A DNA stretch of 63,819 nucleotides, the filler included, from Cercozoa sp. M6MM (lineage: Eukaryota; Protista; Endomyxa: Ascetosporea), in assembly GCA_040357565.1 (NCBI GenBank). It is 3 parts of 3 records of this genome, joined end to end, with 100 filler letters (N's around TTAATTAATTAA, not from the genome) between each part and the next. Parts side by side here need not be neighbours in the genome. Positions count along the whole stretch, not along the records: positions 22,146 to 39,925 come from JBDODJ010000255.1; 2 more parts are not named here. The stretch is one strand, 5' to 3'. The notes below the pieces were generated by a model. That model was not told the DNA's origin and searched no databases. It saw only the letters and a program-made list of their open reading frames with translations. Shown here piece by piece: positions 1 to 63,819 of this stretch. The position numbers were made by a program, and so were the translations under genes. How positions within the stretch are numbered: position 1 is the stretch's first letter; every line of letters begins with the position of its first letter.

Positions 1-704
1 AGCGGTCGACTGGAGCCGCTCCACTTGTCCTGCTCGTACATGGATGTTTGTATGTGGTAGGAATGTGAGAGTCAACATTCTGCGGTCGGACGAGCGAAAC
101 AGAGAGTGGGAGTAAACACTGTTTGGGAAAGGCAAACACGGTCTGGACCCGGTCCCAGACCGGAATCTTGGTCCTCAGTCAGTCCCCAGTCGGTCCCAGG
201 CAGTGATTAAGCATCCCATCGGCTCTAATTAGGATTGGCTACTGAAAAATTCAAAGGGGCGCGGCGAAAAACCGGCTGTTGTGTGCATGTTCCCAACTCA
301 GACAGGTCCGGGACCAGCCGTGATCGCAGAATTCTGTCAACCGAACCAACTCTAAATCACACCTAGCTCCAACCAATAGTTTCTATAGATATTGGTGTAT
401 GCTTGGCCGGAGCGGCGAGTCGCGAGCTTAACTGTGGGCTGAGAACGAGGAGCAACAAAGTGACCGGCGGGGTTCCTTCGGTCCCAGACCGACCGGAAAC
501 TCGATGAACTCTGCGTCGCTGTTAAGCTGCACTGTGCGCAATACTACGGCACTTATGGATCACGAAACCGCACGCACGCACAGCTGTGTGTCGTAGCGGA
601 ATCAGCAGAAAAGGATTGGTCCGTTTGTCGTGCTTAGAGCTGTGCTTCCTTGCTGCTTTGGTGTGCTCAGCGTTGGTGCTTGACGCTACAGCGATCAATT
701 GCGC

Positions 705-894
705 ATGGGGCGTGGTGGCAAGCGAGCTTCACCAGAGCAGTGCCTTTGTCTGCGCGTGTTGCTGCGCGAATGGCACTACATGGAAGGCGTTTCTCGCACG
801 GAGTGCAAGAAACGCCTCCGTCAACGCAAACTAGTGCATAAGTGGACATGCACGTCGCCCACCTTCTTGGTAATCTATGTTTATGTTCCGCATC

Positions 895-926
<32 letters not shown>

Positions 927-1250
927 TGTTGATTGAAAGCAGAACAGAGGACTTGACCTGGCGAAACCGTTGCACAACGTCAAGCCGAGTGGACGGAAGG
1001 CCTACCAGTTCTGCGATGAGGAGGCCCAGGCACTGGCGATCGCAATTGTGACGCACCGGTATGACATGTCAGAGTGTTGTGGCTCAAGTGCGCATGCTAC
1101 AAATATGCATGTCTGGTATAGCTCTTTAAGAGCCACGGAGCGTGCTCTCAAGTCTGCCGGCTTCGAAAACTTGACTGTGTGGCGGATCCGGGAGTTCCTA
1201 ATCGCGCGTGGCCTGAGCATACATGGTTGCCCACCGCCCACCATTAAGCC
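705..1250 (+). pseudogene. Tc1/mariner-like transposase N-terminal DNA-binding fragment, intron-containing, truncated
   Basis: Spliced reading MGRGGKRAS...KPSGRK...EEAQAL...SLRATERALKSAG...TVWRIREFLIARGL...KP resembles the SGRK/P linker and second HTH of Tc1. Probable GT-AG intron with (CT)n(TA)n at about 870-941. No catalytic domain follows. Confidence 0.4.
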
Positions 1251-1521
1251 TTTTGCATCGTTCGCAACGTCTTCTGTTTTTTCAGATTCTCCATGTTTTT
1301 CGACGACCGTCGTGTAGAAAACCCAAACAACCTAAAATACGCCCAAAATTGACACTAAGAGTGTGCTAATACAGTAAAATGTCCCAATATTGCATTTTTA
1401 GTGCTTAAAAGGTAGACCCAAAACTCGCTATTTTGGGGTTGCGGTCGGTTTTTGCTCTGTTTTTGCGGTTTTTGCTGCTCCAGCGAATCGCCCTGAAACT
1501 CTACAGGCTTGCAGGGAGCAC

Positions 1522-1720
1522 GAGTAACCGAACGAAACTTAGGAGTAACCAGGAGTAACCGAAAGCAAGCATGGAGTAACCAAAGAAATACTAAAAATGG
1601 CCAATTTCGGCACGTAGCCAACCGCACACAAACTCCGTGTATGGGGAGTTTCTAAGGTGTACTACGAATAACCAGCGAGAAACCGGGAGTAACCGAGCGG
1701 AACCCTGGAGTAACCTGGAG
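1522..1720. repeat. Cluster of GAGTAACC motifs (subterminal-repeat-like)
   Basis: About six copies of (G)GAGTAACC within 200 bp. Confidence 0.7.
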
Positions 1721-1856
1721 CACAAATATAGCCCGTGCAAAGTCAACAAATTAGTGAAAATTAAATGAAAACTATGTTGACGCTGTGACAGCTGCGCGTA
1801 GTAACGGTGTTAACAAAACTGTCGCTGGTCGACCCGAATTTTTGCGGTCGCACTTT

Positions 1857-2210
1857 TTTTTGATTAAAAAAAAACAAAAATTCGGTAGTGACCTGGGCAG
1901 CCGACGTCGTAACTGGAATAGAGGGCGCCTTCGAAGCAGTCGACGGCCGGTGGCCACGCAAGACAATGACTTGCTCCAAGCGCTCGATGACTCCGCGTCA
2001 CCGTGCCCGCCTTCGAACAAAGCATCCTCAGCGCCACGGCCGTCTGGGCACGCTTGAACGGGTCGAAGGCCACGTAGTGACGAATGGCACCAGAGTTATA
2101 GAACTCGGTGGTCCTGTGTGGCGCGTTGCTGCGGCACGCTGCGTCGGCATGACACCACCATAACCCAGTGAAAAAGTGCGACCGAATTTTTGTTTTTTTT
2201 AAATCAAAAA
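1857..2210. repeat. About 30-bp inverted repeat pair flanking a GC-rich insert
   Basis: TTTTTGATTAAAAAAAAACAAAAATTCGGT (about 1857-1886) versus ACCGAATTTTTGTTTTTTTTAAATCAAAAA (about 2181-2210). Confidence 0.7.
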
Positions 2211-2332
2211 GCACCAGCGATCCACATTTTTGGATGTTTAGAGCGTGTTTCTCGCGTTAAGTTGCTCGAAGGCACGTAGATTAACATGTCAAATCTGAAA
2301 AAACATACCTTTTCTGGATTCGCGCACGATTC

Positions 2333-2500
2333 GCGGTTCTGCATTTTGGGTAGGTTACCGCTCTCGCCTTGCTTGGTTTCCCGTTTCGCCTTGAATTCGC
2401 GCCCTAATCGCTCGCTGCGCTCGCTGGGGCGCTCACTTCAAGGCGAAACGGGAAACCAAGCTTGGCTCGGCGGTAACCTACTGCAAAATGCAGTAACCGC
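2333..2500. repeat. Long fold-back palindrome (about 168 nt)
   Basis: Perfect 25-bp stem 2371-2395 / 2437-2461, extended outward by TAGGTTACCGC/GCGGTAACCTA and CTGCATTTTG/CAAAATGCAG. Confidence 0.9.
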
Positions 2501-3728
2501 TCATTTCGTGACCGCTCATGCAGAAAGGTATATATTTTGTGGGTACTGTTTCCCGTTGTTTTTTATGTGGTGATGTGTTTCGTAAATCCCCTGCGCAGGG
2601 GAATGAAAGCGGCCTTCGACAGAGGTGCCAAACCGCATCACCTCGTCATCTACTCGGACGAATGCCTTTACGCGGACTGTACTGTGAATTAGAGCGTTTG
2701 TTTTGGTTTGTGTGATTATGTATACTCTGTCCTTTTCTCAGATTTATTTAGATCATCTTTTCGACGCCACCAGGGGAGCGCACAATCCAGGGCGTCAACG
2801 ACGCCACCAGAGCCCAAGCGACGAAAAACTGACAATTGCAACGTGTCACTCGCACAGCGCTCGCCGCTCAGGCTCGTGCTGGCACACTGATATTTGATTT
2901 CCTATTCCTCAATTATATGTGATGCTTTTACAGCCGAAAGCATCACAGTCGGCTTCGTTTTCGGTACCTCTGGCCCCTTCGCCGACTCACCGCTCATATG
3001 AGCCGCTGCCAGTCCCTGTTACGCCTGCCACGGTATCACAGGCACTGGTTACTCTGCTATGTCATGTGTCTGTTTCGCGTAGCGACTTGCGTCCTCGCCT
3101 GCATCGGCTGCGGTTCCACCTGCTGCGGTCGCGCCGAGGCGCAGCCAGTCGTCACCGTTCAAGCTGACGCCAGAACTGCTGCGAGTGATGTCGCCAGAGC
3201 AGCTCGACGTGTACCTGAAGCACGCCAACCAGAACGTCTGAGACGAACGGCACGAACTCGCACGATAAAAAGGCAAACTCGAGCGACAGAGCCTTATTAG
3301 CATACAAGCCACTATACGGCTTGCGATACTGCTTGCTTTCTATTTAATGCTGCTGCTACTGTTTTAATCGCCCAAGCTTTAACTAAAGCACCGGCTCGAC
3401 CCGTACAAACGGCCCTGTTTAGTCAAACTAATCCGGCTCGATCCGTACTAACGGACTTAACTTTCCTGATTCAGGCTCAGTGATCGCGACTTGATCCCAT
3501 GTGCTGGGCGGTCCCCAGCCGGTCTTGACTCGGTCTGGACCGAGTCTGACACCTGGTCCTGGGACCAGTGTTTGCCTTTCCCAAACAATGTTTACAACAA
3601 AAGAACAAAACCAAATCACCAAAAATAATCCCTAATGATCCCAAAGTGATTCTTGAAAACGATCAAACCGTCTCTAACCGTCTCTAACCGTAGATCGGTT
3701 TCAACAGACCATCTCAAACCGTCATGGT

Positions 3729-3798
3729 CACTGATCGATCAAAGTGACCACCGCGATCAGGAACCAATCACTGATCAATCAAAGCGATCACCGTGATC
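3729..3798. repeat. 30-bp imperfect direct repeat in a GATC-rich tract
   Basis: CACTGATCGATCAAAGTGACCACCGCGATC and CACTGATCAATCAAAGCGATCACCGTGATC. Confidence 0.7.
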
Positions 3799-4297
3799 TG
3801 GACGCGATCTGGGATCTCTGAGTCAAAACAGAAAGCTAGAACCGATCGATCAGACTTGCAATTGCAATTTGCAAAAGCAACTGGGATTTGCTAGATTTGC
3901 AAAAAATTGCGGAAGGAGCGCCGGAGTGACAAAACATACAACAAAAATCACACTTTACTTTTCTTTGTGTTGAGAGACCTGTGAACACCGGAGGAATACT
4001 CACGAGATGCCACAGGTATGTCACACGCGCGTTTCGCGCGCCCTTACACTTTTCGCGAACCCGCACCGCCGGTAGTTACCCCAACAACGCCTGTGTGCAA
4101 GTCCCGTCGAGACAGCACGGCGGAACACGCAACAGCAGGGAGCTCAGTTCATCCCTGAGCACAGCGCGAAAAGGCACAACACAAGCTTAGCTTAGCTTAT
4201 CGAAATATACTATCTGTATATTCAATTTTGTATTTTCTGTATCTTATGGTTTGCTGATCATCTCTTACTCTCAGGTTATCACTGGAGGGTCACACCA

Positions 4298-4447
4298 CCG
4301 CACCGAAAGGTCGTGCGGGCCTGTAACAGCCAACTGTCCTGCCACTGGCAGGCAGTTGCAGGTCGCCAACGCCAATTAGGTAACACCAGGCCTGGCGACC
4401 AACCCCGATCTGGGCCCGCCGCCTCGAAGAGATAAGTGGTGGGGCCC
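4298..4447 (+). other. Four consecutive stem-loops; candidate structured RNA or TE UTR
   Basis: CCGCA-CC-GAAA-GG-TGCGG; CAACTG-CCTGCC/GGCAGG-CAGTTG; GGTCGCCA/TGGCGACC; GGGCCC-GCCGC.../...GTGGT-GGGCCC with G-U pairs on the + strand. Confidence 0.35.
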
Positions 4448-4764
4448 TTTCAGACTAGCAAGGACTCCGCCAACGCCTCTACTCAACTACGGGAACGTTC
4501 TGCGAGTGGACTGTCCGAGTTATAGGATAAACCTCGCCTCTGCTCGCAAATGACATCCCTGTGCCTGACCACCCTGCTTCCTCGTCCGGGCGTTTTGAAG
4601 CTGTAGCCGTTCCACGCACCGCCCTGGGCCAGAGCAATAAAATCCTCCTGATTAGAATTTACAAAGTTGACACACTTAACTGTGCTCTTTTCTCAGTGAA
4701 GCTTAGGTTGTGATAGCAGAACTTTGAGTTCTCGTGCGCGGAATCAATAGAAGAAGGTCTTAAT

Positions 4765-5760
4765 TTACGGCAACTGTACCAGAGCCCAGGCCAACTCAAT
4801 CGGATTGAAGTCCGGACTGTACGGTGTGTTCTGAATCCATCGGCCCTGCACATGAATACAGCCGCTTGCACTCAACAACAAGGACGAAAGGGAAAAGTAC
4901 TGGGTAATGATCCTCGAGCCATGCGACGGCGAGTGCCGCGATGCGCTGCCGCACCACCCTACACGATGACTGGGTTCAAGACAACGATAAATATACAATA
5001 CCCGGGAAAAAAACTGTCAGTGTGCCTTACCCTGCGACGTTACGATGCTTTCGTCAGACCAGACGACCCACTCGTGCCAGTTCGGATTGAGTTCCCACAT
5101 GCACTTCATCCACTGAGCAAATGTGCGGCGCAGCTTGCGCGACGCCAAGCTCAACGGAGGGCGTGCCTGAACAAAGGAGTTTGGTGGCATAGAAAAGCTC
5201 AAAAGCACCTACTGCATCAGTGAAGGCGGCAAGGGAACGGCGGGCAGCAAACGCACGAATCGTCATTTCGGACACTTTAATACCGTGCTGCTACACAAAA
5301 ATGGGTAAACGGGTCAAGTAAAGCGACAAAGGTAATGGATACAGAGGAGTGCAGAGTACGATGGAGTTACAAATGGGTGGCACAGGGCAAAAGGGTACAA
5401 GGAATAAAGGGGATGGTGAGAAGGCTTCAAACCGTTTTCAGCGAGGAGCCACGTCGCTGCAGAAACAGTGTCAGCGACCGCTACACTCACCTATGACTGT
5501 GTTGTAAGTAGAGCATACGTAAATAACAAAACCAGAGCGGGTATAAAGCTACCTTTTGCTGTGGCATCCACTTGGCCTCGGCAGGGGGGGGGGGCGACCG
5601 CTCCGCTTTTCGTCGCAGAATTCGGTGGTGTCGCCATCGTTCAACAGTTTGCCAGGCGGGCGGTGGCGGGTAAACTCGCCAACCTGGCGAACTGATCAGC
5701 GGTGCTCGCGTATGGATTTTGTCGTGCCAGCGTCTGAATCACCGCACGAGTGCTAAGCTT
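4765..5760 (-). pseudogene. Tc1/mariner (IS630-Tc1-mariner superfamily) transposase remnant
   Basis: Minus-strand motifs in correct order: DEKRSGRP (about 5600), RPPLS..RRTFA..WHEWVVWSDES (about 5050), PYSPDFNPIELAW (about 4800). Frameshifted, short between the first D and the E. Pyrimidine-rich intron at about 5291-5434. Confidence 0.8.
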
Positions 5761-8447
5761 CTCGTACATCTAAAAAACAAATTCAAATTACGGAACACAG
5801 AAATTGACATCCGCCACAAGGCCACGCGAGAACAAACCCACCTTGTTTGGTGGTGAGACACCACAGGGCCACACCATTGAACACGCCTGGTGCGTTTGTG
5901 GCTCGAATTCAAAAAATTTTGATCGACATGGCAAAGATCCGCACCCAGCCACACCATAAACGCGCCAGGTGTGGGCCATGGATCAAAAAATCATCCACAC
6001 TTGGTGCGTTTTCGGTGTGGATCAACAGATCTGGGCCCGACATGAGAGCAGTGGCGATCGCCCAACTTGCTCGAAACTGATTTCGAACTGAAAATAAAAC
6101 TGATAAAAACTGATTTTCTCGGTGTGTCGGCTTTTACGGAAGAATCTGAGCCGCACCTGGAACTCTAAGCCTCATATGAAGCTCCTGATTTTCTGGGTTG
6201 GATTGGAGGTATTTTCTATGCGACTTTAGTTTTTGTTTTGGTCTTTGCTACCCAACTGCTCGTCCGACCACAGAATCCGCTTCCGGATTCCTTCCAGCGC
6301 TCCAGTGGCGCATGTTAGACGAGTCAACAAGCATGACCGGGTCGGACCGAGGTACTCAAGTGCGAGTGAAGCTGCGGAATGTTTAGCGAGTTTGGAGTCT
6401 GGCTTATCGCCCTGCAAGACTCCCCACGAGTACCGCAAGCCGCGCACGGGAAGATTGCTGTTTAGCTCAACAATGCACTGAAGTAGGGCAAGTTTGCAGA
6501 TGCCCACAAGCGAAACGCTTTTCTAGTGAAATGGTGCCGAACGCTTATTGTGCTTGTGTGTCGTACGAAAGGGATGCAATTCAATCGTCATCTCCGAACT
6601 GATGGTGGCCCGAGTGGTGGTCGGCCAGCACATTCGCGATACGTTGTTTTCGGTGTTCTGCTTGAGTTCGTCCAGGCCACCGCTGGCGAGAGCGCTCCCT
6701 CGGACGTTTGAAGTATTTTGGTGCTTCCACTGTCGATATCACTAACCCTTTCGTTACTTGGTGAGGTCGCAGACGCATATGGGACTGACTAGCTTCAGGT
6801 CACGCAGCACATTGACTCCGACGCCAGCTGACCGCGGTGCTGTTCAAGATGAGTAACCTGTGCCGGGTACCAGCGTTTGATCTGTTTTCCTTTCGCGATG
6901 TTTACTGTTCTCTCTTGTTTGCACAGGCTTGATGCTTGCCCCATGGTGCTATGTCTTCTGGTGCGGGGAAGCTCGAAGTCAAATCAGATCCCAGGGTGAG
7001 CTAAGCTCCCAAAACATATCCCACAGAACAAACTTAGTGCTGGCACAAGGCTGCACACAGCAAGCAAGCACTCTAAACGCACGACTTAGCAAAAGTCGGA
7101 ACTCGCGAAAAACAGCCAGTTGGAAATATACAAGAAATTCCACCTCACTTCGTTTTATTGTGTTCGCTGAAACAACGACTGCGCATGGACAAGGTAACAC
7201 CTGCGCACATATGTGCTGCTTTCTGGCTCTTTTTGCACGCTTGCGCGTTTTCGCACTTTTTTCGCTCCGGGTTTTTTTAGCCGCCCGGACCGTGTGCCCA
7301 CGTGTGCTTGCACTTGTGGGACACGCCACTGATCTGACCTGAATTTTGTTGGTTTTTATGTGATTTTCTCTTTGTTGTGTCCGCGTGTTGCGTTTTCTGT
7401 CCCGCGGTGAGACGGCTGGTTTTCATTCTTGTGTGCACTTGCACCACCGGCCACGCACTGGCAGCGCCAGCAGCCCCACAAAAGCGTGTTTTGGGCTTAC
7501 ATGGTGTGCGCGCCCAGCTGGGCTGTTTATTTTGGCAAAAGGTCGCCTGGCAGGCGCAGATCAACAACACGCGCGCGCCCGGCCGGCCTGGTCTTTTTTG
7601 GCAAAGATGCACTGGCAAGCGCCAGCTTTCTTCTGTTTCGCTTTCACTTGGCATTGAGCATTAATGAGCAAGCGCCTGACACTCATTCACCGCATGAGAA
7701 CAGATGACGAGTATCGAGACCCGTAGCCGCGCAGCAGCGCGCGGACAGCTGACGATACAACGCAAAGCAATATGAAATGGGCCGCAAAGGCCTCGCTGGT
7801 ACTCCTCCTCACTCAACCACCAAGCACACCCCGCTGGCGCATAGAGTAACACTCACTTGAGCATGCTGGCAGAAAAGATAATCAAGCGAGCCTCCGAGCA
7901 AGCAGCCATCGACAAGGGCGTGCTCGCGCCGCTACTGCAGCACCTCGATCCAAGGTCGAAGCCAAGTTGGCAGGCAGTCAGCGAGCTGGCCGAGCTGTGG
8001 GGGCGGCAAGAGCTTGAGGCTTGTAATAGCAGCCCAAGTTCGTCTGCGGCATAGAGAGCCTCATCGCTCTGCCGGTTGCGACTTCGACGATCCCATCAAA
8101 TTCGAGGCAATGATGTCGGACGCGATCGACGCACTCGCGGCCGGCGAAGTGATGGACGCTATCACCTCCAAGCAGAAACTACAGCCGACTAGGGCCGATC
8201 ATTGCATCCATCAAGGGCCGATCACTCGGACATATATACAGGGAATGTTACTTTAGTCGAGAAATTACAGAAATCTACTCGACTTCTATTTCTACGTCCA
8301 GTATTGCCAGAAAACCGACAAGCACTAGTCGCCTAACCTCTTCGGTTAACGCTTAAATTCTGCTGTCAATTCGGGGCACGACATAACTCCTACAACTTCT
8401 TAAACGCAGCACTTGGTACCAAAGCCCAGGCAGTGATAAACAAAGCT

Positions 8448-8963
8448 TCAAGGGCACACAATTCCAATTCCTAGCAAGTTGAGACAGTTCAGGGTCCTGC
8501 ACGAACTCGGCGTCGGACGAGTCGGCGACATCCGAGGCATCCACGTCGCCCTCGTCATCAATGTCGGAGTCAGAGCAAGTATCGTGCTCTGAAGCTTCGT
8601 CGCCGCTTGTTTTTTTTTGCGATGCTTGATGTCTTTTCCAGCAAGCCTGTCACGGATCACGAGGTCCCTGACGACGTGTCCAAAGAAGTCAGCGACCTGC
8701 GCTACGTTGCAGGCGTCGAATTCGTGTCCATTCAAGAACGACCGCAGAGCACTAGCTAGGTCCAACTCCGGAGCGCGGTGCCCCAGACCAGTTAAGGCCC
8801 ATGCCGCCTGCACTGGCGTAAGACCTGGATACTTGCTCTCAGCGCCCCGCTGGTGGGTGTTGACAAAGTCGCACGCCTCGACCGTGGCCTGAAAACGGTA
8901 TTTGTCCGTGTGCGTGTGTGTGCGTGTGCGTGCGTGTGTGTGTGTGTGTGTGCGTGTGTGTGC

Positions 8964-9052
<89 letters not shown>

Positions 9053-9468
9053 GTACCACAAGTCGCCGCAGTTACGGCAGTCGAAAAGGCACGAAGAAGA
9101 CATTCATTCGTCGACTGCACTTCCACTACCACGCAACGGAACGTCCACTCAGTATGCCCGCCGTCGAGCAAGGGCGCAGCGTGCACCTCCAGGACAGCTT
9201 CCCAAGCTCCTCTCATCACTTGCGACAGAGAGTCGGTAAAGGTGACGCGACGTCCATCGCGTTCAAGAACGACGACGAAGAAGTGGCTGCACGCGAAGAC
9301 AACACGTATGTCTACGCTCTTGTCGCTCGTGTCGACCACACGCAGGGACGACGTAGGGGAACGCTCACCCATCGTGTCGCGCGACACCATGTAGCGCGAG
9401 TTCAGCAAGCGTCGCGTCGAGCAGTTCACGGTGCGCACGCGCACGATGAAGCTCAGCAACCAGGCCAT
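8448..9468 (-). pseudogene. Ulp1/C48-like cysteine protease domain remnant, probably TE-borne
   Basis: SHFFVVVLE...VTFTDSL...VQSTNECLL gives H, D, Q and C in Ulp1 order and spacing. GT-AG intron 8889-9056 contains the microsatellite. Frame is not preserved across it. Confidence 0.5.
8908..9050. repeat. (TG)n microsatellite
   Basis: Seen directly. Confidence 0.95.
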
Positions 9469-10329
9469 CGACTATCGTGGCACAGGTACGCACTCAGCAG
9501 TCAGTACGGCTGCTGTAAGGCTCTAAAATGTTCTCAGGGAAGCTATAACAGTAGTAAAAATCACTCACCGATCTTCGATTTCGTCTCGTCCCATGGTTCG
9601 TCGTTATCGTCTGTAAGCGCTCTAATAAACATTGTATAGACTGCATACGTTCTTTTGGATCTCGCTACTATCACGTGTTCATATATATTTTCGCCTCAGA
9701 TGTCCCGAATTGGGCCGGGTTTGTCCAATTATACGACTACTATCGGCCCATACTAGCCCAGAATTGACCTCGTTTTTTAGACGTTTATAACAGGTTTTAC
9801 TTGTACGTGAAACCGGGGATCAAACCAGAATCAGTGAATACGTGAAACTGGGTGGTTGAAGGGTTGCCAGAAAAAAACGAAAAGCAAAGGAAACTATATT
9901 TTGCAAGACCAAAAGCAACCCCGGATTCTCCACCACTGCAAGAGTTGAGCCAGGGGCAGGGCTGCGACGCAACCCACGCAGCGCAGTGCTCGCATCGCCC
10001 GTAAGAACCTGCTCCCGACTCAGACCCTTCCGGATGATGCGGTCCCTCACGAAAATGTCGAACCGCCGCCAGGATATTCGTTCGACGTCGAAGGCGGCGA
10101 CATGTACGACTCTGACGATGGCGGCTGATCTTCGGTTGACACGCTCACTCTAGTAGTTTAAACCTAATTTAGTACTTGTGTTCTCTATTAAGCTGATTTA
10201 GGTCGGTCGATTCAAATTATTAAGCAATTTATTAAAGAAATTCCAGTTGTTCGTCAATTTTGGAAGTTTCCGAGAACGTATATACGTCTATAAGGAGCTT
10301 TACTTGTATCTCACCTCTGATTCTGGTTT

Positions 10330-10410
10330 GATCCAAGCGATCCAAGCAATCCAAACGATCCAAGCAATCCAAACGATCCAAGCAATCCAAACGATCCAAA
10401 CGATCCAAGC
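10330..10410. repeat. 9-bp tandem repeat (RATCCAARC)x9
   Basis: GATCCAAGC/AATCCAAAC/GATCCAAAC units. Confidence 0.95.
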
Positions 10411-10675
10411 TATCTCCTTCCAACCGCTTTGGCTAGCCTTGTGCTCCCAATTCAGTTGCGATAGGCAAATCAGTTTAGGCAAATCAGTTTCCTTTGGCTT
10501 TCACCTTGTTTCAACGATAGGTCGCTCTCACGGCACCTAAATAAATATAAAACAAGGAACGAAAAGGAAAAGCTCGCCTCGCCTGTAAAATTTACCATGA
10601 TGGGAGTGGAATACCACTCTGATCCATTGTCGGACTCCTACTCCTGGACCCCAACCATGGAGTGAGCGGCCGGCA

Positions 10676-13600
10676 GTGGACGACAGCGGTCTGGCAGGAT
10701 GTTTTCGCGTCCCTGCACCGGTGATCTTCGATCAGCTTAACAACTGGTCGAACTCTGAGGACCAGCACCATGCAATGCTCAAGTACCTACCCTCGTACCT
10801 GGAAAAGCTCCGCACAGCGGTCTTTGCCGAGTGCTCGCTGCAGATCCCTGAGCAAATGCACGAGTGGCTTGGCTTACACAGGATGACCTTACTCAGGAGG
10901 AAACTCAAGCCCTCTCTCGGTCAGCTGGTGGGTCGCCACGTTAACGTGCTTCTCTTTGACAAGAGGGTGGCCGTTGACGTGTGCAAGTACCATGAGACCA
11001 CACGTGATGCGCTCTCACCCCCACGTGCTGATGAGTGGCGCACCTACGCGATGAGCCTGGCTCAAGCCACTCTCGCTAAGCCGGCACTCAATCAACTCCT
11101 GCCAACGCAAAAAAGCAGTCAGGCACTTCCCAGACGTGCAGCACCATCGGTCTCATCCGAAAGTGTCTCGCACTGGACTCACCTGCGCCCTCTTCGTTGG
11201 TCTGGAAACTCTCTCCGAAAGGAGCTGAGTCAACAACTCAACTCTCTTCAGTGTTTCATCGACATTGATAACGCCTCTTCAGGTATCGTGCTACGATGCT
11301 CATGGTGAGCAAGAGGCATGATGTTGCCCTGCCTCGTCTGCGCCAAGTTCTGAAACACACCACACATCAGCTGTGGTCAGAAAGCACGTTCGCGGTGTAT
11401 TGCAAGTGCATCAAAGAGGCAACCCCGAAAGGCTGAACTGGACAACATCAAAAAGGCGGTGAGCAACCTACGCAAGTCTCACTTGCTTGTGCCAGCTCGC
11501 ACACTCACCGTGCCCACCTCTTCCTTGCCTCACAAGACTGCCAAACCTCGACCAAAGAAAGCTCCGTAACTTCGCACTCGTCAGCTGACTGAGGAAGAGC
11601 GCGCAGCCTACGAGGCACGGACCGGCAAGCCTGCTCCTCCAACCACGTGTCCCTGTTGCAAAACTGGCGTGCACTGGCGTAAGGGCTGTCCTGCCCTTCG
11701 GAAAAGAGACAAACAGGTTTCGAGAGACACAGAAAGTGGTGCGCAAGGTGGTGAAACACCAAAAACCGCAAATCACCTATGTGCCCAGCCATCCTGCCAT
11801 CGAGCGTGTCCATGTGACAGTCCCGCTTCGTACCGGCACACAGATGGTTGATGACGACGTGCTGCCTCCTGCCGCCACAGCACGCTCGCTCCACCTCCGC
11901 AAACCGACCCCTCTGGTGTCTGCGATAACGCAGCCCCTCCATCACCGAGCGACAGTGTCTGCCGCGTCGGCACTTGACCTCCCGGAGACGCTGCAGCGTG
12001 ACACGCTCTCATCAGAGCCCGCACTAACTTCGGTGCTGAAGCTGCGGGGTCGAGCTTCTCCTTCCATTCTATTCTGGTCCACGTTCCTTGTGGTCGTTCC
12101 TGATTCTCATCTTTCACATGACATACTTCTGGGTCAGGAAGGCCAGCAGCAATATGGATTCGATTGGCAGTTGTAAATTCACCACGAACAGCGCTCGTCA
12201 TTCGCTTGCAACATGCGTCGATCTTCTACCCAGCTCCAGAGAAGGTAAGCGCTCTGGTAGCTAGTGAAGCTGGCGTTCGCTCACTGCAGTCGCGAGTGAG
12301 CAACGCTCGCGATGATGCTGCTCGCGCTGGCTCGGCAAAGTTGCCCGTCGCTGCGCTCAGCTCGGATCCGTGACTCTGGTACGTCAAAACATGCTTCCAC
12401 GGTGTCACCGCAACCCTGGCATGCAGAGTTCTAGTACCTCCCTTCGCGGAGCGTCCACTAGAAAATCCTGCACGGTCACCAGCACCGATCGAGAAACGAT
12501 ACCACATTACACCATTAGCGCTAAAGGACACTCGTTCCAAACTGACTACCCTGCTTGTGCCGTGCACAAAGTTGGTTCAGCTACAGCTACACCTACGGTC
12601 AGTCCACCAAACGACACGTTTGTACGGAACATCTGCTGCCAGGCAGCGACGCTGCTCATGCCATGGAGCAGACTGGGGATGTGCTCGGCAATTTCGTCAC
12701 CAAAGATGTCGTGGTGCGCCTCGCGAGACACCTGTGCAAGCTTGCACTGAACATCTTCGTTTTGACGGATCAACCGGGAAAGGTTGAACCCTTTCTGCCC
12801 ACGTTGGCCAACAATAGCGAGAGCGCATCCGCAAGATGAGCACGGTGAAGCTTCGCCTTTTGGACCTGCATACAACATCTCAAGAGCATTGCTGCCATTG
12901 AGCCGTGCACATCACACAATGTGAGGCACAACCCGCTCTCACCAAGCCTCTTGGCAACGGTCTGGTGAAGTTCCGCTTCACAGTCGACCTCAAACTTGCC
13001 AACGAGCGACTCACACCAGCAGCCAACATTCCTATCGCTGACCGCGAAGCTGTCCTGCAAGGGTTCGCTCCCAAAACAAACCCACGCTCTTCATATCGGA
13101 CGCTAGCGACACTGCCATAGGTGGTGCTGTGGCACAGCAAGACGATAGCGGCGCCTTGCACTACATTGCTCTCTTCTCGCGCAAGATGTCACCCACCCAG
13201 CGCAACTGCAGTGCCACGAAGCTCGAAGCACTGGGCTTGCTGCTCACCGTGCGACGCTTCCAGCACTACGCTACGTTACAAAACATCATCTGGTCTGACC
13301 ACAAGTCGCTCCAGCAGGCATTCTTTCCCTCTGGATATGCCATCTTGACTCGCTGGCGACAGCTGATACACAACGCACTCGGAAACTTTCGGGTCGTTCA
13401 CGTTCCGGGCTCTGACAACCTTGTCTGCGATGCGCTCAGCCGCAGTCTCGGCAAGGGTCCTACGAAACAAGCTTTCCGGACAAAGCTCAGACGGGTCAGG
13501 TCTCACCTTCCTCTCGGCGTTCTCGCTGCAGTCGCCGAAACGGCAGTGTCGACCGATGAGCATTTCGATCTGTGCGATACTGACACTCAGTGCGTGATGA

Positions 13601-15520
13601 CAGTTCATGAGAGGGAGTTGTACCATCTAACCCATGGTCGGTCAGCACCGACTGCTACTGCTGACACCATTGGCAGCCTTAGCGGCGGTCACCCATATGT
13701 GGCAGCTTACCTCGTGAGCGTCTCCTGCTTTCATCTGACCTTGTTGAGGACGCTCTCAAGTGCCTAGAGCTGCCAGTGACCGTCCAGCGCGAGGAAGCCT
13801 GCGCACTTAGCGCCATGGAGCGTGCTGCTGCAGAAGCACGCTCACATGGACAATCACCCCCCTGTGCGACGACCACTACCCCCCATGATACCTGACCTCA
13901 CAGTCGAGCTGATCAGACGCGAACAGCAGCTGGACCCTGCGCTCAGCGAACTCAAAATCTCATCGTTCAGCAGACATCCCATCTGTGGTCAAAGAATCTC
14001 CCAGGCACTCAAGCCCTGGAATCATGCGGTGATCGCAAACTCACCCTACATCAACGCTGATGGACCCATTTGCTCGAAGTTCCCTGCTCGAAAAGCTCAA
14101 GCTAAAATTTAGCTTTCAGCAGTTCCAAGAGATAGTGCTCTTACCTCAGACACTGTCTCGACTCGCCCTAAACTTACACCACGAGCACGTCGCAGGCTTC
14201 GCCCTGCACGAACAGTCTAGCGCTATGCTCAAACGCTTGCAGTCTCGCTTCTACTGGCCAAAGATGCGGACTCAAGTTCATGAGCACATCCAAGACTGCG
14301 ACTGGTGTCGTGTCCATCACGGCTTTCCTCGCAAGAAAGCCTTGCTTCACTCTGAAGATATGGATCACGTTCTCAAACCCCAAGATAAGGTGCACTTTGA
14401 CTTTGTCCGGGTCCAACCTGCATTGTCGGGCGAGTCCTACGTCTTCGTTGCGCAAGACAGAGCAACTCGAGCAATCTTCCTCGCCGCGTCCCATCGCGCT
14501 GATGCCAATACAGCAGCCTACAACATGATCAAATTCAGCTCGCTTTACGGACCTCCGAAGCTGGTTGTGCACGACCACGGTCCCGAGTTCATCAATGAGT
14601 TCTTCCGCACCATCCACAAAATAATGGGAACGGACCTCGTGGCTACAACCGTCAGATGGCCTCGAGCGAACCTCGCTGAGCGCCCCAACAGATGAATTCC
14701 CCTTAAAATCAAAGCCTTAGCTGAACGAGCACGAAACTGGCCCGTGCTGCTCCCTGTTGTCAGCATGACGCACAACTGCACCCCTCACTCCTCTACCGGT
14801 GTAAAACCTTTTGAAGCTCTCTTCTACCGTGAGGCACGACCCCTGGTCAGCACGGCCCGAAGAATGCAGCTCGCAACAAAGGTTTACTAGCGCCTCCGCC
14901 CGGTAAATTTACAAGGCGCAGCTTGCCCTTGAGTTTGCGAAGGAGCAAGAGACGGCGGCTAAAGCAGTACAGGAAGCATCCACGCAAGTCGCTGAGTACA
15001 ACCAGCAGCGTCGCGTGCTCGCAGTAAGTTTACCAGGGAATACTCGGTAGGTGAGTTTGTGCGCCGCGACATCTCCTTTCGCATGCCAAACCTACTCGAC
15101 CGTAAAGTCGGACCTCGCTGGGAATAAGGCTGGCGGATCACACGCTGCCTCGGCAAACGGTGTTTAAATTTACGAGATCAAGCGGGATGACAAGATCCTT
15201 CGAGTCATCTTCGCCGAGTCGCAACAGACACGCTGTTCGTGACATCCCGGAGCCTCCAGCCAAAAAAGTCAAAACAGCACTCACTCCCTTCTGCGAGACC
15301 GACGTTTCGAGGGTCCGCTCCTTCTGGAGATCCGCCGAGGGATGCTATGTGTTCACCTCCTGCTACATGATGGCACATCACGCCGCATGTTCTGGAGTTC
15401 TCTCACACGTGACCTCCAAGCCTGTTTCCTCCCAATTCTGCCGCGAGAACTACGCTGCGATGCGTGGAAACTCAACCGTAATTTACACTCAAACTGTACG
15501 AACCAACCCAGCAAATTGAG
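10676..15520 (+). mobile_element. Degenerate Ty3/Gypsy-type retrotransposon (gag-PR-partial RT-RNase H-integrase)
   Basis: CX2CX4HX4C knuckle CPCCKTGVHWRKGC (11648-11689); protease C-terminal DILLG; RT start KFRFTVDLKLAN; RNase H FISDASDTAIGG...SRKMSPTQRNCSATKLEAL...WSDHKSL; integrase HHCC (RFYWPKM..CDWC), VHFDF, HDHGPEF, LAERPNR, HSSTGVKPF. Multiple stops and frameshifts; paired LTRs not identified. Confidence 0.9.
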
Positions 15521-15970
15521 GTGCAAGCTTCATTGAGAACACGCTCCTGGCTCCTCCCACACACCCTCAATCTCTCAACATCGGTCGATGCAGTCCGAGC
15601 TTAGGTCTCGCTGAACCAGCTCGACTTTGACCTGAAGCTAAGACCAAAATACCTCACATCAAGGACACATGCTGTCCGGGTAGGTTGTTCATCGCTCCGC
15701 GCGGTTTTCCTCCCAACAACCTCAAACCGTGGGTTTTACCATCTCTTGTCACTCATTCTATCTACGCGGTTTTCTGTAGAGTCTTGTTCCTACAGGGAGT
15801 TCGATGACTTGGCGCGAATCTCGTTTTTGTCATGTGTCTGCTCGCTTCCCTCCGCCTCGTTTTGGCCGTCTCCTCGCGTCTTCTTCGCGCTTGCGTTGCT
15901 TGTGTCCAGGCTCGTCTCGCGTCGTCGCGTCGCGTCCCCTCGTTCGGTTTGCGTCCGGTCGTGTCGGTTC

Positions 15971-16108
15971 ATTCTCGGAACTACGTTTATTAATTCTCGG
16001 AACTAATGGCATTAATTCTCGGAACCAATCTTAATTCTGGGAACTAAGACGAAGTTAGTTCCGAGAACTAACCGTCCGTATCGGGAACCAAAAATTAATT
16101 CCGGGAAT
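15971..16108. repeat. Array of (TA)ATTCTCGGAAC motifs including an inverted copy
   Basis: At least five direct or variant copies plus GTTCCGAGAACT. Confidence 0.8.
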
Positions 16109-16252
16109 CAGGATGTTGGGGGCGGAGCAAGTACAACTCGACTCGTCAGCCGGGTCGATTGATTGTTGACAGATCGCAGGCGCGAAAACAAGATCACACA
16201 CACAAACAAACTATTATGCTGACACTCGCTCACGCTCTGAGCTGTTCGCGGC

Positions 16253-17357
16253 TCACTGCGACACCACGAGGTGTTCGGGCGGAACGTCCCAAGTTACGTC
16301 GCCTGTCTGCAGGTTCTCGTAAAAGTAGTCACCTGTCAGAACAGCGTCAAGCGTAACATCGTTTGGAAAATGCCCACCATGAACTGCGACGTACCTGAAG
16401 CGGCGTCCAAGTGGCGTGCCCAATAAGGCTCCTCGGCAGGCTGCTGCTGCTGCGCTGCTCTCGGCGCAGGTACGCGCGGGCCGCCACCGCCAGCGTAAGA
16501 CGAAGAAACGGGGGCAGTCTGCTTGGTCGGTGGTCTGTGCAACGGCAGCTTAAGGTCCGTGCTTTCGTCGTTGTACGGGATGTAGAGGTCCTCCCAGGTG
16601 ATGCCACCCGGCGGCAACGGTTCCGTGAAGCCGCTCGCGTCTTGACTGTTGATGATCTGCGCACACAAAGGGATATTTCTCCACTGCACTGTGTGCGTGC
16701 GTGTGTGGTCTCACCGCATTCCACTCGCTCTGCGCCGGCACCGAGAATTGTCTCTCTCGGTTGTAGATGGACTGATGCAGCGCCACAACAAACGGCTCCC
16801 GCGGTGACGGCGCATTGTCGCGAAGAAAGATCTACGGCAGCACAGTCCACCAGTCACATCTCACATCCCACATCCCACCCCCACCTCTCACAGCACGCAC
16901 AGCAACACAGGCACACCTCGAGGTAATTCTCAAACGAGGTCGAGGGAGGCGCCGTTCGCAGCAGGAGGCGCATCAAGTCCCAGCCGCGGCGAGCCGACTG
17001 CTGGTTCGGATTCCTGGAGACCTGCTTGATGATGTGCAGGTATGCCTCGTCTCGCAATTCGGGAGTCGCGACGCACTTTTGCAACAATTCACGGGCCGAG
17101 TTGTCTGCGGACTGCTTGTCTCTGCTCACACGAGACGCGATATGAGAGCACCCCCCACCCCACACCCACAGCCAAAACCACCACCCGAGAGAGAGCCTAC
17201 GTTCTGTCGCCCATGTAGGTTCGCACCAATCGGAAGAGGAGCTTGGCCTCCTTTGTCAGCGCCTTGGCGGTCATGGTGGTGCCGCCTTTCTTTAGCACCT
17301 CGTCAAAGTCGAGCATACTGGCCTGCGCAGCAAGACGAACGCGTATGATTCAACAAC

Positions 17358-17408
<51 letters not shown>

Positions 17409-17418
17409 NNNNNNNNNN

Positions 17419-17466
<48 letters not shown>

Positions 17467-19006
17467 GCAGAAACAGGCGCTACATGGAGGTCCTTGTCGC
17501 TCCAGTTCAGGAAACCGGCCGCGAGCTCGTCCTTCTTCATGCTGAGCAGCTTTTCGGACGCCCAGTACGACGCCTCTTTGATTAGGTCGTAGTTGCGCAG
17601 TGTGAACAGCGCGGCTTGCTTTTCAAACACGCCGTTCTTGAGCTCGATGCTCAACCAGATCTGACGCGCCACATTCTGCGTGCGCACGGCCGCGCGCATT
17701 TGCTCCTGCCGGCGCACGTCGACACCGCGCGCCAACAGTTCGCGGAAGCGCTGCACGCTCTCACTCGCGTAGCCGCTGCCAGCACAAACACACGCCCGTT
17801 CGACACAACCCACACACCGACAAACACACAAACACACACCCACGCACCGACAAACACACAAACACACACCCACACACAGACCCCAGTAACAAGAAAAAAC
17901 AGCGCACATCGCGTCCGCCGACTCGACGATGGACTGCATGTGGTCATCGGCCAGCGTATCCTCGCACGCAGCGATCTCCTCGAGCAGACGCGCGACGCGG
18001 TTGCGCAGGAAGCGGCAGTTGACGATCTGCGGCGACTCGAGGTCGATGGCCACGGCACGCGCAAGCACGGCGTCCATCTGCTCGACGTCGTAGCTCGCCG
18101 ACGCCTCCTGCTCGGCCGCGTGAATGGCGCTGATCTGGTCGTACAGCGCAGAGGCCTGTTGGACTAGGTCGCTCTGTAGACCGACCTCGGCCGCCTTGCA
18201 CAGCGCGGCGTACAGCAGGTTCTCGTCCACCTTCTTAAGGCCATCGCGCGCGTTGTCATGCGCCTCCACGACAGCGTCGCGAAGCGTCTTGACGCGTTTG
18301 TAGAGCTTGTTGGCGTACTCTGTGCCGCAGAAGCACAACGGCACAATACACGAAACACAGACAGACACACGCGCTCACAAGGCTGGAGCGTAGCGGGTTA
18401 CCGTGCATATCGGCCATCTCAATCGCCTTGACGAGCTTCTTCTCGTCCATCGAACGTTCGGCCTCCTCGAGCGCGCGCTTGGTCTCGGGGTCCATCGGCC
18501 GGTTCTCGGCTACAAGGAGCACGTAAGTCCAATGGAAAGGGACAGAACCAACACGAGGACCAGGCACGAGATGGCGTACCCCAGTACTCGAGCTTCTGGC
18601 GCGCCTGCTGGATAACCGGTGACTCGATCTTGAGCTTGAGTGCGCGGCGCACGGTGCTGTGAACCACGAAACAGAACATGCACACATGCGCGCATGCACA
18701 CGCACAGAGGCACGTACCGCGCGAAGCGCTTGAAGAACACCTCGGCATCCGCCGGGTCCATCCTGCAGACCAAACAAGCACAGGCCGATGGACCAGTCCA
18801 GCCAGACAGACACGCCAGCACGTCAAGCAGCCTTACCTGAGAGGGTCCTTGGACATCATCGTCGTCAGGCGCTTCTCCGCGTTGATCTTCTCGACGTAGA
18901 CGGAGCGCTTAAGCTCTGCACAACAACACAGCAACGTCGCGTACAGGGCGAAAGGGAGGGAAGAAGGGCAGAGACACGCGTACCCATCGTCTTGTGCTCT
19001 TCGGCG

Positions 19007-19063
<57 letters not shown>

Positions 19064-20336
19064 GTAGGGGCGAGGGAGCAAGCAGGGGTAAACCTGGGTA
19101 CCGATAAAACACCATCGAGGTGCCGAAGCGAACGTTGTCGTTGAGCTTGGGAAGGTTCATCTGCTGGATAAAGCGCTGTGCCGCGCCCTTCGGGTCGCTC
19201 TCCCACGGCATTCTGCACATGGACGGAAAAGACAACGATGCACAGACACAAGACACAAGACACAGACATCACACGCAACATAGGAAACGCACTTGACAAC
19301 AGGACAGTATCGTGCGGCGAACTCCTTGTACGTCAGACGGAACGGGAAGCCGAGCTTGCGGATCTTAACGGCCTCGAACACACCAGCGTAGGTGAGCTGC
19401 TCGAAGCAGTTCTTGGGCGTGAACTTGAGTGCCTTCTTCTCGTCGTTGGGCTTGACGCAGCGGATGTAGTTGCACGCCGTGGCGTTAAGCGCGGCCATCA
19501 GCGTCTCGAGCTGCTTGCAGAACTGCGTAGCCAGCGAGGCCTTCTTGCGTGTGCTGGTGGCAGCATTCACGGGCTGCGCACAACATACATTCACACACAC
19601 ACACATCCCCCCGCACCAAGGCCAAGGCCAAGGCCATTGTGCGCACAGACAGGAGCGGCATGCCACTGCTTTACCGGGAACAACGTCTGCAACAGGCGCA
19701 CGTTCGAGCTCGCCATGAGTTCGATTAGGTCGACAGTCAGGGTGTCTTTGTTCTTCTCCAAGAAGCCGGCTGTGTCGTACATGACCTTGCCGGCGTAGTG
19801 GTACAGCAGGAAGCACTCCTTTGAAAAGCGCACGTCCTTTTTGAAGAACTTGTTAGACTTGTGCTGCTGCGCCGCCTTGTCCTATGCATGGAAGCACACA
19901 CATACACACATACACCCACACCCACACACGCACACGCACACACGCACACACACACGCACACACACCACACGCATACCATGAAGCCCTGATCGGAGCCTCT
20001 CGGCAGCTTGAGCTCCTCGTCCAAGATGCGAAGAATGCCCACGGGTCTGCACGACAGATGCGTTGATAAGAGGCCACTCGATTCTCGTGACGCGGCGAGA
20101 CTTACTTTTTGGCGATCAGGTCCAGGATCTCCTGGTTGTCCGTGAAGGCAATGCCCGTCTTGCCGATGCCCTCACGCTGGTACAGTGCCTGCACAACTCA
20201 CCCATACATACAGGATACATACAGGAGACGCGCACAAATGCGGTGGTACCTCCTCCTTCTTGAACACGTTCGTGTTGAAGTTCTGTTGCAGGTTCTCGTT
20301 GGTGAAGTTGATGCACAGCTGCTCGAAGCTGTTTCG

Positions 20337-20417
<81 letters not shown>

Positions 20418-21778
20418 NNNNNNNNNNNNNNNNNNNNNNNNNNNNNNNNNNNNNNNNNNNNNNNNNNNNNNNNNNNNNNNNNNNNNNNNNNNNNNNNNNN
20501 NNNNNNNNNNNNNNNNNTGGGCGCTTGGGGGGGCCGGGGGGACCGGGGCGCGGTTCCGAAGGGGCGGGTATTCCAGGTGTTCCACCTGAACAGGCCGGAG
20601 AATCACCCCCCCCCCCCCCCCCTGCGGCACAGCCCACCAATCGTCTTGCTGGAGGCCGAGCCGCGGCACTGCATGCTGTCGTTAATCTTGCGGACGATCC
20701 AGCTGAACATCTTCGAGTACACGTCCTTCGCGAGCGCGTCGCGGTTCTCGCTGGCCTCCGCAGCGCCCAGCGTCACGTTGACGCGCTCAGCACCGCCGCG
20801 CATGCGGAGCACTCGCTGCCACAGGCACTCTCAGTAACTTACCTCCACTTCACTGGCGACACATACACCCCCTTCAACAATAGCTCTCTTTCTCTACCGC
20901 GAGCAAAGCATTTTGCAGGTCTGTTTCAGCGACTCCAAACAGGTCGGCGGCCTTCTTGAGCGCAGTGGTGTTCTTGATGGTACATTTCTTGGCGCCGACG
21001 GCGTTGAAGCCAATGTTGCCCAGGTGCATGATGGCAGCAGTGATCTACACAAGCACCGACGCGTGCGTGTGCGTGTGTGCGTGTGTGTGTGCATACCTGG
21101 AAAACGTCGTCACGCTCCTGATTGACAAAGTCGAGGGCCTCAAAGGCCTCCACGAGCTCCTCGAAGTCGTTGCGGTCGTCGATAGTGTCGACCGTGGTGC
21201 AGTTGCCTTTCTGCGCAAGGCACAGGCGAATACATACTCGGCCGCGGTAGTAGCACACAGGCTACCGTGAGGAAAGCAAACTGGTCGGCAGAGGCCAGTC
21301 CGAGTCGCTGGCGTTGCGCGCCTTCCAGCGCAGCACACAGCTGGTAGAAAATATGGTAGGTGCGCTCGTTGCGCATGGGCGCCACCACGCGCACCTTCTC
21401 GAGCAAGTACTCGGTGGTGGTCGCGCCGCTCATCTCGCCGTCCGTGGTAAAGGTGATCTCTGCCATGAAGTGGGTGATGTGGGTGCGGGTGAAAGACAAG
21501 GATCACAGGACGATGACACAGGGCACAGCAAGGGCAGTTTTACCGACGTACTTGCCGAAACGCGAGGAGTTGTTGTTGCGCACGGTTTTGGCGTTGCCGA
21601 ACGACTCGAGGATCGGGTTCGACTTGAGCACCTTGCGCTCGATTGAGTTGACAGAGCCCGCGATGGCGGCCAGGTACTGGAGCACCTGCTTGCAGCACTC
21701 GGTCTTGCCGGCGCCGGATTCGCCCGAGATGACCACCGACTGCGACATGCCGCTGTCGAACGACATTCCTGCGGCACG

Positions 21779-21821
<43 letters not shown>

Positions 21822-22030
21822 TCGCATACACCCCGCACAACAGGTACACGCGCACCTTTGTAGGCAGCGTCGGCGATAACATACACATGCGCTACGAAAA
21901 GCACGCACAGGGGTTAGAACAACAGGGACAGGGTGTTCATGTCAGGTCCACATGCAGGCACACAAGCGCGAACTCAAGAGGCAACTCACGCGGCACGTCC
22001 CGATACTCGTTGAGTCCGTCAATGTACTCC
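16253..22030 (-). CDS. Unconventional myosin with MyTH4 and C-terminal WW domain (class IV-like); 5' end lost in gap
   Basis: P-loop [61 protein letters not shown]; MyTH4 [12 protein letters not shown]...RGWDLM...PPS. After intron 16333-16394 the last exon gives [27 protein letters not shown] (WW), stop at 16253. Confidence 0.93.
17363..17465. repeat. Intronic (CA)n microsatellite with assembly gap; similar tracts at about 19010-19061, 20340-20417 and 21783-21818
   Basis: Seen directly, inside myosin introns. Confidence 0.95.
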
Positions 22031-22045
22031 TGCAAAGGCACACAC

Positions 22046-22145
22046 NNNNNNNNNNNNNNNNNNNNNNNNNNNNNNNNNNNNNNNNNNNNTTAATTAATTA
22101 ANNNNNNNNNNNNNNNNNNNNNNNNNNNNNNNNNNNNNNNNNNNN
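22046..22145. other. Artificial contig-joining spacer N44-TTAATTAATTAA-N44
   Basis: Six-frame-stop 12-mer centred in exactly 100 bp; identical construct at 39926-40025. Confidence 0.95.
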
Positions 22146-22167
22146 ATCACCAGCTTTTGTTTGACAG

Positions 22168-22933
22168 GAAGAGTGCTTCCAATCATGCACCAAGGTCGGC
22201 ACTGGCTTTACTGATGGTACACTCAGTTTGTCTAGCACTCCTTTAAGAAATATATCTTTGATTGAACAGACGACTTGAAAACACTCAAGACTCGACTGGA
22301 CCCTCTGGTGGTCGAAGATCGACCTGTACTATACATACAGTCCAACATGTCTCTGTGTACTTAGGGTTGTTTTTGTGTAGACGGATGTGGCGACTGGCTA
22401 CAAACCTGACGTGTGGTTCCGTCCAGTGGTTGTCATGGAGATCAAGTGTGCCGACATTCAAGGTCTCACTTTCTGCTTTACCAAAATAGCCTGTCTTTAT
22501 CTTGTATCCTGTCTTGCAGTCTCGCCAGTCCATCTCGCTGCCGTCGGTCGTGTCGACAACGATCGTGGCATTGGGTAACTGTTTAAACCTCTACGTGCAT
22601 CCTCTTTCCAGTTTTGGTTCAGTTTTTCCATTTTTCGTTCAGTTTTTCCCTATTTGGTTTAGCTTAGGTTTTATTGTTCTTTTGGTGTTCAGTTTGCGTT
22701 TCCCTCGCTTTCTGCGACTGCGCGATGATAAAACGGCTGAGAACGTACGTTTGGCTCTCTCACTAAATATGATGTTTTGGCTCTCGCTAAATAAATAAGT
22801 GTCCAAAAATGTTCTTTTTTTTAAATATGATGTTCTTTTTTTTTTGACACAGGCCACGAGTGCCGAGCAGTTGGCCGGCATGTTCCTGGCGCAGCCTGTG
22901 CAGCAGCGACAGCAAGGACCGCCGCGCCGCTAG
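22168..22933 (+). CDS. LIG1: DNA ligase I, C-terminal OB-fold exons (partial)
   Basis: Spliced: [16 protein letters not shown]...[30 protein letters not shown]...[31 protein letters not shown]; TAG at 22931-22933. Confidence 0.9.
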
Positions 22934-23109
22934 CGCTGGCAGATTGGCCGGTTGTGAGCTCCAACGCAATCGCTTTTAAACTTTTAGCAACCATCGCATG
23001 TTCGGTTGGTACTCGACTTGCGTTGCGTTGATGCGAAATGCAACGAAACATTTTCGTTTAAGTCATTGACCGACGCGGCCGGACCGACGAGATTAGCTCC
23101 CACGTCACG

Positions 23110-25474
23110 TCACGGCGGTGGTTCGATCGGATTGACAAAGCCGACGCCGTGACATACGATAACACTCGTGTCGTTGTCCTGTTCGATCTCGAAAGTGGCA
23201 CCCGTGAGAGTCTCGGCCTGCGCACAATAACGCGACTTCAGTCAGCGCCGACACACACGTATTAAAAAAAGCGGAGGGCCATACAATGCGCATGGCGGTC
23301 GTTGTGTGCAGTTCGATCGGACCGCAACGCATGCGTGACGTGCCTTGTGCCAGTGCCACTGCGACAGCAGAAAGTAACAAAAACGAAATGACAGCTCTGT
23401 GTTTGGTTGTTAGAATGGAGGGTACTGAAAATAATGAGTTGGTCCTGCAGGTGCTCATCCACGCAGCCACCGGCGTACAGCTGCTTGAGCATGTCTCGGC
23501 CAGCTCGCCGACCGACCTGTCACAATAAACAAATAAGCAATAGACAGAAAAAGACGATATTCACTAAACGAAAACACGCGACAAAAAGTGATGAAACAAA
23601 CAAAATATAAAATGTTATGCTGAGAATAGGTGTTAGGAGTAGTGTACAGCAGTGAAGTCCTCGTTCTTGCCAGAAATGGAGCTGCCAGCGATGAGTGCGC
23701 CCGTGTCAGTCTTGGCGATGAGAACAACGCCCATACCTGTGGATAGACTCGAGGTGTCAATGCGCACTTGCACGTCCACATCGATCTAAACATCAAGAGG
23801 AGGGTGAAGACAGACAGGCAGGCATTAAAAGGAGCAAAGTACTGGGTCGTTGCGCTGCCTGGAACGCAGTACGTCGCGCAGCTCACCGAGTGCAGCCTTG
23901 CGTGCTTGCATCGCACGCGCTACACATCAAAACAAAAGGTAGAAACGAAAAAACACCTCCAGAAAAAATGTACACTCATTGATGCGTCCACCAGCGATAA
24001 CGAAACCATCGATGCGCTGCACCGTGCCACGTTCGGTCAGATCAAAACACGGCAGTGGTCCTGACACCGGGTGCACCTACCAAAGGAATAATTAACACTG
24101 AGGTAGGAAAGAAGGAAGAAAATGTGACTACAGTGACATCGACTTGTCCACCACCGCGCGGAAAGAATCCGCGCTTGACCACTTCGGTCTCCATGCGCAG
24201 CCCTGGAGTCCCAAAACGTAAGCAAGCTACGAGTAGGGGTAAAGGAGAGCACTGTACCAAAGAGTCGCTGCAGGGTCGGGGTGAGCACATTGATAAAATA
24301 GTCGATCTGAGGCGCATGGGATGCGTTGGTGCCGCCCTTGAGACTGCACTTCTGCGGTACGCACGGTCGGCGCAGTGCCAGCACCGGCAAGGCTGCCTGT
24401 TTCAAACAAGTGTCCCCAACAACAATATCAATAACCTGGGGCATAGACACACCTGCAAGAGCAGACAGATACTGCCGGCACTTCGAATATCCGCCTCGAA
24501 AAAGTCTTGGTTGCTCTAAAGCAAAGATGCGTAGAAAAAGAAGAACAAAAAACTTTTACAGCGTACCAAAGAAGTGGTCTGCGGCAGCAAAGCCACTCGC
24601 ATTCTAAAATCACGGACAAATGCCAAGTACACAAAGCAAAAAAGAAACGTTAGACATGGCTTAACATACGAATTCACAGCATCGCCAGCGAGGTCCAGAT
24701 TGGCGAGCTTTGCCACCAGCCGGATGCCGCACAAATGCTGCGGCTTCAATCCTAACCAAAAAAAAAAATTACACTTCATTCCTTTATCCCAAACCACAGA
24801 CTACAATAAACATACCAGGTCGGTTGCGCTTGGCACGCACCTGCACGATCTCAATGTTGCGTCGCGTAAGGGCACTCAACGAAGCCGAGTTTCGCAAAAT
24901 CTGACCGCCGCCTGGATTTCGATCAACCAGTGAATATCAACAACTACAAAAAAGCATAAACGTCTACCCTCAAGCATGCTGCCATCGATGGTCTCAAGAT
25001 CCTCAGCCGCCGACACTCGCGTTTCCACCTGAAAAACAACTTTTTCTCATTTTTTGAGCACAGCGAAACAGGGCTTGTACATTTTCATGCGTGGTTCTGG
25101 TGCCATTGAAAGCGGCACCAGTCGACAAGACCACACGCAACTTGCTGCCGGCCCGCACATGCGAGTCTGCAAACCAACACAATTGTACCAACTGAGAAGG
25201 GTACAAAAATCTTTACACGGTACCTCGGATATCCGGCCAGTTCGTGTTGAACAGAGCCACGCCGTCGCCAGAGAAGAACTTGCGGACCTTGATACGCGGG
25301 AACTTGTTCTTGGCACTGCATTCCCAGTCTGTAAACCAACAGAGCAGCTCGAGAGCCGAACAGGGACACATACCATCGTCGGAGTGTCTTCAAATCTGCG
25401 TCGTGCGGCAGCTTGGCGAGCTTTCGCACTGAGTTGTCAGAGTTCAGCACAAACTCAGCGGTGAGCTGTGTCAT
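23110..25474 (-). CDS. RTCA: RNA 3'-terminal phosphate cyclase with an extra about 95-aa N-terminal domain
   Basis: IDGSMLEG-GGQILR, RNRPGLKPQHL, GGTNASHAPQIDY, KRGFFPRGGG, CVDEHLQDQLII, catalytic-His motif ELHTTTA, C-terminal VCHGVG. Upstream exons splice in frame from ATG 25474. Confidence 0.9.
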
Positions 25475-25650
25475 CTTTCCTCTTGCCGGTTGTGTATTTA
25501 ATTGAGTTTCGACACAAGAGTGTGATTCAAACACACAGCACGCGACTACACACCACAGAAGCCTGTGATAATGTGCTTCTGTGACAGTGACAAAAAGGTT
25601 CTTGTAGCCACAATTTATTATTTAGTTATTTTCAGTTTTTGGAACAACCG

Positions 25651-27900
25651 TCAGATTAAAAGAGTGCGAATGCGCTTCAATAGCTCGACCGCCTCCGTGG
25701 GGTGCGAAACGTTGGCTTGCAGCGCGATAGGCAAGCAGCGCAGCAGCGTTTGTGAAGAAGAAGGCGATCGACGCAGCTCGGCGACAGCAATGTCCCTCAG
25801 TTTAGCATCCTAAGGGATCAAGCACACTGTATTCTTTAAAGACACATGTATAGCACAAGCGAATGCAGAGTTAATCCATTACAGCAAGCAGCAGCGTTAA
25901 TTCGATGAAGACGCAAAAGTCTCGCGACTCCAAGTTGCCCAAGAGCCATAGCACTCTCGCCCGATGCGGACACTTCCCAGCTGCGAGAATACTCGTTTTA
26001 AAGTTATCGAACACGGGCCCGGCAGAGCTTGTCGTGCAGACTTAGAACAGCTCGTACCAGGCACCGCGGCAAGCCGTGCGAGTCGCAGAAACGATGCACA
26101 TGCCTCTGTCAGCGGACTTTTGAACGGTGTGCTGCGACAAAGTGCACTTGATGAAAGATTTAATAAAAGAAGGACACATGATTAATTTTTTGGTTACTGA
26201 AACAACAGGCGCAATCGGTGCAGCTGATGAACGTCATTGCCAGTGTGGATTCCTCTCCGCAACATCACTGTTGATGGAATGAGAACACGGCTTTCTACGC
26301 CGGCGTCTGCTTCTAAACCAAAGAATAAATTAAAGCACGGCACGGAGCATAAGCTATACTTGCTGAGATACCACTAGTAGTAGGCAAGCTTTTGGCACGT
26401 TCGCAGGGAATACCGAGAGCAGTGCAGTATGCGAACAAAGCTTGCGCATCGTACAACAAAGGCACCGGTATACTCGGGTGATAGGCCAGTTTGACGCGCT
26501 TGCCTTGCTTTTCTGGCCTGAAGGCGACCACTTGCATACTCTATGTACCGTACAATTAAGCTACCTTCATGCCTGTTGGATAGTAAATTTTTATTCAAGT
26601 CCGATACCATCGCACGCTTGCCTTTGGATTTCGTCATGCTCGTGCAGATAACGCAGTCACCACTTGGCGATACTACTGTGCCTGGAGGCAGCAACGCCAC
26701 ACCAACCAGGATGTTGTGCTCTTGCTGAACGTAGAAGCAGTTGCCTCGTGCCAAAGTGACAAAAGACGCCCAAAATTTGACGTCGAGCGTCTCACTGTCG
26801 TCGCACACTCGGTCAGAGAGTAGCTTCAGGAATTTGGCCGCCTGCAGTGTCTGAACTGCCAAGGGAGATGGAGAGTCGACGCAAATACCGGCAGAGCGCA
26901 ATTTGTGCGCCAACTTTGCGCGTCGTTGTTTTTCGCTACCTTTCATCACTTTCACTGCACAAAGTTGTCAGTTTTACAACTCACTATCTTGCTGTATACA
27001 ATTCGAGTCCAGTACTGTTACCGCACAAAGAAGCAAGGTATGGATGGAACTCGTCCAACCACATGGCAGCAGCAGACAGGGCACCTAAAGCCACGTGACT
27101 TGAGCATCCACACGTCTTCTGCAAGTACTCAAGCCTTTCTTGCTCGCATCCAGTCTCGACTCGCGAAATCGGCCGAAAGCATCGCTGCACGAGTTGATGG
27201 AGCGCCTTCTCCTGCATAAAATACACAAATGAGGACAAGTTAAATCCGAATAATCGTCCTACAGGTTCCGAAGACGGTTCAGACGCAAAAAACAAAGCAC
27301 GACTTGTCGAAACAACGCGCGGGTAGTTTTCAGAAGCGGCAATATCCGATTCAGTGTCGGCGACAATTGGTGCCTCGGCGCCACCAGAAAACGCGTTCAG
27401 TGGCACCGCAGAGCCTCCTCCGTTCATTTTAATCATCGTCGGAGCAGCTAACTAAAGTTTGTTGATGTCCGCAATTCCCAGATGAAAGTGATGCCTTGTG
27501 TCCACACGTGTCTGCCTCGCGCCGGGTTTCCAGACCAACATCTTGGCTCCAGCTGACGTGAAGCTACTGACTGACGCAATCGTTTGAGTTTGAACTGGTA
27601 TCACTCTGCCGCTGTGTAGTACTAAACCTGGGAGAAACTGTTACTGTCAACATCAAACAACCTACTCGGCTGACTACTTGCTCCGCGTGGAAGCAACTAT
27701 CAGTCATGCCAAATAGGAATTTGAAGTGTTTTGCTAAGGTTGAGAGCTGAGTGGCGAGCAGCTTGAAACTGCTGCAAGAATTGAATAAAGGCCCTCTTTC
27801 CGATACCAGGCAAGAGGGTTTGTTTTTCTTTTGTTCATCGTCGAACAAGCCCCTCAACACTCTCAACTGTAACGACGGCTCTACCTTGGGGTAACCTTCT
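25651..27900 (-). CDS. Hypothetical multi-exon protein
   Basis: Successive minus-strand open segments (26374-26955, 26984-27436, 27564-27866) with GT/AG borders and a last exon ending ...LLKRIRTLLI*. No recognised motif; start uncertain. Confidence 0.4.
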
Positions 27901-28111
27901 CTCTTCTGATATCTTTCGGTTTGTTGAGACGTCGAACGAACACTAAATTAAACGACCTTACATTCTTACTTTCTTTAGTCGTTGTCTTCACTGAAATTGA
28001 CAATCTCTCAATCAACAAAACTACTATCGTAAACTCAGTGCGATGGCTCGCTCGTCAGCGCGGACGGGTGCCGAACAAACAGACAGCCCGTAAGAGTCGC
28101 AAGCGAGGGAA

Positions 28112-31100
28112 CTACATGCCACCAGCATCGAGCACCTGCTGGAACAGCACCGTGGCGAACTCCAGCGAGCGCATGAAAGTCGGCAGCGAGTTCTTGCGCA
28201 TCAGGCCGAACACGACGTCGAACGCCTCGCGCAGCGCGGCGTCAAAGTCGGCATGGTTCTTCTCGCTGTCCAATACAGACTAGTACATGGTGGTGGCAGG
28301 GAATAAAGCAAGCTAAGAGTACCCCAGAGCAGTCTCAATGCGTGTCTTGATGTCGTGCGGAATGTTCACCTGGTACGGCGACATCAGTTTGATGTAAGTA
28401 TGAAACAGTGCCTGCTGCTGCTCACTGCGCTCGGCATCCAGCAGTGTTCCTATTTGAAAGGGGGTAAATGAGGGGAGCAAGGGAAAAGGAGGCTAGAAAG
28501 CTACCCTGCTGCAGTGCCTCCAAGTACTGCTGCGCTGCGTGGAAGAACCGAATGTTCTCGGTGCGTTGGAACCTCTGTACATGGGGCGGGGGAGGGGTAA
28601 AGGGATAAAGGGACAAGGACAAGGCGTACCTCCAGGTGCTCGGCAAAGGCACGACACACATCGGTGCCAGCGAGCAGGAAGTTGCCGAACTGTTCCTTGC
28701 TGTAGTAGGCACTCCATGTGAGTCGCTGCAGCATGCTCTGGATCTCCTCGCCGAGCTTTTTGGTGTTGTCCATCTCCTGGAAGCGCTTCTTCTCGTTTTG
28801 CACGATGGCGCGTTTCTTGGCCTCCTCCGGGTCCACCGGGTCCATTGGCTACACACCCACGCGGATATACTGATTACAAAAAGGCAGCGAACTGACCTCT
28901 GCCCTGCGCTCGGCCAGCGGCAGGTTCAGCCGGTCGCGTCGCTGCTCCTCCGACAGGAAGCGACCGATCACGCGGACATTGTCCTGTGGGATACAATGAG
29001 TCACTACACGCCCCTTCGCCCTCTCCATTGTGTGAAGGAAGTACGCGCAGTTGTTGCGGCGTGCGCGACAGTGCGTAGCTGCAGTAAAGCAAGTGTAGTG
29101 GGTGCATATCCCCCCTGGGTGTATGTACCTGAGCGTCAGCGACAGTTCTTCATCGGCCTTCTCGTCGTCGTCTCCACCACCGAAGGCGCGCAGTGTCGGT
29201 TCCATCGCGATCTCGTCAACCCTACGGAAAATCAAACAATAATGGAGACACAGTGCATTAAAAAGCACAGAAACAAAAAACAAAATTATGTTGGTAAACT
29301 CATGTATACATTATTATAGAAGCAAAAAAAAATGAACAAGCAAATGTGACACAAACATATAAACCGCAAATACACTAATAAATAACATACATATACATAT
29401 ACATATATATATACATATATAGTGGCATATTACTTAGCATGCACAGTGTTGAGTGCCTCTGTCGACGCGAGTAGCCACTCGCCGCGCACGCGCACGAATT
29501 CCTCCAGCACGGCACCTGCAGCAAGACAAACGTATCCGTCCAGTATGTTCCAACAAACAAAAATGTAGAGAGGTTACGCGTCTCAGCAATGCGTTCGTGC
29601 TCGAGTTGCTCGGCACGTCGCAGCAGTTGCTTGAACCCGTCCTACACACACAAACACACAGGCACACATAACACACAGACACAGACACACAGACACACAC
29701 AGTAATACCCCCCATGTTGTGTACCTCATGCTGCGGCAGTTTTTCGTTGGCCCGTGAAACAATCGACGCGAACTCTTCGCACACCTGTTGCAGAGACACC
29801 CCCAGTGTTTTACCCCTCTTTAGGCCCCCCCCCCCAGATGGGAGCGTACGGTGGACGCCTTGTCGGCGGCTTCGCGTGTGGCTTGAAGATTCTCGTCGTT
29901 GGGCTCGGCACCCCACACGATCGGCTGCACCAGGTCCTCCACCGCGTCCATCGAGCGCGCCGACGTGCAGTCGCGGTCGTCGTACGGCATGTCCTCCGCG
30001 CGGACCAGTGCTTGCACCTGAGATGTGTTCCCTCCATAATTAAGAACAAGGTAGTTTTTGCACAAGATGGTACATTGGCTTTCGAAGCTGCGGCGATGGA
30101 AAGATTCAATGCCGAAATGGCATCGGCACGTCGCGAATCCGCCTGTGAAAAGTCCGGCCAATTTACTGAATTTGTCAAAACAGAAAACATGAAAAGTCTC
30201 ACTCACCTCGCCACGAATCTGCGCGAGTTCCTTCTGCAGAACACGTTGCTCCTGTAGCGCGGATTTGCGTGACAACTGACTGCCTTCCGAGAACTTGTCG
30301 AGCTTGTTACTGCGTGCAAACTCATGCGTTAATAGCTTTCTGTCATATTTAGCTTTCACAAGCTTTCACAAGCTTTCACAAGCTTTCACAAGCTTCACAT
30401 AGCTGTAGCATTTAGCTTTGACGCTAAACTTTCACTCAGACAGAAGGAGCACAAGTACCTCAGACTCTCCCATTTCTCGCGATGCACAGCCGTTGCATCG
30501 AGGGACGACATGCCACCCACGCTCTCGAGAACCGAGAGCACCTGATCAGTTCACTCACTCGTCAAGCAGCACACACTCCATCGTGCGCACTCAAAGCACC
30601 TGCTCTAGTGAATCCGACGGCACTCCCTGCGGGATCGTGTTCTGCTCGGCATACCGGCGGAAGAAACCAATCTCGGCCTGCGTCAGCTCGTAGACCTGGA
30701 AAATAGACAAAAAAAAAACTGGGATCTCAAAAATACTACAAACACTGCAGTGAGGCGAGCTTTACCTGTTTGGACAGTTGTGAGTGCATTTGATGCAACT
30801 TCTTAAAGTACGCCGACAGGCGTTTCGCGAGCAATTGGCCCTATCGCATAGAAACCCCAATGAAACGCCAAAAAGCACATTTTGAAATTTAAACTACCTG
30901 AGAAAGCTGTGTGTCAAGTTGTTCGAAACGACGCATCCATACGTACTCAGGTTCATCGCCGACCAAGGCGGCCTTCTCGCCTTCGGCAGACGAATCGGAG
31001 GATTTTGCGACTGAGACGACCTTCTTGCGTGCACGGAAGAAACGGTGCTTGTCGGTCTGGGGGGGGGGGGGCAGTCCAACAGTGCATTTAAGTAGTACTT

Positions 31101-31936
31101 GAATTGTACAACTTGACTTGACAAGGTACCTGGTGTGCCTTATTCTTGGACGGAGGACTCGAGGACCGAGTGCTGACAAGTGCCACACTGTCGCGACGCA
31201 TAAGCACTTCCTTGGCTTCTTCTTCGTCGAGCTGCTCCTGTGTGATCATGAGCTTCACGCGTGGACCCACCTGCACACAAGCACTCGCATGCAAACTCGC
31301 ATTTTAGACCAGTGAAAGGCAGAAAGCAGGACGTGTGACTACCTGGTTGGAGTGCAAGAAATCGAGCTGCATTGTGTACAATTCGCCAACAGCGTTGCGG
31401 AACTCGGCGAGGTCCTGTTAGATAAAAGAAACATCCTTGTAAGTAAACAAAGGATGAAACGAAAGCACAAAAGGGCGTACCAACTCGCCTTGTGCCATCG
31501 TAAAGGCGCGGTTGTCCTTGACCATTTTGATGAACACGGTGAAGGCCTTGGGCTCAGGTTTCTCGCCCGGCTTACCGTACATGATGGTGTGGAACGTGAT
31601 GTCCTCGTTGAACATGATGGCACCTGCAGTCGTACAGACACCAATGATAATGATTCGGTTAGGAGTGAATTAAAATACCGCCAACATCAGGCGCCACTGA
31701 CTTGGTCTTGGCCTTCTCCTTCTTGTTGCGCTGGAAGGAAATGTACACCTCGCGGTGCTCACTCAGCTTGCGTGTCAGGCGAAGGTTGGTGCTCACCACC
31801 GTGATGGTGACCTGTGCGTCCCCCGCCATTCAATTCAAGTTGATACCGACACACATTTAGCATCGGATGGGACACACACCTTCATGGCCGTTCCCGGCCG
31901 GTTGCGATTGCGCACTTTGCGCAGGAGACCCGACAT
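28112..31936 (-). CDS. RGS-domain protein with a putative N-terminal NT-C2 (EEIG1/EHBP1-type) domain
   Basis: RGS: FAEHLE-RFQRTENIRFF...YIKLMSPYQVNIP...VFGLMRKNSLPTFMRSLEF. N-terminus: VYISFQRNKK...FNEDITFHTIMY...KAFTVFIK...DLAEF, a beta-rich NT-C2-like pattern. Confidence 0.75.
30351..30399. repeat. 10-bp tandem repeat (AGCTTTCACA)x about 5, probably intronic
   Basis: Seen directly. Confidence 0.9.
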
Positions 31937-32934
31937 GAGCTTCAGGACCAAACACAAGCGCAAAGATTAAGAACACAACACAAAAAAATAACAAAAAAGA
32001 TGTGCGAAAATTGACATGAGAAGAAAAAGAAACTGCACAGCCCCACACGTGCCTAGTGAACAAAACGCTTTTCAACACATCCCAGTGTACCCCTTGGCAC
32101 AGAACACACCCGCAGAGCACAAGACGATGTGATGGGTGCCAGAAACAACTGGGCAATTGTTCGGATGACCAAGACACAATGTTAAACTTACCTCCTCTGG
32201 CGAATGCCTAGTGCCTGCACGGTAGACCCTAAGTGTGCACGAAAGTGCAGTACTACTTGCACAGTAGAGTGAAGGTTCACGTGTCAAGTCTCAGTGGCGG
32301 ACGCCGCTGTCGGCTCAAGCGAGCCGGTGCACCGACCCGATCAGCGATCAGAGCACTGCTCTTCTGTGGTCGAACTGACCACACGCCAGTGATGCCGCCC
32401 ACAATCTACAACGGCCAGCCGCCCGGGCAGCTTGGTCGGAAACAGTGGACGGCTTCTAAAATAATCAATCCGTGCTGATTTTCCAAGTACGACTTCGCTG
32501 TTCGAGGTTGCGTGAGTTGGTGCGTCGACGCTTGGCTTGGCATAGAATGGCGGGTCTTCGGCGCTTGCTTTCCTGCAGGTCAGTGAGTGCGGCTTTATTG
32601 GGTAAAAGACAATTTGAAGTCAAGCTAACAATTTCAGTTAAGCAGGGTAACTGTAGGACACTCGCTCGTCGTCGCACAGTCGGGAAGCACAAACACACAC
32701 ACAAACACATCGAGACTGCAGGAAGAAAGGCGACTCAAAGATCCAGCGCGATCGCGAAAAAGAAGGAGAGATTGCAGGTGTTAATTCTTGCTCATTCCGA
32801 GCGACGGTCGGAGAACTCGTTCAACGAACTGCCATCACAGGGCAGAGCGGACAAGAAGGACGGGGAAGGTCAGCAGCGAAGGTTCGCAGCGAAGGCGTTG
32901 TTGTTGTTGTTGTTGGGAGACTGAGTGTGCATGC

Positions 32935-34759
32935 TCACAGCACCGAGTATTGATTGAGCAGCTGAATCTGCGAGTCGAGCTCTTCGTTGCGTCGCTGCAC
33001 AAAGTCGCGGAAGGCCTGCGAGCGCACGAGCTCCGTGTGCAGGTTCTACAAGATCCATGTGATATTAAAATTTAATATATAAATAAAAAATAAATAAATA
33101 ATATATACATATAAATATATATATATATATATATTAGACGGGGGTTATGGCTACCGCTTTAAGCAGCTCGCGGATCTCCTCCATGGCAGTGGCCCACATG
33201 GACTCCTGTAGGTCCTCCTCCTCGAGTTCGTCGATAGGCTTCTGATCGATCATGTGTTTCCAGTCGCGCATGCGCTCGAACAACTCGTGGTCAAAGTTGA
33301 CCTGCGTCGACGACGACGAGTCGACGAACTTGGCGTAGATACGCTGCAGCACAGCGTTGAGCATCTTGACCTCGGGCACCTGCTGCAGACGCTGCATGAA
33401 CTCGTCCATCTCGACCAAGAAGTCGACATTCTCCGAGCAGAGCTTCTTCTTGGCCAGGTCACGCAGCAGTCGCCGCGCCTCCGAGTCGCCCACGATGCGC
33501 GTGATCGACCAGTCCGTCTGCAGGAAGCGCGTCTCCTCGCCACGTTCTGCCGCGCGCTGCGTCGCCTTCAGCGCGAACGCCGCCAGTAGCAGCACGCCGC
33601 ACGACACGATGCACATCACCACGGCCACCGTGGCACGGTTCTTGGCCGCATCACGCTGTCGCTGAGCCTCCTCATCAATCTCCTGGATCAGCGGCTCGTA
33701 CACCTGCTCGTGCAGGTAGCGCCGCTGCGCCTCGAACGTCGAGTACTCGGGTCCCGTCGGGATCTGGTACTTTGGCAGCAGCGTGTCGTCCAAACCGTAC
33801 GACCACACGAGCTGCGCGCCGCCTGCCAGCGCCAGTGCCGAACCATTGTACTTCACAAACACCGTCGACTCCAGCGGCGTTTCGGCCCAGCCCGATGACA
33901 GACCCGTCGTCTTGGCCTGTGCAAGCACACGCACACACAACCGATCAAAACGCATACCAGCTCACTCCCTTTCAAAAAAAAAAAAAAACACTGTACCAGA
34001 CCAAACGAGGCCGAGCTGCCGGCCAGGTCGTACACACCCTTAGTGGCGAGCACACCCCTGCAAACACATGACAGGACGCTGCTTATCAACAGAGAAAGAA
34101 AGTGTCTTGTTAAGGTACTGAAGTACAGATAATCGAGCTCGAAGCGCTGAGCCGTCTCGGACTTGGCGAGCAGCTCCTCCGAGATCACGTACTCGTTCTT
34201 GAGCTTGACCACGGCCGTGGCGTTCGCGACGAGTGCCTTGAGGTGGGTCGAGACGCACTGCACCTCAAGTTGGGCCGGTTGGCCGAACGAGTCGCGCGTG
34301 CACGTGCGCGTCGGCAGCATGAAGGCCTCGGCCGGAGCGCCGGGCAGGAAGTCGCCGCCGTTGTTGATGGCCACGAGCGAGTTGTAGTAGTCGTTGACAA
34401 TGTAGGGCGTGCGCGCCGCGCCGTCCTCCATCATAGCCTCGATCTGGATCTGGTAGTACTCCACGTAAAACGACTTCTCGTACGTGTCCGTGGCGTCGCT
34501 CAGCGTCTTGCTGCTCAGCGTGAGCAGTGTGATGCCAGCCACCAGGTTGAGCACCATCACCTGTGGCAACATCCAACACAGTAAATCAATTTCAGTTTGC
34601 ATTTTCCTTAAGGGTGGAGCTTACAATCCACAGAGCGATGATGAAGCGGCGACGCTCCTTGATGTACTGCTCGTCGATCGCCGTGCGCACCTGGAAGTTG
34701 CTGCCGCCCTTGAGCACATCCTGGCTCGCCTGTGGTCACACCATGTGTGTGTGTGCGTG

Positions 34760-34802
<43 letters not shown>

Positions 34803-36604
34803 CACCTGCTCGCCGGCCTGATCGTTCGAGAGCGAGTTCATCTTGACGAGCGACACCAGGTGGCGACGCGAGTTCACAACGGCTTCCTTAAAGGCCGCGT
34901 TGAGCTGCTTCTCGCGACGAGCACGGAACAAGAGCACCTACACACAAAAACGCTAATTTGGATTTTTTGACATCATTGCTCAAAGACGCAAAGGTACAAT
35001 GAGCAGCAGCATCTGCAGCGTCAGCGACGTCGCCAGCATGCCAATGGACGCACGCGACAGCGACTCCACTGAGCTGCGGTTGTCGGCGGCCTTCTCCGAG
35101 ATGACTGAAGAACACAGATTTTTTAAATAATTTGACTGCTTTGCCTGTAAGATCAAAAGTAGTATGCAATACCAGTGGCAGCCACAGGGAACAGGTCCAG
35201 CAGCTTTTTGTCGGTCGTTTGGTAGAGCGTAGGACGCCACACCGTGCCATTAGGATCAATGGCCGGCTTCAGGGCCTGCGCACACAAGGCATATAAAATC
35301 ACACACTTCACACTGTGCAGACGTGTACGAAGGTACCTCATTGGCGACCATGAGCAGGTTGAAAGCAATGTAGCCGCAGTTGGCAGCTGGCGCACCCGCA
35401 CACTACACAAAGGAACACACCTCCAAAGTTACGAAAAAAACACGGGAAAGAACGAAAATTCTCATGTCAGGCATATTCTCGGACTAATTTACCTCGGGAA
35501 TCTGGAGAACAGCCGCTTCGATCTGACGCAGCTGCTTTGAGTAGGCCAGTATGTCATCGCCGAGTTTCTGCACATACGCACACATATGAGAAGAATTGAT
35601 GTGAAAGTGTCATGTGACACACCTTCTGGTCATTGTCCTTGAGCCACCGGTACAGACGGTCGCGGTGGCTTGAGAACTCCTTCATCACTACACAAGCAAT
35701 AATAGCACACAGGCACATAAAACACAGACAGAGACACACCCGTCGAGTAGCGCTCATCCCAGTACGCCGTGCCGGGTCGAAACTCAACACCAATGGCACC
35801 GTAAGGCCAGACCCAGTCTGCCTGCGCAAACGTATCTAACATAGACGCACTATTCAACATACCAATGGCATCTCATACATAGGTCTCGTTGGTGTTGGTC
35901 GTGAGATCGGCGTGGATAGCCTGAGCCGTCTGGTTGAGCACGTCAAAGCCGGGCGACTTGAAGCGCATGTGCGACGCACCCACCAAGGTGTGGTGGCGGT
36001 ACGCCATCTATACAGCAAAACAGACCGAAGTGAGTGATCGTACAGGCCTAACATAGACCGAACAGCGAGTGACGCACCTTCCAGTTGGCACGAATGGCTT
36101 CCAGATCGTTCTGGAGCTCGTTGTTGATCCGCGACGACGTTGTTACGGAGAGTGCCAGCACCGTCACAAGCGCAACCAGGTTGAAAATAATGAAGGCCGT
36201 AACCAGGAAACGGGAGCGCTGCTTGAAGCCTGCAAACACCACACAGTTAACTTGAGGGGTCAGCAGGGAAAAAGAAATAGAAAAGAAGCAGTGCCTTCAA
36301 GTCGCAGGTGAGCCACACGAAGGTGCACAGCCGGCGACGGACCATGTGAGTCGGTTGAGACCTACCAATAGAAAGTAATGGTCTAGTATCACGAGAAGAT
36401 CATCAGGGAAAAAGAGCCTACCGAAGTGGCAGCCGACATACGACGGGCATCGATGGTGCCAGGATTGTCAAAGTCGTCAATGTCCATGTCTGCGAAGGTT
36501 GGCGTGTAGGTCGACGCACGACCAGCCGAGGTCGGTGACGCCGGCGGCTCAAACGACGACGGGCCGCCAGAGGCACCGGCCTCCAAGTCGATGCCGAGAT
36601 CCAT
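32935..36604 (-). CDS. Membrane protein with two TM-large loop-TM modules and a C-terminal RGS domain
   Basis: RGS: ARRLLRDLAKKKLCSENVDFL...IYAKFVDSSSSTQVNF...AMEEIRELLKA-NLHTELVRSQAF. Four hydrophobic helices: FLVTAFIIFNLVALVTVLAL, IGMLATSLTLQMLLLI-VLLF, FIIAL-VMVLNLVAGITLLTL, VAVVMCIVSCGVLLLAAFAL. Confidence 0.8.
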
Positions 36605-36896
36605 CCTCTGCTTCAGCACGAAGAGGTTGCTTCACACAAAGGCCAGAATAATACTGTCGCTGAGGGCGTGTTGCTGTCACGTGATTCTGCCACACAAAGC
36701 ACGTGGACGGATTCGCGACCCAAAAAAAAATGCACACACCCGAAAACTCCGTGCGTGCGCAGACGCAGCGTACCTTGTGCACGAACCACCAAACACTGAG
36801 CACAACAGAAAGCGAAATTGATCAGCACAATTCGAAAGTTGACACACGACCACCCAGGAGTGAAACGACCCACGACGAGTGACTCCGAAATTTGGA

Positions 36897-39925
<3,029 letters not shown>

Positions 39926-40025
39926 NNNNNNNNNNNNNNNNNNNNNNNNNNNNNNNNNNNNNNNNNNNNTTAATTAATTAANNNNNNNNNNNNNNNNNNN
40001 NNNNNNNNNNNNNNNNNNNNNNNNN
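39926..40025. other. Artificial contig-joining spacer N44-TTAATTAATTAA-N44
   Basis: Identical to 22046-22145. Confidence 0.95.
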
Positions 40026-40056
<31 letters not shown>

Positions 40057-40362
40057 CACACACACACACCGTACCTGTAGTCTAAAAATCTGTTGGCAGA
40101 GACAGGGACTGCGGTGCGTGGCAGCTGCATTGTAATTGCACGAAGAACCCACAAAAACAATCTTGAAATCATCAAACTTGTCGAGATTTATCAATAAATA
40201 TTATATTGGGCGGGCTGACCGCTCGATGTACCATCTTCGACTGGGAGACGACCACTTTTCTCTGCCAGCCGTTTCAAAGTCCATCCGGACAAACACATAA
40301 ATCCTGTGCAGTTGAGGCCTTTCTGAAGCTCTTAACTTGCGCACAGACGTGCTTAAACACTC

Positions 40363-43300
40363 ATGCAGCTGCGGATTGATCCAGAAGCTTCGCGTGAGCG
40401 TCGTGTGGTGCGTTTTTTCGCCCTTTTGTGTCCCTGTGCTGCTTTTGTGTGCGATCAGATTTGTGTATTTTTGGTCGCGACTGTAGGCCAGCGAGTCGCG
40501 CGATGAGGACGTACTGCGCTTTTGATGTCTCTGATTTGTGTTTTGGTGCAACTCTTTGTGTGGACAGACCGACGCCGAGGACAGCGAGTTGACTCGCGAG
40601 TTCGTGCGGCCCACGGTGGCTACGCGGCTCTCTGTGGTGCTTACCCCCCTTTTTACCCTTTACCTTCCTCACACCTTGAACTGTTTATCCCCTTTCACTG
40701 TTTGCCCTGTACCCTTTGACTGGACACAGAAGAAGAAAAAGGACCTACCGCCCGGCATTCAGTTGCGTCTGCGCAAGCGGCGCGAGCTGCGTCAACGTAT
40801 TTCACCATTTTTACCTCCTTACCTTTTTTACTCGTGTATCCTCGTTACCTCTTATACTCGTTTTACCCGCTTTACCCATTCACCCCCCCCCTACCCCTTT
40901 GCCGAGCAGAGCGCGTGCGGCAGAGCATGGACCTGATGGCTGAGATGGGCAGCAAGCAACTGCGCTCGCTCCAGTTGGATACTTCGGCAGCGTTGCAGCA
41001 GGTTCCCTTTTTACCCCCCTCTTTACCCCTTTTACCCCCTCTTTACCTCTTTTACCCCCTCCATTTTATTCCTGTTTCCTTTACCCCATTTACCTCCCCC
41101 CACAGACACCAAGGCAGAAGAAGCCGTCAACACCACTGGTTTTGCGAATGCTCAAGGTGAGATCGAACACGTGCCAAGGGGACTGAGAGGACACGTGCCA
41201 ACTGGGGATGCACGTGCCAAGTGTCTATCTGTGTGGACTAACTTGTTGTTCCTGCAGTCGCATCCGGTTCCGCCGCTGCCGTCGTCGCCGGGACGACAGG
41301 TACTTTGGGCTGACTTTACCCCCCCCTATCCCGATTTACCCCTTTGTACCTCTTGTACCCCTTTCCAGCCATTGTACCCCTTACCCATTTACTCCCTTTA
41401 CCCCCTCCCCCGTTACCCTCCCCCAGTTGGCACCGCCGTCGCCAAGTGTGGTGGCGCCGCCGCCGCCGCTGACGCCGTCACCGTCAGTGGCACCGTCAGT
41501 GGCACCGTCATCGGTGGCACGATCATCGGTGGCGCGATCATCGGTATCAGTGGCACCGTCGTCGGTGGCACCGTCGATGACGCCGCAGTCGAGTGTCGGA
41601 TCGTCGTCCTCGGATTACGACGAGGACAAGTACCACTTCGGGTGCGTTGTCTGCCTGCCCCTTAATTACTACTCGTACTGTACATGGTCCAATTTGTGTA
41701 CATTTCGGTACATTTGTACTGTGGACTCAGGTGTCTGTCGCACCAGTTCGCACTGACGTGTCAGTACACGCGGCGCGACGTCAAGCTGGCCGACATCATG
41801 ACCGGCTTCTTCGACGAGTACGCCTCGCTGTCGGTGAGGAGTTTCCTACTTTTCCCATCACTTCACCCTTACCCCCCTCCCCCGCAGGGAATGTATGCCG
41901 ACGCGGTGGGCAAACTGGTGGCGCGAACGACGTCGCAGTTGACTCAGTTGTGCGTTTTACCCCTCTTACCCTGTGACCCCTATTACCCCCCCCCCCTGAT
42001 AGGTACGAAGCGCGGCCATTTGTGGAGGCGTCGCTGCTGAACGACGAGGCCGAGGAGGCAGCGCACGGAGGGTCGCCGTCGCCGACGCACAAGGGACGTC
42101 TGCGCGGGCCGTCGCCGGCGCTGTTGCAGATGAACGACTTCTGGGAGTCCTCGTTGGTGGCGCTGCGCATCATTGAGCACATCTCGCAGGTAGTTTAGTC
42201 CACTGTTGACCCTCCTGTTTACCCCCTGTTTACCTCCCTGCTTACCCCCTACTCACCACCTGTTGACCCCTCCTGTTGACCCCTGTAGTCGTACAAGACG
42301 CTGGGAGGCACGCTGTCGCACACGGTGCACGAGCACGGCAACACGCAGGGCGAGCACGGCGCCGCACTGGTGCCCAACCAGCAGCGCAGCAAGGCCACTG
42401 TGCGCTCACTCATTGCTGAGGCCGAGCGGAAACGCAAGAAGGCTACACAGGTACACCCTTAATGTTGTCAAACACAAGGACTGTCTGTACCTGTGTATAA
42501 CTGGACTGCTGAATGGACAGGCACTAGCGAAACTGTTTCCGAAACAGACGCGCGAGATGCGGCGTCGTTTTTTGTTGGCGGCGGCCGATGCGCAACGGCA
42601 ACTGCGGCAGCGGTGTGTTTTGGGGGGCGGCGGGGGGCTTGTACCCTCTTTTACCCCCCCCCCCCCCGTAGTGACGACAAGGACGAAGCCGGCGGCAGTC
42701 TGCTCGACGCGGCCGAACGCGCTGATCGCGATGCCGTGCACGCGCTGCGCAAGTAATACGTTCACCTGCCTTCACTCCTCCCTCCGCCTGTTACCCCTTA
42801 CTCTCTTGCAGGTTCTACGCACAGCAGCCGGCGCGTCTGCGACGCCGTGCGCGCGAGGCCGTTCAGAAATACGAACGCTCACTGGAGGCACTCCGACGGT
42901 ACCTGTGAACTGTGTCCAGTGACTTTAGTTTCTACCACAGAGTGTCTGTCTGCACAGTGCCGAGAAGTCACACCAGTTGACCACTCTGGATCGATTGCGA
43001 CGCCTGCAATCGCACGATGAGCTGCATTTGCGCGGTCTCCATAGGTAACGATCACAGCAGTGATTTGGTGCCACTTTTGTATATTGTCTGTTTTAGTGCC
43101 TTGAACGCCTTTGTTTCTGCCCATCGAGAGCAAGGCGACGAGGTGCAACGCCTGCTCGAGTCGCTTTCGACTCTTACGGGAGATCTCGATGTAACTTGAT
43201 GCTGCCTGTTGTGGGTTTTGGTTGCTGCACTGTAGCGCATACACATATATTTGGATAGGCCAGGAGAGACATGCGAGCCTTTGTTGTCAGTGTACCATGC

Positions 43301-44863
43301 CCTTAACGTTTTGTGTTATTAGTCCGAATACACAAACCCGGTTTTTTTTGGCAGGTGATTGAAGCACATGGCAGCGCGCCCGAGTTCGTACCAACGCCGC
43401 ATGGACTGTCTTTCACTTCACAGCACCTGCGGGAGCTGTCACTAGGGTTTTCCAAGTCCTACTTGCCGCGTTTGTGATCAGTTGTATTTTGGGGTTTTGT
43501 TGCCACAGAGAAGAGGAGTTCGAGCGGCAACTTGACAGCTCTGAGCGCATGTTGTGCAACACACTCACGGTATGTGTCGTTTTTCTTATTTGGTAGCTGT
43601 TGGCAGCTGTTGGACCGTATGTTTGTTTTTTTCTGTCCTGCAGGCTCTGCCGTCGTGTGCTGATCTTACCGAGGAACAGGTAGCCATGTCCTGCTTGGTC
43701 TCTTTGTGGGAGTACAAACACGAGTTGTCCCTGTGTGCAGATTCGCGAGTTGGTGCGCGATGTGCCGCCGCCCGAACTGGACCAGGTGCTGCAAGACAAG
43801 GACCTGTGCGCCGGCTTCTCGCTCTTCCTGGCGTAGGCTTTTGTTAAGGGGGGGTGGTTTCTATGGCTAAGGGTGCTGGTCGAGGTAAGGGTGTTGGACT
43901 GTGTGTGCACAGGCGAAGTCTGTGCTCAGAGAATCTCACGGCATACGAGAAAATGATCGCGTTCGAACAGGACGATCATCGGTATTTTTTTGGCACTGGA
44001 GGTGGTAAAGGAAGGTCAGAGTGGGGATAGGTGTACGATGGCAACTGTGTAGCAACTGGGAGGAGTGGCTCGTGGTGGGTGCGCCCACCAAGAGCATGCA
44101 GGTGTCAGGAGGCATGCCTGTCAACACGACGATCGACGACGCGACCGAACTGACGTCGCTTGTGTTTGGCGACAGCGCTGGCGACTCAGGCGACAGCAAG
44201 ACTACCAACGAGGTATTACCCCTCTCTTCCCCCCCCCCCACACACCCCCCCCACCCCCCTTTATCCCTTTACCCCTTTACCCCGACAGCGACAGCCGCGA
44301 CGCAGTATTTTCGGGCGACTGCAGCGTGACAAGGACAGCGGTGACAGGGACAGGGACAGTGGCGCCAACAAGAGCAACCGCAGTCTGCCGTCCGCGTGGA
44401 CGCAGAAGGCTCCGTCACGCAGCGAGTCCATGGTAGCATGTTACCCTCTTTACCCCTACCCCTTTACCCTCCGTCCTCGCAGGTGGCGCTGCCTACACTG
44501 ACGCAGCTGCGCGTGCGATTTGCGAATCACATCTGGCAGGTGCACCTGTCGGAGGAGGCGCCGCACTGCGTCAACCTGCCGTACCAGGTGGTGCAGGACG
44601 TGCGTGCTGCACTCGACACGTACGAGGGCAAACACACCGACCTCTTCCGCGACTGCAAGGCCGAACTGTACGATCTCATGGTGCGTTTGTCCTCTTCCCC
44701 TACCCCTATCCTTTATACCCTGTCCTTTACCTTTACCCCTACCCCCCCCCAGAGACGCGACTCGTTGCGACGCTTCCTAGAGTCGCGCGAGTACGTCAAT
44801 GCGTTGTCGACGCGCATGCTGACGACGACAGGCAACACCTCATCGGCGTCCGAGTCCCCTTGA
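40363..44863 (+). CDS. RGS-domain protein with a putative F-BAR-like helical region
   Basis: RGS halves LDQVLQDKDLCAGFSLFL-AKSLCSENL and IWQVHLSEEAPHCVNL...LFRDCKAELYDLM-RRDSLRRFLESREY. Upstream LADIMTGFFDEYASLSGMYADAVGKL resembles the FCH motif. Start uncertain. Confidence 0.72.
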
Positions 44864-45161
44864 GCTGTGTGTGTGCGTCACCTCCCCGTCCCCGCCTTAT
44901 TCTCTCGGTCGCTCCCGTCCGTCCCGATGGTTTGGTCTGTCAGTTCGTCGCATAGCGTGTCCACTCTTATCTTGCCTTGCCCTTCCTCGCTCGCCGGCCT
45001 CATCGTGATCATTTGCTAGAGGTAGAGCTTGACCCGTCTAAGTCGCGGTGGGCATTCAATTTAATGCAACCTTTATTGGTACAAAAAGTAATTTTACGTA
45101 ACCGACATGCATACAGTAGTAGTAGACGGGAACCCGGCATGAGGGAAAGATGGAAGGTCGG

Positions 45162-45797
45162 TCAGTGCAGGCCAGAGAAAGTGCGCACGGAGTGATCGAC
45201 GACCTTCATGAACTCCTGGGCCTCCTCGTTGTTCTCGGCAAAAGTGAGCCACTCCTGAAGCGTGATGAAGTTGTCGGCGTTCTGGTCGGCGTAGTCGAAC
45301 ACCATGAGTGCCTTGTCGCGCGCCACTTGTCTGCACACAGTCTCTCTTATGGACTCCCTGTAACCTTTACTTAGGACCCTCTACCTGATGGTGCTGGACT
45401 CGACGTTCGGGTACTGCTGCTTGAGCACGCTGGCGATGATGTTCTCAAGCTCGAAGAGCGTGACCTTCTGGTCGCCGTTGCGGTCGAAGATGCGGAAGGC
45501 CATCTCGGCCTTGGTGCGCACGTCGGCCGACGACTTGCTGGCCAGCGTGATGACGTACTCGCGGAAGTCGACGCGGCCGTCGTTGTCCTTGTCGAACACG
45601 CGCCACCACAGCTCGGCCAGCTCGCTCGTCAGACCGGCATCGGCCAGCACCTGCAAGAAACGCTCATGGTCAATGTAGCCCGTGCCGGACACGCTGTTGA
45701 ACATCTCCATCATGGCCGACAGGCGCTCCGACGTGATGTCCGTCTGGTGCGACAGATCGTCCAGGTCCGTCCGCGTCTTGCCCAGTCGGTTGCCCAT
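45162..45797 (-). CDS. N-myristoylated EF-hand calcium sensor (NCS/recoverin/calcineurin-B-like)
   Basis: MGN start; EF loops DKDNDGRVDFRE, DRNGDQKVTLFE, DQNADNFITLQE; one intron at about 45331-45384. Confidence 0.9.
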
Positions 45798-46124
45798 CGC
45801 TTTGTTTCACTGAAATTTTGCTTCCTGCACAGTTTCGTTTTCCCAAACGATCGTTGTGCAAAACGGAGAAAACCGAGAACGAGAGGAAAGCAAAACCTAT
45901 TGACGGTTGCACCTAGCGTCAAATAGACGAGTACTATAGCGTAGTAGCACGTGTGCGTCACCGGTGCTGTCGATCTTTGGCGTTGGGCGTCACAGCTGTT
46001 CTGTAGCCACCCATCGAACCGGAGCAGCTCTCGAGTGCCACGCTTCTGGCTTTTTCGCTTCCTGACCGCAACTGTAGTCGCTGAGCACGATTGTGCCGCA
46101 TCCAGGAGGCAGTGCGAAACCACA

Positions 46125-48597
46125 ATGAAGTTGGTAATCTCGCACTTTGCCCGTTTCATCCGCACAGTATTATTTGGGTGGTTAAAAGAGTACACTGAAA
46201 TGCGCTCTTTAGTTACCGTGGCTTACCATCGGCTCCTTGGCCGTTAGCGCTTTCGCTACGTCATTTGATGTCGATCTGCAACGAACGCTCGAAGACGTCA
46301 AGTCAGTTTGCAGTTCACAGAATTCTTGGGGGTTGTTTGGAATCGCTTGCTTGCGCAGGTCAATGGAGGAGACGACTCAGAAGCTGGCGACTTCCATCCT
46401 GTCGGGCCACTCGAAGGGTGATGCCTACGAGCGTCTGAAGCTCATGACGAACCGAGGCCGTACCTCTTCTTTTGTACTATTTTAAATTCCAGGTGCATCT
46501 TCTCTTTCGTACAGCTCGCATGGGCAACTCCAAGAACCTCGCCGACACCATCGAGCACGCTGTTAACAGAATGCGCCGCGAGGTATTTTGTGGCTATTGC
46601 TCGTTTCTTGTTGCTTTTCAGTGTATGAAACCAAACACGTCCGTTGTCTACTCACACAGGGTCTGTTCGACAATGTGTGGACAATGGAAGTGAACGATGT
46701 GCCGAACTGGACCCGCGGTGATATTCGGTATTTTCAGTTTATTTGTGTTTTGTTTTTCTGCCGAACTGACGTGACGGGGGCATGTACGCACACAGTGCCG
46801 AAATCGTGACACCGAATGGCCGAACGGCAGAGCTGGACGTGATCGCGATTGGCGGCAGTGATCCCACGCCGTCTGGCGGCATCACGTACTGTCTCTCATT
46901 ATGATTGGTGAACTGATTCACATAAATGACTTCTTGTTGCACAGGGCCAAGGTCGTGCACGTGTCCGACTTTGAGGAACTCGAGGTGCCTAGTGACTCGT
47001 TGGGTCTCTAAAGTATTTAGTGCTCACACGTGTGCACACAGAGGAAGGGCGCCAAGGGCGAACTCGAGGGCGCCATCGTGTTTGTGAACCACCAGTGCGA
47101 CTGGCTGAACCGTCCGGTCACGTGCTACTCGGACACGACAGGCTTCCGTCGCAACGCTGCTGTACACACTCCTTAAGGGAGTGCTGGCAGAAATAACTAA
47201 GGGCGTGCGTAGGCCAAGGCAGCTCCGCATGGCGCCGTGGCGGCTTTGGTGCGTTCGTCGGGCTTCAACGACGACCTGCCGCACACGGGCTCGCTGTACT
47301 ACGTCGACGGTGTGCCGCGCATCCGTACCACTGTCCCTTTTCTGACCCCCTTTACCCCCTTCTTTACCACCTCCGCCCCCCAAATGGTACAGCCTCGGCG
47401 GCACTGTCGAACCCGTCGGCCGACCTGTTGGAGTCGATCCTCTTCGATGCTGACACTGCCTACAATGTGTGTCCTTACCCCCCTACTCCCCACCCCTCTA
47501 TTTCCTTCCTGTTAAATTTTTTTACCCCAGGGTGGAAAGACGGTGCACCTGCGCATGACGGCCACCAACAACGGCGTTCTAAAGCCCCCCCCCCTTACTT
47601 GCACCTTTTACCCCCCCCCCCTTTTGTTCCACACAACTTTTTTTACCTCCACCTCTTTTGTCCCCTTACTCCTTTACCCCCCCCCCCCCAGTGTGGCGGA
47701 GATCAAGGGCGAGACTGACGAAATCGTCGTTTTTGGCGGCCACATCGACTCGTGGGACGTTGGCATGGGCGCACAGGATGATGCGGTATTTGCCCTACCC
47801 CCTACCCCGTTACCCTCTTGCCTTGATTGTTTCGACAGGGTGGTTTCGCAATCTCGTGGGCTGCCCTAGCTGCTATCGCTCGAGGTATGGCACTTTGCCC
47901 CTTCCCCCGACCCCCTTACCCCCCCCATGTAGAGAACCTGCGACCAAAGCGTACGTTGCGACTGGTGGGTTGGACGAGCGAGGAGATGGGCAACGCGCCT
48001 GGTGGCCGTGCCTACCGTACATCTTTATCATACTTCCTTACTCCCTTCCCCTTTACCCTCTTCCCGGTGGTAGGTGACTACATCAAGAGTGCCGGCGAGT
48101 TGCAGAAGCACGTGCTGGCCATGGAGAGCGACGGCGGTGTTCGTGGTAGCTTTACTGTTTTCTTACCTCCCCCTCTTACCCCTCCTGATAGAACCTCGTG
48201 GAATTGAGTTCTCGGGGCACGCGGAGCACGCGAGGAGTTTCCCGGTGATGCGCGCCGTGTCGCAGCTGCTATCGCAGGCGCCGCTGTCGCTGCCGCACGC
48301 GCTCAAAGCTGACGGACATGGAGTCGACATCGACCCTATCACAAAGCTCGGTGTGCCAGCCCTCTCGCTGTGGAACGACCGGCGCACCTACTTCAAGTGG
48401 CACCACACCGAGATGGACACCATCCAGCACACTGGCATGAATGCCGACGAGATGGACCGCTGCACTGCCGTCTGGTACAACATTTACTATGATGTGTCTC
48501 TACTCAGGTACAAATGGACAACACCTTGGACAGGGCTGTGACGGCCTACGCCGTTGCCAACCTGGAAGAGTCGCTGCCGCGTGTGATCGAGGTTTAA
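46125..48597 (+). CDS. CPQ: Carboxypeptidase Q-like M28 metallopeptidase with signal peptide
   Basis: MKLLPWLTIGSLAVSAFA signal; VPNWTRG; GAVAALVRS..PHTG; GGHIDSWDVGMGAQDD; LRPKRTLRLVGWTSEEMG; LAMESDGG; YFKWHHTEMDT. Confidence 0.9.
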
Positions 48598-48655
48598 GCA
48601 TCCTCGCAGGCTTGCGTCATTGCTTGTGCTCTCGCGTGAGCAAATTAGATGTTAG

Positions 48656-49536
48656 TTATGGTACTGTGTATACGTCAAAATTATCCTGGACCGAATTAAA
48701 CTGCAAAGCACTAGGCAGGGTCGCCAAGAAGCGGCAGAATTTCGTGTGCCTTGCTTGTTTCGCGCGGCGTGCTGCCCTTGCTGGTGACTGCAAAACCAAT
48801 CTAAAAATTTTTTGCCTCAAGGGCGATGACTGAAAAAAGCAGAACTGACGCAGAGCAAGCCTCCTCCTGAGTGTTCGTGCTTGTTTCTGAAGCGCCTGCT
48901 TGGCGGACTGAAACACTGAAAGGTTGCCGGCCGATGGTTGCGTGCTCGGAGTCGGCGCCGAAGACGAGAAGAGCACGCTGCTGCTTACGGCGTTGATCTC
49001 GCGCTTGCGGCACTGCAGCTCGCTCAGTGTCACCAGCACGGCGCATTGCGAGATCTAATGCCAAATCAACCGTCACTAGGTTCTAGAACCACGAAATTTA
49101 AACAACTGAACACAAAGTGTCAATCAACTGAACAAACCAGATGGGTATTACCGTTCCAAGCCACCAGCCAGACCTCCGTGGCAAACCGTAGTTAGCGCAC
49201 ACCAGCACCAAATGAAAGCTACAGCACCTATGCATCATTTTCTGCTCTCAAAGTAGAAACAACGGAACAGTACAAGTAGGTGGTCGCGACGTAGTCCAAC
49301 ACGCGGCGACTCTTGTGCACAATTTCGCCGTTGAGCCAGACGAGCACCGGCAGTGCAAGCCATTGCCACCACACGGCAGTCTGCCCGTCCAGTAACGCTC
49401 CTTCCTCCGATGACAGCACCGACAGCAGCATCAGCAACCACCGGAACAACCACAGAGTCAGATAGAACAGCAACTGCAGCACTGCGATGCGAAGCAGCAC
49501 CACCAGTGGCTGATCGTGCGACCTCCACTGCACCAT
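48656..49536 (-). CDS. SYS1: SYS1-family Golgi integral membrane protein
   Basis: DQPLVVLLRIAVLQLLFY, VHKSRRVLDYVATTY, GLPRRSGWW, LSELQCRKREI match the SYS1 pattern. 3' end approximate. Confidence 0.75.
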
Positions 49537-49725
49537 TTTAAGGTCTACCCCCGCTCACTACACTAAATAATACGTGACAGAGCGGGTTAGACCAATCACA
49601 GGAGTACAGAATCAGAATACCAAGGCAGTTTTTATCTTAAATTTTAATTACAGGAAATCCGGCGCTCTCTCGTGGGCACGGACAGCTGGCAGAGCAGAAG
49701 AACAGTGCAGACGCGTGCGATCGCT
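49537..49725. promoter_or_regulatory. Putative bidirectional promoter (SYS1/PPR) with CCAAT box
   Basis: About 190 bp between divergent ATGs; GACCAATCA at about 49590. Confidence 0.45.
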
Positions 49726-52700
49726 ATGTTGAGTCACGGACGGCGCTGCGGTGCCCGTTTGTTGTCGTCGACTGGCGATTCTGCGCGAATCGCGCAGTCG
49801 CTGGATGCGTTCGCTGCGGCGTCCTCAACCGACGACGGCTTTGGCGCCGCCGACACGCGTGCGCAGTTAGCGCGCGTGGCCAACGATGCGGCTATGCGTG
49901 AGAACGAACGCGCTCAGGTAATTGGCGTCGAGTTGGGCTCCTGTGATTGGCGATAGTTGCGTCACTTTGTTTGGGTTGTGGGGTTACTTTGGTCGAATCT
50001 GAGGGCAGGCCCAGCAGACGCAGAAACTGTTCGAGCGGCAGCGACAGTACGCGACGCAGTTTCCGCGTCGACAAACCGCTTTTGGCGTCAGGGACGAGCA
50101 TTACGACGAGTGGATCCAGGCCGACCACGAGGTCGACAAGACGGGCGTGCTGGTGGAGACACCGATGGACGGCGTCGCTGTCGCGTCGGGTGAGGCCAGT
50201 GCTGCCTCGCAAGACCAGCAGGAGAAGCCGCGTGTGCCGCAGTGGGCACTCTCGGTGGACGACGTGCTGCCCATGGTGAACCGCGCCGTGGCCGAGCGAG
50301 GACGTGAGATGGGCGTCGACCTCACCGACCCGAGTGCCGCGGTGAATGCCACCGATCCTAAGACGGCACCGCGTTTCAATCGCTCGGGCTACCCTGTGGT
50401 ATTGCTGACCTTTGTGCCTTGAATTACTATCCATTCTGCTTTGACTAACCTGCAGAGTGACGAGGACTCCTTCCGTGCCATGGTGCTCAGCAACGAGCAA
50501 AAGCAGCGCACGCTGTTCGATGCCATCGCGCACCCCGAGAACGTCATTGATCCGTATAACCTCTTTGCTTTTACCTCTTTACCCCTTACCCCTCTGTCTC
50601 CTGTGTGCAGAGCGCAAGAGCAGCAGCGACGCGCACACGACCGCGTGCAGTACGGCGACGCGGCGACCGTGTTCGACCGCGTGCACCTGGGCGACGTGCT
50701 GCACTCGCCAGCGGCGCGTGCGGTCGATTTGGACGCCTTCTTTGCCGAGGAGGAACCGACACTTGCCAACATGCACCGTTTGATCGCCTTGACGGCCCGT
50801 GCGCTGCCTGTCATGATGAAACGACGCCGCGAACGACTGCACGAGCTGCGTGCTGTTGCGGCTGCCTACCGCAGGTGTGTTCAACTTGCATGTTACTACA
50901 GGTCTTCATTATATCTCACTCTCTGCTCTGTATAGAAGTCACTACGTGGAGGACGGCAACACCGAGTTGGACAGTTTCGTTGCATCGCTCTTGCATCGAT
51001 TTGCAGGCGACGATGATGATGGTATCAATGCGCAGCCTTTCTCTTTACATTTCACTTTTGGATTGGATTAAACAGACGTCGATCAAGAGGAACTCGCCAT
51101 GGCACAGGAACACCTTGAAGCCGAGGTAAAAACCGCTTGCACAAAACTGAACAGGCAAAATACGGAAAAAACAAAAATTGAATAATGTCACAGGAGGACT
51201 ACGATCCGAATTACTCTAATCCGGCCTTTTGGAACACTATCGAAGGCGGTGAAGGCCGTGTGGACGAAATTATGCGGCAAAGACGGCTGTTGCAGGTTCC
51301 TTTTGTTATTGTATTCTGTGTTTCATTTTAAGGTGTAATTTGTTTTAAAAAGGATGCAATGGAGTTCGGCACGACTGAGGAAGAGCTTCGGATGCACACA
51401 CGCTCGATCGTAGTCTTTCTCGATGATGGGGTGATTTTATGCTGCATTGTCTGATTGTGCGCAGGAGGATGTCCTGATGGTGTTCCATGCCATGAGTTCG
51501 CGTTACGAGCTGCAGCCGACTCTGAACACATACTCGCTCGTTCTGGCGGCGTGTGCAGTGCAACGCGAGGCCGACCTGGCAACAGTACCTTCCTGTCCTA
51601 CTCTGTTTCTTTCAGTAGAGTTGACAGAAAACCCGAACGTAGGAAATTATGCGTGACATGGGTCACTGTGGACTCACGCCAACGCCTGAGCACTACCAGC
51701 TTCTAGTATTTCCCTGTTTTCTGTGTGTAAGGAAAACTAGTCACCGTCTTTCTAGGTTCTGGCGTGCGAGAACGAACCAGAGCGTGCACACAATTATGCC
51801 CGCACTCTGGTAGGCCTCATTGTGATATCCAAGAAGCTGAAAACAATTGTTTGTACAGGTGGCAAGTCGAGCAGACGCCGCAAAGGATCCTCATGTCTGG
51901 CATGGTAGGTTGATTTTCCTGTCTTTATCTTTTGTGGTTTGTAACTGAGTTTTTGCGCTGTTCAGCTGTGCTGCAAGCCTTTACACAGCGCGCCAAACGG
52001 CACCCGGTTCAGAGCACTGAGCGACTCGTGCTGTGTGACAAAGTATGGCTCATTTCAGATGTATTCTGTCTATCAATTATGTGTGTCACATTACTCCCGC
52101 GCAGATTCGCAAAATCTTCCGAGAAATGAAAGAAGCGGGCGCTGATGTGTCGGCAGAGTCCTACCACTATGCCATGCAGAGCCGGTGATTGCTTTACTTT
52201 TTGTCCTTTTCTTTTTTGTATTTTCGGCGTTTTTGCAGTGCGCTGGAGCGGAATCCGGCTGGTGTGCAGTCGCTTATGGACGAGATGCGAACCACGAAAC
52301 AGGTAGCTCAAAGTGCTCGCCCGACACTTCACACATTAGGATGTCTTGGTGCCAGGGCGGTGTTATGGTGCCCGATCGGCAATGTTTCGAAACATTGATT
52401 GCGGCCTGTGCTGTCGCTGATCGCTGGGACACGCCGATGGATAAGGTAGATTTTTGCAAAATGGAAATATACTAGATGAAGTGGTTTGACAAAATGCTGT
52501 GTTCTTAGGCCTGGCTGGCGTTCGATCAGATGACAGCGACAGGCCATGTGCCTAGTGGACTCGCCTGTGGGCACTTGCTCTCGGTCACTCTGCGGATCGG
52601 TGGCTGGCGTTTCTTCCTGGAGGTAGTTTTTTCCAAGTGCAGGAGAAACGCACACGAAATGAGGGTCACTGTGACAGGCGATGGACGTGATGCGGGAGAG

Positions 52701-54710
52701 TGGCTACGCCGCGCGCTGCTTCGACGCCGACACGTACGCCGAGGTGCTGCGTGCCATGCGCGACGAACTGCGACGCAGCGTGCGTTTCGCTTTGATCACT
52801 CTGAGTGACCACTTGTGATCGTTGTTAGTCACTTTTGATCTCTGTTGGTCATTTGTTTTTTCTTTTGATCGATTATTCGGCACCTGTAGCCGCCCGTGGT
52901 CGATCCGTTCGGCGAGTGGCGCGAGCGACTGCTCGAGACGATCGAGGAGCGGCATGAGCGTGCTGCTGGTGCACTTGCTTTGTCCATTTGTACCGTACAC
53001 TTGTACATTGTTCCAACTTCTTTTGGGTAGGCGGCACGGCACAATCCGCCCTGCTTAGCAAGATGAAGCAGGCTGCTGAGGTATCTGACTCGTCATCTAT
53101 GTTACCCTCATCTTTACCCCCCCCCCCTCCGTGTGCAGGAGCAAAAGGCAGCACAGGACGCGATCGAAATGACGCCGCGGCAGGCGCAGCAGTACCGTCA
53201 CGCGCGCGCACTGCTGACGCGCAAAGACCGTCTCCACATGGCCGAACAATGGTATTTCGCTTTTGTTTCTGCTTAGACTTTGGCAGTGTGCACACATGTG
53301 CTTGCAGGCTGCAAGAGGCCGTGGACCGTAATTTAGTGTCCGAAAAGGCTCCGGTGTTCCTTCTTAAGAGTTATCAAGGTATGCTCGGAATTGTAGCCAT
53401 TTGTAGCCAGTTTCTTTTTTTTTTTTGCTTTTGTTTTTTGGCGTGTTTGGGGAGGTTTGGAGACATTTACTGTGCATTTTGGGACAGCTGCCGATGATAT
53501 TGAGGGCGTAATCGACGCTTGGCAGCGTTTGCCGTTATTGCTGAATCGCGAGCACTCGCTGCAGGAGCACTTCGTGATGGCGAGCACACTGTACAACGAT
53601 TGTTGCGTTTGTGGGGGGGGGGGGGGGGTTCTTGTAAGTTTGAGTTTCGGAACAGGTGCGAAATGCATCAATTCGCCGATGCGCGCGCCGTGTTGGCGGA
53701 AGCGATGACGAAGCACGGCAATGTGCGCAACAGAGCGCGCTTTGCGCGTGTGGTACACAGCACACAAGTCCATTTGTACACATGTGTGTCCAGGTGGGGC
53801 TACTGTCCGTACTACGTGTCCGTGTGTGTGTGTGTCTGTACAGTACCGTCCACAGTACGATGCGATGATGCGTCAGGCGGCGCTGGCGTTCGATCGTGAC
53901 ACGTTCGAGTGGCTCTGGGAGCAGCGGCAGTTCGCGTTCGGCCGTGTGCGTGAGTTCTCGGTCGAGGACGACGCCGTCAGGAGACGCAACGAGTACCTCC
54001 TGTCCTGAACAACCTTGTTACCGTTACTACCTTGAATTTGTGTCTGTGTGTTTTCGCAGTGTGAAACGCGAGAAGCGTGACCGGCGACCAGCGGCGCTGC
54101 TGGACGTGACGGCACTTCCGGAGCCGCTGCAGGTATGTGCACGTGTGTGCGATGGTTTCTGACTGAGGAATTACCACTGATCGATCAAATCGAATGAGAC
54201 TGACGGTGTGTGTGGTACAGATGCAGTACTCGGCACTCATTGGTACACCGGCCGAGAACTGGAACGCGCGACAGCAGCAGCAACGCGCTCGTGTCAGGTA
54301 GACTTCCCTGAACATATTGTCTCCCTTCACCATGTCTGTTAACCCATTGTCCCCCTTAATCACTGTCTCCCCTTAACACATTTCAGACTCGCCAAGCACT
54401 CGGCGTGGCAACTCAAGAGCGAATCAAATCCGTACTTGCGGGTAGCCTACCTGTATACCCTCTACCCTGTAAAGACTTTCTTAACTGCTATGTACCATTG
54501 CAGGTACACCATGACGTCATGCAGTCGTGGAAGCAGTCGCGCGACCGCAACCGCATGGAGGCGGCGCCCGTGTCTTTCAAGAAGGACGGCGTCGAAACCA
54601 ACACGCTGCGCATGCGCAAGCAGGCCAAGTACAACGAGCGCACGCGGCAGCCCTTCTGGGGCTCGCGCGAGAAGCAGTACCGCCGTCTGCGCGGCAATCA
54701 GTACCAGTAG
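49726..54710 (+). CDS. Pentatricopeptide-repeat protein, probably mitochondrial
   Basis: Arg/Ser-rich presequence MLSHGRRCGARLLSS; PPR-like units VFHAMSSRYELQPTLNTYSLVLAAC, IFREMKEAGADVSAESYHYAM, VPDRQCFETLIAAC, AFDQMTATGHVP, FDADTYAEVLRA; many short introns. Confidence 0.78.
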
Positions 54711-54886
54711 ACTGCCAATGCGTCAGCTTATTGCATCCTTATTCGTTTATTTATCGTCCAGTATCGCACTATCCCAATTATTAAACCCAAGCTTGGCTAA
54801 CTTGGCTGAAGTTGCGCTGCGCTGAACGGACCCCGTCAACAAACGAAAGAACCTCACTACGCTACCAGTAATTAACGAGCGACCGT

Positions 54887-56527
54887 CTACATACGCGTTT
54901 GATCAGCGCAGTCAAGCGGCGGCAGCGAGCTCAAGAAGGCGTCGGCGACGCGCGCATCGTGCGCAAACACCGCCGATCTAACGCCTAACCACAAGAATAT
55001 ACGACAGAGACAACTTAAATACATATGTACAGTATATATATATACCGATCTTGCGAAGGCTCTTGGCTTCAAGTTGCAGGCGTTTTTTGGCGTCCGGCAA
55101 GAACTCGGTGGCGTCCGACGTGTTGCGCAGCGGGTCGCTCTTCAGCGTGTGCGTGTAGATGCGAAACACAATGCCGTCGATGGGACCCAGTGTGCCGCGA
55201 AGCATTGCGAGTTCGGCACTGCAGGCGTCGTGGAAGAACACGACGAATCGTTTCTCGTGCTGCGTGACGCTGTCGACGGGACCGCACGTGGTCTCCAGCA
55301 CTCGTTCTACTGCCGTCTTTGACGTGTCCTTGTCTGCGTCGCGCTCTGAAAGCCAAAGCAGCAAAGCAATGAAATTTCACGTGACTCGAGTGCAGCTATG
55401 CGCGACAAAAAAAAACGTACTTCTCGGAACGAGGAGAATGCCGCGTGGTCGGCGCCATTCCGGCTAAGCACGCGGTTGCTGGTTACCGTCGGTCCCAAGG
55501 CAACAAGCAAAAGTACCGTGGAGCGTCGAACACTTTCGTTCGCGACGTCGGCACTTGAGGAACCAGGTCCAACACTGCACCATCAATCTTCATCTCAACT
55601 CAACCCAACTCAACGCAACTCAACGCAACTCAACGCAACTCAACTCAACTCAACCCAACTCATCGCAACTAAAAAAAGCGTACACTGGGGCTGCCCAGTT
55701 GAGATCGAGTGCTCGGCCGTCCAGGTGGAGTGGCCGCTTCTTCTTGGCATGAGCCATCGCTCTTCGAACCGACAAAGGCTCGGCGTATTCGATGAAAGCA
55801 AAACCGCGGTCTGAGCAAAGCGAGAAACACAGGAAACAAAGCTCGTCACTTCAACAGCGAAAGCAGGAGGTTTCGCGGTACTTTCGCCGGTGTTTCGGTC
55901 CTTCTTGAGCAGCACGGACGCGATTTCGCCGAACTGCTGCATGAGACGGCGAAGCGCTTCCTCTTCGGCACGACGTGGCAAGGCGCCGATGAAGAGTCGC
56001 GTCGGCTGAGCGTTACCGGGCGGTCGGGGCAGAGGATCGCCGTCGGCGTCGCATTCGTTCGGGGCCACAATGTCACCTGCCCCAACAGAGTTGTCTCAAC
56101 ACACAGCATACCAAGGAAAGCGAAGTGAGACGCACTGAAGTCCTTGTGCTCCTGGTGCAGCAACTCTCCAAAGCTGCCGACATGCACAGGCACGCCTGCA
56201 ACCACGTGCGCGCATCGCAGCGCCGCATCTCGCGCTGCTTGCGTCTGAAAAACCACTACGCCGCCGTTTCCTTCAAGTTTCGACACATTTCACATTTAAG
56301 CAGCCAAGACACTGTCAAACAAAGCACGTACCTGTGCTTGAAGCCTTTATCTGCTTCGTAAACGCGTACTCGACCTCGCCAAATCTCGAAAAGCGACGGG
56401 CAAGCGTTGTGGCGTCCATATCACGCGGCACCGGCAGCACTTCGAGTCGCCGCTCGTCCGCGCTGACTACATCCTCCTCAATGTCGTCTCGAACATCCGA
56501 AATTGCACCTCTAATGCCGCCAAACAT
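54887..56527 (-). CDS. Multi-RRM RNA-binding protein
   Basis: Canonical RRM: RLFIGALP...FGEIASVLLKKDRNTGEN-RGFAFIEY...LDGRALDLNWA; two further degenerate RRM-like segments. Confidence 0.82.
55594..55661. repeat. (CAACN)n pentanucleotide repeat, intronic
   Basis: CAACT/CAACG/CAACC units. Confidence 0.9.
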
Positions 56528-56710
56528 TAGGATCCAAGAAATACTATATGACTTAGTGCACTCTTCTAGTGTTTAGCCTCATTTTTTCTGTTGGCTCAAG
56601 TCAAGTCTGGAATGAGCCCATAATTGCGAACTGCAAGCACGTAGAAATACAACGCCACGCACCGCGCAGACGTGTGTTCATACCTTTGACAGTAGCTGGT
56701 GTGCGCAAAT

Positions 56711-58190
56711 ATGTGGCGCTCTACCCGCAGACTGATCATTGTGCGCGCGGGACAGATTCGCCGTCTCGCGGCCGATCGTGCCTTCTGGGACCGCGTGCGC
56801 CTCGTTTGTCGCGGTGGCGACGGTGGCAAAGGCAACTACGCTTTCAAGGTGCGTGCATTCCTGTGTCCTACGTTTTCTGTGTGGGGTGATTTCGACCGCG
56901 GGACGTGTGTTGTTGCAATCAGAGTGCGCGCGGTCTCAAGCGGCGCATTGCCGACGGTGGTGACGGTGGTGACGGTGGCAACGTGATCGTGCGTGCCACA
57001 TCGCACAATGAGTCGCTGCGTTTCTCGAAGTTTCACTACCGCGCGGATAAGGGCAAGGACGGTCGCAACAGCACGCGTACCGGTGGCAGAGGTGACAGTG
57101 TGGTCATCACGGTGCCTCCCGGTACTCTCGTGAAGGAGGTACTTTTCACTGTTCATCTGTCGTGTCTCTTTGTTACTTTGTTTTCGTTTCCTGTCAGATC
57201 TTTCCGCGCGACAAGAGTGATGAGAGCTTCCACCTGCGCGAGGCGGTTATTGCCGATCTCAATGTACGGCATATCGTAGTACCTAGGACGGGGGAGGGGG
57301 TAGATAGCAAGATGGATGTGTTCTGTAGGAGCCAGGCGCGGAAGTGGTGGTGGCCAGAGGTGGCGTCGGTGGTCGTGGCAACACGGAGATGACAACGACG
57401 CAGCTGTCGATGCTGCGACAGGCACATGGACACTCGCACTACGGCCCAGGTGCACCAGGCGAGCAGATCATGGTCGAGCTCGAGCTCAAGAGCATCGCCG
57501 ACGTCGGTCTCGTCGGCTTCCCCAATGCCGGCAAATCGACGCTGCTGGGTGCATTGTCCAAGGCGCGTCCTCGCGTGGCGCCCTTCCCTTTCACGACGCT
57601 GCATCCGAGTGTCGGCATTGTCGAGTCCGACACCTTGCTGGAGGAGCTGCGACAGGACGGCATGCACTGCGACACCGACGAGGAGCAGCAGGAGGACGAT
57701 GAGGAACTCGACATGGACAAGGACGAAAAGTTCAGTATCGCCGACATTCCCGGACTCATCGACGGCGCACACGAGGGCCGCGGTCTCGGACACGAGTTCC
57801 TGAGACACGTGGAGCGTACCAAGGTACCCTTTGTCTCCTCCTTCGTCGTTTAGTTTGCCTATCTTCCGCGCGGCCACTTAGGTGCTCCTGTATGTACTGG
57901 ACATGGCCGGTACTGATGGACGCGATCCGTTGGACGACTTTTTGACTCTGCGCGATGAGTTGCGCCGATACTCTGCGTCGTTGGCCGAGTACACTGCCCT
58001 TTTGCCTGTGTATTGGACAAGGAATCTTACTGTGATGGGTTGCAGTCGACCGGCGTTGATCTTTGCGAACAAGATGGACGGCGAGCAAGACCTCGCGTCT
58101 GCCGAAACAAGTCAGCGCAATCTCGAGCGACTGCAGCAACTACTGGAGGAACGCAACGAGAGTGAGACTTGGTACACTAGAATTATTCAC

Positions 58191-58222
<32 letters not shown>

Positions 58223-59951
58223 TTGTGTGTGTGTGTGTGTGTTGTTTGTATATGCTAATGTTTACGTATATATCCATATGCCGAATGAATGTACATGTAT
58301 ATGCATATGTATATGTCGGTATCCGGGGATATAGATATGAGTATGCTTGTATGTATATATATATGCAGCTATAAAATAAATGTAGGCGTGTCGTGGCCGG
58401 TACGGCACGTGCAGGTCGTTCGGAGTGCGGCGACATTGTGGCGCAGCTGCACGACATGGTGCGACAGGCGCACGTGCCGGTGCCTGACTGGCAGATCACC
58501 GGCGCCAAAGAACTCAAGAAGCTGCGCCGTGTGGCTCAGAAACGCGCCAATCGTTCCGCTGCCGAGGCTGCCGAAACAGAGGACGAATTTGTATCACATC
58601 TTTTTCTGCACTGTGCAGTCCGTGCGATGATTTTGATGATCAAACAGGAGAGCGACGAGACTCGCAAGCAGCGTCGTGCCCGTATGTCACCGCAGATGCG
58701 CATGCTGGACGAAGCACTCACGCAGCGGCCAATCGACAAACAGTACGCCGAGCAGGCCATCCAGGACGCCATGGTCAAACAGGTAGTCCCTGTACTTACC
58801 TCTAGTTCCCCTTCTGTATGCTTTCGATTCTGCAGGCTGAGGAGTCCAAGGAACTTGCCAGGGACATGGTCGAACAGGCGTATCTCTACATCTCTTGTAT
58901 AACTGGTGTGTATCAATTGGTGCGTCTATGTTATGTGTGTGTCTGTGTAAAGTGCCGCCAAGCAGGTAACTCGGGCTCGCCGCGAGATCTACGCCGAGCA
59001 GCTGCAGCCGAGCACCACTGCGAATCCGTTCAACGAGACCGACGACGACGAGTTCGACTTTGTCGATGCTGAGAGTATGGACACGAAGCTGCATACGCTG
59101 GATGCCATGCGCGCCGACGTGCACGCGGAGGCACGTCGGCTGCAGGGCCAGAGTGACGACGACACTGTTGCCGTAACTTTTACGCACTTCAACATGCACT
59201 ATGAGCGATTCACCCTTGTCCCCCTGTCTTGTTGTATTTGTGCAGGCCGAAGAACTGCCGCAGATGCTGTCGACCTCGGAAACCAAGCTGCTGCTGGAGC
59301 GCTTCGTGCAGAAGTCGCGTCTCGTGCTGTCCACTTGTCAGGAACGCAACATCGACCCAGCCATGCTGCGACAGAAACCAGAACTACTCGGAAATTTCGT
59401 TCGCGCCGAGCTGGCCGAATTGCAGCAACTGCGGTAGGCGTGGTGTCTGTGTCTGTGTCTGTGTGTGTACTCTACCGCATTGGATAGACGACTGCTGGCA
59501 CACGCGCCAATGGTCGATCTGGACAAACTGCTCATGAACGAGGTTCAACTCCGCGACGCCAATCGCACTGCTGTACTTTATTTTATCGTATATGAGGGAT
59601 GTTTAAAGTATATTCTGTATACATATGTATGCTCAGACACGACGACGTACGCGAAGAGCGACACGACAGCGCGGTCGCCGCGGCCAGTTGCGTCTTGACA
59701 CGCCGGCACCCACGTGGGACAAGGCCTACTTCGGTGCCGTGTCGCCCGAGAGTATCGAGATCGCGCACGACTCCATGCTCAGCTCGCACCGCGCTCAGCA
59801 GGAGCGACAACGCACTGTCACGCAAAGAGCCAAGGCAAAGCGACGCCGTCTGCGCGGAGGTGTCTTCCTGTCGCCCACGACGCCACTGTCGGAGCGACAA
59901 CGCGTGCAATCGCAAAACAATGCCGCTGTTGAAGACATGTCGCCCATGTAA
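56711..59951 (+). CDS. Mitochondrial Obg-family GTPase (ObgE/MTG2-like) with long C-terminal extension
   Basis: Presequence; Gly-rich GGDGGKG and DGGDGGDGG; G1 [10 protein letters not shown]2 PFTTLHP, G3 [27 protein letters not shown]4 NKMD. Confidence 0.9.
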
Positions 59952-60132
59952 TTTTGTGTTTTGCTAAAAACTGAAGCACTGCATACGATACGTAAACTTG
60001 TCGTTGATTAAGTTGAGTAAATAGCTAGTTCAGTCTCCTCGGAAACGAAGCCAACTATGTAGTAATTCCCGCAGCCATCTCTCGGAAGGACGGATCCCGC
60101 GCTTTCTAGACCGATCTATTGAGATGAGTTTA

Positions 60133-61490
60133 CTAGTACATAAACAGTGGGTGGCGCGTCATTACTTCCGGGAAGAAGGGGTGTCGACGCGCGCGCATTC
60201 TCTGCTGACGGCGGAACGGCACAATGACGCTCAGCACCTGCGAGGTATCGTCGTACTGAGTGCGTGCTTGCTCGAGGTCACAGTGGGGCGGCAGTTCCAC
60301 GAGTCGGCGCCATCCAGGGGCGTCAAGCACGAGGCCTCGCGGGTGTGCTGATAACTCGAGCTGCGACAGGAAGGCTCGCGAACCTTGTGTGTGCACCACG
60401 ACGCCGTCGGCGAGTTTTTCGAGCTGCACACGCGGCTGCTGTCGCCGCTGCTGTCGCTGTCGCTGCTGCTGTTGGTTCTGCTGTCGCTGCGTGCGACGTT
60501 GCTCAGCCTGCTTTCGTCGCAACTCCGCCTCGGCCAGTCGCTGTGCTTCCAGTCGCTTGGCCTCCAGTCGCTTGGCTTCCAGTCGCTTGGCTTCCAGCTC
60601 GCGCTGACGCTGCTGCTCGGCCTCGATGGCGCGCAGTCGCTGCAGTTCGAGCTGACGCTGTCGCTGCTGCTGCTGTTCGAGTTGGCGCTGCTGTTCGAGT
60701 TGGCGCTGCTGGTAGCGCTGCTGTTCGAGCTGGCGCTGTCGGAGCAAAACCTGGCGCTGCTTGCGCTGCTGCTCGACTCGCTCGAGTTGCCGACGACGCT
60801 GCTCTTCGAGTTGGCGCTGCTGTCGGAGCTTGGCTTCTTCGCGGCGCTGCTGCTCGAGTTCGCGTTGTTTCTGCTCAAGTTCGCGTTGCTTTTGCTCGAG
60901 TTGGCGCTGTTTCTGCTTGAGTTCGCGCTTGCGCTTTTCGACCTCGAATCGCTTGGCGGCGGATCGCTTTTTCTGCTTGGACTCTTCTAGCTTCCTGCGA
61001 GCAGCACAAGCAACATGTCAAAATACTGCAGATATACTTAAACGTCAGGAGGGTACCTCATAAATTCAGCTGGGTCCTCAGAGATTGGCAGAAACAGAAC
61101 GTTTGAATTTGGCAGCGTCTTTTTCTCAAAGTGCGCCGGCTTGGAGCCCTGCAGAACAAAGGAGTGATAATGAGACAACATGGACGACAGTTAGGACAAA
61201 GGTAATACCTTGGCAGGAATGAATTCGTAGCTTTCGGGGTGCAAGCGAGCCTGTCGCGCAGCTTCCGAGCGGATCTCGCGCTCAGTGACGTCCTGAAGTA
61301 AAAACACGAAAATCACACACTGAACAAAATGGGACTACGTGGTCTGTGGTACCTTGATGACCACCTTTGGCATGGGCTGCTCACGTCGGCGTGGAATCTC
61401 GTTTTGGGCTTGCAGTCGCATCATGAGTTCTTCGCGTTGCTCAATTGGGAGGGAGTCGATAAGTTCTTCGACGCAGTCGACACTCACCAT
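60133..61490 (-). CDS. Coiled-coil (Q/R/E-rich) protein with C-terminal HSP20/alpha-crystallin-like domain
   Basis: Long QQRQLE/EAKRL repeats, then WRRLVELPPHCDLEQARTQYDDTSQVLSVIVP, like sHSP F.R...LP..D...A.Y..GVL.V..P; three introns upstream. Confidence 0.65.
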
Positions 61491-61601
61491 CGGAAAAGTG
61501 TCTTTGTGATTGTTGCTGGAGTGCTAAAACGCTTAGTCAAGCGCACAGGTCAGAAGTCTTTTCAAAAAATGTGTGAAACAAACAAGCTGTGATGTGGGAC
61601 G

Positions 61602-61676
61602 TTCCCCAGAACACCGAAGCTTCCGCTTCGTTTGGATTGAAACCGAACTTTCATTTTCTGGGCATCCGAAGCTTCC
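61602..61676. promoter_or_regulatory. Candidate heat-shock elements (nGAAnnTTCn) in a divergent promoter
   Basis: GAAGCTTC 61616-61623, GAACTTTC 61645-61652, GAAGCTTC 61668-61675, upstream of the HSP20-like gene. Confidence 0.5.
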
Positions 61677-61875
61677 AACCAAGGTAGAGGTTCTGACGCA
61701 TGCCCTTACACAGCTGACGGTAGTAGGTCACGATCGAACACATGCACATGACGCGATCATGCACCTGGAGAATTAGTTTAAAGTTTGCTGCCGGAGCGCC
61801 GACTACCGAAACACGCCCCAACCGACGCCCACCAAGGGACTAAGTGTTGCTGCCGGTGGTCTAGACACAGTCACA

Positions 61876-62407
61876 ATGAACGTAAGCTCTGCTCTTTGGG
61901 ACGCGAGGCTGTTTTGTTTTTGTTCTTTTTGGTTTTTTCTAGGTTACAATATTCGTCTTTTTCACACGGATTTTCCTGCTTTGGTAGTTCACGAACCCGA
62001 AGCCGTTCCTCAAGGAGCTGATCGACAAGCCCGTGATCGTTAAGCTTAAGTGGGGCACCGAGTACCGCGGCTTCCTGTCGTCCACGGATGCCTACATGGT
62101 ATCTATCACCTTCCCTTTGACTTCTTTACTGCTGCTCATTACGTGCGTGTGTAATATGTTCCGTAGAACGTGCAGATGAAGGAGTCAGAGGAGTGGCAGG
62201 GCGGAAACTTTGCTGGTGCTCTCGGTGACATCGTCATTCGGTATCAGCTTGCTTTTTTTTTCTGTGTACTTACGCGTTCTATCTATCATGTTGTGCGATT
62301 CCGTGCTGCACAGGTGCAACAACATCCTGTACATCCGGCCTGTTCCGGTGGATCAGCTTGCCGGTCAGAAGAAGGAGGGCAGCGAAGAAGAAGAGATGCA
62401 AGACTAA
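61876..62407 (+). CDS. SNRPF: Small nuclear ribonucleoprotein SmF
   Basis: Spliced: [45 protein letters not shown]...[15 protein letters not shown]; three introns. Confidence 0.95.
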
Positions 62408-62529
62408 GCGAGTTAGTTAGTTAGTTTAGTCTTCTAAGAACGTTGAAGTTTGGCGACACGAAGCCGTCAAACGTGCGTCATTGGGGTGCGATGTCGTAGC
62501 GTAGGTAAATTGTCAGTTGAGTTACCAGC

Positions 62530-63819: not shown

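Follow-up and report, generated by a model that had tools for sequence, protein, structure and literature searches.

Lemnamoeba sinaloensis, a marine amoeba of the Rhizaria (strain M6MM, also listed as Cercozoa sp. M6MM), encodes an 877 aa protein, hereafter P0001, in which two pairs of transmembrane (TM) helices, each enclosing a large loop, are followed by an RGS domain at the C terminus. From its sequence, we consider it somewhat probable that P0001 is a G-alpha GAP embedded in the membrane and specific to its lineage, which its ectodomains may gate, i.e. a receptor GAP that is not of the 7TM type. What is understood of receptor control over heterotrimeric G proteins comes almost wholly from 7TM proteins, namely GPCR exchange factors and 7TM-RGS receptor GAPs; a protein combining four helices, two ectodomain loops and a residue-competent RGS domain would demonstrate that G-alpha deactivation in eukaryotes has been coupled to surface modules other than 7TM proteins, and would offer a compact model of a two-helix sensor module driving an RGS domain. 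This significance is tempered by the presence of TM-fused RGS proteins in most lineages (PMC3971589), by the occurrence of the family in one genome and by the hypothetical nature of sensing by the loops. L. sinaloensis represents a barely sampled rhizarian lineage for which a culture and a chromosome-level genome are now available (PMC13746701), which makes the idea testable in principle.

Within the window, i.e. the whole 63,819-nucleotide stretch of DNA that was analysed, the 4TM-RGS locus is a genuine protein-coding gene of L. sinaloensis M6MM, for which a 16-exon model was built by hand (Table 1). It runs on the minus strand from the ATG at 36604 to the end of the stop codon at 32935, maintains a single frame without any in-frame stop and contains 15 introns of 52-109 nt each, which are GT-AG except for one GC-AG. 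The exon translations are ordered substrings of P0001, a database record matching at 100% identity and annotated as a hypothetical protein of Cercozoa sp. M6MM, and only four codons are split between exons; whole-protein analyses were run on this record. The public M6MM annotation was made with funannotate train and update, using transcriptomic reads (PMC11069148). The strings quoted in a previous sequence-only reading of this DNA are all present in the protein: ISEKAADNRSSV and IDEEAQRQRDAA correspond to aa 308-319 and aa 666-677, respectively, VRTAIDEQYIKERRRFII lies in exon 12, and LRVAHLRLEGFKQRSRFLV crosses the exon 2/3 junction, so that intron 2 must be GC-AG. Two adjacent genes, encoding TM-loop-TM and TM-loop-TM-RGS products, could have been wrongly fused, or the exon set mis-called. 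Such an artefact would be in line with the GC donor required at one intron and with the relative P0003, whose TM-RGS form suggests that a shorter version is possible; but P0003, whose contig measures 3 kb, is probably truncated. We regard an artefact as extremely improbable given the uniformly short introns and the open frame, the clean read-through of linker exons 11-12, the identical 877 aa product in the public annotation and a paralog (P0004/P0005) that independently carries four TMs and an RGS domain in one product. The proposal of one gene with a TM-loop-TM-linker-TM-loop-TM-RGS layout is thus borne out by the exon model together with the identical annotated product. The neighbours of the gene are uninformative, with no Pfam domain match in ten neighbouring ORF pieces. 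Intron 11 contains a (TG)28 microsatellite, while intron 15 (33046-33154), inside the RGS-coding part, is AT-rich.

Table 1. Coordinates of the 4TM-RGS gene and of the protein segments it encodes, given as positions in the window.
Feature	Position	Strand	Remarks
Whole coding region, 877 aa, P0001 = NCBI MES1912510.1, MHM6MM_004775	32935..36604	-	16 exons, database match
Exons 1-8	36604-36422, 36361-36295, 36229-36078, 36007-35879, 35821-35740, 35687-35623, 35567-35493, 35402-35337	-	Hand-built model
Exons 9-16	35275-35173, 35104-34998, 34937-34806, 34729-34625, 34560-34127, 34057-33997, 33916-33155, 33045-32935	-	Hand-built model
N-terminal tail, predicted cytosolic, aa 1-91	36207..36604	-	Ser/Thr/Pro-rich, no sequons, basic KQRSRF at end; span includes introns 1 and 2
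TM1, aa 92-110	36150..36206	-	KD 2.68; K/R 4 before vs 1 after
Loop 1, aa 111-327 (217 aa, exons 3-10)	35046..36149	-	4 NxS/T sequons, cysteine pair C252/C260, no family match
TM2, aa 328-346	34929..35045	-	KD 2.27; K/R 2 before vs 5 after; interrupted by intron 10
Linker, predicted cytosolic, aa 347-416 (70 aa)	34643..34928	-	14 K/R, no sequons; span includes intron 11
TM3, aa 417-435	34522..34642	-	KD 2.61; K/R 5 before vs 1 after; interrupted by intron 12
Loop 2, aa 436-683 (248 aa, exons 13-15)	33629..34521	-	2 sequons, cysteine pair C509/C524, no Pfam/PDB match
TM4, aa 684-702	33572..33628	-	KD 2.77; aligns with last TM of P0004 and TM of P0003
RGS domain, aa 725-856	33001..33505	-	PF00615 over full profile; span crosses intron 15

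Hydrophobic helices were called from 19-mers by their KD score, and P0001 displays exactly four of them (KD 2.27-2.77). P0001 is therefore not a 7TM-RGS protein, and P0004 has four helices as well. All six NxS/T sequons and both cysteine pairs are located in the two loops, with no sequon in the three cytosolic segments, and the K/R counts around TM1, TM2 and TM3 follow a positive-inside pattern, while the flanks of TM4 are charge-neutral (4 vs 4 K/R). These basic residues favour an N-in topology, which with four helices would bring the C terminus, and with it the RGS domain, into the cytosol. The placement of the loops outside the cytosol and of the RGS domain inside, implied by the sequence-only reading, is in agreement with the sequons, the cysteines and the charges; the loops would be lumenal instead of extracellular if the protein sits in an internal membrane.

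A clear RGS domain just after TM4 had also been noted and was recovered by Pfam, PF00615 matching with an E-value of 2.2e-10 (41.4 bits for a cutoff of 23.9) over profile positions 2-117 of 117 and starting 22 residues beyond the helix. A profile of the 4TM-RGS family matched 30 RGS chains in the PDB and nothing else, with a best E of 7e-6 (RGS10/RGS8), and Foldseek, using an AlphaFold model with a pLDDT of ~45-76 in this region, retrieved RGS1, 2, 8 and 16 (prob 0.90-0.97, TMt 0.5-0.59, E of at least 0.25). In the alignment with RGS10, LCSENVDF of P0001 faces FSEENVLF and STQVNFD faces SSQVNVE, which brings E749, N750 and N794 onto the SEEN and QVN motifs. We take these residues to be the equivalents of E87/N88 and N128 of RGS4, presumably the switch-contact residues in the RGS4-Gi-alpha-1 complex. 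Likewise, the positions that we assume to correspond to RGS4 D163 and R167 (helices 7-8) read as Q and D in P0001, by eye alone, and a comparison of exon 16 with PDB sequences, carried out in order to place the helix 7-8 contacts, returned an irrelevant designed coiled coil as its sole match. These alignments support the retention of key G-alpha-contact residues in the RGS domain, namely the Glu-Asn pair and the Asn. Alternatively, the domain may be a non-catalytic scaffold, comparable to the RGS-homology domains of axin or GRK, with a function other than G-alpha deactivation. GAP activity has been lost in some RGS domains (PMC3971589), the single P0001 sequence has low similarity to solved R4/R12 RGS domains (16.7 bits, E 0.014) and the helix 7-8 contacts look substituted; nonetheless we find a scaffold quite improbable, as PDB searches rank catalytic RGS domains of the R4 and R12 types first, rather than axin or GRK, and as P0001 preserves the counterparts of the Glu-Asn pair and of the catalytic-site Asn, with E749 and N794 invariant in all four family sequences.

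The relatives of P0001 are two paralogous genes of the same genome, and the family alignment (A1) has four rows, P0001, P0003, P0004 and P0005. One of the paralogs, P0004/P0005, shares the 4TM-RGS layout with its two loops, and shows the same flank-charge and sequon pattern. Over TM4 and the RGS domain, P0001 and P0004/P0005 are 29% identical while their loops are too divergent for any resemblance to be recognised, the pattern one would expect of fast-evolving ectodomains placed on a conserved signalling core; at the end of loop 2, L663, R675, D676 and A682 are conserved among the paralogs. No relative of P0001 outside the L. sinaloensis genome was detected when 1.84 billion representatives were scanned with a single sequence. 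Word-index protein searches with exon 15, full-length P0001 and A1 returned nothing or P0001 itself, which is weak evidence as these searches are length- and word-limited, and a metagenome locus scan with A1 gave 386 pattern matches, 0 of which were confirmed by tblastn. The family is best read as lineage-specific, being known from one genome only.

The sequence-only reading had likened the layout of P0001 to that of bacterial chemoreceptors, a comparison that is supported for the TM-loop-TM topology but not for membership of a sensor family. As in the modules of bacterial chemoreceptors and histidine kinases, each P0001 module has two helices with a predicted extracytosolic domain of 150-250 aa between them, followed by a cytosolic output near the membrane, and the P0001 loops of 217 and 248 aa are within the 150-280 aa that mark such modules. 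In contrast, P0001 has two tandem modules per chain, its output is an RGS domain and not HAMP-MCP signalling or a kinase, its host is a eukaryote, and its loops lack any Pfam or PDB match to sensor families. Indeed, Pfam matched RGS alone in nine exon-level pieces of the gene, no match to 4HB_MCP, PilJ, CHASE3 or Cache (dCache included) was obtained at E<=1 with exon pieces or with whole proteins of both paralogs, and a PDB sequence search of P0001 and the family gave no match outside RGS at E<=10. The mean pLDDT of AlphaFold2 models of P0001 was 38.6 for the sequence alone and 42.1 with the four-row alignment; both loops stayed below 50, too low for a structural claim on them. At this low confidence, each loop starts and ends in both runs with a long helix that runs on from the adjoining TM. 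The Foldseek (PDB) match of such a model to the McpS sensor (prob 0.15, rmsd 26.7) is meaningless, and an Atlas structure search remained at TM < 0.5. Language-model features of TM1-loop1-TM2 are nearest to PilJ, CHASE3 and 4HB_MCP_1 (0.87-0.91, with only 92-134 shared features), a weak lead to the fold of loop 1. A scaffold resembling Prominin/TTYH, in which helix pairs enclose two large extracellular loops of helical structure, was also considered and rejected, with no Pfam support.

In a gated receptor GAP, the RGS domain of P0001 would accelerate GTP hydrolysis on a membrane G-alpha subunit, while the loops would act as ectodomains whose state is set by a ligand, an adhesion partner or oligomerisation. 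TM4 and the short linker may pass this state on, or trafficking may do so, as for AtRGS1, resulting in altered GAP access to G-alpha. That a ligand gates the RGS domain is pure inference on our part. An even broader proposal, which we think unlikely, would see in P0001 a non-7TM receptor class so far restricted to apofilosan Rhizaria, with two tandem sensor modules of chemoreceptor-like TM-ectodomain-TM topology directly gating the fused RGS domain so that extracellular cues could turn off G-alpha, or let it go, in a protein that has no GPCR-type bundle, an independent invention of the AtRGS1 receptor-GAP principle. P0001 could instead be a membrane-tethered RGS protein without ligand gating, its helices and loops anchoring and positioning a constitutive GAP or having a role in adhesion or in the glycocalyx, possibly at an internal membrane with lumenal loops, like the two N-terminal helices of the RGS-PX proteins SNX13/14/25; we give this possibility tentative weight, below that of a receptor GAP. 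SNX13, SNX14 and SNX25 resemble P0001 in being RGS proteins with an N-terminal transmembrane anchor rather than a 7TM bundle; their two helices form a short hairpin, PXA, PX and PXC domains flank the RGS domain and they are not known to have large extracytosolic loops. P0001, unlike them, has no Pfam match to PXA or PX at E<=1. An ungated tether would be compatible with the failure of Pfam, of PDB sequence searches and of structure prediction to detect a sensor fold in the loops, with the lack of loop conservation between paralogs and with the many kinds of TM-fused RGS proteins across eukaryotes that have no known ligands (PMC3971589), but ~465 residues of structured-looking, sequon-bearing and cysteine-paired loop are much for a mere anchor, and the short connection of 22 aa between TM4 and RGS is like that of signalling receptors.

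Most eukaryotic lineages were already known to have TM-fused RGS proteins, with assorted numbers of helices (PMC3971589), and the earlier description of P0001 as a receptor class not characterised before consequently overstates the case. The literature searched contains no description of a receptor-like 4TM two-loop RGS layout, and P0001 is best read as a new variant of the known receptor-RGS theme. The 7TM-RGS proteins (AtRGS1 and the Naegleria fowleri and Trichomonas families) share with P0001 a polytopic membrane domain with a C-terminal cytosolic RGS domain near the last helix and, as proposed here, a membrane receptor output that is G-alpha GAP activity and not nucleotide exchange (PMC9283941, PMC3971589). 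P0001 differs from them in its helix number, four instead of seven, by lacking a GPCR-like bundle, by the two ~220-250 aa loops between helix pairs that form its bulk outside the RGS domain, and by the absence of any detectable sequence relationship beyond the RGS box. The mechanism proposed for P0001 is that of mGlyR (GPR158) with RGS7/G-beta-5, a characterised case of an extracellular sensor domain (Cache) governing how an RGS protein acts as a GAP at the cytosolic face (PMC12834959); in that case the RGS protein is separate and non-covalently bound to a 7TM animal receptor, whereas in P0001 it is fused to a 4TM protein.

Finally, the two modules had been seen as duplicates of each other. 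That whole modules were clearly duplicated in tandem is rejected, since neither the self-comparison of loop 1 with loop 2 (Z -0.28) nor that of TM2 with TM4 revealed similarity, and the entry into TM1 and TM3 alone stands out. The stretch entering TM3, KERRRF...NLVA..T.L.LS, resembles that entering TM1 with an SW score of 61, higher than for any other of the 28 TM-segment pairs and reached in 3/2000 class-preserving shuffles, and hhalign gave P 0.012 over 37 columns. This similarity exceeds what composition accounts for, and the ~35 residues concerned weakly suggest a tandem duplication.

The RGS gene was modelled on the minus strand from three-frame translation and the raw sequence as 16 exons, within a eukaryotic piece of about 52% GC that carries many AC/GT microsatellites. 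Its 15 introns measure 52–109 nt each, 14 being GT-AG and intron 2 GC-AG, and the exons total 2,634 nt, i.e. 877 codons plus the stop. An exhaustive scan of the protein library with exon 15 alone returned an 877-aa protein, P0001 (NCBI MES1912510.1, hypothetical protein MHM6MM_004775, Cercozoa sp. M6MM), at 100% identity. All 16 exons translate in frame into ordered substrings of P0001, the gaps being four split codons only, in support of the single gene coding for four transmembrane (TM) helices and an RGS domain that was proposed by the sequence-only reading. The public annotation of M6MM drew on transcriptomic reads through the train and update steps of funannotate, and this identical model is therefore at least partly transcript-informed. 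At intron 2, an alternative GT donor 20 nt upstream is also in frame and would drop VAHLRLE, while intron 15 is almost pure A/T, unlike the other 14.

A Kyte-Doolittle scan of P0001 gave exactly four hydrophobic segments (aa 92–110, 328–346, 417–435 and 684–702), delimiting a 91-aa N-terminal tail, loop 1 (217 aa), a 70-aa linker, loop 2 (248 aa) and a 175-aa C-terminal part; as claimed from the DNA, the helices form two pairs, each around a loop of about 200 aa. K/R totals over the 15 residues before and after each helix (TM1, 4 versus 1; TM2, 2 versus 5; TM3, 5 versus 1; TM4, 4 versus 4) favour a topology with the N terminus, linker and C terminus inside and both loops outside. Of the six NxS/T sequons, four fall in loop 1 and two in loop 2, whereas the three segments predicted to be cytosolic have none. 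Each loop also contains a single pair of cysteines a short distance apart (C252/C260 and C509/C524). Charges, sequons and cysteines are concordant, if indirect, signs that the loops are extracytosolic and not cytosolic.

Relatives were sought by phmmer, using as query exon 15, which encodes the end of loop 2 together with TM4 and most of the RGS domain, against 1.84 billion representatives, a library in which E 1e-3 needs about 35 bits. Four proteins were found at E≤1e-3, namely P0001 itself, an irrelevant repeat protein, and the paralogs P0003 and P0004 from the same genome; because ordinary RGS proteins score under this line, the scan shows the absence of close relatives elsewhere and nothing beyond that. 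Word-index protein searches (exon 15, full P0001 and the family alignment) and a metagenome locus scan with the family alignment gave no further relative, and the orphan status of P0001 is largely explained by the very poor sampling of its lineage. P0003 (282 aa; a TM, then RGS) lies on a 3-kb contig and is therefore probably truncated. P0004 (732 aa) and its isoform P0005 (764 aa, in the P0004 cluster) share the layout of P0001, with four helices, two loops (about 155 and 204 aa, three sequons in each), the same flank-charge pattern, and then RGS. P0001 and P0004 align over a single stretch, which begins at the end of loop 2 and runs via TM4 into RGS (29% over 139 aa); their loops are unalignable. 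Directly before TM4 lies a conserved juxtamembrane motif, (R/K)(Q/E)RD...A, with L663, R675, D676 and A682 invariant in all family members. It is a candidate signal-relay element, and nothing else on the extracytosolic side is conserved. P0004 and P0005 are annotated as two isoforms of MHM6MM_004527, on another contig. P0005 has a 16-aa insertion within the RGS domain and keeps the conserved last RGS helix; P0004 has no insertion and a different C terminus without that helix, and it may be that neither model is fully right.

The RGS domain claimed just after TM4 was recovered by Pfam about 22 residues past this helix (aa 725–856, whole profile covered, E 2.2e-10). The profile of the small paralog family matched no PDB chains other than RGS chains (RGS10 and RGS8 at E 7e-6), and Foldseek with the low-confidence AlphaFold model returned RGS1, 2, 8 and 16 at probabilities of 0.90–0.97. 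In the HMMER alignment with RGS10, LCSENVDF pairs with FSEENVLF and STQVNFD with SSQVNVE, residues that we take to be the E87/N88 and N128 contact positions of the RGS4-Gi-alpha-1 complex; E749 and N794 are invariant in every family member. By sequence, P0001 belongs to the RGS family.

A membrane-embedded G-alpha GAP, as proposed from sequence, is the reading with the best support; in it, the RGS box would sit beneath TM4 and the two glycosylatable loops would point outward. By analogy with 7TM-RGS proteins (AtRGS1 and the Naegleria family; PMC9283941) and with mGlyR/GPR158, whose own Cache ectodomain controls the associated RGS7 complex (PMC12834959), we infer that the loops may regulate the GAP; the main rival is a constitutive RGS protein that is tethered only, perhaps on an internal membrane. 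With four helices P0001 is not a 7TM-RGS protein, and it differs from SNX-type RGS-PX proteins in having neither PXA nor PX domain. As for the suggested uncharacterised receptor class, a full-text search (the main architecture survey lay outside its scope) found no paper combining RGS with MCP-type sensors, while TM-fused RGS is an already known theme: De Mendoza et al. 2014 (PMC3971589) reported RGS joined to one or more TM domains in most lineages, as well as 39 RGS genes in the cercozoan Bigelowiella.

The likeness of the loops to 4HB_MCP/CHASE-type families was not borne out by the sequence searches, which gave no Pfam family at E≤1 (exon by exon and with whole proteins) and nothing outside RGS at E≤10 in the PDB. 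P0001 cannot be assigned to any chemoreceptor sensor family. AlphaFold2 reached a mean pLDDT of 38.6 with the single sequence and 42.1 with a 4-row alignment, and because both loops stay below 50, Foldseek rows for non-RGS folds are meaningless. In both runs, each TM extends into a long helix of low pLDDT where a loop begins or ends. Such helices are typical for bacterial sensor modules and also for other helical ectodomains. The ESM Atlas model (pTM 0.50) had no neighbour above TM 0.5 in the Atlas structure search. Language-model features of TM1-loop1-TM2 fell nearest to the PilJ (18 of 30 named matches), CHASE3 and 4HB_MCP_1 clusters at 0.87–0.91, with only 92–134 shared features, so that by the search's own calibration a kinship of loop 1 with these is a lead rather than a finding. 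On visual inspection, stretches of both loops resemble mixed alpha/beta (STVFVKYNGSALALAGGAQLVWSYGL in loop 2, ADWVWPYGAIGVEFRPGTAYW in loop 1), and we therefore do not commit to a four-helix bundle.

The two modules (TM-loop-TM units) are alike in topology, and their sole sequence likeness is the entry into TM1 and TM3 (KQRSRFLVTAFI--IFNLVALVTVLALSVTTSS versus KERRRFIIALWIVMVLNLVAGITLLTLSSKTLS, 15/33 identical). The score of 61 is the best of 28 TM-segment pairings across both paralogs (runner-up 46) and was matched by 3 of 2000 shuffles preserving the pattern of residue classes (hydrophobic, basic, acidic, polar); hhalign with module profiles of two sequences aligned the same 37 columns (P 0.012). 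No similarity was detected between TM2 and TM4, between the loops, or between TM1 and TM3 within the paralog. The duplicated look noted for the modules holds only at the TM1/TM3 entry and not in the loops or TM2/TM4; an old internal duplication is plausible at most.

M6MM, an amphizoic marine amoeba from fish gills (Apofilosa, Rhizaria), was lately named Lemnamoeba sinaloensis; its genome has 52.8% GC and unusually many AC:GT repeats, with which the GC and AC/GT repeat richness of the window agree (PMC11069148, PMC13746701). The next ORF piece upstream of the RGS gene, 155 aa long and strongly hydrophobic with several helix-length stretches, has no Pfam match and probably belongs, as an exon, to a further polytopic membrane protein. 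Long dinucleotide repeats at the assembly gap and the piece end agree with the published breaks of short-read M6MM contigs at simple-sequence repeats (PMC13746701).

Features of the RGS gene and its surroundings (window positions)
Feature	Position	Strand	Remark
RGS gene, 16 exons	36604-32935	-	encodes P0001
Intron 2	36230-36294	-	GC-AG, donor GCACTG; public annotation also takes the GC donor
Intron 15	33046-33154	-	109 nt, longest intron; interrupts RGS domain
TA and ATAT repeats	33074-33134		within intron 15
Pre-TM4 motif	about 33632-33691		P0001 aa 663-682
ORF piece	37390-37854	-	155 aa
AC/GT microsatellite (TG)28	34744-34799		within intron 11 of RGS gene
AC/GT microsatellites	38319-38405, 38510-38624		either side of 100-N assembly gap
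AC/GT microsatellite	39812-39924		reaches end of piece
AC/GT microsatellite	29644-29701		long dinucleotide repeat
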